Of a stretch of DNA of 64,000 bases, positions 1 through 64,000 are shown one piece after another (position 1 is the first letter of the stretch; the number at the start of each line of letters is the position of its first letter). The stretch covers positions 704,001 through 768,000 of the forward strand of contig CAVVCZ010000004.1 in NCBI GenBank assembly GCA_963746845.1. The letters run 5' to 3'. The position numbers were made by a program, and so were the translations under genes. Source of the DNA: an uncultured Chloroflexia bacterium (GTDB lineage: Bacteria > Chloroflexota > Limnocylindria > Limnocylindrales > CSP1-4). Under the pieces are notes generated by a model. The model was not told the DNA's origin. It did no database searches and saw nothing but the letters and a program-made list of their open reading frames with translations.

Positions 1-1
1 C

Positions 2-874
<873 letters not shown>

Positions 875-877
875 GGC

Positions 878-1489
878 GTGGCGGACGCCCGACCGCGGAA
901 GTCCGAGGCGGAACGCCGCGCGGACAAGGCCGAGGTCGATGACCCGGAGGTCGTGCTGGCCGCCGCGCTCCGGTTCCTCGAGACGCGCTCGCGATCCGTC
1001 GCCGAGGTCCGGCGCCGGCTCGCCCGGGCCGGGTATCGCGCGGATCTGGTCGAAGGCGCCATCGCCCGCCTGACCGAGCTCGGGATGCTCGACGACTCGG
1101 CGTTCGCCGCGCAGTGGGTGGAGTCCCGCGATCGTGCCCATCCCCGCGGCGAGCACGCGCTGATCGTCGAGCTCCGCCAGAAGGGCATCGACGCGCCGAC
1201 GATTGCCGCGACCCTCCGCGACCGGCGGGAGGCGGCGGTTCGATGGGACGGCAGTGTGCCGCCCGACGATCCGGAGCCGGATCCGCACCCGGACGCGGCC
1301 GCCGCCCGAAGGCTGCTCACGCGGAACGCCCGCGCGCTGGAGCGCATCGCCGACCCGCGGCAACGGCGCCAGCGTGCCTACGCGCTCCTTGCCCGCAACG
1401 GGTTCGACCCCGAGACCTGCCGCGAGGCGTCCGCGGAGCTGATCCGGGCCGCAGACGCTTCGGCGGAGGACGACGGGTCAGCCGGCTGA
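878..1489 (+). CDS. recX: Regulatory protein RecX
   Basis: Directly follows recA; RSRSVAEVRRRL, LDDSAFAAQWV, ELRQKGI and LARNGF match the RecX helical repeats. Confidence 0.93.
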   Translation: MADARPRKSEAERRADKAEVDDPEVVLAAALRFLETRSRSVAEVRRRLARAGYRADLVEGAIARLTELGMLDDSAFAAQWVESRDRAHPRGEHALIVELRQKGIDAPTIAATLRDRREAAVRWDGSVPPDDPEPDPHPDAAAARRLLTRNARALERIADPRQRRQRAYALLARNGFDPETCREASAELIRAADASAEDDGSAG

Positions 1490-2747
1490 CGGCCAGCGCG
1501 CGGCGATGGCCTCCGCGTCGCGGACGAGGCCGACGAGGTTCGCGGACCCCATGTCGACCATCCACGGCGTGCCGATGAAGGCGAGCCCGGGCACATCTGT
1601 GATCCCACCGTCCTGCTTCGGCAGCCCGAGATCGTCGATCACCGGCAACTCGATCCAGTCGAACGCCGGTCGGTAGCCGCTCGTCCAGAGGACCGTCGAG
1701 ATCCCCTCGGCGGCGAGGTCGAGCTCCGGCACCTCCGGCGGGTCGAACGGGAAGCGGTCCAGCCCGTCTTCCGGGAGGTCCTCGCCGGCTCGCTCCGCGA
1801 ACGTGTCGAAGCGGACCTTCAGGCGTTCGTTGAACGAGGTGTCGGCGGACTGGAGGTTCGCCGTCAGGTCCTCGGCGAACCGCACCCGGGTGCCGTCGGC
1901 GGCCTCGAACCGCCCGACCAGCCGCAATCCGTCGACGGCCATCCTCCGCAGGTCGACGTCGTGGCCGCCGCCGTGCCCCGACACCTGCGGGTTGCACACG
2001 AACGGCGCCCGCGGATTCATCGCCCGATCGGCGATCGGCAGCGGCGTTCCCACGGCCTCGCCGCGCGTCGCGAGCTGGCGCAGCCACCAGAAGACATCGC
2101 GCCCGCGATACCGGCGCGGCGCGCGACCGCACCGGCCGACGGCAATCGTGACCGACCGTCCGGCCGCCATCAGCTCCTCCGCGAGCTGGACGCCGGTCTG
2201 GCCGCTCCCGATGAGCAGCACCCCGCCCGTCGGCAGCGCGTCCGGGCTGCGGTAGTGGTGGGAGTGGAGCTGGAGGACCGACGGGTCGAAGGCCGCCGCG
2301 GCCTCCGGGATGTGCGGCACCTGGAACGGGCCGCCGGCGACGATGACCTCGCGGGCATCGAGATCCCCGCGGGTGGTGGTCAGGCGGAAGCCTCGCCCAC
2401 CGTCGCGCGCGACGAGCCGCGTCACATCGGTCTCGAGCTCGACCGGCGCGTCGATCGCGGCGGCGTAGGCCCGGAAGTGGTCGATCAGCTCGTCGCGCGG
2501 CATGAACCCGTCCGGATCGTCGCCGCGGTACGAGAAGCCCGGGAACGGTGGTCGTCCAGTTCGGCGACACGAGGCGGAAGGCGTCCCAGCGGTCCTGCCA
2601 GCCGCCGCCGAGGCTCGTGCGCCGGTCGAGGACGACGTGCTCCCGGCCGGCCTCGCTCAGCAACCGGCTCATGATCAGTCCGGCCTGGCCCGCACCGACC
2701 ACGACGACGTCGATCGATCGCGCCTCCCCGGCCGTGTGCTCTGCCAT
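1478..2747 (-). CDS. Flavin-containing monooxygenase-like FAD/NAD(P)-binding oxidoreductase (one frameshift near 2540)
   Basis: N-terminal VVVGAGQAG and [18 protein letters not shown] lie in one frame; [18 protein letters not shown] and WTSGYRP lie in the 1478..2503 frame. Confidence 0.85.
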
Positions 2748-2984
2748 CGACACCCCCGTGAGCGTCACCGCCCCGTCGGGGCGCCTCGGCCCGACCGGCC
2801 GCACCGTAGTAGGCTACGTCCCAGATTTCAACAGCGTCGCTCCGAGGCGGCGCGGGGCCCAGGAAACCCGGCGTTCGTCACCGCCCACGACCGGCCCATC
2901 GGTCGATGTCGCCGTTCCCGGCGCGAGCGACGCCGCACAACCGACGTCAACCTCCGGCCCTCCGGCGCCGGACGGGAGGTACAG

Positions 2985-4514
2985 ATGGAGACACCGGTCG
3001 TCATCGCCGTGGCGCTTGCCGCAGCGATCGGCGGCGTCGTGCTCGGCATGATCATCCGCGGGATGTTCGCGTCCCAGGCGATGAAGACGGCGCAGTCCGA
3101 GGCACGGCGGATCGAGGCCGAGGCGCGCGCCCGCCAGAAGGAGCTGATCCTCGAGGCGAAGGACGAGAAGCTTCGTCTCGGGCGCGAGGCCGAGGACGAG
3201 GCCCGTGCCCGGCGGAACGAGCTGAGCACGCTCGAGCGTCGCCTGCTCGCCCGCGACGAGCAGCTCGACCAGCGGACGGACATGCTCGAGCAGCGTGACC
3301 GCAAGCTCCTCGAACGCGAACGCGATCTCGACAAGACCCGCGAGGATCTTGCGAAGGCCCACCAGGAGCAGGTCGAGGCACTCGAGCGGGTGAGCGGCGT
3401 CAGCGCCGAGGACGCCAAGAGCCTGCTGCTCGAGGCCGTCCGTGAGGAGGCCGAGCACGACGCGGTGAAGCTCGCCCGGTCGATCGATCGGCGGGCCCGC
3501 GAGGAGGCCGAGGAGAAGGCCCGCGACATCGTCGTCACGGCGATCCAGCGGGTCGCCGCCGACCACACCGCCGAGCACACGGTCACCGTCGTCCACCTGC
3601 CGAACGACGAGATGAAGGGCCGGATCATCGGCCGCGAGGGTCGCAACATCCGCGCACTGGAGCAGGCCACCGGTGTCGACCTGATCATCGACGACACCCC
3701 GGAATCGGTCGTCCTGTCGGGGTTCGATCCCGTCCGTCGCGAGATCGCCCGCCTCGCCCTCACGAAGCTGATCGGCGACGGCCGCATCCACCCGGGCCGG
3801 ATCGAGGAGGTCGTCGCGAAGGCCCGGGCTGAGGTCGACCTGATCATCCGCCAGGCGGGCGAGACCGCCGCGTACGAGGCCGGCGTGCCCGGCCTGCCGC
3901 CCGAGCTGATCAAGCTCCTCGGCCGGCTGAAGTACCGCACCAGCTACGGCCAGAACGTCCTCAACCACGTCGTCGAGACGTCGCGTCTCGCGGCCGTCAT
4001 CGCGGCCGAGGTAGGTGCCGACGTCCAGATCGCGAAGACGGGCGGGCTGCTCCACGACATCGGCAAGGCGGTCGACCACGAGGTCGAGGGCCCGCATGCC
4101 GCGATCGGGGCGCAGATCGCCCAGCGGAACAACCTCTCGCCGAAGATCGTGAACGGGATCGCCGCCCACCACCAGGAGGTCGAGTACACCTGCCTCGAGT
4201 CGCCGATCGTCCAGATCGCCGATGCGATCAGCGCCTCGCGACCGGGTGCCCGTGGCGAGACGATGGACGCGTACGTCAAGCGGCTGGAGGACCTCCAGGC
4301 GATCGCAGACAGCTTCCAGGGGGTCGAACGCTCGTTCGCGGTCCAGGCCGGCCGCGAGGTCCGGATCCTCGTCCGTCCGGAGGAGATCGACGACCTGACG
4401 GCGACGCGTCTCGCGCGCGACATCGTCCGCAAGATCGAGGAGCAGCTGACCTACCCGGGCCAGATCAAGGTCACGGTCATCCGCGAGACCCGCGCCGTGG
4501 AGTACGCCAAGTAG
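2985..4514 (+). CDS. rny: Ribonuclease Y
   Basis: N-terminal TM helix, coiled coil, KH motif [15 protein letters not shown] motif LLHDIGK, C-terminal [12 protein letters not shown]; GGGAGG RBS before ATG 2985. Confidence 0.98.
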
Positions 4515-5563
4515 GCAGGGCGCTCGCCTCGCTCGGCGTCCTGCTGCTCCTGGGTGGCTGCTCGAGCGGGCCTGCCGCCACGTCCGGCCCACTGTCTCAG
4601 GGGCCATCGCCGTCGGCCGTGGCCTCGACGGTGCCGTCCCCGACCGCGACGCCCGTTCCGTCAGCCGCCGCGTCGCCGTCCCCGAGCCTTCCCGGCATCG
4701 TGACGCTCGAGTCGATATCCGGGGTGATCCCGATCACCGGCATCGGTCAGCCGGACTGGGTGTCGATCGCGGGCGACTCGGCCTGGGCGGCCGGCGTCGG
4801 AGACGGGATCGGCCGGTTCGACCTCGCGACCGGTCGGCAGAAGGGGACAACGAAGCTCGGTGGGGTCTGCCTCGCGATGGACGTCGGGTTCGACTCGTTG
4901 TGGGTCGGCGATTGCGACGCTCGAACGCTCGTCCGGATCAACCCGAAGACCGGAAAGGTCGCCGCGACGATCCAGCTCACCGGCACGCCGGACGAGGAGT
5001 CCTCCGTCGCGGCCGGCGAAGGGTCCGTGTGGATCACGGTCAACGGCCCGCCGACGCTCCTCCGGATCGATCCGAAGACGAACAAGATCGTCGCCTCGGT
5101 GACGCCGCTGACCTCGCCCGCGGCGCTTCGGGCCGGCCTTGGCGGGCTCTGGCTGGTGTCCGACGCGAACAAGGTCGTCCGGCTCGACGCGACGAGCGGG
5201 TCGGTCGTCGCCGAGATCCCCGTTGGGCGGGGGTCGCGGTTCACGGCGGTGGGGGGCGGCGCGGTCTGGGTTCTGAACCAGAGCGACGGCACCGTCTCGC
5301 GCATCGATCCCGGGACGAACACGGTGGTGGCGACCATCCCCGTCTCGGCGCGCCCGGTCGAGGGCGGCGACATGGCCTTCGGTGGGGGCTTCGCCTGGGC
5401 GCGGGTGAGCGACTCGCTCGTCGCGCAGATCGACCCGGCAACGAACACCGTCGTTCGGAGGCTCGGCGAGTCCGCGGGCAGCGGCTCCGTCGCGGCCGAT
5501 GACAAGGCTGTCTGGATCAGCGCCCACGACGTCCACACGCTCTGGCGCGTCCCCCTCGGCTGA
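4511..5563 (+). CDS. Beta-propeller (YncE/Vgb-like, YVTN-type repeats) lipoprotein; start uncertain
   Basis: Repeated RIDPxTNxVVATIPV units. An in-frame lipobox LLLLGGC lies upstream of the ORF-track start (4619), but no canonical start codon precedes it. Confidence 0.75.
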
Positions 5564-5618
5564 GTGTCGCTGCCGGCCTTCGGCACGAAGGCAGGTTGCG
5601 TCCGGTATCGTCCCGACC

Positions 5619-6500
5619 GTGACCCACGAGCAGCCCGCGAACGGCGCCATCGGGCGGACGCGGCCCGGCAACCCTCCGAACGGCGACGCGCCGCGGCCGC
5701 CGGGTGCCGTCCGGGTGCTGATGATCGGCGACTTGATCGGCAAGCCCGGCCGGGTCGCCGTGGAGCAGCTGCTCCCGGCGCTCCGCGAGGAGCGTGGGAT
5801 CGACTTCGTGACCGCGAACGGCGAGAACGTCGCCGGTGGGATGGGGCTGACGCCGTCCACCGCCGAGTCCCTGTACGGCGCCGGCGTCGACGTGATCACG
5901 TCCGGCAACCACATCTGGGACAAGCGCGAGATCTACCCGTTCCTCGACGCGAGCGACCGCGTCCTGCGGCCCTTGAACTACGGCACCCGTGAGGTCCCCG
6001 GGCGCGGCTGGGGCGTGTACGAGGCCCTCGACGGCACGGACCTCGCGGTGATCAACCTCCAGGGGCGGACATACATGCAGCAGATCGAGAACCCGTTCAC
6101 GGACGCGGACGCCCTGCTGGACGAGTCGTCGGAGCCGCTGCCGCCCGTGCGACTCGTCGACTTCCACTGCGAGCTGACGTCCGAGAAGAACGCCCTCGGG
6201 CTGCACCTCGACGGCCGGGTGAGCGCAGTCGTCGGGACCCACACGCATGTCGTCACCGGCGACGAGCGGATCCTGCCCGGCGGCACGGCGTACCAGACGG
6301 ACCTCGGGATGACCGGGCCGATCTGGAGCGTCATCGGGTTCGACCCGAAGACCGTCCTGCCGCGGTTCATCAACGCCCTGCCGACGCGGTTCGAGGTCGG
6401 GGACGGGCCCGTGATCTTCAACGCGGCCCAGATCGACATCGACCCGGCGACGGGCCGCGCGCTCGCCATCGAGCGGATCGCCCGGCTGATCGAGGTCTGA
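5619..6500 (+). CDS. ymdB: TIGR00282/YmdB-family metallophosphoesterase
   Basis: MIGDLIGKPG, ANGEN, TSGNH, VDFHCELTSEK, GTHTHV and TDLGMTGP motifs; typical rny-linked gene. Confidence 0.95.
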   Translation: MTHEQPANGAIGRTRPGNPPNGDAPRPPGAVRVLMIGDLIGKPGRVAVEQLLPALREERGIDFVTANGENVAGGMGLTPSTAESLYGAGVDVITSGNHIWDKREIYPFLDASDRVLRPLNYGTREVPGRGWGVYEALDGTDLAVINLQGRTYMQQIENPFTDADALLDESSEPLPPVRLVDFHCELTSEKNALGLHLDGRVSAVVGTHTHVVTGDERILPGGTAYQTDLGMTGPIWSVIGFDPKTVLPRFINALPTRFEVGDGPVIFNAAQIDIDPATGRALAIERIARLIEV

Positions 6501-6502
6501 TC

Positions 6503-7438
6503 GTGGCCCGTCAAGGCCGCCACGCCGCCCGCGCCACGGCGCTCGCGACGGCCACGGAGCCCGGCGGGTCGACCGTCGACCTCCATACCCATACGCTCCG
6601 CTCGGACGGCGTCCTCCAGCCGGTCGAGCTCGTCCGCGCGGCTGCGGACGCCGGGATCCGCACCCTCGCGATCACCGACCACGATAACCTCGCCGCGTAC
6701 CGCGAGCTCGTCCTCGCACGCGCGCTGCCGGCCGCGATGGAGCTCATCCCCGGGGTCGAGATCAACGCCCTCGCCCGCGGGATCCCGCTCCAGGACGGCG
6801 AGCTCCACATCCTCGGCTTCGGGATGGACGCGGACGACGAGGCGTTCGAGGCCGGTCTCGCGGGTCAGCGCGCAGCCCGCCGGGTCCGGTTCGAGAAGAC
6901 CGTTGACCGGCTCCGGGAGCTCGGGCTCGGCGTGGATGCGCAGCTCGAGCACCTGGATCTCACCCGTGACGACGCGCTCGGCCGGCCGACGATCGGCCGG
7001 GCCCTGATCGCTGCCGGTCACGCCGTGAGCGTCGAGGACGCATTCCGGCGGCTGATCGGCTGGGGCTGTCCCGCGTACGTGCCGCGCAAGGGGATGGGAC
7101 CGCGCGAGGCGATCGATGCGATCCGGGCGGCCGGCGGGGTGCCCTCGCTCGCGCACTTCTCCGAGGCGCCCTCGCAGATGCCGCTCCTTCGCGAGCTTCG
7201 CGAGATGGGGTTGGCCGGGCTCGAGGTGTACTACATCTCGTTCGACCGCGACACTGTGGAGCTCATGGGCTCGGTCGCGCGGCAGATCGGGTTGATCGCC
7301 ACCGGCGGCTCGGACTATCACGGCGACACGACGACCTACGCCGAGACCCACGCCGCGCTGAACATCCCGGACGCGGTCGCCGACGAGCTCCGGGAGGCGA
7401 TCGCGGCGGCAGCCTCGCGTACCATGCCCGGACGATGA
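6503..7438 (+). CDS. PHP-domain phosphatase (TrpH/YciV-like)
   Basis: DLHTHTLRSDG, AITDHD, GVEIN, HILG, LAH and GGSDYHG PHP motifs. Confidence 0.92.
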   Translation: MARQGRHAARATALATATEPGGSTVDLHTHTLRSDGVLQPVELVRAAADAGIRTLAITDHDNLAAYRELVLARALPAAMELIPGVEINALARGIPLQDGELHILGFGMDADDEAFEAGLAGQRAARRVRFEKTVDRLRELGLGVDAQLEHLDLTRDDALGRPTIGRALIAAGHAVSVEDAFRRLIGWGCPAYVPRKGMGPREAIDAIRAAGGVPSLAHFSEAPSQMPLLRELREMGLAGLEVYYISFDRDTVELMGSVARQIGLIATGGSDYHGDTTTYAETHAALNIPDAVADELREAIAAAASRTMPGR

Positions 7439-9072
7439 CGCTCACCCGCCCGTCCGGTCGCGCGCTGCCCGTGCTCGACGTCGTCGCGCCCGGTGCGTCC
7501 GCGACGCCGGCCGCGCCGCTCGAGGCCGCGGACCCACGCCTGGCCGAATACCGGCCGGAGGCGCCGGCCCTCCCGTCGTTCCACGTCTGGACGCTCGGCT
7601 GCCAGATGAACCGGAGCGACTCGGAGGAGATGGCCGGCCGCCTCCTCGCCGCGGGATGCGCGGAAGCGTCGTCCATGGACAGGGCGGACCTCGTCGTCAT
7701 CAATACCTGCGCGATCCGCGAGGCGGCCGAGCAGAAGGTGATCGGCCGGCAGGGTCATCTGCAGCGTCTGAAGGCCGCGAACCCGGGGATGCGGGTCGTG
7801 CTCACGGGGTGCGCAGTCCGCGAGCCGGATCGCGCTGGACTGCGGCGGCGGTTCCCGGCGGTGGACCTGTTCCTTCGACCCGACGAGGAGCCGGAGCTCG
7901 TCGACCGGCTCGGGCTGGCGTCGGCGCAGGGCGCGATCGGGCTGGCGAGCGCCGCGACGACCGTCGTCGGCCGGGTGACGGTCGGGGCGGCCGATCACCT
8001 GCCGGGCACGCGGGCGAGTGCCATCGCGGCCGACGCCGTTCGTCGCGAGTCGGCGATCAGCGCCTGGCTGCCGATCGTGTACGGCTGCGACAAGACCTGC
8101 ACCTACTGCATCGTGCCGTTCAGCCGCGGCCCCGAGCGGAGCCGCTCGTTCGACGCCATCGTCGACGAGGCCCGATCGCTCGCCGCCGCCGGCTACCGCG
8201 AGGTCACGCTCCTCGGCCAGAACGTCAACTCGTACGGGCACGACCTGCCGGCCGAGCCGCGGTTCGCCGACGTCGACACCGATCGCTGGGCAGGGCGCCG
8301 CCTGGACCTCCACGGACGGCCGGATCTCGCGGCCCTGATCCGGGCGATCGACGGGATCCGGACGGCGGACGGGGTCCCGGCGATCCCACGCCTGCGGTTC
8401 GTGACGTCCCATCCGTGGGACCTCTCGGACCGGCTGATCGGCGCGATGGCCGACTGCCCGTCGATCTGCGCCCACCTGCATCTCCCGGTCCAGTCCGGTG
8501 ACGACACGGTGCTCCGGCGGATGGGCCGGCAGTACACGACCGAGCACTATCTCGAGCGGCTGGCGCGGATCCGCGCGGCGGTCCCAGGGATCGCGATCTC
8601 GACCGACGTGATCGTCGGGTTCTGCGGCGAGACGGACGCGCAGTTCCGCTCCACGCTGCGACTCCTCGAGACGGTCCGGTACGACCAGGTGTTCGCCGCG
8701 GCATACTCCGAGCGGCCTGGAACGCCCGCCACCCACCTCGCGGACGATGTCCCACCCGACGTGAAGCGCGCGCGGCTGAACGAGCTGCTCGCGGTCCAGG
8801 AGGCGATCGGGCTCGAGCGGAACCGGGCATGGGTGGGACGCGAGGTCGAGGTGCTCGTCGACGCGGTGACGCCGCCCCGAAGCCACGACCACGACGACGG
8901 GCACGACGCCGGATCCGCGGCGGCCTCCACAGGCCCGCGGGTGTCCGGGCGGAGCCGCCAGAACAAGCTGGTCCACCTGGCGGGCGGGCCCGAGCTGGTC
9001 GGCAAGCTCGTCACCGCCCGGATCGAGCACGCCGGACCGTACGCACTCCGAGGCGTCCTGGTCTCCGCGTGA
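7435..9072 (+). CDS. miaB: tRNA-2-methylthio-N6-dimethylallyladenosine synthase MiaB
   Basis: TLGCQMN and NTCAIRE, radical SAM motif CDKTCTYC, LLGQNVNSYG, HLPVQSG and a C-terminal TRAM-like region; next to miaA. Confidence 0.95.
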   Translation: MTLTRPSGRALPVLDVVAPGASATPAAPLEAADPRLAEYRPEAPALPSFHVWTLGCQMNRSDSEEMAGRLLAAGCAEASSMDRADLVVINTCAIREAAEQKVIGRQGHLQRLKAANPGMRVVLTGCAVREPDRAGLRRRFPAVDLFLRPDEEPELVDRLGLASAQGAIGLASAATTVVGRVTVGAADHLPGTRASAIAADAVRRESAISAWLPIVYGCDKTCTYCIVPFSRGPERSRSFDAIVDEARSLAAAGYREVTLLGQNVNSYGHDLPAEPRFADVDTDRWAGRRLDLHGRPDLAALIRAIDGIRTADGVPAIPRLRFVTSHPWDLSDRLIGAMADCPSICAHLHLPVQSGDDTVLRRMGRQYTTEHYLERLARIRAAVPGIAISTDVIVGFCGETDAQFRSTLRLLETVRYDQVFAAAYSERPGTPATHLADDVPPDVKRARLNELLAVQEAIGLERNRAWVGREVEVLVDAVTPPRSHDHDDGHDAGSAAASTGPRVSGRSRQNKLVHLAGGPELVGKLVTARIEHAGPYALRGVLVSA

Positions 9073-10008
9073 CGGCCGCGCCGCCGCTCCTCGTGATCGC
9101 CGGCGCCACCGCGACCGGCAAGACCGGACTGGCGATCGAGGTCGCGGAGCGCCTGGCGGGGGAGGGGATCGGCGCCGAGATCATCTCGGCCGACTCGCGC
9201 CAGGTGTATCGAGGGCTGGACATCGGCACGGCAAAGGCGACGCCCGCGGAGCGGCGCGGGATCCCGCACCACGGCCTCGACCTGGTCGACCCGGATCAGC
9301 CGTTCACCGTCGCGGACTTCGCGACCCACGCCCGCGAGATCCTGGCGGACATCGCGCGGCGTGGCGACGTCGCGATCCTCGCCGGGGGCACGGGCCTCTA
9401 CCTGCGCGCCGTCGCCCGCGGCCTCCCGACCGAGAGCCTGCCGGCGGACCCCGACGTTCGGGCCCGGCTGGAGGCGGAGTTCCTGGCGGTCGGGCTGGAG
9501 CCCCTCGTCGAGCGGTTGCGATCGGTGGCCCCCGGCCGGGCGGCCGCCATCGACACCGCGAACCCGCGCCGGGTCGTCCGGGCCCTCGAGATCGTCGAAG
9601 TCAGCGGCGGAGATCCGACGCTGCCGCCGCCACGAGGCTACGCCGGGCCGGTCGGCTGGATCGGCTTGACCGTGGATCCGGCCATCCATCGAACCTGGAT
9701 CGATCGACGTGCTCGTGCCCAGTTCGATGCCGGCCTCGTCGACGAGGCTCGCGCGCTCCGCGAGCGGTTCGACCCGGCCCTTCCCGCCTTCTCCGCGATC
9801 GGCTACCGCGAGGCCTGGGGAGTGATCGACGGTGAGCTGACGCTCGAAGGCGGCAGTGGCCGAGGACTCCCGCCGGAACCAGGCGTTCGCGAAGCGTCAG
9901 CGGACGTGGTTCCGGGCTGAGCCCGACATCGCCTGGCTCGACGCGACGGACGGTCCGCCGGTCCACGATGCCCTGCGCATCGCCCGTGAGTCCTTCCTGA
10001 ACCGCTGA
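9069..10008 (+). CDS. miaA: tRNA dimethylallyltransferase MiaA (frameshift near 9850-9880)
   Basis: GATATGKT, ISADSRQVYRGLDIGTAK, GGTGLY and AIGYRE; the conserved FAKRQRTWFR follows in a shifted frame ending at TGA 10008. Confidence 0.95.
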
Positions 10009-10024
10009 CGGCTATCCTTCGCCG

Positions 10025-11359
10025 ATGGCTCGACCCACCTCGATCGATCTCACGCCGCCCGTCGAGAAGGCGTTTCTGGTCGCCGTCGACACGGGCGACG
10101 ACGCCGGCTGGACGGCCGAGGAATCGCTCACGGAGCTCGCGAACCTGGCGACCACCGCGGGCGCCGATGTCGTGGGCGCCGAGTGGCAGAACCGGCGCCA
10201 CGTCGACCCGAACTGGTACGTCGGCAAGGGCAAGGCCGAGGAGCTCGCGCAGGCGAGGAGCGAGACCGGCTTCGACCTCCTCGTGGCCGACGACGAGCTC
10301 TCACCGAGCCAGCAGAAGGCGCTCGAAAGCCTGTTGAACGTCAAGGTGATCGACCGGAGCCGGCTGATCCTGGACATCTTCGCCCTCCACGCCCAGACCC
10401 ACGAGGGCCGTCTCCAGGTCGAGCTGGCCCAGCTCGAGTACCAGCTGCCGCGGCTGACCCGGCTGTGGACCCACCTCTCGCGGACCGGCGGCGGGATCGG
10501 CACCCGGGGACCCGGCGAGAGCCAGCTCGAGACGGACCGCCGGCTGATCCGGACCCGGATCGCGAAGATGAAGGAGCGGGTCGAGCAGGTCCGTCAGCAG
10601 CGCCAGACCGCAGCCCGCGGGCGCGACCGCCGGATGATGGCGACGGTCGGCATCGTCGGCTACACGAACGCCGGCAAGTCCACACTCCTCAACAGCCTGG
10701 TCGGGAGCGAGGTCGCCAGGGCCGAGGACAAGCTCTTCGCGACGCTCGACCCGACCTCGCGCCAGGTCAAGCTCGGCGACGGCCAGACCGCGATCGTCAC
10801 CGACACCGTCGGGTTCATCCACAAGCTCCCGCACCAGCTGGTCGACGCCTTCCGGGCGACGCTCGAGGAGGTCAACCGGGCCGATGTCCTCGTGGAGGTC
10901 GTCGATGCCTCGGATCCGCACCTCCGCGAGCACCGAGCCACCGTCCAGACGGTCCTCGATGAGCTCGGGGCGGGTGACAAGCCGCGGCTCGTCGCGTTCA
11001 ACAAGGCCGATCTCGTCGAGGCCGCGGCGCGCGACGGCGAGGCGCCGGCGCCGGCCCTGGCTGGTTCAGTGCTCGTCTCCGCGCTCACCGGCTTCGGGCT
11101 CGACACGCTTCGGGCCGAGATCGCGGCGCTCCTCGCATCGATGTGGGTGGACGTCGACGTCCACGTCCCGTACACGGCCGGCGAGCTGCTCGCCCGGGTG
11201 CGCGAGCGCGGCACGGTCGAGCTCGACTACGGCGAGCGCGACGTCCGCGTCCATGGCCGGGCGGCCCCGGCGCTGGCCGGCGAGCTGACGGCGGTGTCCG
11301 GCTCCTGGCGGGAGACGCTCACCGGAACGGGAAATGGCACCGGGGTCGAGCACGCCTGA
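10025..11359 (+). CDS. hflX: GTPase HflX
   Basis: GGIGTRGPGESQLETDRR, GYTNAGKS, LFATLDPT, DTVGF and NKAD. Confidence 0.98.
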   Translation: MARPTSIDLTPPVEKAFLVAVDTGDDAGWTAEESLTELANLATTAGADVVGAEWQNRRHVDPNWYVGKGKAEELAQARSETGFDLLVADDELSPSQQKALESLLNVKVIDRSRLILDIFALHAQTHEGRLQVELAQLEYQLPRLTRLWTHLSRTGGGIGTRGPGESQLETDRRLIRTRIAKMKERVEQVRQQRQTAARGRDRRMMATVGIVGYTNAGKSTLLNSLVGSEVARAEDKLFATLDPTSRQVKLGDGQTAIVTDTVGFIHKLPHQLVDAFRATLEEVNRADVLVEVVDASDPHLREHRATVQTVLDELGAGDKPRLVAFNKADLVEAAARDGEAPAPALAGSVLVSALTGFGLDTLRAEIAALLASMWVDVDVHVPYTAGELLARVRERGTVELDYGERDVRVHGRAAPALAGELTAVSGSWRETLTGTGNGTGVEHA

Positions 11360-11360
11360 G

Positions 11361-11849
11361 GTGAGCCAGGTGCGGCGCGCCGGTCATGGACGGGCGAGCG
11401 ATGGATCCATCGTCACGTGGACCGTGGCCGAGGGTCGCCGGGGCCGGCGCTGGCGCGAGGTCATCGCCGTGGGGGAGGGGATCCGCTCGTCGCTCCTGCT
11501 CGAGCTCGATCCCGAGGGACGGTTCAGCCATCTCGAGCTGTCGACGGCCGCCGGCCTGCTGACGCTCCATCCGGAGGGCGACGGCACGCTCCACGGCAAC
11601 GTCGTGACCGCCGATGGCGTCGCGCACGTGGTCGGCCTGCCGTGGGACGCGGACACAAGCGTCCTCCTGGACGGCTCGACGGTCTGCCGCGCCGCGGCGG
11701 CCCACGACGCTGGCCACGGTTCCCTCCGGATCGGGTTGGACCTGAGCCTCCGGCCGACGTCCGACCCGCTCGACGCGATCGCCCTCGACGCCGACGGCCT
11801 GCCGGTCCTCGCGGCCGGCGCGACCTGGCCGCTCGAGCGTGGCGGCTGA
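11361..11849 (+). CDS. Hypothetical protein
   Basis: GTG 2 nt after the hflX stop; host-like codon use (WTVAEGRRGRRWRE); no recognised motif. Confidence 0.7.
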   Translation: MSQVRRAGHGRASDGSIVTWTVAEGRRGRRWREVIAVGEGIRSSLLLELDPEGRFSHLELSTAAGLLTLHPEGDGTLHGNVVTADGVAHVVGLPWDADTSVLLDGSTVCRAAAAHDAGHGSLRIGLDLSLRPTSDPLDAIALDADGLPVLAAGATWPLERGG

Positions 11850-11850
11850 G

Positions 11851-11973
11851 TCATCCACAGCGAATCCCGGCAACTTCGTGGACGGACCGTGGACAACCCT
11901 CGCAGATTCGGCCCCGAAACCGCGAAAGTCGTGGACAAGTGGGCTAGGCAGCACTCCCGCCGCCACCTACAGT
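11851..11973 (+). promoter_or_regulatory. SigmaA-type promoter with DnaA-box-like array (copy 1)
   Basis: TCATCCACA at 11851; CGTGGACGG at 11877; CGTGGACAA at 11888 and 11930 (reverse complement TTGTCCACG); -35 TAGGCA 11945-11950, 17-bp spacer, -10 TACAGT 11968-11973. Confidence 0.6.
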
Positions 11974-11980
11974 AGGTCTT

Positions 11981-12072
11981 GCCCGAAGGGGCCACGAGAC
12001 CGAAAGTGACGACGCAGGTGCTTGCATCGGCGGCGGAGGCTGCGGGAGCGAGGTTCCTTCGGGCGTTTCGTT
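11981..12072 (+). ncRNA. Candidate structured small RNA, copy 1
   Basis: 5' GCCCGAAGGGGCC pairs with 3' GGTTCCTTCGGGC; central bubble; apical stem GGTG-CTTG-CATC; GTTTCGTT tail; starts after a 7-nt gap from the -10; paralog at 12808. Confidence 0.7.
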
Positions 12073-12079
12073 GTGCCCG

Positions 12080-12655
12080 TCAGATGCCGACCGGGACGGT
12101 CGTGCACCGGACCGGGGCCGCGCCGGCCGGGCGGGTCATCGTCCGAGCGGCCTCGAACATCCCGGTCCAGGCCGCCGGGCCGCCCGCCCCCTCGAACGCG
12201 GCCTGCGGGCTGACCCCTCCGCCGGCCGGGTCCACCGACGTGCGCCGCGCGGCGACCATCGCCTCGTAGGCGACGAACAGGCGGTCGAGCTGGGCCATCG
12301 ACGGAGCACCCGGCGCCCAGCCTGCGGCGATCGCGGCCTGGCCTCGTCCCTGCTCCAGCTGGGCGGTGATCGTCGTCGCCAGCTGGTCGGCCTTCGTCGC
12401 CTGGCCCGCGGCCACGGCCGCCTCGAACGACAGGCTGAGCTGGGAGCCGATCCCGGTATCGGGGTTGCCGACGGCCGTGAACAACGCCCCGAACGCGTTG
12501 CAGAACGCCGAGCCGAACTCCTCGTAGGTCGCGGCACGAGCGGGGCTGGAGTCGGACGGCTTTGCGCCGCCCGGCTCCCCACTGCGGCAGCCGACGCACA
12601 GACCCGCGACCAGGACCATCGCGATCGCGATCGCTCGCGTCGAGGGCTGGGTCAT
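12080..12655 (-). CDS. Putative lipoprotein
   Basis: MTQPSTRAIAIAMVLVAGLCVGC signal peptide/lipobox followed by an Ala-rich helical body. Confidence 0.75.
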   Translation of the reverse strand: MTQPSTRAIAIAMVLVAGLCVGCRSGEPGGAKPSDSSPARAATYEEFGSAFCNAFGALFTAVGNPDTGIGSQLSLSFEAAVAAGQATKADQLATTITAQLEQGRGQAAIAAGWAPGAPSMAQLDRLFVAYEAMVAARRTSVDPAGGGVSPQAAFEGAGGPAAWTGMFEAARTMTRPAGAAPVRCTTVPVGI

Positions 12656-12704
12656 GTCGATCCTGCTTTCCGCTCGAGTGTGCACCCCGGGTCGCGCGTC
12701 CGGA

Positions 12705-12800
12705 TGTGGGAACGCCGTGGACAACCCTCGCGGTTGCGACACGGATGACGCCGAGCTCGTGGAAAAGACGCTGGACGGGGCGGTTCGTTTCACGTACTGT
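12705..12800 (+). promoter_or_regulatory. SigmaA-type promoter with DnaA-box-like array (copy 2)
   Basis: TGTGGGAAC at 12705, CGTGGACAA at 12716, CGTGGAAAA at 12758 (same 11- and 42-bp offsets as copy 1); -35 TGGACG 12772-12777, 17-bp spacer, -10 TACTGT 12795-12800. Confidence 0.6.
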
Positions 12801-12807
12801 TCGTCGT

Positions 12808-12898
12808 GCCCGGAGGGGCCTCGAACATCTAGTGATCCGATTGGTACTTGTATTGATCGGAACAGCCAGTGATCGACGGTTCCTTCGGGCGTTTTCGT
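12808..12898 (+). ncRNA. Candidate structured small RNA, copy 2
   Basis: 5' GCCCGGAGGGGCC pairs with 3' GGTTCCTTCGGGC; apical hairpin TCCGATTGGTA-CTTG-TATTGATCGGA; GTTTTCGT tail; starts after a 7-nt gap from the -10. Confidence 0.7.
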
Positions 12899-12947
12899 GT
12901 CCGCCGCTCGCCGGTCGGGGCTGGACCGCCGCTGGCACAATCGGGCG

Positions 12948-13688
12948 ATGAAGATCACCGACGGGATCCATCGACTCGGCCCGGGCCTGGTCAACGTGTA
13001 CCTCCTCGAGGAGGCCGGCGGCATCACGATCGTCGACGCGGGGATGCCCGGTGACTGGTCGGACCTGCTGGCCGAGCTGGCGGCGATGGGCCGCTCCCTC
13101 GATGACGTTCGCGCCGTCGTCCTGACCCATGGGCACTCGGACCACATCGGGTTCGCCGAGCGCGCGCGGACCGAGCGCCACCTCCCGGTGTCGGTCCACG
13201 AGCTCGACGCGGCGCTGGCTCGCGGCGAGGTGAGCAGCTCGAGCAAGGACGGCGGTCCCGTCAGCCTGATCCCGCTCCTGAAGTTCATGCTGCTCGGCCT
13301 GCGGCGGGGCGGCCTCAAGTCCGTCCACGTCGGCGAGGTCGCGACATACGGCGACGGGGTCACCCTCGACGTCCCGGGCGCCCCGACCGTCATCCACCTG
13401 CCGGGTCACACGCCGGGGAGCGCGGCCCTCCACGTCGCGTCACGCGACGCGCTCCTCATCGGCGACGCGCTCGCGACCGTCTCGGCCGTGAACGGGAGGA
13501 CGGGCCCGATGATCGCGCCGTACACGGCCGAGCCGGCGCAGGCGATCGCGTCCCTCGACCGCCTGGACGGCATCGAGGCCGGGTGGGTGCTGCCGGGCCA
13601 TGGCCAGCCGTGGACGGGCGGTGTGGCGGAGGCGGTGCGCCGGATCCGGGCGGCGGGACCGGAGGGGATGGGTCGGCCGGCGGCCTGA
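12948..13688 (+). CDS. MBL-fold metallo-hydrolase
   Basis: VDAG, LTHGHSDHIG (HxHxDH), PGHTPG, GDAL and PGHG. Confidence 0.93.
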   Translation: MKITDGIHRLGPGLVNVYLLEEAGGITIVDAGMPGDWSDLLAELAAMGRSLDDVRAVVLTHGHSDHIGFAERARTERHLPVSVHELDAALARGEVSSSSKDGGPVSLIPLLKFMLLGLRRGGLKSVHVGEVATYGDGVTLDVPGAPTVIHLPGHTPGSAALHVASRDALLIGDALATVSAVNGRTGPMIAPYTAEPAQAIASLDRLDGIEAGWVLPGHGQPWTGGVAEAVRRIRAAGPEGMGRPAA

Positions 13689-13700
13689 CGCACAACGAGA

Positions 13701-13738
13701 CCCGCCGGCCGCACGCATCGAGGCGTGCGACCGGCGGG
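13701..13738. terminator. Hairpin between convergent genes (likely bidirectional terminator)
   Basis: CCCGCCGGCCGCACGC-N6-GCGTGCGACCGGCGGG, a 16-bp stem with one mismatch. Confidence 0.55.
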
Positions 13739-13787
13739 GGAGGGGTGGCGAAGGGGAGGGGTGGGCGTCCGCCCGCCCCCATGGGGA

Positions 13788-14318
13788 CTACGGGTTGGCG
13801 ACCGCCCAGTTCGCGATGGCCGAGCCGTTGGTGTCCCCGGCGGCCTTGTCGGCGGCGAAGTAGTACAGCGGCATCCCGTTGTATGCCAGCTGCTTCGATC
13901 CGTCGTCGCGGGTCACGATCGTGAGCTTGCCGGTGGCGGCGCTGTCGGCCTTGACCTCGGTGAGGTCATCGGCCGCGTAGGGCGGCCAGTTGTCCGCGCA
14001 GTTGCCGTTGCAGACGCTCTTGCCGGAGTCGGCCGTGTCCTTCTTGAAGATGTACAGGGTCTTGCCGTCCGCGCCGGTCAGGAAGCTGACGGTCGCCCCG
14101 CCGACGGTGCCGCTGCCGATCTTGAGCGGGTAGCTCCCGGCCGCACCCGAATCCGAGCTCGCCGGGCTTCCGGCGGCCTCGCTCGGTGCTGCAGCGCTCG
14201 GTGCCGCGACGCTGGCCGCGGCCGACGGCGACGGGGTCGCGCCGGTGCTGCTGCATGCCGCGAGCACGAGGATCAGGGGCATCGCAGCGGCGAGGCCGAA
14301 GAATCGATGTCGGTTCAT
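13788..14318 (-). CDS. COG4315-type lipoprotein with Yx(FWY)xxD repeats
   Basis: Lipobox LAAC; GKTLYIFKKD, CNGNCADNWPP and QLAYNGMPLYYFAADK. Confidence 0.88.
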   Translation of the reverse strand: MNRHRFFGLAAAMPLILVLAACSSTGATPSPSAAASVAAPSAAAPSEAAGSPASSDSGAAGSYPLKIGSGTVGGATVSFLTGADGKTLYIFKKDTADSGKSVCNGNCADNWPPYAADDLTEVKADSAATGKLTIVTRDDGSKQLAYNGMPLYYFAADKAAGDTNGSAIANWAVANP

Positions 14319-14444
14319 GGCTCGGACAGTCCTCCAGGGAGTGGTGCGCGTCCCACACGACCCGTACGCGCCCGCATCCCCGACGGTTTCCCTCGCCCGC
14401 GCCGGACCGTCATCATGGATCGTCCACACCTCGAGGAGGGCGTC

Positions 14445-15341
14445 ATGGCGGGTCTGGAGACGCTGGCGATTCGCACCCCGGACGGCCGGACGCTGGAGTG
14501 TCACGTCGCCGGCCCGCCCGACGGCGACGTGCTCCTGTTCCACGACGGCACGCCCGGCAGCGGGCTGCCACCGGACGCATTCGTCGAGACCGCAGCCGCC
14601 CGGAACCTCCGGTCCGTCACCTTCGCCCGGCCGGGTTACGCGACATCGACCCGACGACCGGGCCGGAGCGTCGCGGACGTTGCCGAGGACGCCGTGGCGG
14701 TCCTCGACCACTTCGGGGCCGATCGGTGCTTCACGATGGGCGCCTCGGGCGGCGGCCCGCACGCGCTGGCGTGTGCCGCGCTGATCCCGGAACGCGTCCG
14801 GGCCACGACCGTCATCGCGGGTGTCGCCCCGTTCGGGGCGGTGGGGCTCGACTTCCTCGCGGGCATGGCGCCGGAGAACGTCGAGGAGTTCGGCGCCGCG
14901 GTCGAGGGGTCGGACGCGCTCGTGGCGTTCCTGAGCGGTGCCGCGCAGGCCTTCGCCAATGTGACCGGAGCCGAGATCGCGGACGCGTTCGGCGGGCTCG
15001 TGTCCCCGGTCGACCACGCCGCTCTCACCGACGACTTCGCCGACGCCGTCGCGGCGGACGTCCGCAACGCGCTCTCGAGCGGGATCTGGGGCTGGCACGA
15101 CGACGACCTCGCGTTCGCCGCGCCATGGGGCTTCGACCCGGCCGGGATCACGGGCCAGGTCGACCTCTGGCAGGGCGAGCAGGATCGGATGGTCCCGTTC
15201 GCCCATGGCGTTTGGCTCGCGGCCAACGTCGGCCACGCTCGAGCGCACCTGCTACCCGACCATGGGCACCTGTCCCTGCAGGTCGCGCTCCTCGGCCCGA
15301 TCCTCGACGTGATGCTCGCGGGTGCCGAGATCAGCGCCTGA
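14445..15341 (+). CDS. Alpha/beta-fold hydrolase
   Basis: HDGTPGS, GASGGG nucleophile elbow, WQGEQD and GHLS; GAGGAGGG RBS. Confidence 0.9.
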   Translation: MAGLETLAIRTPDGRTLECHVAGPPDGDVLLFHDGTPGSGLPPDAFVETAAARNLRSVTFARPGYATSTRRPGRSVADVAEDAVAVLDHFGADRCFTMGASGGGPHALACAALIPERVRATTVIAGVAPFGAVGLDFLAGMAPENVEEFGAAVEGSDALVAFLSGAAQAFANVTGAEIADAFGGLVSPVDHAALTDDFADAVAADVRNALSSGIWGWHDDDLAFAAPWGFDPAGITGQVDLWQGEQDRMVPFAHGVWLAANVGHARAHLLPDHGHLSLQVALLGPILDVMLAGAEISA

Positions 15342-15422
15342 CCGAGGGCTAGACGCGCGTCCATGCCGGGCGCGGGCGTTCGTCCGTGGTGATGGGCCGA
15401 GCACGACCGCAGCATGTCGGCC

Positions 15423-15716
15423 ATGGACCCAACGGCTGTTCTGACCGCCATCGCGGCACTCGTCATCGTGTCGACCATCATCACCGCCACGATCCGTGTC
15501 CTGGCGGACGCCTCCGAGGACAGCGGGTTCGCGATCCTGTTCGCTCCGCTCGTGAAGGGTCTGTCGCCAAAGCCCGGGCCGGTCGTCCGGGAGCCTGAGC
15601 CGACGGCGTGGCGCTTCGACCTGATGAAGCCTCGGATGAGCGCGCCCGACCCGATCGCCCGGCCGACAACGGTCCCCCAAAAGGTCCGCTCCGGCGCCGG
15701 GTTCGCGCGGCCCTGA
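15423..15716 (+). CDS. Small membrane protein, hypothetical
   Basis: Single N-terminal hydrophobic helix; host-like codon use. Confidence 0.55.
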   Translation: MDPTAVLTAIAALVIVSTIITATIRVLADASEDSGFAILFAPLVKGLSPKPGPVVREPEPTAWRFDLMKPRMSAPDPIARPTTVPQKVRSGAGFARP

Positions 15717-15797
15717 ACCTATCGTCTCGCTGCCTGTCGGGGTTGGCCGAGACCGCGACTTGACCAAGGTGGACTAACCCCGCAGGCTCCTGCCGTC

Positions 15798-16127
15798 ATG
15801 TCCGAGCCTGTGAATATCCACGACTCGAAGATGCACCTGTCGCGTCTTGTCGAGCGCGTGGAGGCCGGCGAGGAGATCGTCCTGGCCCGGGCCGGACGCC
15901 CGGTGGCCCGACTCGTGCCGTATCGGGGCAGGCGCGAGCCACGCGTGCCCGGGGGCTGGAAGGGCCGGGCGGACCCACTCGACCGGATGCTGGTCGCCCA
16001 GGCCGAAACCCTGGGAGCCACGATCGTCTCGCGCGACGTCGCACTCGACGCGTACGGCATCAACCCTGCTGACGGCCTGAGGCGGCTGTCCTACGAGAGC
16101 ATGGGATCGTCGGCCCGCCAGATGTAG
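15798..16127 (+). pseudogene. Phd/YefM antitoxin fused in frame to the C-terminal fragment of a VapC/PIN toxin
   Basis: VNIHDSKMHLSRLVERVEAGEEIVLARAGRPVARLVP (Phd) runs directly into DPLDRMLVAQAETLGATIVSRD..LDAYGI (PIN C-terminus). Confidence 0.8.
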
Positions 16128-16606
16128 ATCGGCTCGACGCCGTGGGCACCGAGCAGCTGCGAGACCTCGCCGATGTGGTAGCCGTCGTGGGTCAGGAGCC
16201 GCTGCAGGATCGAGGCGCGCGAGTGGCGCTGGACGACGTCGCGGAAGGTGCGATCGACCCGCTCGTCGAGCCTGTCCGGCGTCCATGCGTCCAGGACGCG
16301 ATCGAGGATCGCGTACGTCGACTCGAGGGCGAACACGAGCTCGGCCGCCGAGCGCGGGTGGTCGAGGTCATCCTCCCAGCCGTCCTCGGGCAGGTCCGGC
16401 CACGGCGTCTGCTCGGCACCGGGCTCGCCGAGGATGGTGGCCAGCCAGTACAGTCGCGAACCGGCCATGTGCGCCAGGATCGCCCAGATCGGCCACTGAT
16501 CCGCGGCCGCTCGCCACGCCAGCTGCTCGTCCGTGAGCGTGGACACGACGTCGATGATGCGCTGGTGGTATTGCGGCCACCGGTCGTAGTAGCGGCGGAT
16601 GCTCAT
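16091..16606 (-). CDS. DinB-family protein
   Basis: WAILAHMAG ... LTHDGYHIGEVSQLLG His triad; likely start MSIRRYY at 16606. Confidence 0.85.
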   Translation of the reverse strand: MSIRRYYDRWPQYHQRIIDVVSTLTDEQLAWRAAADQWPIWAILAHMAGSRLYWLATILGEPGAEQTPWPDLPEDGWEDDLDHPRSAAELVFALESTYAILDRVLDAWTPDRLDERVDRTFRDVVQRHSRASILQRLLTHDGYHIGEVSQLLGAHGVEPIYIWRADDPMLS

Positions 16607-16651
16607 CGCCTCATGATGATGCGCGTCGCTCTCGCCTGCGATCCCAGCGCA

Positions 16652-16679
16652 ACTTCCGATAAGAGAAGTTATGTCCGTC
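16652..16679 (+). other. dif-like XerC/XerD recombination site
   Basis: ACTTCCGATAA-GAGAAG-TTATGTCCGTC has the 11-6-11 layout with inner ATAA/TTAT and the TTATGT XerD core; it is an AT-rich patch in GC-rich DNA. Confidence 0.55.
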
Positions 16680-18186
16680 ATGTGAACTCGGGCCAGACTG
16701 CCGAGGCTCGACCCCTGATCTTTGCCGATAGCAAGCGTGAACCCGCGTAGCGATTGATGACATCAGCGACGTGTCTCCCGCGCGTGTTGGCGTTGGCAGA
16801 TTGAAGCGCGACCAGCGCGGCCTCGGCGACCTCCTTGACATCAAGCGACTCGCGCGCGATGAAGTCGTGGTCGGATCCATCGCCGAGCTTCCCGAGCAAG
16901 AGCGCTGCGAACTGTCGAACTTCGATGCCGGCATTTCGGTTCGCGAGGGTGACTCTCGCCCGCGCCAGGAGGATCCGCTCGCATCGCGTGCCAGACAACA
17001 TGGCACGAAAGAGGTTCATTTCCTCCCATTCGGAGATGTTGTCCGGAGAAACGAGGTGGGAAGCGACCGCTCGTTGAACGCTCGCTCGCGTTGCAAAGCG
17101 CGACAGATACCGGGCCACGGTAGACGCCAGGTAGTCAAGTTCCCCGAGTCGAGCGAGGCACCACTTGATGGCAACAGGGTCCCTGTTGTCGGTGAGTCGT
17201 CCCAGGAGATATTTGAGCTCACGACGCGGCAACGGTGTCTTGCGTCTGGAGAACTCCTTCCATGCCTTCTTGACCAGGGGAGCCGCAACGATTTTGGCCC
17301 GCTGCCTGACCACGTAGTCGATCGCCGCAATCTCGTCCTCGTCACTGACGGCCGCAATCATTTCGGCCCTGCCTACCACGAGTTCGGTCTTTGCGGACTG
17401 GACGAGTAGATCGAGGCGTCTGGCCTCGGCCTCGAGAAGCCTTAGCGCCTTCTTCGCGTCGGTCCTGTCCTTCGCCAGGACGTATATGTCATCGACGTAC
17501 CTAACGTATCCGTAACCTGCCCCAATAAGCGCCTGATCGAGCGGATGGAGGTACACACTCGCTAGAAGTCCGGACGGATCCGGACCTTGAGGAAGTCCCA
17601 CGGCCCTACCCATTGAATCCTTAAGGAACGTCCTCAGCTCGCGCGCCACATCATCTCGTACGCCAAGAGAGGTAAGGCGTGCCTCAAGCTGACCGTGTGG
17701 GATGCGCTCGTAGAAGGCCGCCAGATCCGTTCGAACCATGGCTCCGTACTTGACGGACTTGACTTCGGCACGCAGTTGCGTCCGGAAGCGCTTCCACTGT
17801 GAAAGCCCGAAGCCGAAAGGGGCTTTGGTGGAGCGCCGAGCCATAGGTCTGTAGCCGAAGACGTGGTTCTTCCCAACCAGACCTCTATCGATGTCGTACA
17901 TGAACGAGTCGACCAGAGCCTGGTAGTACAGCCGACTATCCACGGTCATTTGGTGTGCCGGACGCATGAGGCCGTTTGGCTTCGGGATCAAGGCCTCGCG
18001 GGCTCGCGGGGCACGCATTCGGCCATCGCGAAACGGGGCAAGCCGCCTTCTTGCGGCGACGAATTCGGGCCGCTCCCTTGGCACCATGGCCAGACTCAAA
18101 GGATCGGGCCACAAGTCGTCCCAGGCGTCCTGGCGGATCCGCCGCGCAGCGCGCCCGAGGGTAAGTCTGACTCGCTTGGCTGGCAT
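16678..18186 (-). CDS. Reverse transcriptase (UG/Abi/DRT-like) with helical C-terminal extension
   Basis: IPKPNGLMRP, TDLAAFYERI, GLPQG...LASVYL, RYVDD and SAKT; C-terminal ~220 aa appears helical-repeat-like; lower GC than neighbouring genes. Confidence 0.92.
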   Translation of the reverse strand: MPAKRVRLTLGRAARRIRQDAWDDLWPDPLSLAMVPRERPEFVAARRRLAPFRDGRMRAPRAREALIPKPNGLMRPAHQMTVDSRLYYQALVDSFMYDIDRGLVGKNHVFGYRPMARRSTKAPFGFGLSQWKRFRTQLRAEVKSVKYGAMVRTDLAAFYERIPHGQLEARLTSLGVRDDVARELRTFLKDSMGRAVGLPQGPDPSGLLASVYLHPLDQALIGAGYGYVRYVDDIYVLAKDRTDAKKALRLLEAEARRLDLLVQSAKTELVVGRAEMIAAVSDEDEIAAIDYVVRQRAKIVAAPLVKKAWKEFSRRKTPLPRRELKYLLGRLTDNRDPVAIKWCLARLGELDYLASTVARYLSRFATRASVQRAVASHLVSPDNISEWEEMNLFRAMLSGTRCERILLARARVTLANRNAGIEVRQFAALLLGKLGDGSDHDFIARESLDVKEVAEAALVALQSANANTRGRHVADVINRYAGSRLLSAKIRGRASAVWPEFT

Positions 18187-20129
18187 CAGCTATGGCGGGC
18201 CTGATCACCAGCGCCGTAGTCGGCGACTCTCTCAGCGGCGGCCGTGAGTGATCCCTGTGGTCGATCCAACCGGGACACGAAGAAGTCGCGAGTCGGGGCG
18301 TCCACGAAGTAGACGTAGCAGCCGAGCAGGCCGCGCGTCAGCAGCACACGGTAGGTGCTCTTCACGAACTCGGTGAACTCCACCCCGGTCACGCCACTGC
18401 GGACGACCCGGTCGCTTGACTGGTCGCGCTGGCCGACCCATCCCCCATCCATCGGCCGGTACACCAGATCTGGGCCGAAGATCACCCCGACGTAGTCGAA
18501 CTCGAAGCCCTGCGCTGTGTAGACGCAGCCGACCTGGTTGATGCCTTCCTTCGCGCTCGCCCAGAAATCCGACTTCGGGATGCCGGGGCCGAGCTTCCGG
18601 GCGTCGGACTTGGCATTCCAGGGCATGGACCACTCCCCCACCCTGACGTCCGGCACGAGCTCGCCGGCCTCGTCCGGATCGGACCAGGGCCAGCAGAAGC
18701 CGGCGACGAGCCGGGCCGTCGAGCCCGTGGCGGCGCGGCCCCGGATCAGTTGGTCGAGGTCGCCGACGGTCCCGATGATCCGGAAGTCGAAGTCGTCGTC
18801 CATCGGCCAGAGGACCTGCGGTGTCCGATCGAGTTCGAGCGTGTTGTCGATCCAGCGGATGAACGAGTCCGAGCCATTCGAACGAAACTGCGCCTCGAGC
18901 TCGAACTCGCGGACCTCGAGGCCGCGCTTGGCGGCCGCCTCCCGGATCGAGTCGGTGCTGCCCGTCTCACCGGGTCGGACAACCTGAAGGTCGTCGATGA
19001 AGAACACCGACACTCGCGTGGAATCGAGGATGTCTTCCATCTGGGTCTTGCCAGTTCGTGCCGACGCCGGCGTGAAGCGACTCGTGCTGACCGACCGGAT
19101 CCGGTGGGCTTCGTCGAGGATGACAACGTCGAGCGGCTCATCGACGGTTGCGGTGTCGCGGAAGTACTTGAAGAGCACGCTTGCTCGGCCGCCGACGATC
19201 TTGCGGAGATTCTCGGTGAACGCCTTCGAGCCGGTGACGTGGATCGTCCGGAGGCCGAGCGATGCCAGCTCGGCAACGAGGTTGACCGCCAAGACCGACT
19301 TCCCGGTCCCAGGCCCGCCGGCAACGATGAACGCAACCTTGTGCTGGTTCTGACCGGCCGATCGGACCGAATCCATGACCGCGTTGTAGGCGACCTGCTG
19401 CTCGTCCAGGAGCGTGAAGACGGGTTCGTTGCGGATGACCCGGGCGACGTGGTCGAGCAAGCGCTTATGCGGCCGGAAGGCCGAGTTGGCGACGCGCTCC
19501 AGGATCAAGCCGCCCTCGTCGGGGCCAGCGACACGATCATCGAGGTAATTGGCGAGGGCGTCAGTATCGTCGCCTGAGAAGCTCGGGTTCGTTGCCAGGA
19601 GGCTCGCGAAATCCTTGCCGTAAAGCGGTGAGGCAGGGTCGTGGGTCGCGTAGTGAAGATAGGCGCACGCGTCGAGCGAGATGCCGCCGTCGGTGAATGC
19701 CGGGTGGGTGTCCAACAGGTATCGCTGGTACTGCGCGACCTGCCGCGACGGGTGGAGGCGATCGACCTCGCGCCCGCCCATGTCGACCGTCACGCAGTCG
19801 GTGATGTTCGACCGACCGACGCTGGTCCACTGCTTCAGCTCAACGATGACCGCCGTGTCCCTCGTAGTCGGGTTGGATCCGGTGATCAAGACGTCGAGGC
19901 GTTTCGAAGAGAGCGGCAGCTTGAGCTCGACGAGGACGCCCTGGTCGCGGAGATCGGCCAACTGCATGACGTTGGCCATAGCGCCGAGCGAGTTCCGCCA
20001 CGACATGACCTCGGACGGCGAGGGCTTGTAGCGGAACTCCTGGAAGAATCGATCGGCGAGCTGATTCGCAAGTCGCGCTTGCACGGCGTCTGCGATGAAC
20101 TGCTCGCTCGTGCCCTGGTAGAGGTGCAA
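18186..20129 (-). CDS. DUF2075 / Schlafen group 3-like helicase with N-terminal PD-(D/E)XK-type nuclease domain
   Basis: VELKLP..RLDVL..VIVELKQW; Walker A GGPGTGKS; Walker B ILDEAHR; VGCVYTAQGFEFD; YRVLLTRG; TTG start after AGAGGGA. Confidence 0.88.
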   Translation of the reverse strand: MHLYQGTSEQFIADAVQARLANQLADRFFQEFRYKPSPSEVMSWRNSLGAMANVMQLADLRDQGVLVELKLPLSSKRLDVLITGSNPTTRDTAVIVELKQWTSVGRSNITDCVTVDMGGREVDRLHPSRQVAQYQRYLLDTHPAFTDGGISLDACAYLHYATHDPASPLYGKDFASLLATNPSFSGDDTDALANYLDDRVAGPDEGGLILERVANSAFRPHKRLLDHVARVIRNEPVFTLLDEQQVAYNAVMDSVRSAGQNQHKVAFIVAGGPGTGKSVLAVNLVAELASLGLRTIHVTGSKAFTENLRKIVGGRASVLFKYFRDTATVDEPLDVVILDEAHRIRSVSTSRFTPASARTGKTQMEDILDSTRVSVFFIDDLQVVRPGETGSTDSIREAAAKRGLEVREFELEAQFRSNGSDSFIRWIDNTLELDRTPQVLWPMDDDFDFRIIGTVGDLDQLIRGRAATGSTARLVAGFCWPWSDPDEAGELVPDVRVGEWSMPWNAKSDARKLGPGIPKSDFWASAKEGINQVGCVYTAQGFEFDYVGVIFGPDLVYRPMDGGWVGQRDQSSDRVVRSGVTGVEFTEFVKSTYRVLLTRGLLGCYVYFVDAPTRDFFVSRLDRPQGSLTAAAERVADYGAGDQARHS

Positions 20130-20168
20130 GCGCTTCCCTCTCTTCGCCCGCCGGTCGATGCGCCACTG

Positions 20169-20174
20169 ACTATA
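20169..20174 (-). promoter_or_regulatory. Putative -10 element (TATAGT) for the helicase-RT unit
   Basis: TATAGT on the minus strand about 40 nt upstream of TTG 20129; no clear -35. Confidence 0.4.
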
Positions 20175-20373
20175 GCCGCGCCAAAGTCGTCATCTCGACC
20201 TTGTGGAATGCCGCGTCGGACCCGTTCATTGCGGAACTAAAGTTGACAATTCGTAAGGCTGCTCTCCCTCTCGCGAGTACCCATGGAACTCGCTTCGCAA
20301 CCCGCGATCTACGGGCGATCGACGGCGATCCCCGCGCCCCTCACGGGTCGAGCGTCGTGGCATCCTCCCGCGA

Positions 20374-20943
20374 GTGATGACCAGATACCTCGTCCTCCTG
20401 CGCGGCATCAACGTCGGCGGACGGAACAAGGTGCCGATGGCGGCGCTGCGCGAGCTCCTCGAGTCGCACGGCCACACGAAGGTCTCCACGTACATTGCCA
20501 GCGGCAACGTGATCCTGAGCTCGGACCGCACGGCGACCGCGATCAAGCGTGAGCTCGAGGACGCGCTCCCTCGGACGTTCAAGCTCGACAGCGAGCTCAT
20601 CGCGGTCCTCGTCCTGACGCTCGCTCAGCTGCGGGCCGTCGTCCGGGATCGGCCGAAGGGCTTCGGCGACAAGCCCGACACGTACCACAGCGACGCGGTC
20701 TTCCTCATGGGGATCGACACGCCGACGGCGATGAAGGTCTTCGACCCGCGGCCGGGCGTCGACGAGGTGTGGCCGGGCAAGGGCGTGATCTACTCGCAGC
20801 GGCTGAGCGCCGAGAGGACGAAGAGCCGCCTGGGCAAGATCGTCGGGACGCCGGCGTACAAGTCGATGACGATCCGCGGCTGGGCGACGACCATGGCGCT
20901 GCTCGAGCGCATGGAGGCGTCCGAGGCTGAGGCCGAGGCCTGA
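20374..20943 (+). CDS. DUF1697-family protein
   Basis: LLRGINVGGRNKVPMA, TYIASGNV and C-terminal TIRGW. Confidence 0.9.
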   Translation: MMTRYLVLLRGINVGGRNKVPMAALRELLESHGHTKVSTYIASGNVILSSDRTATAIKRELEDALPRTFKLDSELIAVLVLTLAQLRAVVRDRPKGFGDKPDTYHSDAVFLMGIDTPTAMKVFDPRPGVDEVWPGKGVIYSQRLSAERTKSRLGKIVGTPAYKSMTIRGWATTMALLERMEASEAEAEA

Positions 20944-21059
20944 TCGTCGGGACCGCCTCGCGCCGCGGTCGCTCCCCTCCCCCGCGCCAGCGGCCGATGA
21001 TTCTCGATCGGAATCGGCCGTCTCAGGATTCGAAGACCATGCCCCGGAGGACCGACCCC

Positions 21060-21734
21060 GTGAAGTTGCTGCTCACATCGGCCGGCATCAGGAACGCCAG
21101 CATCCAGGCTGCGCTGCTCGACCTGCTCGGCAAGCCGATCGCCGAGGCGAGTGCCTTGTGCATTCCCACCTCGAGCTACGGCCTCGCCGGCGGCGGCGCC
21201 ATGAATGCCTGGCGGTTCATCAGTGGCCGGGAGCCGGAGTGTCCGATGACGGAGCTGGGCTGGAAGTCGGTCGGGGTGCTGGAGCTCACCGCCTTGCCCA
21301 GCCTGGATCGTGATCGGTGGGAGCCCGCCGTTCGCGAGACGGATGTCCTGCTCGTCAACGGCGGCGACCCGATGTATCTGCACCACTGGATGGTGGAGTC
21401 CGGGTTCGCGGCGCTCCTGCCGTCTCTCCCGGACACGGTGTATGTCGGGTTCAGCGCCGGGAGCATGGTCATGACACCGCGGATCGGCGAGGACTTCGTT
21501 GGGTGGCGACCGCCGACCGGAGAGGTCGATTCGACCCTGGGCCTGGTGGACTTCGCGATCTTTCCGCACCTCGACAATCCGGGGCTTCCCCTCAACACGA
21601 TTGCCAACGCCGAGCGCTGGGCCGCGGGCATGAGGGTGCCGGCGTACGCGATCGACGACGAGACGGCGATCAAGGTGACCGACGATGGCGTCGAGGTGAT
21701 CTCCGAGGGCCACTGGCGGCTGTTAGAGCTCTGA
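21060..21734 (+). CDS. Peptidase E / S51 (type 1 glutamine amidotransferase-like) protein
   Basis: KLLLTSAG, VNGGD, YVGFSAGSM, FPHL and YAIDDETAI. Confidence 0.88.
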   Translation: MKLLLTSAGIRNASIQAALLDLLGKPIAEASALCIPTSSYGLAGGGAMNAWRFISGREPECPMTELGWKSVGVLELTALPSLDRDRWEPAVRETDVLLVNGGDPMYLHHWMVESGFAALLPSLPDTVYVGFSAGSMVMTPRIGEDFVGWRPPTGEVDSTLGLVDFAIFPHLDNPGLPLNTIANAERWAAGMRVPAYAIDDETAIKVTDDGVEVISEGHWRLLEL

Positions 21735-21760
21735 TGCGCGGATCTTGTGGAGGATCGACG

Positions 21761-22207
21761 ATGACTTCGGCCGACAAGCAGGACAACGTCCTCACGACAC
21801 TGCCGGTCGCCATGACCGGCAGGGCAAGCCCCGCGAAGGCCGCGGTCGGCGACAAGCCGGTCTTCGCCTACATCCGCAGCCTGCCGCAGCCCCAACGGTC
21901 CATCGCCGAACGCGTCGATGCCCTGGCGGCCGAGACGCTGCCGGGCCTGCAGCGCTCCGTGAAATGGGGCATGGCGTGGTATGGCGTCGGGGACGGCTGG
22001 TGCTTCTCGTGTGGCGGCTTCGCCGGCCACGTCAAGCTCACGTTCGGGCGCGGCACGTCCCTCACGCCCGTGCCGCCGGTCACGCCGATCGGGATGGGCA
22101 AGGAGACGCGCGGCGTGGACCTCGAGACCCTGGACGACCTCGACGAACCGCAGGTCGCGTCATGGATGAAGCAGGCCACGGCCATCCCCGGATTCGGGAA
22201 ACGATGA
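21761..22207 (+). CDS. DUF1801-family protein
   Basis: AYIRSLPQPQR, VKWGMAWYG, HVKLTF and WMKQA. Confidence 0.82.
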   Translation: MTSADKQDNVLTTLPVAMTGRASPAKAAVGDKPVFAYIRSLPQPQRSIAERVDALAAETLPGLQRSVKWGMAWYGVGDGWCFSCGGFAGHVKLTFGRGTSLTPVPPVTPIGMGKETRGVDLETLDDLDEPQVASWMKQATAIPGFGKR

Positions 22208-22289
22208 GCGCCGCAATCACGATTACGCCGAGCGGGTGGTCGCCGTCAAGCCATCCACGGAATTGGAACGGCGCGTCTATTGTTCGCGC

Positions 22290-23246
22290 GTGATCGAGCC
22301 GCCGACCCGCACAGAGCTTGAAGCCGCGCTCTGCTGGGACGCCAGTGACCTCGTTCCGCGGCGCCCGGCGATGACGGCATTCCGGCAGCGGACCCGGCTG
22401 CACCAGGCGCGATGGCGCGAGCGCGAGGGTCACCCGATCGGGTCCCAGCCGTACGCGCCGCGTCCGGGCGTCGATCCGAGGCCGGTCGGGAGCCGGATCC
22501 CGCTCGTATACGGCCGCGACACCGGGGCGAACTTCGTGACGACGGCCGCACTCGATGCGGTCGAGGCCCGGACGGCGATCATCGAGCGCGAGCAGAGCAT
22601 CGATCAGCAGGGCCTCTGGGCGGACCTGCTCTCCTCCGAGGCGCTCGCGTTCAATCTGTTCGGTGACCTCGCCGCCGACCCCACGCGGGCAGACAGCCTC
22701 GTCCACGCCTGGTTCGGCGATGCACCCGGCCGCGTCGTGGAGGTTCGGTTTCTCCACTCGCCCGGGCGCCTCGAGGCGCAGTGGCTCAACAGCCTGCGGC
22801 AATTCGACGCGGCCTTTGTCCTCTCGCGGGAGGACGGATCGCACGGCATCGTGGCGGTCGACGTGACCTACCACGAGCGCCTGAAGGCGGAGACGCCGAA
22901 GCCCGAGAACCTCTGGCGCAACCGCGAGGTCCACGAGCGATCGGCTGCGTTCCGGCCCGAGGCGTTCGACCGGGTGAAGGGTCGCAGCGACCTGTGGTCC
23001 CCGTGGCTCGAGCACCTCCTGCTGCTGTCGATGCTCCAGCACCCGGGCGGCGCCTGGACATGGGGGAGGTACCTGACCATTCATGCGGCCGACAACGTCG
23101 AGATGGCCGACCGCTCCGAGCGCTACGCCGGGCTGCTCGCGGACGCGACGACGTTCTTGTCGACCACGCTCGAGGAGGTCCTCGGGACCGGAGCGCTCCC
23201 CTCCCCCGCGGTTCGGGCCCTCCGGGATCGCTACCTGGCGCGGTAG
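22290..23246 (+). CDS. PGN_0703-like putative restriction-endonuclease-fold protein
   Basis: DLLSSEALAFNLFG and FDAAF...VAVDVTYHE resemble that family; -10 TATTGT 6 nt before the GTG. Confidence 0.6.
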   Translation: MIEPPTRTELEAALCWDASDLVPRRPAMTAFRQRTRLHQARWREREGHPIGSQPYAPRPGVDPRPVGSRIPLVYGRDTGANFVTTAALDAVEARTAIIEREQSIDQQGLWADLLSSEALAFNLFGDLAADPTRADSLVHAWFGDAPGRVVEVRFLHSPGRLEAQWLNSLRQFDAAFVLSREDGSHGIVAVDVTYHERLKAETPKPENLWRNREVHERSAAFRPEAFDRVKGRSDLWSPWLEHLLLLSMLQHPGGAWTWGRYLTIHAADNVEMADRSERYAGLLADATTFLSTTLEEVLGTGALPSPAVRALRDRYLAR

Positions 23247-23362
23247 ACCCAGGGTCCTGCGCCCAACGTACGCGGTTCGGATGGGACGGGTTGGAAGGTG
23301 CACAGGGGCAACGGACCGCCGTAGAGTCGATGACGACGGCATCCGCCGTCCCAGCCTGGAGG

Positions 23363-23466
23363 CTGGCCGACAAAGGCAAACCCGGGGTGACCCGGGGACG
23401 CAAAGCCACGGGACTCGCGCGGTTGGTCCGGACCGGCGCGTCGAGTCAGCCGGGTTGCCGAAGTCA
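23363..23466 (+). promoter_or_regulatory. Cyclic di-GMP-I (GEMM) riboswitch
   Basis: AAAGGCAAACCCGGG-GTGA-CCCGGGGACGCAAAGCCACGGG...AGCCGGGTTGCCGA matches the GEMM consensus; P1 CTGGC/GTCAG abuts the AGGAGG RBS. Confidence 0.9.
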
Positions 23467-23476
23467 GGAGGTCGGT

Positions 23477-23572
23477 GTGTCCACCGCCCGCCCGCGCCTG
23501 GTCGCGCTCCTGCGCGTCCTGGTCGTCGCTGTGGTCGCCCTTGCGGCGTCCGCGTCGGCTCGTCCCATCTGA
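23477..23572 (+). CDS. 31-aa hydrophobic peptide MSTARPRLVALLRVLVVAVVALAASASARPI
   Basis: AGGAGG RBS then GTG directly after the riboswitch; followed by hairpins; too short for the ORF track. Confidence 0.7.
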   Translation: MSTARPRLVALLRVLVVAVVALAASASARPI

Positions 23573-23576
23573 GTCC

Positions 23577-23647
23577 GGTGGACTTCGGTCCACCAACGCA
23601 GCTCCGAACGCCCCCTGGCCCTCGGCCATCGGGGCGTTCGCCGTCTT
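23577..23647 (+). terminator. UUCG hairpin plus terminator-like hairpin
   Basis: GGTGGAC-TTCG-GTCCACC, then CGAACGCCCC...GGGGCGTTCG. Confidence 0.55.
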
Positions 23648-23678
23648 GCACGCTGGTCCAGGCGATACGCTGAAACGG

Positions 23679-25018
23679 ATGCGCATCGCCGGCCTCGTGA
23701 TGCTTGTCGCCGCCTTCGTCGTCGGCTGTTCGGGCTCAACCGGCACTCCCCCGGCGACCGCCACTGCGACCACGTCGGCGTCTGCGGCTGCCGCAAGCAC
23801 CGCACCGGAGGACCTCGGGGGCGCACACGTCCACGTCCTCGGCCTCTGGAGCGGCCCCGAGTTCGAGAGCTTCGAAGCCGTCAAGTCGGCCTGGGAGCGA
23901 CGAGACCGGGGCGATCGTCGACTGGGAGGCCACGACCGACCTGCCCGGTGCCCTGGCCGAACACAAGCAGGCGGGAGATCCACCGGACATCGCGATCCTG
24001 CCGAACCTGGCGCTGATGGAGCAGCTCGCCGAGAAACGGGGCCCTGATCCCGCTCGACTCGGTCCTGGACATGACGAACGTCGCCAGGGACTACGCGCCG
24101 GCATGGATCGACCTTGGCAGCCACGCCGGGAAGCTGTACGGGATCTTCTACAAGGTCACGAACAAGGCGGCGGTCTGGTACAGCCCGAAGGCCTTCGTTG
24201 CTGCCGGCTACGACGTTCCCGCGACCTGGGACGCGATGATCACGCTGGCCGACCGGATGGTTGCCGACGGCCGCACACCCTTCTCGGTCGTCGCCGCGAA
24301 GGGCCCGGCGAGCGGCTGGGCGCTCACCGACTGGATCTCGGAGATCGTGCTCAACGCCTGCGGCCCGGATCTCTACGACCAGTGGATCGCCGGCGACATT
24401 CCCTGGAACCACGCATGCATCAAGGGATCATTCGACAGGTTCGCGAAGATCGTCGCGACCAATGGATACGTCCTCGGAGGCAGCCAGCGCATCATCGCGA
24501 CCGGTGACGACGTCGCGGCAGACCCGCTGTACACGGACCCGCCGACCGCCTGGCTGTGCTATCTCGCGTCGTTCGCCCAGGCATTCATCGCCTCGAGCCA
24601 CCCCGACCTGGAGCCCGGCACGGACTACGACGTCTTCGGGTTCCCGACGATCAATCCCGAGTACGGGGAAGCCGTCACGGTCGGCGCCGACATCCCGGTG
24701 ATGATCGGCGACACCCCCGCCGCTCGCTCGTTCATGTCGTACCTCGCGAGCGCCCGAGCACAGGAGGCATGGATCCGGCTCGGCGGCTTCACCTCCGTGA
24801 ATCGAAACGTGTCGGCGGCCACCTACCCGGATCCGGTGGCGCGACGGGTGGCCGACGAGCTGACCGAGGCAACGGTCGTCCGGTTCAGCGCCGGCGACAT
24901 GATGCCGTCGTCCCTGCAACGGGCCTGGTGGGGAGCGATGCTGGACCTCGTCCAGGATCCGGGCCGGGTGGACGCGATCCTCGATGGCCTGACCGCGGCC
25001 GCCCGGAGCGCCCGTTAG
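23679..25018 (+). CDS. ABC sugar-binding lipoprotein (AglE-like), two frameshifts near 23900 and 24040
   Basis: Lipobox VVGC; GDPPDIAILP, LYGIFYK..NKAAVWY and GWALTDWISEIVL are spread over three frames; no cognate permease nearby. Confidence 0.82.
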
Positions 25019-25060
25019 GTCGTCAGCGCGGGTTTGCTCAAGGACGTCTCGTCCGTCGCC

Positions 25061-25510
25061 CTAGACGCCGGCGGCGGCTGCCATCCCCTGCGTCCCGTCC
25101 GAGAGAACCGGGGAGATGAGCCCGAAGACGTTGTTGTCGGGATCGAGCAGGTAGCCGCCCCGGCCGATGCCCGGCCAGTCGGTCGCCGGGAGCGCCTCGG
25201 TCGCACCGAGCTCCACGCCGAGCCGCATCAGCCCGTCGACGTCGTCGACGCCGACCACGATGTTGCAGCCGGCCACCGGTGCACCCAGCTCGGGCCGCGG
25301 ACCCCGGCGCTGGACCAGGCCGCCGTTGATGCCCAGCCCGGGGCGCCCCGCGACGTTGCCGATCGCACCCTCGCCGGTGTCGATGACCCAGTACGCCTGG
25401 TCGCCGCCGCCATAGCTCTGGAAGGTCCAGCCGAGGAGCCTGGAGTAGAACTCGATGAGCTTCTCGGGCTCGGTCGCGTGGATCTCGAAATGGACGACCA
25501 GGTTGGCCAT
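25061..25510 (-). CDS. VOC/glyoxalase-family protein
   Basis: VVHFEIHA, FYSRLLGW, GINGGL and DPDNNVFG. Confidence 0.9.
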   Translation of the reverse strand: MANLVVHFEIHATEPEKLIEFYSRLLGWTFQSYGGGDQAYWVIDTGEGAIGNVAGRPGLGINGGLVQRRGPRPELGAPVAGCNIVVGVDDVDGLMRLGVELGATEALPATDWPGIGRGGYLLDPDNNVFGLISPVLSDGTQGMAAAAGV

Positions 25511-25581
25511 GTTTCCCCCCTTCCGTGGATGCGTGGGTCATCCCCAGTATCGTCCTTCGGCGGCCCGCGGCGCGGCGGCGG

Positions 25582-26982
25582 TCAGCCGGGCGTGGGAGCC
25601 ACGTTCGGGTTCACGTGGAACACGTTGTCCGGGTCCCACTCGCGCTTGAGCGCGGCGAGGCGCGCCACCTTGGCGTCGCCGTACAGGCGACGGGTCTCGT
25701 CGGGGCCGGCGTCGGAGTTCCCGTTCGGGTAGGCGCCGAGCGTGCGGTCCGGCTCGACCACCGCCATCACTCGCCGGCACCAGTCCATGTTCGCCTCGTC
25801 GCCGGCCGCGTCGCTCCAGTCGGAGTCGGCGCTCAGGTCGAAGACGGCCGCCCGGCCGGCATAGGCGGTCGCGTCCTCGGGGACGCGGGCGATCGCACCA
25901 CCGAGGGCCGTGATCGAGAAGCTCGAGTCGCCCGGCGCGACCGCGACGAGCTCGACCACCTCGTCCAGCGCCTCCGGGCGGACGCCGTCCGCGTTGTGGC
26001 TCTTGATGAACGACCGGCTGCCCCAGGCGAACGCAAGGTCGTGGGCGGTCTGGACCTCGAGGTACGGCGAGCTGCCGATCATCGTGGTGAGTGGCGTCGG
26101 CCCGGCGCGCAGGCCGGCGGTGTCGCGCTCGACGTCGTCCGCGGAGCCGCTGTGGTTCCAGGCCAGGTAGGCGATTGGCCTGCCGACGGCGTCCTCGGGG
26201 TAGCCCTCCCCCTCCCCCGCCAGCGCGATCCCGTAGATCGCTGCCACCGCGTCGGGCGCGCTCGGCGCGTACTCGCGGAAGCGGCCCCAGACCTCATGCA
26301 CCTGGCTCGCCGGGAAGGTCAGGACGCCCCGATGGAGATCGGGGCCGAACGGCTGTAGCCGGAACTCGAACGCCGTGGCGATCCCGAAATTCCAGCCGGC
26401 GCCACGCAGGCCCCAGAAGAGCTCGGGCTCGTCGGTCTCGGTCGCCCGGACGAGCCGGCCGTCGGCGGTGACGAGCTCGACGGCAGCGAGGTTGTCGATC
26501 GTGAGCCCGAAGTGGCGCTGGAGCCGCCCGATCCCGCCACCGAGCGTCAGCCCGGCGACGCCGGTGTGGCCAATGACCCCGATCGGGCAGACGAGGCCGT
26601 GCGCCTGGGCGGCGACGTCCAGCTCGCCGAGGAGCGCGCCGCCGTTCGCCCGGGCGGTCCGGGTCCGCGGGTCCGCCTCGACGCCGCGCATGCCGGACAT
26701 GTCGACCAGGAGCCCGCCGTTCGCCCCACCGAACGCATACGCGCTGTGGCCGCCGGACCGGACGGTGATCTCGAGGTCGTGCTCGCGGGCGAAGCGGACC
26801 GCTGTCGCGACCTCCGCGGCGCTCGACGGGCGGGCGATGACCGCCGGCCGCCGATCGTGGATGGCGTTCCACAAGCGGCGAGCGTCGTCGTAGCCGGCGT
26901 CGTCCGGCGCGATGACCTCCGCGCACGACCGCCGCAGCTGATCGAGGTGGTGTGGCGCGATCCGGGCAGCTGCCTCGACCAT
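25582..26982 (-). CDS. FAD-binding oxidoreductase (BBE-like)
   Basis: RSGGHS, GVAGLTLGGG, LFWGLRGAG and LKREWDPDNVF. Confidence 0.92.
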   Translation of the reverse strand: MVEAAARIAPHHLDQLRRSCAEVIAPDDAGYDDARRLWNAIHDRRPAVIARPSSAAEVATAVRFAREHDLEITVRSGGHSAYAFGGANGGLLVDMSGMRGVEADPRTRTARANGGALLGELDVAAQAHGLVCPIGVIGHTGVAGLTLGGGIGRLQRHFGLTIDNLAAVELVTADGRLVRATETDEPELFWGLRGAGWNFGIATAFEFRLQPFGPDLHRGVLTFPASQVHEVWGRFREYAPSAPDAVAAIYGIALAGEGEGYPEDAVGRPIAYLAWNHSGSADDVERDTAGLRAGPTPLTTMIGSSPYLEVQTAHDLAFAWGSRSFIKSHNADGVRPEALDEVVELVAVAPGDSSFSITALGGAIARVPEDATAYAGRAAVFDLSADSDWSDAAGDEANMDWCRRVMAVVEPDRTLGAYPNGNSDAGPDETRRLYGDAKVARLAALKREWDPDNVFHVNPNVAPTPG

Positions 26983-27097
26983 CCGTGTCCCTCCCTGGTT
27001 CCCTCCGGTCGATCCATCGAATGGTCGCACGGGTCGTCGGCGCGCGGTGGGGCTGCGTGAGAAGAGGGACCATGGTCGCCATGCAAGGAGTGACGAC

Positions 27098-27703
27098 ATG
27101 AAGCTGACCGCCACGATGATGCTGACCGTGGACGGCGTGTACCAGGGTCCCGGCGGCTCGGACGAGGACCGCCGCGGCGGGTTCGAGCGCGGCGGCTGGA
27201 CAGCCTCGCACGGTGACCCGGCGATGTGGCCGTTCCTGCTCGAGTGGTTCGGGCGTGCGGACGCGCTGCTCCTCGGCCGCAGGACCTGGCAGATCTGGGA
27301 GACGTACTGGCCGCTCCACGACGGCGGCGATGCGGTCTCCCACGGCATCAATGTCCTGCCCAAGTACGTGCCGTCGACCACGCTCAAGGACCCGACATGG
27401 CAGAACACCCACGTCCTCGACGGCGACGTCGAGGCCGCCATCCGGGATCTCAAGGCGGGGCCCGGGCGCGAGCTCCAGGTCCACGGCAGCGGCGTCCTGC
27501 TCCGATGGCTGCTCGAGCGCGACCTCGTGGACGAGCTGAACCTGCGGATCTCCCCGGTCGTCGTCGGCGACGGCGTTCGGCTCTTTCCCGAGCACGGCCC
27601 GACGCACGACCTGGAGCTGGTCGAGTCGCGGGCGCTGCCATCCGGCGTGATGATCCAGACCTATCGACCGAACGGCCGCGTGACCTTCGGGCCCGCCGGC
27701 TGA
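27098..27703 (+). CDS. Dihydrofolate reductase / RibD C-terminal family protein
   Basis: TVDGVYQGPG, LLLGRRT, VHGSG and VVGDGVRLF; AAGGAG RBS. Confidence 0.9.
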   Translation: MKLTATMMLTVDGVYQGPGGSDEDRRGGFERGGWTASHGDPAMWPFLLEWFGRADALLLGRRTWQIWETYWPLHDGGDAVSHGINVLPKYVPSTTLKDPTWQNTHVLDGDVEAAIRDLKAGPGRELQVHGSGVLLRWLLERDLVDELNLRISPVVVGDGVRLFPEHGPTHDLELVESRALPSGVMIQTYRPNGRVTFGPAG

Positions 27704-27743
27704 GGAGGATCGTCACATGGGAAGGGTCGTGATGGGAACGCGA

Positions 27744-28427
27744 ATGTCCGTGCGACTGGCGTTCGCTGGGGCCAACCTGGTCCTTGTCCTCGCGGGCTGC
27801 GGCTCGGCACCCGCCACGTCCCCGACTCGATCCCAGCCCCCGACCTCGGCTCTTCCAGGCACCGGCGCCGTCGAGTCGAGCTCCGGCCGGGACTCCTCCA
27901 TCGTGTGGCCTGCCCCATCGGATCCCATGGAGCGGGCCGTGCAAGCGGGCCTGAAGCCGCAGCCGAAGGAATTCCTGACCAATCACGTTCACGCTCACCT
28001 GGACGTCTTCGTCGACGGCAAGCCCGTCACGGTTCCGGCCGGAATCGGGATCCAGATCAACGACCCCGCTGTGCGCCGGTTCAACGAGCCCGACGGATCG
28101 GTCGCCTATGGCGGCATCGACTTGTGCAACGATCCGTGCATCTCGCCGCTGCACACCCATGACGTCACGGGCATCCTCCACACGGAGTCGGCCACCCCCG
28201 AACCAAACACCCTCGGGGAGTTCTTCACCGAATGGGGCGTGGCCCTCGACGCCTCGTGTGTGGCGACGTTCTGCCGCCCCACGACCAACGTCGCGATCTA
28301 CGTTGATGGCGAGCCCACCCCGGGAGACCCTCGTGCGATCGAGCTCATCAACCAGCGGGAGATCGCGATCGTGATCGGGACGCCTCCTCCGCAAATCCCG
28401 AAGACGGCCGACTTCTCGAACGCCTAG
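27744..28427 (+). CDS. Hypothetical lipoprotein with His-rich putative metal site
   Basis: Lipobox LAGC; HVHAHL, VPAGIGI and LHTHD..GILHTES. Confidence 0.75.
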   Translation: MSVRLAFAGANLVLVLAGCGSAPATSPTRSQPPTSALPGTGAVESSSGRDSSIVWPAPSDPMERAVQAGLKPQPKEFLTNHVHAHLDVFVDGKPVTVPAGIGIQINDPAVRRFNEPDGSVAYGGIDLCNDPCISPLHTHDVTGILHTESATPEPNTLGEFFTEWGVALDASCVATFCRPTTNVAIYVDGEPTPGDPRAIELINQREIAIVIGTPPPQIPKTADFSNA

Positions 28428-28448
28428 CGCGGTGATCGGACCCGCCGC

Positions 28449-28805
28449 CTATTCGAGTGACTGGTAGACCCCGAGGATGTTCCCGAATGGGTCGGCGAAC
28501 ATGAACCGCCGGCCACCGGGATACGCGTGCAGCGCGACGTGGATCCGGGCTCCGGCAGCCAGCACGCTCGCCAGCGCCGCGTCCGCATCGTCTGTTCGGA
28601 TGAGGGCCAGGACGCCGTCGCCGCGGGACGTCGCCGGGTGCGGGTTCAGCCCCCCGAACTCCTGGCCGGGCCTCGTCGGGTCCTGGATCCCGGCGTAGTC
28701 CGTGCCGTAGTCGTTGAACGTCCAGCCGAGTGCCTTGGCGTAGAACGTCTTCGCCTGCTCGAGGTCGTCAACAGCCAGTTCGACATAATCGATCACGTGA
28801 GCCAC
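28449..28805 (-). CDS. VOC/glyoxalase-family protein
   Basis: IDYVELAV, FYAKALGW and PGGRRFMFADPFGN. Confidence 0.88.
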   Translation of the reverse strand: MAHVIDYVELAVDDLEQAKTFYAKALGWTFNDYGTDYAGIQDPTRPGQEFGGLNPHPATSRGDGVLALIRTDDADAALASVLAAGARIHVALHAYPGGRRFMFADPFGNILGVYQSLE

Positions 28806-28822
28806 GGTCGAAGGGTACGCGG

Positions 28823-29779
28823 TCAGTCGAGCAGGTATCGGCCGACCTGATTGATCAGTGGCTCACCGGCGGCGAACCGGCGGATCTGGTCGCCGGCGAG
28901 CGCAAACGCCCGGGTCGTGCTCGCCGGCGAGTCGCCGGCCATGTGCGGGGTGATGAGCACATTGGGCAGTCCCCACAGCGGATGATCCGGCGGGAGCGGC
29001 TCCGGATCGGTGACGTCGAGGACGGCCCGGATCCGACCGGCCCGGAGCTCCTCCACGAGCGCGCCGGTTTCGATCGTGGCCCCACGCCCGGCGTTCACCA
29101 CGAGCGCGCCATCCGGAAGGAGCCCGAGCCGTCGCGCGTCCAGCAGGCCCCGCGTCTCGCTGGTCAGCGGGAGCATGTCGACGAGAACGTCGGCGCCGGG
29201 AAGGAGCGCCTCGAGGTCGGCCAGGCCGCGCATGCCGTCGCGCGCGGTCCGGCCCACGCCGATCAGCTCAACGCCGAACGGGCGCAGCCGCTCCGCGATG
29301 GCGGTTCCGATCGACCCGAGGCCGAGGATGACGACGCGCCGGCCGAGCAGCTCGGGCGGCTCGATGGTCGTCCAGTCGTGCCGCAGCTGCGCATCCCGCG
29401 ATTCCACGAGGCCTCGCTGCATGGCGAGGATCGCTCCCACCACCCACTCCGCGAGCGGCGCGTCGTAGACCCCCCGGGCGTTGCAGACCATGACGTGCTC
29501 GGGCACCCGTCCGATGAGCCAGTCGACGCCGGCGCTCGTCGTCTGGATGATCCGCAGCCGCCCCCCTCCCCCGGCTAGGAGCTCGAGCAGCGGGGCGCGG
29601 GTCCGTCCGTCGGGCACGATGAGCTCGACCTCGGCGAGATCCGGAACCGGCCCGGGCTCGGGCGGTACGAGCCGGGCGTCCACGTTCGCCGGCAGCTCGC
29701 CCATCTGGACCCGCTCGGGGATGTCCGGCAGGCACACGACGACCGTGTCCGGGCGGGCGACGTCAGGCATGTCGGTCAT
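28823..29779 (-). CDS. D-2-hydroxyacid dehydrogenase
   Basis: SAGVDW, GLGSIG, NAGRG, LDVTDPEPLP and TPHMAG. Confidence 0.92.
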   Translation of the reverse strand: MTDMPDVARPDTVVVCLPDIPERVQMGELPANVDARLVPPEPGPVPDLAEVELIVPDGRTRAPLLELLAGGGGRLRIIQTTSAGVDWLIGRVPEHVMVCNARGVYDAPLAEWVVGAILAMQRGLVESRDAQLRHDWTTIEPPELLGRRVVILGLGSIGTAIAERLRPFGVELIGVGRTARDGMRGLADLEALLPGADVLVDMLPLTSETRGLLDARRLGLLPDGALVVNAGRGATIETGALVEELRAGRIRAVLDVTDPEPLPPDHPLWGLPNVLITPHMAGDSPASTTRAFALAGDQIRRFAAGEPLINQVGRYLLD

Positions 29780-30290
29780 CGTCGAACGCGAACCAGCACA
29801 ACGCGTTGCGCAGCCGCTGGTCGTCGAGCACGAGCTCCCGGACCTCGTGAGGGAGCTGGGCGCGCTGCCATTGGCACTCCAGGCGGCCGGCAGCCGCGCG
29901 CTCGGCTTCGGCCGCCGCCGCCCACACCGCCTTGATCGCGTAGGCCGCGGCACCGAGCTCGTGGGCCGCCACATGGCCCACCGCCGCGGCCTGGCCGGCG
30001 GCATACGCGGCGTGCCGGGCGGCCCCGGTCATGTCTCTCGCCGCCGCGTTCGCATGGCCGCCTGCCGCCCGGGCCTCTGCCCATGGAACCTCGCCCCGGG
30101 CCCAGGCGCGCCCCAGGTCGATCGCCCGGCGGGGCCGTTCGTCGTCCGGCCGTACCCGCTCGAAGTGGTGCAGCGCGTGCTCCGCGCAGTCGGCTGCCCA
30201 GATGGCGAGCAGCCGATGATCGTCGTCCTGGAGGGTCCCGCCGCGACGCTCGGTGATGAACCGAGGATCCCGGACCTTGGGAAGGATCAC
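29763..30290 (-). CDS. Imm-5-like (putative immunity) domain protein
   Basis: LLAIWAADCAEH, DERPRRAI and AAGQAAAVGHVAAHELGAAAY. Confidence 0.78.
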   Translation of the reverse strand: MILPKVRDPRFITERRGGTLQDDDHRLLAIWAADCAEHALHHFERVRPDDERPRRAIDLGRAWARGEVPWAEARAAGGHANAAARDMTGAARHAAYAAGQAAAVGHVAAHELGAAAYAIKAVWAAAAEAERAAAGRLECQWQRAQLPHEVRELVLDDQRLRNALCWFAFDDDRHA

Positions 30291-31283
30291 GGGCGGAGCG
30301 CGGGAACCATCACGAGGACCTTGCCCTGTGCACGGCCCTCGTGGACCCAGCGGAGCGCGTCGACGACCTGATCGAGCGGATACCGTCGATCGATCGCCGG
30401 CCGGACCGTGCCGTCGACGACGAGCCCGGTCAGCGTTGCGACGTCGGTCGGGTCGAACGGCTTCCACCACAGCATCAGGCCCATCGACTGCCGACTCGCC
30501 AGCCCGATCAGCGGCCCCAGCACCAGCGCCCCGAGGATCGGCCACGTGGTGCCGCCGAGCGTGACGTACACGCCGTCGGGACGGAGGCAGCGTCGCATCG
30601 CCAGGATCGAGTGGTGCGAGTCCGTGTCCAGGATCCAGTCGTATCGCTCGCCGGTCCTCGTGATGTCGACCGTCGTGTAGTCGATCACGTGATCGGCGCC
30701 CAGCGATCGGACGAAGTCCACCTTCTCGGTCCGGCATACGCCGGTCACCTCGGCGCCGCGAGCCTTCGCGATCTGGACCGCGAACGGCCCGACATTGCCC
30801 GACGCGCCGACGATCAGCACCCGGTCGCCGGCCTTCACCGCGCGGCCACGACGCTGCCGGAGCCCCTGGATGGCCAGGATCGGCCGAGTGCGGGAGCGTC
30901 GCGGCCTCCTCGAACGAGAGCGCGTCCGGGATCGCGATGAACCTCCGCTCGGGCGCGCTGACGAGCTCGGCGAACGCCCCGCCGCCAGCCGGATACAGGT
31001 CCGCGAAGACGCGATCGCCGGGACGGAAGCGGGTCACGCCCTCGCCGACGGCCTCGACGACGCCGGCGACGTCGATCCCGACGCGATGATTCCGCGGCGC
31101 GCGGATCCCGATGAACAGGCGGATGAAGGCCGGGCGTGGCTCGATCCCGTCGAGATCCGCCCGGTTGACGGAGGCGACGTGGACCCGGACCAGGATCTCT
31201 CCATTCGCCGGAACCGGCGGATCGACCTCTTCGACCCGAACGACCTCGGGTCCGCCGTAGCGATCGAGAACGGCCGCCTTCAT
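30287..31283 (-). CDS. MDR-family NAD(P)-dependent alcohol dehydrogenase / quinone reductase (frameshifts near 30845-30890)
   Basis: MKAAVLDRYGGP and GIDVAGVV, then GASGNVG and AQGKVLV in another frame. Confidence 0.88.
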
Positions 31284-31777
31284 GCTTCCCGAGGCTCGAA
31301 TACGACCACGGCGGTTTCGGTCGGGCGGCGCGTGGCGTAGGCGTCGAGGTTCGGCTCGATCTGCCGCATCGACGACCACAGGCGGATCCGCTCCTCGCCC
31401 GTCGCCGCGCGCGCCGTGATCTCTCGTGATCCGTCCGGGAGGTCGATCGTCGCGGTGGGGCGCGCCTGCAGGTTCAGCCACCAGGCGGGCTCGGGCTTCC
31501 CCCAGCCGTTCATCGCGAGCGTGAACAGGTTCGGCCCGTCCTCGACGTAGCCGAGGATCGCGATCCGTTCCTCGCCGCTGTGGCGGCCGATCGTGTGGAT
31601 CCGGAGCAGGCCGTACGTCTTCGGCGTCGGCGGTCGAAGGCCGCGGCGACCCCCGGTCATCCGATAGATCCCGCGGTGGGCGGCCCAGGCGGCTCGGATG
31701 AACCAGCGGGGCGGAAGGAACGGGTTCGACGCTGCCAATGGAGCCTCCGCACGAGATGGTCCCACGCCTGTCGTCAT
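31280..31777 (-). CDS. Deazaflavin (F420)-dependent nitroreductase/quinone reductase family
   Basis: HTIGRHSGEER, NGW..PAWWLNLQARP and Y..R..ETAVVVFEP. Confidence 0.85.
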   Translation of the reverse strand: MTTGVGPSRAEAPLAASNPFLPPRWFIRAAWAAHRGIYRMTGGRRGLRPPTPKTYGLLRIHTIGRHSGEERIAILGYVEDGPNLFTLAMNGWGKPEPAWWLNLQARPTATIDLPDGSREITARAATGEERIRLWSSMRQIEPNLDAYATRRPTETAVVVFEPREA

Positions 31778-31805
31778 CGGGGGCCCGCGCCCGGCTCGCT
31801 CCGCG

Positions 31806-32582
31806 TCAGTCGTTCGCGGTGATGGTGAGCGTCCAGGGATGACCGGAGCGTCCCGGCTCCGCGAGGCGCACGGGCCACCGTTCCGCGATGACGTCAGCCA
31901 GGGCGTCGGGGTCGGCCGGATCCGTCCCCGAGGCGAGCAGCCGATGCGCCGCCTCGCCACGGATGCGCTTGGCGATGACGTCGCCGATGCGGACTCCCCC
32001 GCGGTCCGTCTGGTTGACCCGGACCGCCGCCGTGCGATGGCCGAGGTCCGTCGGCATCCCGAGCGCCTGGAAGCTCGGCGGTCGCAGGTCAAAGATGACC
32101 CCGGCGGGTCCCGCGAGCTCGGCCAACAGGCCCGGCAGCACGGTTCGCCACGTTGGCTCGACACGACCGATGCCGACGAGGTTCGACCACGAACGCATTC
32201 GGTAGGCCGGGATCCGATCGCCCGGCCGGAGCGCGCCCCACAGCGCGGACGTGATCACGACGCTGCGCTCGGCTCGCTCCACGGCGGCCCCGGTGAGGGA
32301 CGCGAGATCGAGGCCGCCATGCAACGGACCTGCATAGACGTCGCCCGCCCGTCGCGTTGGAAGCTCGAGGAGGCGCGTGTTGCGCGCGATCAGGCCGGCC
32401 ATCGACGGCCGCTCGAACAGCCGCTCGAAGGCATCCGCGCCGGCACTGGTCTCGATCAGGGCGTCGAGGATCCGCGTCCGGACGGGTGTCAGCGTCGGAA
32501 ACGACAGCTCCCCGAGGTCGACTGGTCGGCCATGGTCCGGCGGCGGCCGCTTCGTTTCCGACGGCGGCAGGATGATCAGCAC
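31806..32582 (-). CDS. YaaA/UPF0246 peroxide-stress family protein
   Basis: [34 protein letters not shown] and AKRIRG. Confidence 0.85.
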
Positions 32583-32636
32583 GGCGACACTCTAGGAGGC
32601 GCATGACCCGCGATGCGTCGGGCGATCGACGAGATC

Positions 32637-32663
32637 GGTCACGTCGAAGCCGGCTCACGGGTC
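32637..32663 (+). promoter_or_regulatory. ECF41-type promoter upstream of the sigma gene
   Basis: GGTCACG-N16-GGTC (ECF41 consensus approximately TGTCACA-N16-CGTC). Confidence 0.65.
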
Positions 32664-32698
32664 AAGCCATTACCGAACCAACCGCACGAATGGGATCG

Positions 32699-33584
32699 AT
32701 GCACGACCAGGATTGGCTCGCCGAACGGTTCGAGGACAACCGCTCGCACCTGCGCGGCGTCGCCTTCCGGATGCTCGGCTCCGTGACCGAGGCGGACGAC
32801 GCCGTCCAGGAAGCCTGGATCCGCCTGAGCCGCACCGACACGACCGACGTCGACAACCTGCGGGCGTGGCTGACGACGGTCGTCGGACGGGTCTGCCTGA
32901 ACATGCTGCGATCGCGCCGGACGCGCCGCGAGTCGTCCCTCGAGACCCACATCCCGGACCCGATCGTGAGCCCCGAGGCCGGCCTCGATCCCGAGCAGGA
33001 GGCGCTGCTGGGCGACTCGATCGGGCTCGCCCTGCTCGTCGTCCTGGACTCGCTGACGCCGGCCGAACGCGTCGCCTTCGTCCTGCACGACGTGTTCGCG
33101 GTGCCGTTCGACGAGATCGGGCCGATCGTCGGTCGGACACCGACGGCGTCGAGGCAGCTCGCGAGCCGGGCCCGTCGCCGCGTCCAGGGTGCGCCCGTGC
33201 CGGACGTCGACCTGGATGGCCAGTGGGCCGTCGTGGACGCGTTCCTGGCTGCCGCGCGTGAGGGCGACTTCGAGCGCCTCCTCGCGGTCCTCGACCCAGA
33301 CGTCGTCCTGCGGTCCGACGGCGGCGACGCGCGTCCGGGCCTCCGGACCCTGGTCCACGGCGCCGAGACCGTCGCGCGGCAGGCGCTGACCTTCCGCCAG
33401 TTCGCCGCCTCGGCGTCGCGCGTCCTCGTCAACGGGACCCCCGGCGGCGTCGCGTGGAAGCCGGACGGAAACCCGTTCGCGGTCATCGCCCTGACGGTCC
33501 GGGGAACGCGGATCGTCGCGATCGACATCCTCGCGGACCCGGATCGGCTCGGCCGGTTGGACCTCACCGAGGTCGCCGCGCTGA
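32699..33584 (+). CDS. ECF sigma factor, SigJ/ECF41 type with C-terminal SnoaL-like domain (3' end uncertain)
   Basis: AFRMLGSVTEADDAVQEAW, ERVAFVLHDVF, RQLASRARRR, LRSDGG and VNGTPG; homology ends near 33580, where a TGA is one base out of frame. Confidence 0.9.
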
Positions 33585-33601
33585 GCGTCGTTCCAGGCAA
33601 C

Positions 33602-33628
33602 GGTCACGTCCGCGCCTTCGTGCGGGTC
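33602..33628 (+). promoter_or_regulatory. Second ECF41-type promoter
   Basis: GGTCACG-N16-GGTC, with elements identical to the 32637 copy, upstream of the nitroreductase gene. Confidence 0.65.
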
Positions 33629-33674
33629 CTCTCATCGAGACCACGAACGATGTCACGCACGAAGGAGCACAGCC

Positions 33675-34133
33675 ATGACCGAACCGACCGCCGCCGCCGT
33701 CAACGTCCCACGCTGGGTCACGATGTTCAGCCCGATCACCAGGCCGCTGCTGGCCGCCGGCCTCCCGATGGGGCCCAACGGGCTCATCACCGTCCGCGGC
33801 CGGACGAGTGGCCTGCCTCGCACCACGCCCCTCGCGATCATCGCGCTGTCCGGCCGGCGCTGGATCTGGTCCCCCTGGGGCGACGTGCACTGGGTCCGCA
33901 ACCTCCGCGCCGCTGGGCACGCCACGATCACCGTCCGCGGCAAGGACGAGGAGGTGGATGCGACCGAGCTGGACCCGACGCAACGCTTCGAGTTCATCCG
34001 CGACACGCTGGGTCCGGTCGCGCGGAGCATCCCGTTCGGCGTCCGGTTCGTCCGGATGCTCGACGGGGTCGACGTCAATCACCCGGAGAAGGCCGCCGAG
34101 GGCCGCGTGGTGTTCGAGCTGCACCCACGTTGA
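33675..34133 (+). CDS. Deazaflavin-dependent nitroreductase-family protein
   Basis: ITVRGRTSGLPRTTPL and WVRNLRAAG; AAGGAG RBS. Confidence 0.85.
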   Translation: MTEPTAAAVNVPRWVTMFSPITRPLLAAGLPMGPNGLITVRGRTSGLPRTTPLAIIALSGRRWIWSPWGDVHWVRNLRAAGHATITVRGKDEEVDATELDPTQRFEFIRDTLGPVARSIPFGVRFVRMLDGVDVNHPEKAAEGRVVFELHPR

Positions 34134-34181
34134 ACGTCTCGACCCGGTCGAACCGATCCAACGGCCGGCGTCGGGGTCCGG

Positions 34182-35180
34182 CTACTCCTCGCGGTGGTGT
34201 GCTGCGGCGAGCTCGGTGAGGGCAGCCGGTTCGAGGGCGTCCGCGGGCACGCTGGCCACGCGGCCGGGCGTCCGCGCCCACAGGGTGGCGGTCCGGGTGC
34301 CGTTGTCGAGGCTCGCCCGCTCCCCCACGACGGCGCCCGGGCCGACCTCGGCCACCTGCTCGTCGTCGATCGCGACGACGAACATGCCGTCCAGGATCAG
34401 GAAGACGTCCGTGCCCTCGTCGCCCTGGCGAATCAGCTCCTCGCCGGCGGCCACCGAGCGGATCTTCGGCTTCGTCCCATGGGCCATGATCACTGACGAG
34501 AGCGATCGTTCGAGGGCCGATTCGACCTCGGCGACGACGGCCGGCGAATCCGCTTCGCCCCACGGCGTCCGGTCGCCGAACGCATGGTTGAACCACTTGC
34601 CGAAGTCGATGACGCCGGACTTCTCGACGAGCCGCCCGTCGTCGTCGTAGATCCAGTGGCGCGGAAACGGGCTCGCGCCGACCAGCTCGTGACTCGACGT
34701 TCCGTCCGCGTTGATCGTCAGCGCGAGGGTCGTCCACGCGATCGACGGCCAGAACTGGACGAACGGCTTGTGCGGCACGGGTCGCGGCGTCGGCAGGCCC
34801 ATCCGGCCACCGACGGTCTGGACGAACCTGACGGAGTCCGGACCGATCTCCGGCTCGTGCTGGATGTCCGGCAGCTGGACGGCCGGGAACCGAACGGCCG
34901 CCGGTCCCACGCGGACCGTCGTGGCCCCGATGTGGCCCTGCCCGAGGTGGCCCGCACGGACGATCCGTCCGTCCTCGACCTCGATGAACGCCCGCAGCTC
35001 GTTGGCCTCGCGGAAGCGATCGGTCGTGCGCAGCTCCTCGAGGTCGTCGAGGTGGTCCGGTGGCGGCTGGTCGTAGTGGGTGACGCCGAATTCGAACGGG
35101 ATCTTCGAGGGACCCGTGATCGCCTCCGACGGAATCCAGGACACCGCGGTAACCGACGACTCGAAACGCGTCGTGGACAT
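34182..35180 (-). CDS. Protein with C-terminal cyclic-nucleotide-binding domain
   Basis: LIRQGDEG..VFLILDG, GAVVGERA and RTAT (cNMP signature); N-terminal domain not recognised. Confidence 0.82.
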   Translation of the reverse strand: MSTTRFESSVTAVSWIPSEAITGPSKIPFEFGVTHYDQPPPDHLDDLEELRTTDRFREANELRAFIEVEDGRIVRAGHLGQGHIGATTVRVGPAAVRFPAVQLPDIQHEPEIGPDSVRFVQTVGGRMGLPTPRPVPHKPFVQFWPSIAWTTLALTINADGTSSHELVGASPFPRHWIYDDDGRLVEKSGVIDFGKWFNHAFGDRTPWGEADSPAVVAEVESALERSLSSVIMAHGTKPKIRSVAAGEELIRQGDEGTDVFLILDGMFVVAIDDEQVAEVGPGAVVGERASLDNGTRTATLWARTPGRVASVPADALEPAALTELAAAHHREE

Positions 35181-35298
35181 GGCCTGGTCACCTCATGCGG
35201 GCGGGCCGGTCAGCGCAGCCTGCGACGAGGTGAGTATGGGCGCCCAATCCGGTACGCTGCTGGCCTTGACCCCACGGGGTGGGGAGGGGGCCCTCCGG

Positions 35299-38200
35299 AT
35301 GACGAGCTGCCCGTCCTGCGGCCGAGCGAACCCAGTCGATGCTTCGTTCTGCATGGGCTGCGCGACTCCGCTCGGCGCCGTCGCCAACGTGCATGAGACT
35401 CGCAAGACGATCACTGCGCTCTTCTGCGATCTCGTCGGGTCCACGGCGCTCGGCGAGCAGCACGACCCCGAGGTGCTCCGCCCGCTGCTCGACCGCTACT
35501 TTGCCGCGATGCGAGAGGCGGTGGATCGTCATGGCGGACGCGTCGAGAAGTTCATCGGCGATGCCGTGGCCGCGGTGTTCGGGCTGCCGGTCGCGCACGA
35601 GGACGACGCCCTGCGGGCGGTCCGAGCCGGGGTGGAGATGCAGGAGCGCCTGGCCGAGCTCAACGCGGGCTCCGTGATCCCGCTGGCCGGTCGCATCGGG
35701 ATCACGACCGGCGAAGTGCTCTTCCGCGGGATCGGGGCACCGCCGATCGGCGACGTGATGAACACCGCCTCGCGCCTCCAGTCGAGCGCGGCTCCCGGGA
35801 CCGTCGTCATCGGCGAGCCGACATTCCGCCTCGTGCGCGACGCCGTCGTGGTCGAGTCCCTCTCGGCGCTCACGCTCAAAGGCAAGGCGAAGCCCGTCGC
35901 CGCCTACCGGGTCGTCCAGGCGGCCCAGAGGACCTTCACGCGGACGCGGCGCCTGGAGGCCCCGATGGTCGGGCGAGCTCGGGAGGCGGCCCTGTTGAGG
36001 ACCAGCTTCGAGAGGACCTCGGGGGACAGCGCCTGCCAGTTGTTCACCGTCGTCGGAGTGGCGGGAGCGGGCAAGAGTCGTCTCGTCGAGGAGTTCCTGG
36101 GCTCGCTCACTCGCGACGACGCCACGGTCTTGCGCGGCCGCTGCCTTCCGTATGGGGAGGGCATCACCTACTGGCCGGTGGCGGAGCTTGTGAGGAGCGC
36201 GACGGGGATCGCGGACGGGGACACGGCTGCCGAAGCTCGCGACAAGGTCGACGCGTTCTCATCCGGGCTGTCGGAGGCGACCGCGGTCGCGCGAGGGCTG
36301 GCCGGGATCGTCGGTCTCGACACGCAGGTGACCCACGACGAGCTGCTCTGGGCCTTTCGCCGGGTGCTCGAGCACCTTTCGGCGGGACGAGCGCTCGTTG
36401 TCGTGCTTGATGACATCCATTGGGCGGAGCCGGCCCTGATTGACCTGATCGAGTCCGTGGCCGACCTCGCGCGCCACTCGCCGATCCTCTTCGTGTGCGA
36501 GGCCCGACCGGACTTCCTCGAGAGCCGCCCGACCTGGGGTCGCGGCAAGCTCAACGCCACGACGATCCTGGTCGAGCCCCTCGGCGAGGAGTCTGCTCTC
36601 ACCCTGATCGATGCTCTTGTGTCGGGACGCCCGCTTCCCGCCGCCGTGCGGGCGAGGATCGCCGAAGCGGCGGAGGGCAATCCGCTCTATGTCGAGGAGT
36701 TCGTCGGCATGCTGATCGACGATGGCTCCGTCGATCGGGGAGGCTGGACTGCCGCGGTGGACGAGGCTGCGATCACCGTACCCCCGACCATTCACGCGCT
36801 CCTGTCGGCGCGCCTCGATCGGCTGGCCGAGCCTGAACGGACGGTCGCCGAGCGCGCTGCCGTCGTTGGCCGAACCTTCGACGCACCGGCGGTGATGGCG
36901 ATGTTCCCCAAGCCGGACCGAGCCGCTGTGCCCGACGCGCTCCGAGCACTGGAGCGCACCGAGCTCATCGGCTTCGACCGCACAGCGCATGGCCCAGGCC
37001 AGACCTTTCGGTTCCGGCATCTGCTCATCCGGGATGCCGTCTACGAGGGGATCCCGAAGTCGGAGCGAGCCGAGCTCCACGAACGGCTCGCGGACTGGTT
37101 CGCCGAGACCTCCGGCGATCGCCAGGGGGAGCTCGATGAGATCCTCGGCTACCACCTCGAGCGAGCGTATCGATACCGAGCGGAGTTGGGTCCAGACGAT
37201 GCCCACGCCCGCTCGATCGCCCGCAGAGCCGCCGACCGATTGACAGCTGCCGGCCTGCGCGCCCACGAGCGATCCGACATCACGGCGACGGTTGGGATGC
37301 TGGGCCGCGCTTCGCAGCTGCTCGAAGCGGACGATCCAGCCCGGCTCGCCATGCTGCCCGACCTCGCCCGCGCACTCGACTCGAACGGACGTCTCGACGA
37401 GGCGCGAGCCTGCTACGACGAGGCGATCCGACGTTCAGAGGCGGCCGGTGACGAGCGAGCCTGGGCAACGGCCCGCGTCCTGCGGTGCCTCTCCTCGAGT
37501 GTGGAAGTCGATGCCGACGAGCGCGCCCGAGCTGCCGACGAATGCCAGCCTCTGTTCGAGCGGCATGGAGACGAGCGCGGGCTGGCGCTCTGCTGGAGGC
37601 TGCGAGGCGAGGCGTCGTGGCGAGAAGGCCGAGGGGTTGGCGACGAGCCGGCCCTTGCGGTGGCGCTGGCGCATGCGCGACGAGCCGGTGCCCACCGCGA
37701 GGAGGTGCTGATTGCGGATGGCTTGAGTGCCAGCCTCGCGCTTGGGCCGACATCGGTCGAGGATGGCATCAGGCGTTGCCTCGACGTGCAGGGAGAAGCT
37801 CCGGACGACCGAGGGATCGAGATGGCGATGTCGCATGCCTTGGCGCATCTCCATGCTCGACGTGGCGATTTCGACGCGGCCCGGCCGCTTGCCACGAGAT
37901 GTCGGGAGATTGCGATCGAAAGCGGGCAGCGCGCCGAGGCGGCGCATCTCACAGAGGTCGCCTGGGACGTGGAATACCTGGCGGGCGACTACGCAGCGGC
38001 GGAGCGTGCCATCGCTGAAGGGTGTTCCGCCTTCGAGGCGCTCGGAAAGCCGCATGCGATGCTCGAGGCGTTCCGGGCTCTGGCGCAGGTGGCGCAGGGA
38101 CGCGTGCCGGATACGGACCGCCTCAGGACCATGGCCTCCCGAACGCAGCAGGCGACGAAGGCCCTGCTCGAGGTCGCCATCGGCAACGCCGAGCTGCTTC

Positions 38201-38442
38201 GTGGGGACGTCGAGGCAGCCGAGGCAGAGCTGCGTCGAGCTGTCCTCTACTTCGAGACGACGGACCTCGTGACCATGCATGCGCATGCATGCATGGTGCT
38301 GGGGGATGTCCGCCGCGCTGCGGGCAGGGCGGACGATGCCGAGGCGCACTATCAACGTGCGCTCGACATGCACGAGCGGAAGGGGAACGTGGTGGAAGCG
38401 CTCGTCGTCGCGTCGCGGTTGGCCGGCCTGCACGCCAGCTGA
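35299..38442 (+). CDS. Class III adenylate/guanylate cyclase with double zinc ribbon, AAA ATPase and TPR-like tail
   Basis: CPSC..CMGC, LFCDLVGST, KFIGDA, N.ASRLQ, GVAGAGKS, LDDIHWA and EGNPLY. Confidence 0.92.
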   Translation: MTSCPSCGRANPVDASFCMGCATPLGAVANVHETRKTITALFCDLVGSTALGEQHDPEVLRPLLDRYFAAMREAVDRHGGRVEKFIGDAVAAVFGLPVAHEDDALRAVRAGVEMQERLAELNAGSVIPLAGRIGITTGEVLFRGIGAPPIGDVMNTASRLQSSAAPGTVVIGEPTFRLVRDAVVVESLSALTLKGKAKPVAAYRVVQAAQRTFTRTRRLEAPMVGRAREAALLRTSFERTSGDSACQLFTVVGVAGAGKSRLVEEFLGSLTRDDATVLRGRCLPYGEGITYWPVAELVRSATGIADGDTAAEARDKVDAFSSGLSEATAVARGLAGIVGLDTQVTHDELLWAFRRVLEHLSAGRALVVVLDDIHWAEPALIDLIESVADLARHSPILFVCEARPDFLESRPTWGRGKLNATTILVEPLGEESALTLIDALVSGRPLPAAVRARIAEAAEGNPLYVEEFVGMLIDDGSVDRGGWTAAVDEAAITVPPTIHALLSARLDRLAEPERTVAERAAVVGRTFDAPAVMAMFPKPDRAAVPDALRALERTELIGFDRTAHGPGQTFRFRHLLIRDAVYEGIPKSERAELHERLADWFAETSGDRQGELDEILGYHLERAYRYRAELGPDDAHARSIARRAADRLTAAGLRAHERSDITATVGMLGRASQLLEADDPARLAMLPDLARALDSNGRLDEARACYDEAIRRSEAAGDERAWATARVLRCLSSSVEVDADERARAADECQPLFERHGDERGLALCWRLRGEASWREGRGVGDEPALAVALAHARRAGAHREEVLIADGLSASLALGPTSVEDGIRRCLDVQGEAPDDRGIEMAMSHALAHLHARRGDFDAARPLATRCREIAIESGQRAEAAHLTEVAWDVEYLAGDYAAAERAIAEGCSAFEALGKPHAMLEAFRALAQVAQGRVPDTDRLRTMASRTQQATKALLEVAIGNAELLRGDVEAAEAELRRAVLYFETTDLVTMHAHACMVLGDVRRAAGRADDAEAHYQRALDMHERKGNVVEALVVASRLAGLHAS

Positions 38443-38460
38443 CGGACTGGCGGCCCGGTC

Positions 38461-40440
38461 CTACCCGCGTCTCGCGAGCGAACGCGAGCCAGGCGTCACG
38501 GTCGAGCGGGCTCGGGGCCTGAGCGTTCGCCGCTTCGGCGGGTTCTCCCCGATCGGCTGGTAGCCGCCGGGACGGGTCTCGAGGACGCCCTCCCCCATGG
38601 ACAGGCCCGGCAGCTGGTGCTGAAGCGACCGCACGCGGGCGACCGGCAGCACCGCCGAGGCGCGGGTGAGGCCGTTCGCTGAGAACTGCCCGGTCACCCG
38701 GCCGCCGAGCCGGCCGAGCGCGGCGAGCACGCCCGGCGCGGTCGACGAGGGCATCTCGAGCGCAAGGTCCGCCAGCGGCTCGCACACCCACGTCCCACCA
38801 CGGTCGAGCGCGGTCATCAGCACGAGCTGGGTCAGCCGCCGGAAGTCCGCTGCCGTGGTGATCGGCGAGGCGTAGCCGCAGTCGGTCATCGTCACGAGGC
38901 AGTCCGTCACCCCCCAGCCGGCGAGGCCCTCGGTGAGCGCCTCGCGGACGTACGCCTCCATCTGGCTCAGGAAGGTGTCGCCCGTGTGGAACAGGTACAG
39001 CGGGACGAGGCGGGGCTCGACGTCGGCATGGAACGCGATCCCCGAGCCGATCGGCGCCGGCTCGATCCGGAGGGCGAGCGTCGCCTTGAACGGGTTGGTG
39101 CTCAGCGGCGAGCTCCGCCCGGTGATGTTCGTCTTGACCTTCGCACGGATGACCTCCTCGGCCGCGCCCGCACGTGCGGGCCGCTCGATGCACACGACCG
39201 TCGTCTCGCGGAAGTCGGCCGCGATGCCGTAGTCGCGCTCGAGCGTGGCCTGGATGACCTCCTTCTGGACCTCGCCGTACAGCGACACGGAGATCTCGTG
39301 TCGGTGGTCGTCCTGGCGGACGTCGATGAGCGGATCCTGCTCCGCGAGCTGGGAAAGCGCAGCCCGCAGGCTGCCGGACTCGTCCGGCCGGAGCGGGAAC
39401 ACGACGGCCTCGAGCGCCGGCCGCGGGAAGCGCGCTGTTTCGGTCTCGCCTGGCGGCGGCTCTCCGATGGCGTCGCCGACCCGCACGGCCCCCAGGCCGC
39501 GGACAGCGGCCATCTCCCCGGCGGCGAACACCTCGCGCCGATGCGCACCGGCCGGCGCGAACACCCTGATCGATGTCGGCTTGGCCTCCTCCCCTCCCCC
39601 GACGCGCACGCGCTGGCGCGGACGGAGCGTGCCGTCGAACAGGCGGACGTAGGCGACGCGCTCGCCGGACGTCGTGCGCTCGATCTTGAAGACGCGGCCG
39701 GAGACGTCCGCATCCGGGTCGCCGGAGGCGCCCGAGAGGAGCTCGTCGACGCCGGCGAGGAGCCGGTCGATCCCCTCCCCGGTCGCCGCCGACCCGAAGT
39801 ACACCGGGTGCACCCAGCCCGCCCGGGTCTGCCGGGCGAGCTCCCGGTGCAGACGGACCGTCGAGGGCGCGGCTTCACCGCCGACGAACCCCTGGAGGAG
39901 GGCCTCGTCGTGCTCCGCGAGGATCTCCGTGAGCACCGTCCGGTGCTGATCGTCGGAGGCGGTCAACGGTGGGCCCATCGGCACGACGCCTGGCGACAGC
40001 CGTCGCGCCATCGCCTCGAGGACCCGCTCCGGGTCCGCACCGGCCCGGTCGACCTTGTTGACGAAGATCAGCGTCGGGACGCGGAGCCGGCGCAGGGCGC
40101 GGAAGAGCAGCGGCGTCTGCGGCTGGACGCCCTCGACCGCCGACACGACGAGCACCGCGCCGTCGAGCACGCCGAGGACGCGTTCGACCTCCGCGATGAA
40201 GTCGGGGTGACCGGGCGTGTCGACGAGGTTGACCGCGAGGTCGCCGACGAGGAACGAGGCGACCGCGGACCGGATCGTGATGCCGCGTTCGCGCTCGAGG
40301 TCGAGCGAGTCGGTCTGGGTGGTGCCGGCGTCGACGCTGCCGACGTGGTCGATGGCGCCGGCGGTGAAGAGGAGTCGCTCGGTGAGGGTGGTCTTACCGG
40401 CGTCGACGTGGGCGAGGATGCCGAGATTGAGCGTGCGCAT
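38461..40440 (-). CDS. TetM/OtrA-like translational GTPase (ribosomal protection family)
   Basis: NLGILAHVDAGKTT, ERERGITI, DTPGH, NKVD, LAEQDP and YGEVQKEVI. Confidence 0.88.
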   Translation of the reverse strand: MRTLNLGILAHVDAGKTTLTERLLFTAGAIDHVGSVDAGTTQTDSLDLERERGITIRSAVASFLVGDLAVNLVDTPGHPDFIAEVERVLGVLDGAVLVVSAVEGVQPQTPLLFRALRRLRVPTLIFVNKVDRAGADPERVLEAMARRLSPGVVPMGPPLTASDDQHRTVLTEILAEHDEALLQGFVGGEAAPSTVRLHRELARQTRAGWVHPVYFGSAATGEGIDRLLAGVDELLSGASGDPDADVSGRVFKIERTTSGERVAYVRLFDGTLRPRQRVRVGGGEEAKPTSIRVFAPAGAHRREVFAAGEMAAVRGLGAVRVGDAIGEPPPGETETARFPRPALEAVVFPLRPDESGSLRAALSQLAEQDPLIDVRQDDHRHEISVSLYGEVQKEVIQATLERDYGIAADFRETTVVCIERPARAGAAEEVIRAKVKTNITGRSSPLSTNPFKATLALRIEPAPIGSGIAFHADVEPRLVPLYLFHTGDTFLSQMEAYVREALTEGLAGWGVTDCLVTMTDCGYASPITTAADFRRLTQLVLMTALDRGGTWVCEPLADLALEMPSSTAPGVLAALGRLGGRVTGQFSANGLTRASAVLPVARVRSLQHQLPGLSMGEGVLETRPGGYQPIGENPPKRRTLRPRARSTVTPGSRSLARRG

Positions 40441-40659
40441 GGGACCTCATGTCGTGCAAGGAGGCGGTGACCTTCTGGCTGGACATGGGTGCTCCCATCT
40501 CGCTCCTTTCCGTCTCGCGTCGTCGCGCGGCTGCGCCCGAACAGGGTCGCACGCCCGGTCAAGCAGTGGGACTACTGGGACATGCATGTCGTGGGGTTGT
40601 GGCCAGCGCCCGGCACGAGCCGTGGCGCTGGCCGAGGCGCGCTGGTCGCCCGATGGGGG

Positions 40660-41142
40660 CTAGAAGGACAGGTGGCCCTTGTACACGGCGCAGCCGTTGG
40701 GCAGGTCATGCATCTGGAGCACGCCACTCACGCCGGCGAAGCCACCGTCGCCGCCAACGATCGGGTGATGGCACCGCCCATGAACCTCGACCCCATCGAC
40801 GACCTTGTAGGTGAACGTGTAGGTGGTCCAGAAGTGCCCGCAGCGGTCCCCGTTGAGGCACCCGGAGAACACTTCGGTGCCGCTCGCCTGCGTCGCGCCG
40901 GACGGGGTCTCGTTCCGGATCGTCCACTCGTCGATGTACCAACAACCGATCAGATTTCCGGTGACCGTGTAGGTCGCCACGGACTGGGCATCCTCGACAC
41001 AGACGCCCGCGGTGTCCGGTGTGAGCAGGCCTGCCACCTGGGTCTGTGACTTTGCCGCCACCGGTGTGGCCGACAGCGCGACGACGAGCATGGTCGCGAT
41101 GCTCATCGTCAGTCCGAATCGCCGGAATGCGTGTTTCGACAC
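40660..41142 (-). CDS. Secreted Cys-containing hypothetical protein
   Basis: Signal peptide (..TPVAA), six Cys, GRCHHPIVGG.GGF.G.SG beta-rich motif; AAGGAG RBS. Confidence 0.7.
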   Translation of the reverse strand: MSKHAFRRFGLTMSIATMLVVALSATPVAAKSQTQVAGLLTPDTAGVCVEDAQSVATYTVTGNLIGCWYIDEWTIRNETPSGATQASGTEVFSGCLNGDRCGHFWTTYTFTYKVVDGVEVHGRCHHPIVGGDGGFAGVSGVLQMHDLPNGCAVYKGHLSF

Positions 41143-41273
41143 CCTCGTCTCCTTTGCGCTCGATCCATCGTGGATGGCGGCGAGTGTCCGGCCACCCGAA
41201 GCCGTGGCGCCAGAGACGGAATGCATGGAACCGGGGCAAAACGGCCATCGCCTGGGCGAGCCGGGCGCGGGCC

Positions 41274-42323
41274 TCAGCTCGCGGCGAGACCCGACCGTGG
41301 ACGATCGGCGTGAGGCGCGATGGTCGCGAACTTGCGCCGATATGCGGCGGGTGTCAGCCCGGTCTTGCGCTTGAACAGGCGTCGGAAGAACGTCGGGTCC
41401 CCGTAGCCGACGCTGAACCCGACGTCGTCCACGGCGATGGAGCTGGATTCGAGAATCCGTCGAGCCTCGTCGATCCGGACGTCGTGCACGTATTCCATCG
41501 GCCGTCTACCGGTCGCGACGCGAAATCGACGACCGAACGTCCGCGGCAGCAGCGCCGACCGGTCGATCATCGCGGCAACCGGGTTGTCGGTCGCGTAGTT
41601 GTCGGCGATCCACGCCTGGGCGCGGACGACCGCCGCATCGTCCGGGTCGGTCCGGCGGACCATCGCGGCGTACGGGAGCTGGCCGTCCTGGTGTCCGGTC
41701 AGGAGGTGGACCTTGGCGGTCCGGACCGCGTGCTCCGCCCCGCACAGCCGGGCGATGACATGCAGGGCCAGGTCCTGCCACGCCGTCACTCCGCCGGCCG
41801 TGATGACCCCGTCGGTCTCGGTCCCGAGCACGAGGGTGGCGGCGACGTCGAACTTGACCCCCGGGTACTCGGACCCGAACAGGTCGGCGTAGGCCCAATG
41901 GCCGGCGCAGGCTCGGCCCTCGAGGAGGCCGGCTTCGGCGACGAGCAGCGATCCGGTGCACACAGAGGCAACGAGCGATCCGCGCGCGTGCATCTCGCGG
42001 ATCCAGGCGGCTTCTCGCGCGTACCGGCCCCCGGGTGCCGTGGTGATCGGCGTGTAGAGGTCGCACACGATCACGACGTCGTAGCGGTCGGCGACGTCGA
42101 TGGCGGCGTGCGGCTCGATGAGGACATTCCCGAAGCACCGGAATGGCTCCGCCCCCGCCGCAACGATCCTGACGTCGAGGAGCGCATCTCCCGGCTGCCC
42201 TGTCGTCATGTCCGGGTAGACCGCGCCGACCGAGCTCAGGACGTCATAGAGCCCGAACAAGATCGCAGGCGACGACTCCGGCGCGGCGAAGAGCGCGACC
42301 CGGGGCTTGTGCGGACCGTCCAC
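41274..42323 (-). CDS. GlxA-family (DJ-1/PfpI + AraC HTH) transcriptional regulator
   Basis: SVCTGS, ITAGG, RTFGRRF and VGYGDPTFFRRLFKR.TG.TP..YR. Confidence 0.92.
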   Translation of the reverse strand: MDGPHKPRVALFAAPESSPAILFGLYDVLSSVGAVYPDMTTGQPGDALLDVRIVAAGAEPFRCFGNVLIEPHAAIDVADRYDVVIVCDLYTPITTAPGGRYAREAAWIREMHARGSLVASVCTGSLLVAEAGLLEGRACAGHWAYADLFGSEYPGVKFDVAATLVLGTETDGVITAGGVTAWQDLALHVIARLCGAEHAVRTAKVHLLTGHQDGQLPYAAMVRRTDPDDAAVVRAQAWIADNYATDNPVAAMIDRSALLPRTFGRRFRVATGRRPMEYVHDVRIDEARRILESSSIAVDDVGFSVGYGDPTFFRRLFKRKTGLTPAAYRRKFATIAPHADRPRSGLAAS

Positions 42324-42468
42324 GGGATCCCTCCTGTCGTCGAGCGAGTCACTTTTGCCCCGGATTCATGCAATCTGTCTCTGGTTGCATCCTACGGCCC
42401 CGCAGACCATCCGATGCACGGACCGCGGCCGAGCATCAATGCCGGCGGCGGCGACGCGGCGGGAGAGG

Positions 42469-43905
42469 ATGATGAACCTCGTGGCTGGCCAGGATCTCGA
42501 CGCGTGGACGGAGCTGGGTGATGAGGCCGTCGGCGCCCTGCGACGGACCGTGGGCGGCGACGTCCTCGTGGCCGGCGATCCCGAGTACGACGCGGCTCGA
42601 GCCGTCTGGAACGCGATGATCGACCGCCGTCCCGGCGTCATCGTCCGATGCCGAACGACGGCCGATGTGATCGCCGCGGTCACGTTCGCTCGCGAGCACG
42701 GTCAGCCGATCTCGATCCGTGGTGGCGGGCACAACGTGGCCGGCCATGCGGTCGCCGACGGGGGCGTGATGATCGATCTCTCGGCGATGAACAGCGTCCG
42801 CGTCGACCCGGAACGTGCTCGTGCGTTCGTCGAGGGTGGCGCAACGTGGGCAGCCGTCGATCGCGCGACGCACGAGTTCGGACTCGCGACGCCGGGTGGC
42901 CTGATCTCGGACACCGGCGTTGGCGGGCTGACCCTCAGCGGAGGGATCGGTTGGCTGCGCAGCCGATACGGCCTGGCGATCGACAATCTCGTGTCGGCGG
43001 AGGTCGTCATCGCCGACGGCCGGCTCGTGCGCGCAAGTGCCACCGAGAACGAGGATCTGTTCTGGGCGCTCCGCGGCGGCGGCGGCAACTTCGGCGTCGT
43101 CACCGCCTTCGAGTTCGCCCTGCATCGGGTCGGTCCGACGGTGATGTTCGCGGCGCCGATCCTCCCGATCGAGGCGGGCGCCGGCCCGATCCGGGCGTGG
43201 CGCGACTTCCTGGCCGACAGGCACGGGGACGTCGGCTCGCTGATCGAGTTCTCGACGATCCCTGCGGTCCCCGACTACCCGGAGGCCGCCTGGGGTCGGC
43301 GCGTCTACACGGTCGCGGCGCTCTATGCGGGCGACCCCGACGAAGGCGAGGCGATCCTTCAGCCGCTGCGCGAGCTTGGCGAGCCGCTCGTCGACTTCAC
43401 CGGGCAGATGGCGTATCGCGATGTCCAGCAGCTGTTCGATGCGGTGATCCCGTTCGGCAAGCACCGCTGCTACTGGAAGAGCCGCTACCTGCGCGGCCTC
43501 GACGATGAGGCGATCGACCTGATCGTCGCCGGCAACCAGCGGCCGCCATCGCCGAACACGCTGTCGTCGATCTGGAACTTCGGCGGCGCCACGGCCGCGG
43601 TCGATGCCGACGCCACCGCGTTCGGCGATCGCTCGATGCCCTGGATGGTGTCGATCGACTCGATCTGGGACACCGCAGACCAGGACGACGCCAACATCGC
43701 CTGGACCCGTGCGTTCTGGGAGCGCCTCGAGCCCCATGCGGACCGCGGCCGGATCTACCTGAACTTCGCCGGTCACGGCGAGGACAACGACGAGCTGACT
43801 CGCCGGACGTTCGGACCGAACTACGGACGGCTGGCGGAGATCAAGCGTCGGTACGACCCGACGAACATGTTCCGCTTCAACCAGAACATCCAACCGGCGA
43901 CCTGA
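42469..43905 (+). CDS. FAD-binding oxidoreductase (BBE-like)
   Basis: RGGGHNVAG, GLTLSGGIGW, LFWALRGGGGNFG and KRRYDPTNMFRFNQNI. Confidence 0.93.
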   Translation: MMNLVAGQDLDAWTELGDEAVGALRRTVGGDVLVAGDPEYDAARAVWNAMIDRRPGVIVRCRTTADVIAAVTFAREHGQPISIRGGGHNVAGHAVADGGVMIDLSAMNSVRVDPERARAFVEGGATWAAVDRATHEFGLATPGGLISDTGVGGLTLSGGIGWLRSRYGLAIDNLVSAEVVIADGRLVRASATENEDLFWALRGGGGNFGVVTAFEFALHRVGPTVMFAAPILPIEAGAGPIRAWRDFLADRHGDVGSLIEFSTIPAVPDYPEAAWGRRVYTVAALYAGDPDEGEAILQPLRELGEPLVDFTGQMAYRDVQQLFDAVIPFGKHRCYWKSRYLRGLDDEAIDLIVAGNQRPPSPNTLSSIWNFGGATAAVDADATAFGDRSMPWMVSIDSIWDTADQDDANIAWTRAFWERLEPHADRGRIYLNFAGHGEDNDELTRRTFGPNYGRLAEIKRRYDPTNMFRFNQNIQPAT

Positions 43906-43991
43906 GCGTCCGACCAACGGCGGGTGCGCGAAGCGCCCGGCCGACTCTGTCGACCGGGCGCCGTTGATCCGAGGGGCTGTGAGCCCCGCGG

Positions 43992-44807
43992 CTAGAACTC
44001 GATGCGCTCCATCCGCCACGAGGCGAACCCCGCCAGCGCGACGACCGAGGCAGCCCAGACGATCGGGGTCACGATCCCCGCGTCCGCTCCGCCGATCAGC
44101 GCCAGGGTCCAATTCATGATCGACGTCGGCAGGAACGCCGAGATGTCGACCGGCAGCAGGCTCACGAGGATCTGCGGCAGGAGGAAGACCGCGAACCCGA
44201 TCGCCGCGACGGCGGCCTGGTTCGGGATGACGGTCGAGACCGCGAGCACGACCGCGACCATGAACGCGATCGAGGCCGCGACCCCGAGCGCCGCCAGCGC
44301 GAACGTCCCGAGGCCCGCCGAGCCGTAGAGCACGACCACGACCCCGAAGGTCGCCGCCATCGGGATGAGCCCCGCGACGATCGTCACGACGATCGCGGCG
44401 GCCGTCCACTTGGACAGCCAGATCGCTCCGCGCGAGACCGGCTTCGACGCGACCCAGGCGAGCGTCCCGCGCTCGCGCTCGGCAACGAGCAGGCTCATCG
44501 CCGCGAAGATCGCGACGATCACGAAGATCTGGGACGCGATCGCCCCGAGGAAGTTTGTCGTCGGATCGAGCGAGATCGGCCCGGCGTGCACGGTCGCATC
44601 CGGGATGTTCGCGACGATCCAGGTGTTGAGCGCGGCGTTGGCCGCGGTCAGGACCATGAACGCCGTCGTGACCCCGAGGATCACCCACAGGCGCTTGCCG
44701 TGGGCCCACTCGTGGAGCTCCTTGCGGAACAGCGGGCCGAAGCCCGCGACGCGGTCGGCGGAGGTCCGCCCGGAGGTCCGGACGGGAAGCGAGATCGAGG
44801 CGGTCAT
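43992..44807 (-). CDS. ABC-2 type exporter permease
   Basis: Six hydrophobic segments; ERERGTL..V.SKPVSR. Confidence 0.9.
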   Translation of the reverse strand: MTASISLPVRTSGRTSADRVAGFGPLFRKELHEWAHGKRLWVILGVTTAFMVLTAANAALNTWIVANIPDATVHAGPISLDPTTNFLGAIASQIFVIVAIFAAMSLLVAERERGTLAWVASKPVSRGAIWLSKWTAAAIVVTIVAGLIPMAATFGVVVVLYGSAGLGTFALAALGVAASIAFMVAVVLAVSTVIPNQAAVAAIGFAVFLLPQILVSLLPVDISAFLPTSIMNWTLALIGGADAGIVTPIVWAASVVALAGFASWRMERIEF

Positions 44808-45763
44808 GCCGCAGGCTCCTTGGTGTCGACGAGGCGAAGGAAGACGTCTTCCAGCCCGAGGCGGACGACGTGGTTCTCGGTGACGGTCTGGCCGTGGTCG
44901 GCGGCGAACCGGGTGATCGCGGCCTGCACGGCGGCCGTGGCGTCCGGCGCGATCCGGACGACGTAGCTGCGAAGGTCTCCGGTGCGGCCGGCCGGTTCGA
45001 CCGACACGACACCGGGGATCGAGGCGATCGCTACGGCGGTCGCATCGTCGGCGCCGCCGATGACGACCCGGAGCTGGTCCTGATCGAAGCTCGCGAGGAG
45101 CTCGGCGGTGGGGGCGGAACGGACGAGCCGGCCGCCGTCGAGGATCGCGACGTGATCGCTGACGCGCTCGACGTCGTCGAGGATGTGGGTCGAATAGAAG
45201 ACCGTGACCTCGCCCCGGAGCTCGCGCATCAGGTCGAGGACCTCATGGCGACCGATGGGGTCGAGGGCGCTGACGGGTTCATCGAGCAGCAGCAGCGCCG
45301 GCGAGCCGATGAGCGCCTGGGCGATGCCGAGCCGCTGCCGCATCCCGCCCGAGTAAGTCGAGGTGCGTCGGTCGGCCGCGTCGGCCAGGCCGACCCGGTC
45401 GAGAATGGCGGCGACCTTCGCCGCATCCGCCCGACCCGTGGCCGGATACAGCGAGGCGACGAACTTGAGGGTCTCCCGACCGGTCATCCAGTCGTAGAAG
45501 GTGGGCTCCTGGGCGAGATAGCCCACCTCGCGCCGGTAGCCGGGGCCCGCGGTCACGGGGATGCCGGCGACCGACGCGCTGCCGCCTGTCGGCTTCGTGA
45601 GCCCGGCCAGCATCTTGATCGTGGTCGACTTGCCGGCGCCGTTGGGGCCGAGGAAGCCATAGATCGAACCCACCGGCACCTCCAGGCTGAGGTCGGTCAC
45701 GGCCGCCACGCCCGGGTAGTGCTTGGTGAGTCCGGCCATCGAGATGGCCGAGTCGAGGGTCAT
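44804..45763 (-). CDS. ABC transporter ATP-binding protein
   Basis: GPNGAGKST, YSGGMRQR, LLLDEP and STH. Confidence 0.95.
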   Translation of the reverse strand: MTLDSAISMAGLTKHYPGVAAVTDLSLEVPVGSIYGFLGPNGAGKSTTIKMLAGLTKPTGGSASVAGIPVTAGPGYRREVGYLAQEPTFYDWMTGRETLKFVASLYPATGRADAAKVAAILDRVGLADAADRRTSTYSGGMRQRLGIAQALIGSPALLLLDEPVSALDPIGRHEVLDLMRELRGEVTVFYSTHILDDVERVSDHVAILDGGRLVRSAPTAELLASFDQDQLRVVIGGADDATAVAIASIPGVVSVEPAGRTGDLRSYVVRIAPDATAAVQAAITRFAADHGQTVTENHVVRLGLEDVFLRLVDTKEPAA

Positions 45764-45895
45764 CGTGGTAGATCTCCTGAGTCAGGCGAACTGGGCCGTT
45801 CGCCGTGACATCAGGTTCGCCCGCGCGCTCGCCGGCGTCGTCGGTCCCGGGTCTCGAAGTCCGGACCCGATGTGGCTCGGTTCCCGGGCGTCAGC

Positions 45896-46597
45896 TCATC
45901 CCGTGGTATCGGCCGCGTCTACGACCGACCCGGGCCGGATGAGCCCGGCCTCGTAGGCGAGCACGACCGCCTGGGCCCGGTCGCGCAGCCCGAGCTTGTC
46001 GAACACGTGCGAGACGTGGGTCTTCACCGTCGGTTCAGCGAGGACGAGCCGATCGGCGATCTCGCGGTTCGACAGACCGCGACCGACGAGCTTCAGGACC
46101 TCGATCTCGCGCTCGGTCAGGTCCCGGAGGGCCGCGTTGCGCTCGTCATTGACGGGCGGCAGGCGGTCCGCATACCGGTCGAGCAGACGCCGTGTCACCG
46201 CCGGGGCGAGGAGCGCATCGCCGTCGGCGATGGTCTTGATCGCGATGACGAAGTCGGCCGGGGTCACGTCCTTGAGCAGGAACCCGCTGGCCCCGGCCCG
46301 CAGGGCCTCGACGACGTTCTCGTCGGCATCGAACGTGGTGAGGATGAGGACCCGGGCGTTCGGTGCGGCACCGTCGCGAACGATCCGCCGGGTCGCCTCG
46401 ATCCCATTCAGGACCGGCATCCGGATGTCCATCACCACGACATCGGGGTGGAGACGCTCGGCGGCCTCGACCCCTCCCCTGCCATCGGCCGCCTCGCCGA
46501 CCACCTCGATGCCCGGCTCATCCTCGAGGATCATCCGGAACCCGGTCCGCACGAGCGCCTGGTCGTCCACCAGGATCACCCGGATCGCGTCGCTCAT
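45896..46597 (-). CDS. NarL/LuxR-family response regulator
   Basis: LVDDQ, MDIRMP, FLLK and LTEREIEV..GLSNREIA..TVKTHV. Confidence 0.95.
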   Translation of the reverse strand: MSDAIRVILVDDQALVRTGFRMILEDEPGIEVVGEAADGRGGVEAAERLHPDVVVMDIRMPVLNGIEATRRIVRDGAAPNARVLILTTFDADENVVEALRAGASGFLLKDVTPADFVIAIKTIADGDALLAPAVTRRLLDRYADRLPPVNDERNAALRDLTEREIEVLKLVGRGLSNREIADRLVLAEPTVKTHVSHVFDKLGLRDRAQAVVLAYEAGLIRPGSVVDAADTTG

Positions 46598-47832
46598 GCG
46601 GCGGCCACCGGCTCTGGTTCGATCGGCAGGCGGGCGCGGACCCGGAACCCGGTCGGCGTCGGACCCGCTTCGAACTCGCCCCCGAAGATCGCCACCCGCT
46701 CCCGCATGCCGATCAGGCCACGACCGCCGCCCTCGGTCTCGCCGACGTCACGCCGGCCGGCCCCGCCCTGGTCGGTGACCTCGATCTCCAGAGCCTTGGG
46801 TTCGTAGGCGAGACGCACGCGGGCACGGGCGCCACGAGCGTGCTTCAGTGCGTTCGTGAGCGCCTCCTGGACGATCCGGTAGGCGGACAGCTCGACGCCG
46901 GCGTCGAGCGGACGCCGGACGCCGTCCAGGGACAGCTCCACCGGGAGCCCGGCGGCCCGGACCTCCTCGATGAGCTCACCGAGGCGCTCGAGACGCGGCA
47001 TCGGGGCTCGCGCCTCGTCGCCCGCCGCCGACGTGCCGGGCGCGTCGCCGAGGATGCCGAGCATGCGCCGCATGTCGATCAGCGCCTCGCGACTCGTCCG
47101 GTCGATCGCCTCGAGCGCCGCTCGGGCCTCTTCCGGTCGTCGAGCGAGCGCGGTCAACCCGGCACCCGCCTGGATCACGATCACGCTGACATGATGCGTG
47201 ACGATGTCGTGCAGCTCGCGGGCGATCCGCTCGCGCTCGGCGTCGACCGCGCGGCGCGAGCGCTCCTCGCGTTCGGCCTCCTGGAGCCGGGCGTTCTCCT
47301 CGATCGCGGCGGCGTACTTCGTCCGCGTCCGGGCCCAATCGCCGAGTGCCAGGATGATGGCGACCGACAGCATCGTCTGGATGGTCCCGGCGACGGCAAC
47401 CTGCGTGCCGGCCTTGGCCACGATGACCCCGAGGAAGGTGGCGGCGACGCAGAGGGCCGCGACGATCGCCACGCGCCGTTCGTACCGCTCCGCGACGGTG
47501 AACAGGGCCACGAGCGCCCCCAGGCTCTCGTTGACGACCGGGCCCTGGACCAGGGAGGCATGAAGGGCGGTGGCGGTCAGCGTCACGACGAGGACCGGGA
47601 TCGGCCAGCGCCGGCGGACGAGGAGCGGGAGCGTCTCGAGCAGGAGGAGCGCGATGCTGAGGGGATCGCTCTGCCCCGCGTCGGGCGAGCCGCTCGCCAC
47701 GGCAAACAGCGACAGCACGGCCAGGCCCAGGGCGATCGTCGCGTCGACGAGCCACGGGAGCACGGGCAGCCGCGCGCGGAATCGTGTCATCACGCCGGGA
47801 AGCGTAGAGGTCCGGTTCGGGCGCGACATCAT
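46594..47832 (-). CDS. HisKA_3 sensor histidine kinase
   Basis: Membrane domain; ERERIARELHD, QEALTNALKHA, DQG and GRGLIGMRER. Confidence 0.94.
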   Translation of the reverse strand: MMSRPNRTSTLPGVMTRFRARLPVLPWLVDATIALGLAVLSLFAVASGSPDAGQSDPLSIALLLLETLPLLVRRRWPIPVLVVTLTATALHASLVQGPVVNESLGALVALFTVAERYERRVAIVAALCVAATFLGVIVAKAGTQVAVAGTIQTMLSVAIILALGDWARTRTKYAAAIEENARLQEAEREERSRRAVDAERERIARELHDIVTHHVSVIVIQAGAGLTALARRPEEARAALEAIDRTSREALIDMRRMLGILGDAPGTSAAGDEARAPMPRLERLGELIEEVRAAGLPVELSLDGVRRPLDAGVELSAYRIVQEALTNALKHARGARARVRLAYEPKALEIEVTDQGGAGRRDVGETEGGGRGLIGMRERVAIFGGEFEAGPTPTGFRVRARLPIEPEPVAAA

Positions 47833-47877
47833 GCCGCGGGTGGAGATCCGGCCACGACCCGGAGATGAGCCGTCCTC

Positions 47878-47912
47878 TTGACAGGCTCGTGATACAACCG
47901 TATGGTTGTATC
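47878..47912 (+). promoter_or_regulatory. SigmaA promoter overlapped by a palindromic ArsR operator
   Basis: TTGACA 47878-47883, 17 bp, TATGGT 47901-47906; perfect inverted repeat GATACAACC-GTAT-GGTTGTATC 47891-47912. Confidence 0.8.
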
Positions 47913-47913
47913 A

Positions 47914-48249
47914 ATGCAGCTCGCCTTCAACGCCGACCACCTCTTTGCCGCCCTGGCCGATGCCACCCGACGGGACATCGTCCTGCGCGCATTGAACGGC
48001 AACGAAGGCGTCGCCGAGCTGGCCGGCCACTACCCGATGAGCTTTGCGGCCGTGCAGAAGCACGTCGCCGTGCTGGAGCGGGCCGGCCTGATCACCAAGG
48101 AGCGCACCGGCCGCCGCAAGGTGGTGCGCACGAACATCGAGGCGCTCCGTCTTGCGCGGGGCCTGCTCGATCAGTACGAGGCGCTGTGGCGCGGTCGCGT
48201 CGACCGCATGACCGAGCTCATCACCAGCACGGAGGAGACCATCGCATGA
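47914..48249 (+). CDS. ArsR/SmtB-family repressor (likely leaderless)
   Basis: FAALADATRRDI and SFAAVQKHVAVLERAGLI. Confidence 0.9.
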   Translation: MQLAFNADHLFAALADATRRDIVLRALNGNEGVAELAGHYPMSFAAVQKHVAVLERAGLITKERTGRRKVVRTNIEALRLARGLLDQYEALWRGRVDRMTELITSTEETIA

Positions 48250-48761
48250 CTGTCACCGCTGTCCGGAAGGATCCGGAGACCCTGACCATGACCCTGACCG
48301 CCGAGTTCGAAGCGTCACCCGAGCGCGTCTGGGACCTGTGGGCCGATCCGCGCCAGCTCGAGCGCTGGTGGGGTCCGCCGACCTACCCCGCCACCTTCAC
48401 GGCCCATGATCTCGCGCCAGGCGCTCGCGTCGAGTACTACATGACAGGCCCCAGCGGCGACCAGCCGCACGGCTACTGGGACGTCGTCGAGGCGGATCCG
48501 CCGCGCCGGCTCGTCTTCGTCGATGGGTTCGCAGGTCAAGACGGCACCCCTGACGACGCCTTTCCGCGCAACGAGGGCCGCGTGACGATCGAGCCGATCG
48601 CCGCCGGTCGGACCCGCATGTCGATCGTGAGCCGCTTCCCGAGCATCGAGGCGATGGAGCAGGTCCTCGCCATGGGCATGGAAGAGGGCCTCACCCAGGC
48701 CGTCGGCCAGATCGACGCCATCCTCGCCGAAGGGGCCGTGACGACAGGAGGGACCCGATGA
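48246..48761 (+). CDS. SRPBCC/AHSA1 domain protein
   Basis: PERVWDLWADP..LERWWGP, MTGP.G and GMEEG. Confidence 0.9.
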   Translation: MTVTAVRKDPETLTMTLTAEFEASPERVWDLWADPRQLERWWGPPTYPATFTAHDLAPGARVEYYMTGPSGDQPHGYWDVVEADPPRRLVFVDGFAGQDGTPDDAFPRNEGRVTIEPIAAGRTRMSIVSRFPSIEAMEQVLAMGMEEGLTQAVGQIDAILAEGAVTTGGTR

Positions 48762-49643
48762 CCACGCTGACCGAGCCCACGACGCGCACCCTGGACGCAC
48801 CCGGCGCGACCCTGACGTACGACGTCCGAACGGCCGTCTCTGGCGCCTCCCCTGCCCCGGTTCTCCTCCTGATCGGATCGCCGATGGGCGCCGGCGGGTT
48901 CGGCACGCTCGCCGGGCACTTCACGGATCGAACCGTGGTGACCTACGACCCGCGGGGCGTCGAGCGAAGCACGAAGGCCGATCCAGCCAGCCCGTCGACG
49001 CCCGACGAGCACGCCGACGACCTGCATCGGATCATCGACGAGCTCGGCGCAGGCCAGGTCGACCTCTTCGCAAGCAGCGGTGGCGCGGTGAATGCGCTCG
49101 CCCTGGTTGCGAAGCACTCCAAGCAGGTCCGGACGCTCGTCGCGCACGAGCCGCCGCTCGCGTCGATCCTGCCCGATCGCGAGGGCGCTATGGCCGCTCA
49201 CCGAGGCGATCCGCGACACGTACCAGCGCAGCGGGTTCGGTCCCGCCATGGCCCAGTTCATCGTCGCCGTGAGCCACAAGGGTCCGATGACGCTGGAGTT
49301 CGCTCATCAGCCGGCTCCGGACCCCGCGATGTTCGGACTACCGGCCGGCGATGACGGCACCCGCACTGATCCGCTGCTGGCCCAGAACATCGTGACCTGC
49401 ACGCACTACGAGCCCGACTTCGACGCGCTGCGGTCAGCCTCGACCCGGATCGTCCTCGCGGCCGGCGCCGAATCCGAGGGCGAGATGGCCCATCGCGGCG
49501 CGGAGGCCGTCGCCGAGCGACTCGGCACGCCCGTGGCCGCTTTCCCGAGCAACCACGGTGGCTTCCTCGGCGGCGAGTACGGCCAGACGGGAGATCCCGA
49601 CGGCTTCGCCACGAAGCTGCGCGAGGTCCTGGCCGGGGCCTGA
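48758..49643 (+). CDS. Alpha/beta hydrolase (frameshift near 49195)
   Basis: TYDPRG, ASSGGA and AHEPP; FPSNHGGF follows in a second frame. Confidence 0.85.
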
Positions 49644-49652
49644 ACCCGGGGG

Positions 49653-50114
49653 TCAGTTGTCGGAGGGGTCGCGATCCGGCTTCGCGGCCCGCTTCGACCG
49701 CGGTCGGCTCGCGCTCGGCGACGCGGTCGCCTTCGGGGTGCGCGTCCGCGGGCGCTTCGCCGGCTTCGGTGCGTCGGTCGACACGGCGCTCGCACCAGCG
49801 GGCTTGTCGGCCACCGGGGCGGATAACGCCGCGGGCGCGGCTGCCGGTGCGGGTTTCGCACGCGGCTTCGCCCACTCGGGCGAGAACTCGGCGGGATCGA
49901 ACAGGATCTGGCGGAAGATCGCGGCCGGCAACAGCACGGGCAGCGGTTCCCACATGGCATCCTCGAGCGCGACCGCGCCGCCGTTGACCGGCGGCCGGTC
50001 GGCTCCTGGGCGGCGTCGCGAGAGGAAGGGGACGCGAGGCATGAGCCGAGAGTAGGCGTCGCGGGGCCGCGCGTCTGTGGCGACAACGACCGAATCGGCT
50101 GGTACGTTCGTCAT
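49653..50114 (-). CDS. Hypothetical protein with basic low-complexity tail
   Basis: ATGA overlap with the upstream SRPBCC gene; Ala/Pro/Lys-rich C-terminus. Confidence 0.45.
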   Translation of the reverse strand: MTNVPADSVVVATDARPRDAYSRLMPRVPFLSRRRPGADRPPVNGGAVALEDAMWEPLPVLLPAAIFRQILFDPAEFSPEWAKPRAKPAPAAAPAALSAPVADKPAGASAVSTDAPKPAKRPRTRTPKATASPSASRPRSKRAAKPDRDPSDN

Positions 50115-50773
50115 TCGTCCGCGGTTGACGGCGGGTCCGGAACCACGGTGTAGAAGGCGGTCGTGTTCGCGACGGCCTCGGCGGCCGCGGCCGGCTCGGC
50201 ACCGGCAGCCTCGTTCGCGGCTCCCCACGCGACGCTGCTCCGCGTCGAGAACTCGCGGCCCTCCTCGGACAGCTGCCAGGCGACCGGGTCGCCGACGGAT
50301 CCGCCGCGCAGATGGAGCGACAGCCCGAGGAGGCCGCCGTCCCAGCCGACGCCGACCGCGCCCGGACCGAACTGCGCCCACATCTCGTCCGGCACGACCG
50401 CCGTGTGCTCGAGCTCGAGCGTCGTCGTCCCCTCCGGCATCGCCGTGAGCCGCACCTCGAGCACTGAGGCATCGGCGGTGCCGGCGGCCTCGCCGTATTC
50501 CCAGGTCACCCGGAACCGATTCGGCGGCTCGCAGCTCAGGACCTCACCGCCGGCGTTGCCCGTCAGCTGATACCGCCCGCCCACGTGCAGGTCGCCGCTG
50601 ATCGGGAGGAACCAGCGGCTGATCCGCTCGGGGCTCGTCACCGCGTCCCAGACGTCCTCGATCGTCGCGTCGTACGTCCGGACCAGGCGGACCACGCGCG
50701 CCTCGCCCGCCGATGTTCGGGCGGTGCCCACCTCGCGTCGAACGGCCTCGATCTCGCGAATGATGTCGATCAT
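50111..50773 (-). CDS. SRPBCC-family protein
   Basis: IEDVWDAVTSPERISRWFLP, GGRYQL.GNAGG and GPGAVGVGWD. Confidence 0.9.
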   Translation of the reverse strand: MIDIIREIEAVRREVGTARTSAGEARVVRLVRTYDATIEDVWDAVTSPERISRWFLPISGDLHVGGRYQLTGNAGGEVLSCEPPNRFRVTWEYGEAAGTADASVLEVRLTAMPEGTTTLELEHTAVVPDEMWAQFGPGAVGVGWDGGLLGLSLHLRGGSVGDPVAWQLSEEGREFSTRSSVAWGAANEAAGAEPAAAAEAVANTTAFYTVVPDPPSTADE

Positions 50774-51141
50774 CGATCTGGGTCCTCCTGTCGGGTGTCG
50801 GTGGCCGTGGCGGCGACGCGTCGCCCCCGTCTGCCACGAGCGATCTCGGTGGCGAGGGAGTCGAGGCGCTGCTCCCAGAAGCGGCGGAATCGGTCGAGCC
50901 ACATGTCGACCTCCTCGAGCGGCCCGGACTCGACGGCGTAGAGCCGACGGGCTCCGTCGGGACGGACGGTCGCGAAGCCGCTCTCCCGCAGGACCTTGAG
51001 ATGCTGCGAGACGGCCGGCTGCGTGATCCCGAACTCGGCCTGAACGACGTCGGTGATCGACCCGGAGCTGAGCTCGCCTTCAGAGAGCAGCTCCAGGATC
51101 CGGCGTCGGACCGGGTCACCGAGAACATCGAACGCGTGCAC
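50770..51141 (-). CDS. ArsR-family regulator
   Basis: HAFDVLGDPVRRRILELL and QPAVSQHLKVLRE. Confidence 0.92.
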   Translation of the reverse strand: MHAFDVLGDPVRRRILELLSEGELSSGSITDVVQAEFGITQPAVSQHLKVLRESGFATVRPDGARRLYAVESGPLEEVDMWLDRFRRFWEQRLDSLATEIARGRRGRRVAATATDTRQEDPDR

Positions 51142-51229
51142 GGGCGCATCGTATAAGCGCCACGTGATATAAGTCAATACTGAACTTCTGGGCAACCCTG
51201 TGTGTGCCGACATCCGTACGCTACCGAGC

Positions 51230-51898
51230 ATGATGAGCTCACTCCGGCTGATCCTCGAGGTCGGCAAGAAGCGCCGGGTCGTCGCCGGCGCCATGGACTG
51301 GCCCGGTCTCGATCGCTGGGGCACGTCGGAGGACGACGCGATCGAGAAGCTGCGCTCCTACGTCCCGCGCTACGCGGCGGTCGCCGATCGGGCAGGCCTG
51401 GCGTCGGCATTCGCGGCAGTACGTGACGTCGACGTCATCGAGCGGGTGCCCGGATCGAGCTCGACGGATTTCTGGGGCATCGCCCACGTGCCGTCGGAGA
51501 TCGAGCGGGAGGTCCTCGCGCCGGCGGATCTGGATCGGCGGCTCGTGCTCCTGGAGGCGTGCTGGGCCGAGTTCGACGACGTCGCCGTGCGCATCACCGG
51601 GGAGCTGAGGCCCGGCTCGAGGAGCGCCGGTCGCACCCTCGACCAGATCGTTCGGCACGTGTACGCCAGCGAGCCGGAGCAGTTCTCCCGCAAGGTCGAG
51701 GTGCGGACGCCGCGCGAGGTCGCGCTCACGCCGGCCGGCCTCGTCGACCATCGCGCGGCCTACCTCGCCGCGATCCGTGCCTACAACACGGAGGGCAAGC
51801 CCGCCCGGACCTGGCCGATCCAGTTCCTGGTCCGCCGAACCGCCCATCACGTGATGGACCATGCGTGGGAGATGGAGGACCGGGACCCCGGGGCCTGA
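51230..51898 (+). CDS. Hypothetical protein (DinB-like C-terminus)
   Basis: DWPGLDRWG and RRTAHHVMDHAWEMEDR. Confidence 0.75.
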   Translation: MMSSLRLILEVGKKRRVVAGAMDWPGLDRWGTSEDDAIEKLRSYVPRYAAVADRAGLASAFAAVRDVDVIERVPGSSSTDFWGIAHVPSEIEREVLAPADLDRRLVLLEACWAEFDDVAVRITGELRPGSRSAGRTLDQIVRHVYASEPEQFSRKVEVRTPREVALTPAGLVDHRAAYLAAIRAYNTEGKPARTWPIQFLVRRTAHHVMDHAWEMEDRDPGA

Positions 51899-51931
51899 GC
51901 GACCGATCCGCCGCCGGTCTACGATCCCGTC

Positions 51932-52894
51932 ATGACACCCTGGTTCGGCCTCCATCTCCCCAGCTACACCCACCCCGACGCCGCCCCCGCGGAGCTCTTC
52001 GACCGGGTCGTGGCCCAGGCAAAGGCCGCCGAGGCGGCCGGCTTCCGGCTCGTCACCGTCATGGACCACCTGTACCAGATCGGCGGCGTCGGGCAGGTCG
52101 ACGAGCCGATGCTCGAGGCCTGGTCGACGCTCGCCGCGCTCGCCCGTGAGACGAGCCGGGTCCGGCTCGGGACCCTCGTCACCGGCGTGACCTACCGGAA
52201 CCCGGCCCTGCTCGCGAAGCAGGCGACGACCCTCGACACGATCTCGGGCGGCCGGGCGATCTTCGGGATCGGCGCGGCGTGGAACGACGTCGAGCACGCG
52301 GGCTACGGCTACGACTTCCCGCCGGTCCGCGAGCGGATGGACCGGCTCGAGGAGGCCCTCACGATCGCGAAGGCGATGTTCACGGAGGATCGCCCGTCGT
52401 TCACGGGCACGTACTACCGGATCGACGAGGCGTTCAACGTGCCACGGCCGGTCCAGCCCGGCGGCCCGCCGATCCTCGTCGGCGGCGGCGGCGAGCAGCG
52501 GACGCTGAAGATCGCAGCCCGGTTCGCCGACATGGCCCACTGGTTCCCGCTCGGGCTCGACGTCCTGCACCACAAGACCGAGGTCCTCGCGGGCCACTGC
52601 GAGGCGATCGGGCGGGATCCGGCGACGATCGAACGGACGATGGCGACGCCGGTCACGGTCGCCGCCACCGAAGCCGACGCGAAGGAACTGCTGGCGGGCG
52701 TGCCGCCCGAGCGCCGACCGTACGTCTTCGCGGGCACGCCGGAGCAGGCCGCCGACGGGCTTCGGCCATACCTGGACGCCGGCTTCACGGGCTTCACGTT
52801 CAACAACTCGATCTACCGAACGCCCGAGCAGATCGCCGTCATCGGCGAGCTGCTCCAGCTGGTCGGGGGCGCCGCGCCGGTCGCCGCCGGCTGA
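51932..52894 (+). CDS. LLM-class F420-dependent oxidoreductase
   Basis: MDHLYQI, EAWSTLAALA, VTGVTYRNPALLAK..TLD.ISGGR and VGGGGE.RTL. Confidence 0.92.
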   Translation: MTPWFGLHLPSYTHPDAAPAELFDRVVAQAKAAEAAGFRLVTVMDHLYQIGGVGQVDEPMLEAWSTLAALARETSRVRLGTLVTGVTYRNPALLAKQATTLDTISGGRAIFGIGAAWNDVEHAGYGYDFPPVRERMDRLEEALTIAKAMFTEDRPSFTGTYYRIDEAFNVPRPVQPGGPPILVGGGGEQRTLKIAARFADMAHWFPLGLDVLHHKTEVLAGHCEAIGRDPATIERTMATPVTVAATEADAKELLAGVPPERRPYVFAGTPEQAADGLRPYLDAGFTGFTFNNSIYRTPEQIAVIGELLQLVGGAAPVAAG

Positions 52895-53267
52895 GGAGGG
52901 CGATCGTCTCCGGCCCTCTCCGCCCCTCGGTCCCTCGGCCCATTGCAAGAACGCGTATCTGACCGGTCTTCTGGCTCGCTCTCGGCCTGGTGATGCCATC
53001 CCATCACCAGGAGGCGTGCCGTCGACCGCAAGCGAGGCGACCGACCCGGGCCGGCGCATGAATCCAGCCGTTTCGGCGCGCCCGACCGCCTGAATGCCAT
53101 TCGATACGCCTTCTTGAGATCCGCACGCGGTGGCGCCGGGCCGAGGTGCCGCCGGCTGAGCATCGCGGGCGGATCGGAACAGTCGCGGGCGGATCAGATC
53201 ACTTGACCCGCGGTGCGATCCTTCGATCGGCGCCGGGGTTGTCCCCGCCGCCGCGGGAGGGTGGAAG

Positions 53268-53810
53268 ATGGAAACCGGATCTTCGGCGCTGACGGTCGGC
53301 TCCGGCGAGGAGCGCGGCAGCTGGCCGACCTGGCTCGCGACCTTGGTGGCCCTGATTCCGCTCGGGATCGGTCTGACGATCGCGATCGCAGTGAACGGCA
53401 AAGCCGGGCTTGGGCCGCTGACGGCCGACCAGATCCTGTGGTGGATCCTCCTGCCCCTCGGTGCGCTGTACCCGGCCATCGCCTCGATGGCGCGCATCCG
53501 TGCCTATGCGCCGACGACCGTGCTCGTCGTCGCGGCCCTCGCGCCGGGCGCGTTGTACGCGGTCAGGCTGCTCCTGGACGCGATGCCGACCGACGGAGCC
53601 GGACGCACCCCCGTGTCGCTGACGACGATCGCCAGCACGGCGATTCCGCCCGCGATCCTCGCCGGCGGCACGTTCGTCGCGATCGAGATCGCGACTGCCG
53701 GGATCCGGCGCGGGGTCCTGCTCGGCGTCGCCGGCTCGGTCGTCGGCGCGGCGGTCCTCGGCCTGGCGGCGGCGGCGAGCGTCTTCCTGCCCGGGATGAT
53801 CACGACGTAG
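53268..53810 (+). CDS. Hypothetical membrane protein
   Basis: About five hydrophobic segments; GGAGG RBS. Confidence 0.7.
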   Translation: METGSSALTVGSGEERGSWPTWLATLVALIPLGIGLTIAIAVNGKAGLGPLTADQILWWILLPLGALYPAIASMARIRAYAPTTVLVVAALAPGALYAVRLLLDAMPTDGAGRTPVSLTTIASTAIPPAILAGGTFVAIEIATAGIRRGVLLGVAGSVVGAAVLGLAAAASVFLPGMITT

Positions 53811-53880
53811 CCGCCGCGGGGAACATGGAACACGGCACACCCGAACGGGCGTGCCGTGTTCGCCGCTTGACGAGGGACCG

Positions 53881-54899
53881 TCAGTGCTCGACGACGGCCT
53901 CCAGCTTGCTCGCGTCGGCGATCCAGCCCGTGATCTGCGCCTCGCCCGGAATGCGATTCACGATCCCGGGGCGAGCCGCGACGACCGACTGGAACGTGTC
54001 CTCGAGGTTCTTGGCGTTCCGGTGCGACAGCTCGGCGGGCGAATCCACCCCGGCGGCCTCGAGGAGGTCGCTGTACTGGGGTCCGACACCCGGGATCCGC
54101 ATCAGGTCGACGTGGTTGACCCACTCGAGGATCTGCTTGGTGCCGATTCCCGTCGTCTTCGCGAGCTGGTCGCGACCGGACGGCTTGGCGCCGCGTCGAC
54201 AGCAGGTCCGCGGTCGTGGTGATGCCGGCCGCCGCGAGCTTGCCCGCTTCGGCCGAACCGATGCCCTCGATCTCGGCGATGCTCATCGGGGCGGTCTCGC
54301 GGTAGATGTCCGGCTCGGCCGCCGCCGGGGTGGCAACCACCGCCGCCAGCCGCGACCACGGCCGGAGCCGGGATCTCGATCTCCTCCGGAACGGGCTCGG
54401 TCTTCGGGTCCGCGAGCAGCCGCTCGACCTCGGCGGTGTCCTCGGCCACGATCTCGGAGACGACGACCGTCCCGCCGAAGCCGTACGACCGCATCCGCTC
54501 GACCGCGAGCGACCAGTTCGCGTGCTCGATCAGGATCGCGACCGCCGACTCGGAGGAGGTCATGTCCTGACCCAGCTCCTTGAGCAGCTTGTTCTTGATG
54601 CCCCGATCGAACGAGGCGAACAGACCGCCGGCGGCCGCGCCCATGGCGATCCAGCCCACGGGTCCGAAGAGCAGGGCGAACAGGGCGCCGATGACGCCGC
54701 CCTTCACGAACCCCTTGCCGATGGTGTCGTCCTTCGTCTGGTGGATCTTGACCTTGCCGTTCGCGGTCTTGGTGATCGCGACGGCGTCGCGGAGCTTGAC
54801 CAGGTCGTCGTCTGCCATCTCCTTCAGGACCGTCAGCGCCTCCGCGGCGGTGCCGGCCTTCGGGTACTTGATGACGAGGAAGCTGTATTCGTGCGCCAT
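53881..54899 (-). CDS. DUF1269 membrane domain probably fused to a DUF4332 (HhH) domain; frameshifts near 54345 and 54190
   Basis: LRDAVAI..GKVKIHQ and GG.IGAL..LLFGP (DUF1269); IAEIEGIG and WVNHVDLMRIPGVGPQYSDLLEAAGVDS (DUF4332). Confidence 0.72.
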
Positions 54900-55069
54900 G
54901 TCCCCAACCTTTCCAGTCCTGTGGCGCGCAATCGACGCGGGCAACGGGCGACGACTGCGAGTGCGGTGAGACCGATGATCGTCGGCGCGTCACGTCGACG
55001 CCACCCGGCGGACCGGCATGACCGCCGGGTGGCCGTACGCAGATCGGCCGGTGTCGTGTCGGCGGTCGG

Positions 55070-57043
55070 CTACGCCCAGGTGATCGCCGCCACCTCCACG
55101 GGCGCCGTTGCGCCGCGGACCTCGGCGACCCGGGCTTCGCCCGACTGAACATCGCCGGCGGCGGCCAGCGAGTCGGACGACGCGAGGATCTCGCCACCCT
55201 GGGCCAGGGCGCCGATCCGCGCGGCGACATGCACGCCGAACCCGCTGTAGTCGCTGCCGCGTCGGGTCGCCTCGGCCGTGTGGATCCCGATCCGGACCGC
55301 GATCGCGAACCCGGTCCGTGCCCGGTGGTCGCGGAGCGTCCGCTGGATGGCGACCGCGGCGTCGACCGCCGGCCGGGCGGACTCGAAGGCCGCGAAGAAC
55401 CCGTCGCCGGTCGTCTTGACGATCTCTCCCCCACCCCGCTGGACGAGGCCGCGGAGCGTGTCGTCGTGCCAGCGCAGGAGCTGCTCCCACGCCGCGTCGC
55501 CGAGCGCCTCGGCGAGGCCCGTCGACCCGACGATGTCGGTGAACATGAACGTCCGGCGCGCCGTCTGCGGCCCGGACCGCCGATCGGCAATCTCGCGCTG
55601 CTCGCGCTCGGCTGCTTCGAGGTCGACCTGCGCGCCGAGCCGCCGGAACTCGTCGAGCGCCGTTTCCAGCTCCAGGTCCGCGTCGTCATCGTCCTCGGTC
55701 GCTCGCAGCGCGCGCGACAGCACGGTCTGCGCCCGCGCGACCTCGTACGGCGCCCCGACTTCGCGCCAGCCCTTGATCCCGATCCGGAGCTGCTGCGCGG
55801 CGGTCTCTGGGTCGTCCTCGGCCAGGAGGACCCGACCCATGGCCACCCGACAGCCCGCCTCGAGCGCGGGCGACGGGTAGCCCGTGACCGTCGACTTGAG
55901 CTCGTCGACGGCCGTCCGGGCCTGTGCGATGCGGCCTGCGGCGACGCTGATCTCGATCTGGGCCGGCAGGAGGCGGGCACGGGCCCACTTGTCCCATGTC
56001 TGTTCGGCGACGGCCGCGTCGATGGCCTTCACCGCGCCCTTGACGTTGCCCTGCGCGAGACGGATGAGCGCGAGCGCCGGCTGGGGCGACCGGCCGCGGG
56101 CATGGGCCTCGCGCAGCGCGGCCTCGGCACCGACGAGGTCACCGCGCAGCCGGCGGATGTCACCGATGGCGTAGAAGCCGTCGGCCTGCGGCGGCGTCGC
56201 CCGGAACGGCTCGAGCTCCGTCGTGGCCCGCTCGAGCTCGTGCTCCGCCCGCTCCCACGCGCCACCAACCGCAGCGACCTCGGCCCGATGGATCCGACAG
56301 ATCCCGGGAAATCCCTCGAGCGACTGGCGGTCGCAGTACTTCTCCGTCGCCTCGATCCACTCGCTGGCCCGGCGGTAGTCGGTGAGGTCGCGACACGCGC
56401 CGATCATCCGGCAGGCCGTGAGTCCGCTCTCGAACGGTGAGAGCTCGCCGTTGACGGCCGCGATCGACGCCTCCTCCATCATGGCGAGTCCGTCCGTCGT
56501 GGCGCCGGACGCGATCTTCAGGGAGCCGAGGGTCATCTGGGCCGACGCGGTCAGGTCACGGTCGCCGGCCTTGATCCCGATGGACACCGCCCGCTCGGCC
56601 AGCCGCAACGCGGTGTCGAAGTCGCCGGCCGCCGCCGCGCCCTCGCTCCCGATCATCGCGAGGTAGCCGTGTGCGTAGGTCTCGCCCTCGGGCCCGATCA
56701 GGCGCTCGGCACGGCGCGCCCAGGCCGACGCGATGGCGTACTTGCCCTCGTAGCCGTACAGACGCGCGAGATCCGCGGCAATGTACGCGGCACGGAGGAC
56801 GTTCCCGTCCGCCTCGTGACGCTTGAAGGCACGCTCCTTCGCGTCCTCCTGGACGTCGGGTCTGGCCACGAAGAATGCCGCGAGGGCGAGGGCCTCGAGG
56901 TCGTCTCCCGTGAGCGCGCCCGGGCGATCCGCCTCGGAGAACCGGTCGAGCGCCTCGTGCCACGCATGGGCGGCGAACGCCGCACGCGCGGCTTCCAGGG
57001 GATCTGCCGCCGCTGGAGCGGTGACGGGTTCGGTGTCGGGCAT
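55070..57043 (-). CDS. TPR-like protein with C-terminal class III adenylate/guanylate cyclase
   Basis: FMFTDIVGST, KTTGDGFF, RIGIH and VHVAARI. Confidence 0.9.
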   Translation of the reverse strand: MPDTEPVTAPAAADPLEAARAAFAAHAWHEALDRFSEADRPGALTGDDLEALALAAFFVARPDVQEDAKERAFKRHEADGNVLRAAYIAADLARLYGYEGKYAIASAWARRAERLIGPEGETYAHGYLAMIGSEGAAAAGDFDTALRLAERAVSIGIKAGDRDLTASAQMTLGSLKIASGATTDGLAMMEEASIAAVNGELSPFESGLTACRMIGACRDLTDYRRASEWIEATEKYCDRQSLEGFPGICRIHRAEVAAVGGAWERAEHELERATTELEPFRATPPQADGFYAIGDIRRLRGDLVGAEAALREAHARGRSPQPALALIRLAQGNVKGAVKAIDAAVAEQTWDKWARARLLPAQIEISVAAGRIAQARTAVDELKSTVTGYPSPALEAGCRVAMGRVLLAEDDPETAAQQLRIGIKGWREVGAPYEVARAQTVLSRALRATEDDDDADLELETALDEFRRLGAQVDLEAAEREQREIADRRSGPQTARRTFMFTDIVGSTGLAEALGDAAWEQLLRWHDDTLRGLVQRGGGEIVKTTGDGFFAAFESARPAVDAAVAIQRTLRDHRARTGFAIAVRIGIHTAEATRRGSDYSGFGVHVAARIGALAQGGEILASSDSLAAAGDVQSGEARVAEVRGATAPVEVAAITWA

Positions 57044-57078
57044 CGCGGGCATTGTGCACCCGCCCCGTTCGGAGTGGA

Positions 57079-57855
57079 TCAGACGCTGCCCGTCGGCTCA
57101 ACCCCAGCCTGGCCGGCGAGGAGATGCCAGCCGTAGCGCCAGAGGGCCAGGTTCGCCGCGAGCCACCCGAACAGGATCGGGATCAGGAGCGGGCTGCTGG
57201 TGGCGGGACCGGTCAGCGTGCTCACGGCGATCAGGTCGATCAGGAGATGAACGACCAGGCACGGCCACAGGCTGCCCGTCCGAATCCGGACCGCGGCCAG
57301 GGCGATGCCGCCCGCCGTCGTCGCCGCCACCTGCATCGCCACGAACGGCGGATAGACGCCCGCCACGAGGTTCGCGAGGTGCGATGCTCCGAACGCCGCC
57401 GATGACCAGATGACCGCCGAACGCATCCCCGACGGCTGGAGGAGGCCCAGGAGGACGCCCCGGAAGAAGAGCTCCTCGTTGAGGGCGATGAGTGGCAGGC
57501 CGACGACCAGCACGGGCACGACCGATGCTGCATCGAGGTTGTAGCCGAACAGCAGGAACGGCAGGCTGGCCGCGACCAGCGGCCAGGCCAGCCAGGCCCA
57601 GCCTGACGTCGGTCGATCGCCCAGGCCGGTCCGGACACCCGCGACCGCTGCAGCCGCGACGGCGAAGGCGGCGTAGATCGCCCAGCACACGGGGCCGAGC
57701 CATGGACCGAGGTCGGGGAACGCGGACGTGATGACTCGTCCCCCGTCCCATGCCAGCAGGACATGGAGGGCCATGAACGAGGCGTACAGGGCGACCGCCG
57801 CAGCCGCAGTGCGCCGACGAACCAGGATCGCCGAGGCGCCGTTGATCGCTCTCAC
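57079..57855 (-). CDS. CPBP/Abi-family intramembrane metalloprotease
   Basis: NEELFFRG, FGASH and H...D in TM helices. Confidence 0.88.
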   Translation of the reverse strand: MRAINGASAILVRRRTAAAAVALYASFMALHVLLAWDGGRVITSAFPDLGPWLGPVCWAIYAAFAVAAAAVAGVRTGLGDRPTSGWAWLAWPLVAASLPFLLFGYNLDAASVVPVLVVGLPLIALNEELFFRGVLLGLLQPSGMRSAVIWSSAAFGASHLANLVAGVYPPFVAMQVAATTAGGIALAAVRIRTGSLWPCLVVHLLIDLIAVSTLTGPATSSPLLIPILFGWLAANLALWRYGWHLLAGQAGVEPTGSV

Positions 57856-57865
57856 GTCTACGCGC

Positions 57866-58447
57866 TCAGGCCGGCACCGTCGACGGCTCCAGCGCCGCCG
57901 CGATCTCTCGAGCCCAGGCCTCGATGACGTCCCACTGGCGGAAGTCGCCCGCCGGGAGGACGCGCTTCGCCGCCGGCATCATGCGGACGAGCCGCTCGGA
58001 CATCGCCCGGGGTGGCTCCTGCGGGTCGAACGCGCCGAGGAAGACCCGGTGGTCGCGCGGATGGATCGTCGCGCTGAGCTCGGCGATCTTCTTCCGGCCA
58101 CCGCTTCCCGGGCCGCTCTCGGGACCGAGCGCGTCGGTGAGCAGGTCCTGTCCGCTCGTCGGAGCCGCCGGGTCCCGGACCGGTCCGCTGCTGAACAGCC
58201 ACACCGGACGGGCAGCGAGGACGTCCGTGTGCTCCTCGATGAATGCGAGCGGCTCCTTGAGCCAGCTCCCCATGTAGACGCCGCTCCCGATCACGAACGC
58301 GTCGGCGCCACCGACGTCGCCGACCCGGTCCGCGGCCGCCAGCTCCGAAGTGAGACCCTCGGCCCGGAGCACCTCGCCGATCCTCTCGGCGATGCCGGCC
58401 GTCCCTCCGTGCCGGCTGCCGTACACGATGAGCACCTTCGTCATCAC
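57866..58447 (-). CDS. Flavodoxin-domain protein (HemG-like), copy A
   Basis: YGSRHGGT, IGSGVYMGSW, WLFSSGP and GDFRQW. Confidence 0.88.
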   Translation of the reverse strand: MMTKVLIVYGSRHGGTAGIAERIGEVLRAEGLTSELAAADRVGDVGGADAFVIGSGVYMGSWLKEPLAFIEEHTDVLAARPVWLFSSGPVRDPAAPTSGQDLLTDALGPESGPGSGGRKKIAELSATIHPRDHRVFLGAFDPQEPPRAMSERLVRMMPAAKRVLPAGDFRQWDVIEAWAREIAAALEPSTVPA

Positions 58448-58489
58448 ATCCTCCGTTCCGACCCTCCGACGCCCGGTCGGAGGGGTTCC

Positions 58490-59047
58490 TCAGGCGGGCG
58501 ATCCGATGGGCAGCAGGTCGGCGGCGATCTCGTTCGCCCAGGCCTCGATCGCCTGCCAGTCGCGGAAATCGCCGGCTGGAACCGCCTCGCGGATCGCGGG
58601 CGACGCGCGCATGAACCTGGCCATGAGGCCCTCCGCCAGACCAACCGGTGGCGCGTCGGGATCGTAGGCGCCGAAGAACACCCGCTCGCCGCGTGGTCGG
58701 ATCGTCCGGGCGAACTCCGCGAACTCCTTCGGCTCGGACGCGATCAGCTGATCGCGTCCCTTCGCGTCGACCGCGGCGGAGCCCGTCGGGCCGCTGCTGA
58801 ACAGCCAGACCGGACGCGACGCGAGGACATCGTGATATCGCCGGACGAACGCGCTCGCGTCGCCCAGCCAGCTGCCCATGTACGCGGCGCTCCCGATGAC
58901 GAACGCGTCATACGCCACGACCGAGCCGGCGCCATCGGCCGGGCGGAGGGCGACGTCGAGACCGGCGCTCTCGAGGGTCGCAGCGATGTGCTCCGCGATC
59001 CCCCGGGTGGCGCCATGTCGGCTGGCGTACACAACGAGGATCTTCAT
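58490..59047 (-). CDS. Flavodoxin-domain protein (HemG-like), copy B
   Basis: YASRHGAT, IGSAAYMGSW, WLFSSGP and GDFRDW. Confidence 0.88.
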   Translation of the reverse strand: MKILVVYASRHGATRGIAEHIAATLESAGLDVALRPADGAGSVVAYDAFVIGSAAYMGSWLGDASAFVRRYHDVLASRPVWLFSSGPTGSAAVDAKGRDQLIASEPKEFAEFARTIRPRGERVFFGAYDPDAPPVGLAEGLMARFMRASPAIREAVPAGDFRDWQAIEAWANEIAADLLPIGSPA

Positions 59048-59202
59048 GTCTGGCCTCCTGCCGGATCCAGCGTGTCGCGCGAACGCTCGACCGGACAAGG
59101 GCCAGAGGTCATTGTCTGGGCATTCCTGACGACACCTGTCAGCGACGCCGTCCACACTGGTCCTCGACGGCGATCCCGCCGCACGAACGCGAGGAACCGG
59201 AC

Positions 59203-60117
59203 GTGACCGTCGTGGACTGGCTGCTCGACGCCGACCCCGCGATCCGCTGGCAGGTGATGCGGGATCTCATGGACGAGCCGGCCGACGTCGTGGCCGCCGA
59301 GCGGGCGAAGGTCGCGACCGAGGGCTGGGGCGCCCGGCTGCTCGCCCTCCAGGCACCGGACGGGGACTGGGCCGGCGGCTCGCTGTTCCCGAAGCAGCTG
59401 GCGACGACCTCGAGCCTGATGCTCCTGTACGCGTTCGGGTTGGATCCGGCCGGCGACGAGGCCCGTTGCGCCATCGCCCTCGTTCGCGAGCACAGCCGCT
59501 GGGATCACGAGGGCCAGCCGTTCTTCGAAGGCGAGGTCGAGCCGTGCATCAACGGCCGGGCCGTCACGATCGGCGCGTACTTCGGGGAGGACGTCGGGGG
59601 CATCGTCGACCGCCTGGTGACCGAGCAGATGGCAGACGGCGGGTGGAACTGCAACCAGGAGATCGGCTCGACACGCGGCTCGTTCCACTCGACGATCAAC
59701 GTCCTCGAGGGCCTGCTCGAGCACGAGCGAGCCACGGGCGCAACGCCGGCCGTGACCGAGGCGCGTCGCCGCGGCGAGGCGTACCTCCTGGATCGTCGCC
59801 TGCTCCGTGGTCTGTCCACCGGCGAGGTCATCGACGTCGACTGGACCCGCTTCTCGTTCCCGACGGACTACTACTACGACGTCCTTCGCGGGCTCGAGTA
59901 CCTGCGGGTTGCCGGCGTGACCCTCGACGAACGGGCCGCCGAGGCGATCGGGCTCGTCCGGTCCCGGCGCGACGCAGAAGGGCGATGGCCGGCCGAGAAC
60001 CCCCATCCGGGCGAGCTGCACTTCCCGTTGGACGACGGCGAGGGCCGGCCAAGCAGGTGGAACACCCTTCGGGCGTTGCGGGTGCTGCGCTGGGCCGAGG
60101 CCGGACCCCGTGCCTGA
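59203..60117 (+). CDS. Prenyltransferase/squalene-cyclase-like repeat protein
   Basis: QAPDGDW and QMADGGWNC QW-like repeats; PSRWNTLRALRVL. Confidence 0.78.
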   Translation: MTVVDWLLDADPAIRWQVMRDLMDEPADVVAAERAKVATEGWGARLLALQAPDGDWAGGSLFPKQLATTSSLMLLYAFGLDPAGDEARCAIALVREHSRWDHEGQPFFEGEVEPCINGRAVTIGAYFGEDVGGIVDRLVTEQMADGGWNCNQEIGSTRGSFHSTINVLEGLLEHERATGATPAVTEARRRGEAYLLDRRLLRGLSTGEVIDVDWTRFSFPTDYYYDVLRGLEYLRVAGVTLDERAAEAIGLVRSRRDAEGRWPAENPHPGELHFPLDDGEGRPSRWNTLRALRVLRWAEAGPRA

Positions 60118-60754
60118 GGCGAGACCGCCGGCCTGGGCCATCCTCACGGACGCCGTCACGATCGTCCCGGCGAACGAGGCGTCGTGCGAGGACCTGGAGG
60201 CGATCTTCGGGATGCGTGGCTATCCCGCCCCGTGCCAGTGCCAGCGGTTCAAGATCGGGCCGCAGGAGTGGACCGCACCACCCGTCTCGGAACGCCGGCA
60301 ACGCCTCCACGACGAGGCCCGCTGCGGCGATCCCGGCTCCCCGACGACGAGCGGTCTCGTCGCGTACCTCGAGGGAACACCCGTGGGCTGGTGCGCAGTC
60401 GAGCCGCGGACGGCCTACCCGCGGCTCCTGCCCGCCCGTCTCGCCTGGAAGGAGCGTGGCGAGGACAAGGACGACGGGAGCGTCTGGGCCGTCACCTGCT
60501 TCGTCACACGGGCGGGCTACCGGCGGCGCGGCATCACGCGCGCCCTGGCACGCGCCGCCGTCGGCTTCGCCCGTCAGCGCGGCGCCCGGGCCCTCGAGGC
60601 CTACCCGATGATCACGGAGCCCGGCAAGGAGATCACGTGGGGAGAGACCCACGTGGGCACACGGAGCGTCTTCGCCGACGCCGGACTGGCGGAGGTCTTC
60701 CACCCCACGCTCCGTCGCGTCGTCATGCGGATCGACTTCCAGCAGGAGGGCTGA
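60110..60754 (+). CDS. GNAT-family N-acetyltransferase
   Basis: PVGWCAVEPR, VTCFV..GYRRRG and LEAYP. Confidence 0.88.
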   Translation: MPEARPPAWAILTDAVTIVPANEASCEDLEAIFGMRGYPAPCQCQRFKIGPQEWTAPPVSERRQRLHDEARCGDPGSPTTSGLVAYLEGTPVGWCAVEPRTAYPRLLPARLAWKERGEDKDDGSVWAVTCFVTRAGYRRRGITRALARAAVGFARQRGARALEAYPMITEPGKEITWGETHVGTRSVFADAGLAEVFHPTLRRVVMRIDFQQEG

Positions 60755-60759
60755 GCGAG

Positions 60760-61497
60760 ATGGCCAGCGCACCGATCATCCTGGTTCCCGGCTTCTGGCT
60801 CGGCGCGTGGGCCTGGGACGAGGTCGCCGCGACGCTCCGTGCGGCCGGCCACGACGTGACGGCGCTGACCCTGCCCGGGCTCGACTCCGTCGACGCGGAC
60901 CGGTCCGGGATCACCCTGTCGGACCATGTGGGCGCGATCGTGAGCGCGATCCGAGCCGCCGACGGACCGGTCGTCCTCGCCCTGCACAGTGCGACCGGGT
61001 TCTCCGGCTACGCCGCCAGCGACGCGGTCCCCGAGCGAATCGCTGCGATCGTCTACGTCGACACCGCGCCGGGCAAGGGTGCCCTCGACCCGGACTTCGC
61101 CGACACGGAGAAGCCGATGGTCTGGGAGGAGATCAAAGCGGACGAGAACCTCGATGGACTCAGTGAGGAGCAGCTCGAGACGTTTCGGCGGCGATCCGTC
61201 CCGGAGCCGGGCGGACTGATCCGGGAGGGAGCCGAGCTCACCAACGAGGCTCGACGCGACATCCCCAGCACGATCGTCGCCACCGCCTACACCGCGGAGG
61301 CGTACCAGCGCTACGCGACCGAGCACCCCGTGCCGGCATTCCTTGCAGGCATCCCCGAGCTGCGGGACATCACGTGGATCGATCTGCCGACGAGCCACTG
61401 GCCGATGTGGTCCCGACCGACGGAGCTCGCCGCGATCATCGGCGACGCCGCGACGGCGGCCGCATCCGCGGGCCCGACGCGATCGCTCGCTGGGTAG
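60760..61497 (+). CDS. Alpha/beta hydrolase
   Basis: VPGFWLGAWAW, LHSATG and PTSHWPM. Confidence 0.88.
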   Translation: MASAPIILVPGFWLGAWAWDEVAATLRAAGHDVTALTLPGLDSVDADRSGITLSDHVGAIVSAIRAADGPVVLALHSATGFSGYAASDAVPERIAAIVYVDTAPGKGALDPDFADTEKPMVWEEIKADENLDGLSEEQLETFRRRSVPEPGGLIREGAELTNEARRDIPSTIVATAYTAEAYQRYATEHPVPAFLAGIPELRDITWIDLPTSHWPMWSRPTELAAIIGDAATAAASAGPTRSLAG

Positions 61498-61628
61498 GAT
61501 CGACGTCCGACGGCCGTCGCCTGCGGAGGTTCGCGAGCCCGTCGACAATCGTCGCGTTTCAGTGCCCGCCTGAAGCGCCGCGGCATCGGTCGGAGTGACC
61601 AATGAATGCCCTGCGTCCGGCGGACGGC

Positions 61629-61817
61629 TCAGCCGTGACGCAGGATCGAGAGCGCGGCGACGAAGAGCCGGAGCCGGCGATGACCGCCGTGACTGCCCGC
61701 TTGCCGCGGTGCCTGGTCCGTGATGGTCTCTGCCGCCTCGGAGGGCGGCCGGCGAGCCTCTTGCCGAAGCTCGGCGAGGCGATCCTGGGCAATGGTCTCG
61801 AGTGCGAAGTGGTTCAT
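61629..61817 (-). CDS. Small hypothetical protein (62 aa)
   Basis: MNHFALETIAQDRLAELRQEA..., preceded by AAGGGG..GGAG. Confidence 0.5.
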   Translation of the reverse strand: MNHFALETIAQDRLAELRQEARRPPSEAAETITDQAPRQAGSHGGHRRLRLFVAALSILRHG

Positions 61818-61996
61818 CTCCGGACCCCTTGATGTCGCCCCCCGATCGGGGGGATTCGATGTCGAGACTGGGTCTCGGCATCGCGGCGCGCATCGGGCAG
61901 ACGCCGGAGGACGACCTCGGTCTACGCTCCGTTTGATGACGGGGCGACGTCGGACGAATCGCGGCCCATCGGTCATCTGACCGATGGGCACTCGCG

Positions 61997-62947
61997 CTAG
62001 GACGCCGCGGGCCCCTCGACCGGTCGCGGCCCACGTCGCGGCAGGGACCATGAGGCCGTCGGGCCGATCCCGAGGACCAGCACGAGGCTGACGAGGATCA
62101 GCCCGAACCCGACGATCAGCTCGAGCCCGACCGGCTCGGCCAGCACGAGGGCGGCCCATGCGAGGGCGAACGCCGGGACGATGAACGTCACCGTGCTCGC
62201 GGCCGTCGGGGTCGTTCGGCGCAGGACCCGGAAGAAGATCGGCCAGGCGACCGCCGTCGACAGGGTGCCGACCGCGACGAGCGAGATGACGCCGTCGACC
62301 GCCGGCATCCGCGGCGGCCCACTGATCAGCGCGACCGGCAGGGCCACCAGGGCGCCGGCGACGAGCATCCCGGTCGCCAGCTCCAGCGGCGGGACCGCGT
62401 TCATCCGGGCCCGGACGTAGTTGCCCGCGATCGCGTAGCTCGCCGGCGCGCCGAGCCCGGCCGCGACCGCGAGCAGCGTCGTCAGGTTCGGATCGAGCGG
62501 CGACCACCCGACGAGTACGACGACCGCGACCACGCCGACTACCAGACCTGCGACGACGCGCGACGACAGGCGATTGCCGAGGAAGGCAACGCCGATCGCG
62601 GCGGTGAACAGGGGCGTCGCGGCGTTCAGGAGCGCCGCGAACCCGGCAGGCAGCGTCAGCGTGGCGATCGCGATGAACGTGAAGGGCGCCGCCGAGAACA
62701 GGGCCCCGGTGATCAGGAACCCGACCAGGCGGCCGCGAGCCGCGGCCAGGGTCGCCCGACCCGCGACGAGAACGAGCAGGGCGGCGCCGATGGCGATCCG
62801 GATCTCCGCGGCCCAGACCGGTCCGACCTCCGGGGCCGCGATCCGCATGAACAGGAACACGGCACCCCACACGGCACCGAGGAACAGGAGCGAGCCGAGG
62901 TCGATGAACGAGAGCGAGCGCCCGGAGGCCGGTGTCGGGGAGGTCAT
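61997..62947 (-). CDS. DMT/EamA-family transporter
   Basis: About ten TM segments; LLNAATPLF and TVTFIVPAFAL.WA..VL.EP. Confidence 0.9.
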   Translation of the reverse strand: MTSPTPASGRSLSFIDLGSLLFLGAVWGAVFLFMRIAAPEVGPVWAAEIRIAIGAALLVLVAGRATLAAARGRLVGFLITGALFSAAPFTFIAIATLTLPAGFAALLNAATPLFTAAIGVAFLGNRLSSRVVAGLVVGVVAVVVLVGWSPLDPNLTTLLAVAAGLGAPASYAIAGNYVRARMNAVPPLELATGMLVAGALVALPVALISGPPRMPAVDGVISLVAVGTLSTAVAWPIFFRVLRRTTPTAASTVTFIVPAFALAWAALVLAEPVGLELIVGFGLILVSLVLVLGIGPTASWSLPRRGPRPVEGPAAS

Positions 62948-63035
62948 CCGGAGATGCTCGACCCTCGCCGCCGTCACACCCACGGACATCGGTCCCGGAC
63001 CGACATCGTCATCCGACGATGGCGCGCGGCGGGTG

Positions 63036-64000
63036 TCAGGCCACCAGGCGCTTGTACCGGATCCGGCGCGGCTGGTCCGCCGCGGTGCCGAGCTCCTTGT
63101 GGCGGAACGCCTCGTAGTCGCTGACGTTGCCCTCGAAGAAGCGGACCTGGCTGTCGCCCTCGAACGCGAGGATATGGGTCGCGATCCGGTCGAGGAACCA
63201 GCGGTCGTGGCTGATCACGACGACGCAGCCCGGGAAGGACTCGAGCCCCGCCTCGAGCGCCCGGAGCGTGTCGACGTCCAGGTCGTTCGTGGGCTCGTCA
63301 AGGAGCAGGACGTTGCCGCCCGTCTGGAGCAGCTTCGCGAGGTGGACGCGGTTGCGCTCACCACCGGACAGCGTCCCGACGAGCTTCTGCTGGTCGGTGC
63401 CGCGGAAGTTGAACGAGGAGACGTAGGCGCGCGCCGGGATCTCGCGGTTGCCGACCTTGATCGCCTCGACGTCGTCGGTGATCTCCTGGAAGACGCTCTT
63501 CTCGGCACGCAGCGCGTCGCGGCTCTGGTCGACGTAGCTGAGCTGGACGGTTTCCCCGATCTCGATCGCGCCGGCGTCCGGCGCCTCCTCGCCGACGAGC
63601 ATCCGGAAGAGGGTCGTCTTGCCGGCCCCATTCGGGCCGATGATCCCGACGATGCCCGAGCGGGGCAGCGAGAACGTCAGATCCTCGATCAACAGCCGGT
63701 CGCCGTAGCCCTTCCGGAGGTCCTTCACTTCGATGACCGCGTCGCCGAGCCGCGGCCCGGGCGGGATCGCGATCTCCAGCTCGCGAGCCGTCTCCTTCGC
63801 GTCGTTCGCCTCGGCGAGCAGCCGCTCGTAGGCCGTCAGCCGAGCCTTGCCCTTGGCCTGCCGCGCCTTCGCGCCCATCCGGACCCATTCGAGCTCGCGG
63901 GCGAGCGTGCGCTGGCGCGCGTCGCCCGCCTTCTGCTCGCGCGACATCCGCTCGAGCTTCTGCTCCAGCCAGCTCGAGTAGTTGCCCGAGAACGGGACGC
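63036..64000 (-). CDS. ettA: ABC-F translational throttle EttA (5' part outside window)
   Basis: PFSGNYSSWLEQK, ELEWVR..AKARQAK.KAR, GPNGAGKTT, LSGGERNRVHLAK and RRIRYKRL. Confidence 0.95.
   Translation of the reverse strand, partial: VPFSGNYSSWLEQKLERMSREQKAGDARQRTLARELEWVRMGAKARQAKGKARLTAYERLLAEANDAKETARELEIAIPPGPRLGDAVIEVKDLRKGYGDRLLIEDLTFSLPRSGIVGIIGPNGAGKTTLFRMLVGEEAPDAGAIEIGETVQLSYVDQSRDALRAEKSVFQEITDDVEAIKVGNREIPARAYVSSFNFRGTDQQKLVGTLSGGERNRVHLAKLLQTGGNVLLLDEPTNDLDVDTLRALEAGLESFPGCVVVISHDRWFLDRIATHILAFEGDSQVRFFEGNVSDYEAFRHKELGTAADQPRRIRYKRLVA

Follow-up and report, generated by a model that had tools for sequence, protein, structure and literature searches.

A family of sibling small-RNA genes with DnaA-box-like promoter sites in an uncultured class of Chloroflexota

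Two look-alike elements that follow hflX in the genome of an uncultured Chloroflexota bacterium raise the question of whether they are genes for small RNAs and, if so, what might control them and what their RNAs might do. A preliminary description of the window, i.e. the whole 64,000-nucleotide stretch of DNA that was analysed, had placed these elements at positions 11981–12064 and 12808–12890, and this is where we find them, both on the plus strand. We refer to them as c1 (84 nt) and c2 (83 nt).

Two small-RNA genes downstream of hflX

The gene hflX itself (10025–11359, plus strand; Pfam GTP-bdg_N, GTP-bdg_M and MMR_HSR1) encodes a ribosome-associated GTPase and is a conserved neighbour, found by tblastn 5′ of c1-type copies in 14 of 20 loci. 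Between hflX and c1 lies orf171 (11334–11849, plus strand), which encodes a conserved protein without Pfam or NCBIfam match and is matched beside c1-type copies in 15 of 20 loci (tblastn). The two RNA genes are separated by orf191 (12080–12655, minus strand), a putative lipoprotein gene by its translation, with no Pfam or NCBIfam family match; it is a variable insert, matched by tblastn in only 1 of 20 related loci. On the far side of c2, 58 nt 3′ of it, an MBL-fold hydrolase gene follows (12948–13688, plus strand; Pfam Lactamase_B, no NCBIfam model above cut-off), which is matched in 7 of 20 loci (tblastn) and whose adjacency to c2 is conserved.

The c1 RNA reads GCCCGAAGGGGCC ... GGTTCCTTCGGGC and is followed by the short U-rich tail GTTTCGTT (12065–12072), which is not a consensus terminator; c2 reads GCCCGGAGGGGCC ... 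GGTTCCTTCGGGC, followed by the U-rich tail GTTTTCGT (12891–12898). Each predicted RNA start lies 7 nt after a −10 hexamer, TACAGT (11968–11973) for c1 and TACTGT (12795–12800) for c2, and 17 bp further 5′ are TAGGCA (11945–11950) and TGGACG (12772–12777), so that the matching promoters with their 7-nt gap and 17-bp spacing, as described before, can be read at both loci (11945–11973 and 12772–12800). By the E. coli consensus these core promoters are weak, and scans for consensus promoters and terminators gave no site in 11800–13000; the promoter consensus of the family introduced below is TTGACC, 18 nt, TAnnnT, 7 nt and G. The likeness between c1 and c2 extends over the upstream 130 nt, with 77% mean column identity over 235 columns (alignment A1). 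For the region 11300–13400 no RNA run containing the locus was found, and four soil DNA runs of one study contain 0.21–0.28 of its words.

Both RNAs fold into stable structures, with −46.6 kcal/mol for c1 (z −4.04) and −46.4 kcal/mol for c2 (z −6.52), energies that none of 200 shuffles reached in either case, and each has a single dominant fold (ensemble frequency 0.34–0.43). The opposite strands are less stable (−34.6 kcal/mol for c1 and −34.3 kcal/mol for c2), and the plus strand is assigned as the RNA strand because two invariant tandem G·U pairs of the closing stem become A·C on the other strand. Common to both are a 13-bp closing stem, which in c1 pairs 11981–11993 with 12052–12064, a YUUR-capped apical hairpin (GGUGCUUGCAUC in c1, GGUACUUGUAUU in c2) and the short U tail. 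As first reported, the cap is CUUG, with a G–C closing pair in c1 and an A–U closing pair in c2, whose apical stem has 11 bp. The two-sided bubble that had been seen between the stems exists in c1, which has two internal loops there, but not in c2-type RNAs, where this region is almost fully paired: c2 is a rod with hardly an interruption, in which both strands contain CAUCUAGUGAUC-like sequence, and the c2-type consensus has 35 pairs with interruptions of only 1–2 nt, the same 12-mer on both strands of the rod giving a pseudo-twofold duplex. Kept in sequence are the apical GGUR-YUUR-YAUY and the loop GAU[CGU][AG]CAUCAA.

That structure is maintained while sequence drifts, as the preliminary description had argued in favour of functional RNA genes, is borne out by compensatory changes. 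In c2-type RNAs 98.9% of cells are paired versus 33–49% with the partner slid, both sides have changed in 8 of 35 pairs, and the covariation score is 0.213 versus 0.138 in shuffles, none of 500 of which reach it, and 0.027–0.069 with the partner slid. In c1-type RNAs (18 sequences) 94.8% are paired, both sides have changed in 7 of 27 pairs, and the score is 0.229 versus 0.155 in shuffles. It is the inner stems that covary; changes in the closing stem within the taxonomic family of this genome (f1) are wobble-preserving transitions only, and in a second family (f4) the first closing pair is U–A, not G–C, in 6 of 8 copies examined. Judged by fold and covariation in the sequence, c1 and c2 are real small-RNA genes.

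A five-member RNA family

The pair does not stand alone. Five paralogues are present in this genome (3.56 Mb, 92% complete), all with the same arms, tail and promoter, and a covariance model, R1, matches the four short copies at 76–92 bits (92.4 for c1, 84.8 for c2). The remaining copy, c3, is 186 nt long, and the consensus fold of c3-type RNAs (about 187 nt) is branched. R1 has matches in 23 of 24 other genomes of the same genus and in 148 of 150 genomes of the same taxonomic family, with one to seven matches per genome in these 148 and with all 49 genera represented if this genome is counted in; the compared genomes are kin, and such counts overstate independence. In a search of the class, 44 of 44 genomes of f1 and 49 of 50 of f4 were matched and no match was obtained in three other families. 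Matches to the exact closing-stem pattern fall in Chloroflexota/Ca. Limnocylindria, and the subtype-specific bodies are retained across the two taxonomic families. Neither the five-member family nor its extension over two taxonomic families was part of the preliminary description.

That description had recognised no matching family, and Rfam 15 agrees: there is no relevant match in a gathering search of the whole window or at E up to 10 in the region and at the c3 and c4 loci. A weak minus-strand match to malK-III at 12653–12743 (19.2 bits, E 0.31) was taken as chance. By this comparison of sequences with Rfam, the RNAs are an undescribed family of an uncultured Chloroflexota class.

Could c1 and c2 be miniature 6S RNAs, i.e. 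open-promoter mimics that trap RNA polymerase, as had been suggested? Like 6S RNA (RF00013), they are rods closed by pairing of their ends, the stems of c1 are separated by internal loops, c3 with its 186 nt is longer, and the role would be unfilled, no 6S RNA being recognised in the genome, whose best RF00013 match lies elsewhere and scores 18.9 bits, below the cut-off of 46.4. Yet RF00013 has no match at E up to 10 in 11700–13000, which holds c1 and c2, or at the c3 and c4 loci; c1 and c2 have only half the length of 6S RNA, which measures about 180–200 nt; and a conserved central bubble is not a feature of the family, in which c2-type RNAs are rods without bubble, c3-type RNAs are branched and one stem is common to five different bodies. 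We therefore regard this suggestion as very improbable. A dispersed mobile repeat of the REP or MITE kind, which had also been raised, would account for multiple copies and for arms that are mutual inverted repeats, but is hardly conceivable with only five diverged copies per 3.56 Mb, each subtype in conserved synteny across genera, bodies that differ between copies and are each conserved, and a G·U pattern that is strand-specific.

The gene order around the paralogues bears on whether the RNAs are instead cis-acting 5′ leaders or attenuators of downstream genes, c2 for instance of the MBL hydrolase 58 nt on. The conserved adjacency of these two would fit, as would coding on the same strand downstream of c4-type and c5-type copies (36 of 38 and 35 of 38 callable cases, respectively). 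However, upstream genes are on the same strand just as often, which points to inherited synteny. Moreover, the genes that c1 and c3 face are on the opposite strand, about 220 nt separate the end of c4 from the start of a gene with a phosphorylase domain, and the downstream genes are not the same from paralogue to paralogue. The hairpin, finally, fills the whole predicted transcript from +1 with −46 kcal/mol, and no alternative fold was seen. We regard a leader function as improbable.

DnaA-box-like sites at fixed positions

What the preliminary description did not contain, beyond the matching promoters, is that the upstream regions of c1 and c2 share GTGGACAA boxes that resemble DnaA boxes. 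In front of c1 one such box lies at 11889–11896, 92 nt before the RNA start, and a second at 11931–11938, 50 nt before it, both on the plus strand; further 5′ are a degenerate box, GTGGACGG (11878–11885, plus strand), and, most distant from c1, a reverse box-like site (11853–11859, minus strand; ATCCACA on the plus strand). In front of c2 the distal box is again GTGGACAA (12717–12724, plus strand) and the proximal one is GTGGAAAA (12759–12766, plus strand), 49 nt before the RNA start.

Boxes of the form GTGGA(C/T)AA are present in all five promoters of this genome, where forward boxes occupy fixed places at about −50 and at −85 to −95. Among 116 promoters of other genomes, chosen by the exact closing-stem pattern so that closing-stem invariance among them is by construction, a forward box is present in 114, and 84 have two or more; the boxes fall into bins at −55/−50 (95) and at −95 to −85 (106), and a cluster of reverse boxes lies at −105 to −120. 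The start of the proximal box is 49–52 nt ahead of the RNA in 94 of 96 promoters. A box is likewise present in 15 of 16 promoters from five near-complete genomes that belong to other genera, and in 6 of 8 promoters in f4. Boxes are lacking in one c2-type copy of another genus (g17) and in two of f4, so that control through the boxes is not universal.

The same boxes cluster between dnaA and dnaN, and GTGGACAA(C), the octamer of the distal c1 box included, is common to this spacer and the RNA promoters. Only two places in the genome, the dnaA–dnaN spacer and the c4 promoter, have at least three strict boxes within 250 nt. Forward box pairs 22–40 nt apart occur eight times in the genome, where about 3.1 are expected by chance: one pair is at the origin, five are in the RNA promoters and two are probably chance. 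The box–TTGAC module of the RNA promoters also stands 5′ of rsmG/gidB. In all five other genomes inspected, strict boxes lie just 3′ of dnaA, with none in the preceding 1.7 kb. DnaA is the only protein of the genome with a DnaA C-terminal DNA-binding domain. Binding of DnaA to the boxes is predicted from their likeness to those of the origin; most boxes, however, have C, not T, ahead of GTGGA, and a factor other than DnaA could bind them.

If DnaA does bind, the sites might matter as DNA, with the five box clusters titrating or recycling DnaA like datA, DARS or the B. subtilis clusters and transcription of a stable hairpin modulating their occupancy. Outside the origin, paired boxes occur only at these loci and at the two sites that are probably chance, the box positions at these loci are fixed, and 8 of the 43 perfect GTGGACAA/GTGGATAA octamers of the genome sit in the five promoters. 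A mere DNA site, however, has no need of RNA bodies under structural selection with compensatory changes, nor of subtype-specific bodies retained across two taxonomic families, and c2-type copies persist without boxes. A function at the level of DNA thus seems distinctly unlikely.

The explanation that we favour, at roughly even chances, is that c1 and c2 belong to a set of five sibling small RNAs, each transcribed on its own and all co-regulated, probably by DnaA. Each gene is a compact cassette consisting of a DnaA-box-like module in fixed register, a core promoter and an RNA whose first 13 and last 13 nt pair to form the sequence-conserved closing stem, with a short U run ending the RNA and with a body that is specific for the subtype and kept in structure. 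As a transcription factor, the replication initiator DnaA could place all siblings under joint control, and the levels of the RNAs, whichever the direction of this presumed control, would then report on the status of the initiator or of replication. The shared closing stem may serve as terminator, as protection of the ends and probably as a common handle for a protein, and the differing bodies may provide each sibling with a putative partner of its own, either a protein or an mRNA. A bolder version, which we put forward tentatively and hold to be less probable, is that DnaA commands a dedicated small-RNA regulon through the only box pairs outside the origin, driving five structured RNAs; such a regulon would pass the status of the initiator or of replication on to post-transcriptional control, or would feed back on DnaA and replication.

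Putative partners and relation to known systems

As for mRNA partners, the complements of four conserved loop motifs (at most one mismatch) have 5, 9, 4 and 11 matches, compared with 0–38 for shuffled motifs; those without a mismatch lie antisense to the RNA genes, and matches in coding regions are no commoner than for shuffled motifs. Pairing with the 3′ tail of 16S rRNA (last 14 nt) was taken as chance, the duplex energies of the five bodies being no better than those of shuffles (fractions of shuffles as good: 0.80, 0.07, 0.056, 0.54 and 0.70). Loops reading GAUCACCUC are only 3 of 82 distinct c4/c5-type loops.

The missing target signal from the loop complements would suit protein-binding decoy or scaffold RNAs, in which the closing stem with its tandem G·U pairs and the apical motifs are protein sites and which sequester or deliver a protein instead of pairing with mRNA, as CsrB, 6S and Y RNA do. 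The restriction of closing-stem changes in f1 to wobble-preserving transitions while the inner stems covary, the sequence conservation of the apical and loop motifs and the pseudo-twofold duplex of the c2 type could be read in the same way. On the other hand, there is no candidate protein, a TROVE/Rsr gene is absent from the 92%-complete genome, neither of the conserved neighbours, orf171 and the MBL hydrolase, matches an RNA-binding family, and conservation of the stem could instead reflect constraints of promoter escape or termination. A decoy or scaffold function is compatible with control through DnaA boxes and overlaps with the co-regulated siblings proposed above; as an explanation in its own right we consider it unlikely.

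Sibling small RNAs driven by one regulator are familiar from Qrr1–5, the csRNAs of the CiaR regulon, GlmY/GlmZ and RsmX/Y/Z. Like these, the RNAs described here are encoded by paralogous genes, each with its own predicted promoter and terminator, that have the same putative factor sites at a fixed upstream distance, and their bodies are partly shared and partly specific. In contrast to these, the shared sites resemble DnaA boxes, what the RNAs have in common, instead of a seed or loop motif, is a 13-bp stem uniting their 5′ and 3′ ends, and there is neither a sequence relation nor an Rfam match. To our knowledge, no sRNA chaperone has been described in the host phylum. Y RNA also combines a sequence-conserved end stem with several paralogues and variable bodies, but a Y RNA system with Ro/Rsr was rejected, PF05731 (TROVE) having no match in the genome and Rfam Y RNA models none at E up to 10 in the region of c1 and c2.

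DnaA acts as a transcription factor at sda, a small checkpoint gene of Bacillus subtilis, and clusters of DnaA boxes outside the origin are known as datA, DARS and the B. subtilis clusters. Similarly, boxes identical to those of the origin are found here in clusters outside the origin, just 5′ of a promoter; unlike sda, datA or DARS, however, the products are structured non-coding RNAs in five copies, with DnaA binding as a prediction. Non-coding RNAs tied to master regulators of replication and the cell cycle have been described with CcnA of Caulobacter (PMC8959179) and EcpR1 of Sinorhizobium (PMC5928217), but these are single alphaproteobacterial genes linked to CtrA/GcrA, without likeness in sequence or structure to the RNAs reported here. 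In the literature searched, we found no published sRNA regulon wired to the replication initiator.

Overall, our data define an RNA family that is deeply conserved, lacks an Rfam entry and belongs to an abundant uncultured class, and the covariance model R1 can be used at once for gene annotation and for searches of metatranscriptomes. If the boxes are indeed DnaA sites, this would be, as far as the literature searched shows, the first example of an sRNA regulon linked to the replication initiator and, if true, an RNA counterpart of sda- or datA-type control that a widespread uncultured class of Chloroflexota from soil and freshwater has conserved.

A family of five paralogous small-RNA genes

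The two RNA elements of the preliminary description lie where it had placed them, i.e. c1 at window positions 11981-12064 and c2 at 12808-12890, both on the plus strand, and re-reading of the sequence, together with the folds, also bears out its account of them. Both start with GCCCG(A/G)AGGGGCC and end with GGTTCCTTCGGGC, which is followed by GTTT(C/T). Each forms a single long hairpin (-46.6 kcal/mol, z -4.04 for c1; -46.4 kcal/mol, z -6.52 for c2; none of 200 dinucleotide shuffles equalled either), with the opposite strands giving folds about 12 kcal/mol less stable. Since the closing stem contains two tandem G.U pairs, which would be A.C if read on the other strand, the RNA strand is the plus strand. 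The likeness of the two loci extends upstream (mean column identity 77%, 235 columns aligned), and the matching promoter elements noticed earlier are present at both, with -10-like hexamers (TACAGT, 11968-11973, +; TACTGT, 12795-12800, +) 7 nt before the RNA and -35-like hexamers 17 bp further upstream. Both promoters are weak in comparison with the E. coli consensus, and consensus scans of window positions 11800-13000 returned neither promoters nor terminators.

The gene order around these RNAs is miaA, hflX (10025-11359), orf171 (a conserved gene of unknown family, 11334-11849), c1, a putative lipoprotein gene (12080-12655, minus strand), c2 and an MBL-fold hydrolase gene (12948-13688). In tblastn searches of 20 c1-type loci, genera g29 and g11 included, hflX was found upstream in 14, orf171 in 15 and the hydrolase in seven, with missing matches partly reflecting truncation, because these loci extend just 1.5 kb to each side. 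The lipoprotein gene, matched at only one of the 20 loci, is a local insert; in genome G016 c1 and c2 are about 400 nt apart. A weak malK-III RNA match (12653-12743, minus strand; 19.2 bits, E 0.31) in the 5' region of this gene, overlapping the c2 box region, is taken as chance.

BLAST of c1 and c2 against their own genome, G000, gave partial matches elsewhere, and a paired search for both arms yielded three further copies: c3 (C4:521974-522159, +, 186 nt), c4 (C6:166108-166183, -, 76 nt) and c5 (C5:350417-350490, -, 74 nt). Each of the five has both arms, folds stably, ends in a short U-rich tail and is preceded, at a distance of about 7 nt, by a -10 hexamer. Their bodies differ, with an apical GGUR-CUUG-YAUY hairpin common to c1 and c2 and a GAUC(A/G)CAUCAA module common to c3, c4 and c5. 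They are five paralogous cassettes, in which a closing stem fixed in sequence pairs the 5' end with the 3' end, ahead of a short run of U. Dispersal as a REP- or MITE-like repeat, which the preliminary description had considered, is not the pattern seen, as the 3.56-Mb genome holds five copies whose bodies all differ; that these are mobile repeats can practically be dismissed. The copy c4 follows moaA (judged by N-terminal sequence) and precedes a PNP_UDP_1 phosphorylase gene; copies of the c4 and c5 types lie mostly between same-strand genes. In another genus, three c1-type copies lie within 4.2 kb (G067:C1:2283517-2287700; L060, L067, L069), and a recent tandem duplication is suggested by two of them being identical in RNA and promoter.

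Conserved structure and taxonomic range

The c2-type consensus (15 sequences from three genera) comprises 35 pairs with 98.9% of cells paired, eight of these pairs having changed on both sides (24 cells); its covariation score is 0.213, a value that none of 500 shuffles reached (shuffled mean 0.138), and sliding the partner left 33-49% paired with scores of 0.027-0.069. For the c1 type (18 sequences) the corresponding figures are 27 pairs, 94.8% of cells paired, seven pairs changed on both sides (22 cells), a score of 0.229 versus 0.155 (again reached by none of 500 shuffles) and 41-51% paired after sliding. The structure of these RNAs is under selection at the RNA level, and the earlier impression that structure is kept while sequence drifts was correct. 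In the c5 type (33 sequences) double changes occur in the inner stems, with stem and loop invariance being there by construction, because the set was picked via the exact closing-stem pattern and loop motifs. For the c3 type, 10 sequences of about 187 nt give a branched consensus, including a hairpin with a GNRA-like loop and a GAUCACAUCAAGG module. Within the window genome's own taxonomic family, f1, wobble-preserving transitions are the only changes in the closing stem, and in family f4 its first pair is U-A rather than G-C in six of eight copies examined; this makes the stem an RNA helix, yet one that is also held in sequence. In c2-type RNAs, CAUCUAGUGAUC is retained on both strands in two taxonomic families (L230 and L231 in f4; L054 in genus g17).

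That no matching family had been recognized agrees with Rfam 15, which at gathering thresholds matched nothing in the whole window except an unrelated c-di-GMP-I-GGC riboswitch aptamer (RF03167, 23366-23463, +, 66.9 bits, above its gathering score) and, at E up to 10, nothing relevant in the c1/c2 region and the c3 and c4 loci. The proposed resemblance to a miniature 6S RNA, i.e. c1 and c2 acting as 6S mimics, did not hold up: the 6S model (RF00013) has no hit over its cut-off in the whole genome, the length is wrong and a conserved bubble is absent, which makes this reading very unlikely. The best 6S candidate of the genome lies elsewhere (C4:156392-156519, +, locus L021; 18.9 bits versus 46.4 required, E 0.18). 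A Y RNA reading was rejected, as no Rsr gene was found in G000, which is 92% complete.

A covariance model, R1, was built from the short copies c1, c2, c4 and c5, and its only structure was the closing stem; it found matches in 23 of 24 other genomes of the genus, mostly with four copies each, and in 148 of 150 genomes and all 49 genera of f1 (G000 included), with 1-7 copies per genome. In the class search it matched 44/44 genomes of f1 and 49/50 of f4; with this model and among the genomes searched, the family was not found in f2 (0/6, and 0/16 in a separate search of this sister family with 1.0-1.4 Mb genomes), f3 (0/49) and f5 (0/1). The f1 and class tallies take in the unpublished genomes G121, G177, G272, G247 and G253 (counts only, sequences unused). 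When one genome of each prokaryotic species was scanned for the exact pattern, matches came from at least 120 contigs; 76 of the 80 matches listed are titled Chloroflexota, Chloroflexia, Anaerolineaceae or Ca. Limnocylindrales/Limnocylindria, and four carry other labels, one of which (L166) is nearly identical to the genus's c5 and may be a mis-binned contig.

DnaA-box-like sites in promoters and at the origin

All five promoters in G000 contain boxes resembling GTGGA(C/T)AA: a proximal box begins 49-50 nt ahead of the RNA, the next lies about 32-42 nt further up, and there are often reverse-oriented boxes beyond. The classical DnaA box is TTATCCACA in E. coli and TTGTCCACA in high-GC Gram-positives, and GTGGA(C/T)AA matches its reverse complement. 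Among 116 promoters from the pattern-scan matches listed, whose upstream sequence lay outside the search pattern, 114 have at least one and 84 at least two forward boxes. In these matches, the -55/-50 bins hold 95 forward boxes and the -95 to -85 bins 106, while 58 reverse boxes are found between -120 and -105. In 94 of 96 promoters the distance from the start of the proximal box to the RNA is 49-52 nt, and the consensus reads cGTGGATAA, 5-6 nt, TTGACC, 18 nt, TAnnnT, 7 nt, G. Boxes also occur in 15 of 16 promoters from five near-complete genomes of other genera and in six of eight promoters of f4, the exceptions all being of the c2 type (L054 in g17; L230 and L231 in f4). Because all these genomes are kin, the box counts do not represent independent events.

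In G000, dnaA is on contig C1, and the dnaA-dnaN spacer contains GTGGACAA(C) twice, GTGGACAG, GTGGACGA and several reverse copies. Genome-wide, at least three strict boxes within 250 nt are found only in the c4 promoter and in this spacer. Eight pairs of forward boxes are spaced 22-40 nt apart, with about 3.1 expected by chance: in the dnaA-dnaN spacer, the five RNA promoters, the interior of the 23S gene and an unusually AT-rich contig end (C6:1048, -, with two GTGGAAA sites). By hand count, the five RNA promoters account for eight of the genome's 43 perfect GTGGACAA/GTGGATAA octamers. Five other genomes have strict boxes just 3' of dnaA (1-5 each) and none in the preceding 1.7 kb. The fixed-register promoter boxes are identical to those of the origin, and the only DnaA-type DNA-binding domain encoded in G000 is that of DnaA itself. 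That the boxes serve as a titration site for DnaA at the DNA level is unlikely, and we favour their being regulatory.

Two further sites were seen in G000. At one, the box-TTGAC module, itself preceded by two more boxes, lies ahead of rsmG/gidB and its leader of some 190 nt (C1:280809, -; L080 ~1320-1590, -), with no match for this leader in Rfam. At the other, a single GTGGACAA box with TTGAC and the palindrome cttagtgagtactaagt (C4:18981, -; L081) precedes a TetR-MFS operon, in which the TetR-family gene has almost no leader and the gene for an MFS transporter comes second; this box is probably a chance occurrence.

A candidate regulon of sibling RNAs

DnaA would bind the boxes and co-regulate the siblings. 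The position of the proximal box, centred near -47 and abutting the -35 element, might point to activation by the box-bound factor. The RNAs would be primary transcripts that begin at +1, the G that opens GCCCG, and end at the U run; that they are instead cis-acting leaders of neighbouring genes seems quite improbable to us. The closing stem may act as terminator and end protection and probably as a common protein handle, and each body would engage its own partner. A role as protein decoys or scaffolds, which overlaps with this regulatory reading, is a minor possibility.

A duplex test for pairing with the 16S 3' tail and a simple complement search for RNA targets gave no signal. The loop GAU[CGU][AG]CAUCAA of c3, c4 and c5 resembles the 16S 3' tail GAUCACCUCC (16S 3' end, C4:1254756); among 82 distinct loops just three have the sequence GAUCACCUC, the complementary GUGAUCC is present in c2 and c3, and pairing as an explanation of this likeness was rejected, the duplex test not being significant.

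Within the titles and abstract beginnings of the collection searched, we found no literature linking DnaA boxes to small-RNA genes or describing RNA motifs in Limnocylindria. Sibling small RNAs under one factor are a known kind of system; what is new here is the apparent factor and the conserved stem that joins the RNA ends.

Follow-up and report, generated by a model that had tools for sequence, protein, structure and literature searches.

A Nhi-like nuclease–helicase gene and a Class 1 UG/Abi reverse transcriptase gene at a cargo hot spot: more likely neighbours on a common transcript than a proven two-part system

Whether two tightly packed genes work together as one antiphage system or act separately from a common transcript was the question raised by this locus. 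It lies in a 64,000-nt stretch of DNA from an uncultured Chloroflexia bacterium (the whole of this stretch is called the window), in which an initial annotation had proposed a two-gene defence system made of a DUF2075 nuclease–helicase and a reverse transcriptase (RT). Both ORFs were recovered on the minus strand at the positions given in Table 1, and the annotated overlap of the two genes was read directly in the sequence, where the junction is ...agcTGATGcca.... The ATG start of the RT was supported, because RT homologs of 500–502 aa covered the query from residue 1. The sigma-70-like promoter match was the only such site in the interval 15300–20700, against 0.4 expected, and is a weak consensus match. 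No terminator-like site between the helicase, RT and DinB genes was found in the scan of the same interval, and repeats flanking the helicase–RT pair gave chance-level matches only. One 151-nt read-assembled contig (run X3) spanned the junction at 18186. The sequencing-run contigs were short and of low depth, and no RT-less variant at 18186 was seen among them, with cover too thin to judge.

Table 1. Positions of the features of the locus in the window, with the domains of the two proteins in residue numbers.
Feature	Position	Strand	Description
Helicase ORF	18186–20129	minus	647 aa, TTG start
RT ORF	16678–18186	minus	502 aa, ATG start
TGATG overlap	18184–18188	minus	one base common to helicase stop and RT start
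DinB_2 family gene	16091–16606	minus	171 aa counted from M26; host-like neighbour
Sigma-70-like promoter match	20169–20198	minus	about 40 nt upstream of helicase start
PD-(D/E)XK nuclease domain	about residues 1–235 of the 647-aa protein		N-terminal to the DUF2075/SLFN-g3 SF1B helicase
RT core	about residues 55–272 of the 502-aa RT		
Helical-repeat C-terminal domain	residues 273–490 of the RT		14 helices in the model, pLDDT mostly 84–94 from residue 330 on

The upstream protein was matched to Pfam PF09848 (SLFN-g3_helicase, formerly DUF2075) over residues 264–610 with an E-value of 1.7e-82 and 278 bits. The residues E68, D79, E97, K99, Q100 and W101 of the nuclease domain, together with the Walker A motif (G271–S278) and the DEAH motif (339–342), were invariant in 32 homologs of 40–88% identity, and the same residues were also invariant in 22 sequences reaching down to 25% identity. 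In the structure model (pLDDT 80.4), D79, E97 and K99 were located on the predicted beta strands 79–86 and 90–99, and the top Foldseek matches were RecD, RecD2, Dda, SLFN11 and Dna2. The nuclease and helicase domains named in the initial annotation were thus confirmed, and an N-terminal PD-(D/E)XK nuclease domain joined to a DUF2075 SF1B helicase domain in one protein is the architecture of Nhi and Nhi-like proteins. The possibility that the helicase owed its C-terminal tail to a cassette was also considered, and it was ruled out because the tail in this genome (G000) has the family's usual ...AAE....Y... pattern.

The RT was matched to the Pfam family RVT_1 at 2.4e-18 and to the profiles of UG groups. 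In an alignment of 14 homologous sequences, D154, the PQG motif (199–201), the YVDD motif (230–233) and K266 were conserved. Full-length Foldseek matches of the RT model (pLDDT 77.2) included DRT6, DRT4/UG15, AbiK, Abi-P2 and AbiA, and the closest solved folds were 9wy8 (TMq 0.56) and then 9vdo, 9l9s, 7r07 and 7r08. The protein belongs to the Class 1 UG/Abi reverse transcriptases, and its catalytic core is intact. Furthermore, Tyr112 was invariant and was positioned in a conserved flexible loop (residues 105–128) according to the homolog alignment and the model, and it is a candidate priming residue. A VTG motif was not seen in the RT sequence, the retron_St85 model gave 27 bits (cut-off 235), and no retron RNA was found by Rfam in the window. 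The group II intron RT/maturase model TIGR04416 gave 75 bits (cut-off 300), and the NCBIfam models Drt2 to Drt5 and Drt3b gave 17–47 bits against cut-offs of 200–550. The description of the RT in the initial annotation, as an enzyme of UG/Abi type with intact motifs and a helical C-terminal extension that is neither a retron RT with VTG nor a maturase, was correct. The lineage is rare, with only 45 cluster representatives at an E-value of 1e-30 or lower in a set of 1.84 billion, and the nearest RT in the protein collection was 80% identical.

The gene directly 3′ of the helicase was recorded at 30 genomic loci where the helicase gene was complete or almost so. It was an RT at three of them. 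The other neighbours comprised ABC-3C CTD6, HamA-like, NT5C (two loci), HNH_2 (two), HATPase_c_3 (two), UvrD, HTH, Zn-ribbon, DUF805 and an unknown protein, and no partner family recurred between loci save for matching ORFs in a few locus pairs. An RT beside the helicase homolog was absent at the remaining 27 genomic loci, at all five viral-contig loci and at the four plasmid loci inspected (of 37 plasmid records). The surroundings in these plasmid records were RM genes, Cas3, a second DUF2075 gene and transposases, and the helicase homologs of the four plasmid records and five viral contigs lay among defence genes. At 15 of these loci, the 3′ neighbour began at an offset between −37 and +25 nt, indicating that many neighbours were packed as tightly as the RT. 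Moreover, no partner-specific co-evolution was visible: among helicases 82–91% identical to this one, the adjoining gene was variously another RT, an ABC-3C CTD6 gene or an unknown ORF. The slot immediately 3′ of the helicase stop is exchangeable, and the defence-type gene that occupies it differs from genome to genome. Helicase homologs paired with other genes, and RT homologs that are solitary or have unrelated partners, had been named in the initial annotation as the outcome that would speak against a system, and this was largely what these genomic, viral and plasmid loci and the RT context described below presented.

A true two-gene system was weighed against these counts. In such a system, the protein-linked single-stranded DNA of the Class 1 RT would be kept trimmed by the Nhi-like protein until phage proteins interfere, or would load or activate that protein, and RTs of different UG groups would be able to fill the role. 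The overlap of stop and start codons is consistent with this arrangement. A UG13a-like RT, unrelated to the present RT, fills the identical slot in genomes G009 and G814. The RVT_1 search of 43 genomes of the genus gave three RT genes only, of which one belonged to a group II intron, and both non-intron RTs (in G000 and G009, of different UG types) start at the end of the helicase gene. In addition, the helicase, the UG13a-like RT and a Mrr-like nuclease were kept together in two genera, with identities of 72–86%, 64–79% and 49–59%, respectively. However, G009 and G814 carry this trio at the same chromosomal locus, so that it may represent a single inherited event. With other neighbours at 27 of the 30 helicase loci, a dedicated pair of this kind is possible but rather unlikely.

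The gene contexts of RT relatives also argued against a required partner. The one relative with readable gene context, the RT of genome G829 (43% identity over the full length), had as neighbours unknown genes, DUF3800 and Exo_endo_phos, with no helicase adjoining, and the DUF2075 remnants of that genome lay only on another contig. An intact UG13a-like RT in genome G556 was flanked by genes of the MmeI-type RM, OLD-family and DACNV kinds, and DUF2075 was not found in that genome. These contexts suggest that relatives of the RT do not need the helicase. When contig sizes were compared, no contig was common to the 17 close RT homologs and the 120 closest helicase homologs, a comparison that distant or partial helicases could escape. 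Scans of genome contigs and of metagenome contigs gave no RT relatives other than one of 27% and one of 28% identity, respectively, and no DUF2075 was found near either. No RT relatives were found in viral contigs, and those on plasmids reached at most 34% identity and belonged to other UG groups.

The composition and age of the two genes were then compared. The GC3 value was 0.70 for the RT, 0.86 for the helicase, 0.82–0.95 for the neighbours and 0.93 for the DinB gene. The RT alone is compositionally foreign at the locus, which counts against a two-gene unit; that the RT is richer in AT than the host and the helicase more host-like had already been noted in the initial annotation. Genomes G018, G458, G009 and G814 had a helicase ortholog in the syntenic position (HflX-MBL-Lipo15 ... 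DUF1697-S51), and helicase fragments remained in six further genomes of the genus. These syntenic orthologs and fragments, together with its host-like GC3, mark the helicase as resident at the locus across the genus and as predating the RT. Over its final 150 nt, the helicase gene in this genome was 0.77–0.80 alike to the genes in G458 and G009, which were 0.87 alike to each other; hence, the 3′ end of the helicase could have arrived with the RT, which would count against two separate genes. The helicase gene of this genome is mosaic elsewhere too. The single-gene architecture of Nhi and Nhi-like, the G829 RT without a helicase and the helicase homologs without an RT left the proposed two-gene system only partly supported; the presence of an unrelated UG RT behind the helicase in G009 and G814 still favoured it.

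Gene decay is rapid at this hot spot, as is seen in the helicase fragments and in frame breaks within the RTs of G009 and G814; the frame breaks may be assembly errors, since these genomes are long-read MAGs. Such decay would fit a reading in which the RT is a passenger or a decaying relic without current function, or has a non-defence role, and Mestre et al. (2022, PMC9226505) found no conclusive link to defence for UG21, UG32 and UG13a. Against it, the RT reading frame is unbroken and retains all of its catalytic motifs, and the 17 close homologs (P0003–P0019, 58–80% identical) have kept their full length with 70% mean column identity. This reading is considered improbable.

A DinB_2 gene directly downstream of the RT (Pfam DinB_2, 9.4e-16) was absent from the initial annotation. 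A three-gene operon, with the DinB-fold protein as a functional third component, might be imagined because all three genes lie on one strand without a terminator-like site between them and the annotated 196-aa DinB ORF overlaps the RT stop as ATGA. This overlap probably reflects an over-extended start, because DinB homologs have 166–171 aa and align from residue 23–26, and a start at M26 leaves a 71-nt gap after the RT stop. The GC3 of the gene is host-like, the family is very common (1586 matches, and 36 of the 43 genus genomes have a member elsewhere), and this DinB copy has a 94% identical match in the protein collection, compared with 80% for the nearest RT. The DinB gene probably belongs to no system; as a third component it was rejected on the gap, the GC3 and the commonness of the family, and the operon is regarded as highly improbable. 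Two contig-size coincidences between DinB and RT (1648 and 1916) were dismissed on gene size and on source, respectively.

The helicase and the RT are therefore more likely neighbours on a common transcript than a proven two-part system. The reading favoured here, with a modest degree of confidence, is that two autonomous single-gene antiphage genes adjoin each other at a cargo hot spot and are co-expressed. By analogy with Nhi, the SF1B helicase would move on phage DNA, and its PD-(D/E)XK domain would cut that DNA. The slot behind the helicase would have received a foreign RT gene of Class 1 UG/Abi type. No promoter-like site was found for the RT itself, so it is probably expressed from the helicase promoter through read-through and translational coupling. 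The RT may then act alone, as DRT4, DRT6 and AbiK do, and may make protein-primed, untemplated single-stranded DNA, which could turn toxic once phage DNA-binding proteins protect it. In this form, the locus provides a worked example of a conserved Nhi-like gene that anchors a slot where defence genes exchange, and it warns that overlapping gene pairs at such hot spots are not automatically systems.

No system-level match for the helicase–RT pair was obtained with PADLOC and NCBIfam, and no description of it was found in literature searches, which agrees with the initial annotation, where the pairing was not recognised among described DRT or retron systems. The helicase shares with Nhi (Bari et al., 2022) and Nhi-like (Millman et al., 2022) the layout of PD-(D/E)XK nuclease and DUF2075 SF1B helicase in one protein and the occurrence of homologs in defence islands. 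Both are reported as single-protein antiphage defences (preprints 10.1101/776245 and 10.1101/2022.05.11.491447), and Millman et al. (2022) describe the two as without sequence identity to each other. The present helicase differs from Nhi in matching the PADLOC Nhi model over residues 240–425 only, with 47 bits; the AbiO model gave 42 bits, and a model named Nhi-like was absent among its PADLOC matches.

The PADLOC scores of the RT were 228 bits for UG32, 220 bits for UG21 and 198 bits for UG23. In a calibration of the UG models, true members scored 310–560 bits on their own model (reference-like members, 490–560 bits on UG32 and 310–393 bits on UG21), and this RT scored 215–243 bits. It resembles these three groups (Mestre et al., 2022, PMC9226505) in its size of about 500 aa and in its layout of a core followed by a C-terminal helical-repeat domain, but its scores on UG32 and UG21 were near-equal and below the range of true members. 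Judged by these profile scores, the RT falls outside every calibrated PADLOC UG group, in a lineage next to UG21, UG32 and UG23. Its match to the UG32 model begins at position 45 of 521 and no HTH was found in the Pfam search, whereas UG32 RTs are reported by Mestre et al. (2022, PMC9226505) to have a fused HTH.

The closest solved folds were those of the single-gene Class 1 RTs DRT4 (UG15), DRT6, AbiK and Abi-P2, at 11–15% sequence identity, and the self-sufficiency of these RTs speaks for an RT that acts alone; the NCBIfam Drt4 model gave 40 bits against a cut-off of 450. In DRT4 (Tyr125, D240/D241) as in this RT (Tyr112, D232/D233), the catalytic DD is preceded at a distance of about 115–120 residues by a conserved Tyr; the HMMER alignment covers RT residues 193–268 only, and a correspondence of the two Tyr would be by spacing rather than by alignment. 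DRT4 is described as a single-gene system, and its DNA product as controlled by a host exonuclease, in PMC12783706; the latter point is in favour of a helicase–RT link. The same holds for UG34, likewise a Class 1 UG RT adjoining a nuclease–helicase fusion gene: according to Mestre et al. (2022, PMC9226505), 7 of 17 UG34 RTs adjoin a NERD-nuclease/helicase gene (cluster 485), which would mean that nuclease–helicases and Class 1 RTs recur together. It might thus be proposed, as an unlikely and tentative generalization, that a nuclease–SF1 helicase and a Class 1 UG/Abi RT form a recurrent modular two-component defence with swappable RT groups (UG32/21-like here, UG13a-like in G009 and G814, UG34 in the literature), in which the helicase–nuclease would read or police the protein-primed single-stranded DNA of the RT. 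If the link is real, an effector or regulator would be gained for RTs now thought to act alone. The present pair differs from the UG34 case in that the RT scored only 71 bits on the UG34 model and that the nuclease of the UG34 partner is called NERD in that source.

The gene pair lies on contig C4 of a metagenome-assembled, 92%-complete genome of 3.56 Mb (G000), in a window with a GC content of 70.5%. The observation made in the initial annotation was confirmed, because both ORFs, their overlap, and the domains and motifs of the two proteins were found as described. The end of the DUF2075 nuclease-helicase (helicase) ORF and the start of the reverse transcriptase (RT) ORF overlapped in TGATG. 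In a scan of 15300-20700, one promoter-like site was located upstream of the helicase and no terminator-like site was detected throughout; these results are consistent with co-transcription, which they weakly suggest.

Coordinates of the gene pair, of nearby features in the window and of a comparable trio in two other genomes
Feature	Location	Strand	Details
Helicase ORF	18186-20129	minus	647 aa, TTG start
RT ORF	16678-18186	minus	502 aa, ATG start
Phd/YefM antitoxin-like ORF	15798-16127	+	3' end overlaps end of convergent DinB gene
PDDEXK_13 / REase-ARP-like nuclease gene	22236-23246	+	Pfam 2.1e-55; 2 kb from helicase, same low-GC stretch
c-di-GMP-I-GGC riboswitch (Rfam RF03167)	23366-23463	+	66.9 bits vs gathering score 59
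Trio: Nhi-like helicase, UG13a-like RT, Mrr_cat-domain protein	L023 7952-10992 (G009:C12); L122 7591-12459 (G814:C3)		

According to homolog comparison, the true start of the downstream DinB_2 gene was M26, 71 nt past the RT stop. The deposited 196-aa product (P0275; extra part 16604-16681, minus) seemed to begin 25 codons early, and its homologs had 166-171 aa. DinB_2 is a very common family, carried elsewhere in 36 of the 43 genus genomes; the gene is probably not part of the RT-helicase feature. No toxin partner of the Phd/YefM-like ORF was evident at its place in the window, and homologs of this ORF occurred in the genome G029, about 7 kb from a helicase fragment. The riboswitch was upstream of ORFs including a solute-binding protein gene (24071-25018).

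The helicase domain matched Pfam PF09848 (SLFN-g3_helicase, formerly DUF2075; 1.7e-82). The N-terminal domain motif D79...E97-x-K99, the Walker A motif (271-278) and the DEAH motif (339-342) did not vary among 32 homologs (40-88% identity), nor among 22 sequences including plasmid homologs of 25-46% identity. The predicted structure (pLDDT 80.4) resembled RecD, RecD2, Dda, SLFN11 and the nuclease-helicase Dna2. The family was large: of 8000 candidates scored, 7173 matched at E <= 1e-10, and identity was 66-90% for the top 120. A loose ...SR.ER......AAE....Y.. pattern in the disordered C-terminal tail (P0001 residues 617-647) was kept across most of 120 homologs (P0021-P0140). The helicase tail of the genus member G009 was without this pattern, and its ORF continued into the RT gene.

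The RT contained an RVT_1 domain (Pfam), conserved catalytic motifs and, in the predicted structure, a helical C-terminal domain, as had been described. Its nearest solved folds were hexameric DRT6, DRT4/UG15, AbiK, Abi-P2 and AbiA. The top PADLOC models were RT_UG32 (228 bits), UG21 (220) and UG23 (198), and these scores were calibrated with representatives from an exhaustive HMMER search. On their own models, true UG32 members scored 490-560 bits, one UG23 427, UG9 394-496 and UG21-like members 310-393, whereas the RT, like three relatives that were 70%, 45% and 41% identical to it, gave just 215-243 bits, without preference between UG32 and UG21. On these sequence scores, we assign the RT to Class 1 of the UG/Abi RTs, in a lineage of its own outside the named groups that neighbours UG21, UG32 and UG23; the proposed UG/Abi type stood. 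In the parts of Mestre et al. 2022 (PMC9226505) cited here, Class 1 comprises RTs fused to alpha-helical repeats, and the defence role of UG21, UG32 and UG13a is counted inconclusive. The lineage was rare: a search of 5.8 billion protein clusters yielded 17 proteins at 58-80% identity, 45 cluster representatives had E <= 1e-30 among 1.84 billion, and no member was found among 60 related genomes.

Full or nearly full helicase homologs were present at 29 loci from 61 relatives, 401 phylum genomes and 401 class genomes, and a 30th locus (G814) was found from the RT side. These genome sets were draws from larger groups, with many incomplete MAGs, and the counts take in two genomes flagged unpublished, G656 (locus L071, one of the 30) and G010 (genus tallies). 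An RT directly followed the helicase at three of the 30 loci (G000, G009 and G814). In G458, whose helicase was 90% identical, the next gene was ABC-3C CTD6; elsewhere it was HamA-like, NT5C, HNH_2 or HATPase_c_3 (two loci each of the last three), UvrD, HTH, Zn-ribbon, DUF805 or an unknown protein. Except for paired matching ORFs in a few locus pairs, these genes had no family in common, and many were packed as tightly as the RT. No RT was found beside helicase homologs on five of five viral contigs, or beside the four plasmid homologs inspected from 37 records, which lay among RM, Cas3 and transposase genes. On the Hymenobacter canadensis plasmid NZ_CP114769.1 (L040 1904-5890), tandem DUF2075 genes adjoined DNA methyltransferase and DUF4747 genes. 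The NT5C-type 5'-deoxynucleotidase gene overlapped the helicase-homolog stop by 4 nt in G678 (L062 783-1505) and G770 (L064 888-1505), two genomes of one genus, and may be another pairing of interest.

In the converse survey, which started from the RT, 31 of the 401 family genomes contained a match to the RT_UG21 model. Among the 29 loci checked besides G000, a helicase was upstream only in G009 and G814. The G829 RT (43% identical, full length) was surrounded by unknown proteins, DUF3800 and Exo_endo_phos, and DUF2075 remained in that genome only as remnants on another contig. These were three C-terminal fragments on G829:C69 (L127 5989-6519, 7902-8300 and 12227-12619) among PIN, HipA-like, GAF-kinase and type I RM/IS21 genes. 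In G556, the genes around an intact UG13a-like RT were of the MmeI-type RM, OLD-family and DACNV kinds, and no DUF2075 was found in the genome. Hence, the pattern named beforehand as contrary to a joint system, RTs with unrelated partners and helicases beside other genes, was largely seen.

The helicase is resident at the locus. In the genus (G018, G009 and others), it was flanked by an HflX-MBL-Lipo15 side and a DUF1697-S51 side, and fragments of it were left in six further genomes. Homology between genomes stopped near helicase codon 620, and the cargo beyond differed genome by genome. The RT alone was compositionally foreign: its GC3 was 0.70, lower than that of the helicase (0.86), DinB (0.93) and the neighbours (0.82-0.95), in agreement with the earlier description of the RT as more AT-rich than the host and of the helicase as more host-like. 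Over its final 150 nt, the helicase gene of G000 was somewhat more divergent than in relatives; this hints weakly that the RT may have arrived with a piece of a donor's helicase gene. Extra DUF2075 C-terminal fragments downstream of intact copies (L065 4175-4555, L073 4034-4348, L066 66-258 and L030 6-146), like the three fragments in G829, resemble traces left when cargo was exchanged through recombination in the gene's conserved 3' part.

We lean towards two autonomous defence genes in one transcript at a cargo hot spot, because the slot takes many defence genes, this helicase type and the structural kin of the RT work alone, and the inspected RT relatives lacked the helicase. A functional module of RT and nuclease-helicase, as initially proposed, is the less likely reading, most helicase loci and inspected RT relatives being unpaired, but RTs recurred in this slot (G000, G009 and G814) beyond the expectation for a random neighbour. 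RVT_1 identified three RT genes in the 43 genus genomes, of which that of G036 was a group II intron RT (371 bits vs cut-off 300); the other two, in G000 and G009, were of different UG types and each started where this helicase gene ends. The best model for the G009 RT was RT_UG13a (192 and 119 bits for two pieces). Moreover, G009 and G814, the latter of another genus, shared the trio at one syntenic position; the helicases were 72-86% identical, the RTs 64-79% and the Mrr-like nucleases 49-59%. The RTs of both genomes and the G814 helicase contained frame breaks, which may be assembly errors. A NERD-nuclease/helicase gene is likewise placed beside 7 of 17 UG34 RTs in the cited part of Mestre et al. 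2022 (PMC9226505). However, the two trios may represent one inherited event, and a hot spot by itself predicts adjacency.

If the RT works as DRT4 does, its DNA synthesis would be tyrosine-primed and untemplated, with a single-stranded product. DRT4 is described in the cited part of its source as a single-gene system with priming residue Tyr125 and catalytic D240/D241 (PMC12783706). Tyr112 of the RT did not vary among 14 homologs, and the 43% relative also has it. It falls 120 residues ahead of YVDD, within a conserved loop that was modelled with low confidence; no alignment connected it to DRT4 Tyr125. The helicase, by analogy with Nhi, might unwind and cut phage DNA. In the portions of the preprints cited, Nhi (Bari et al., 10.1101/776245) and the Nhi-like system (Millman et al., 10.1101/2022.05.11.491447) are single-protein antiphage defences, and in both, as in the protein described here, a PD-(D/E)XK nuclease at the N-terminus is fused to a DUF2075 helicase. 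The PADLOC Nhi model matched the helicase weakly (47 bits); we therefore use the term Nhi-like for its domain architecture and do not place it in the family on sequence.
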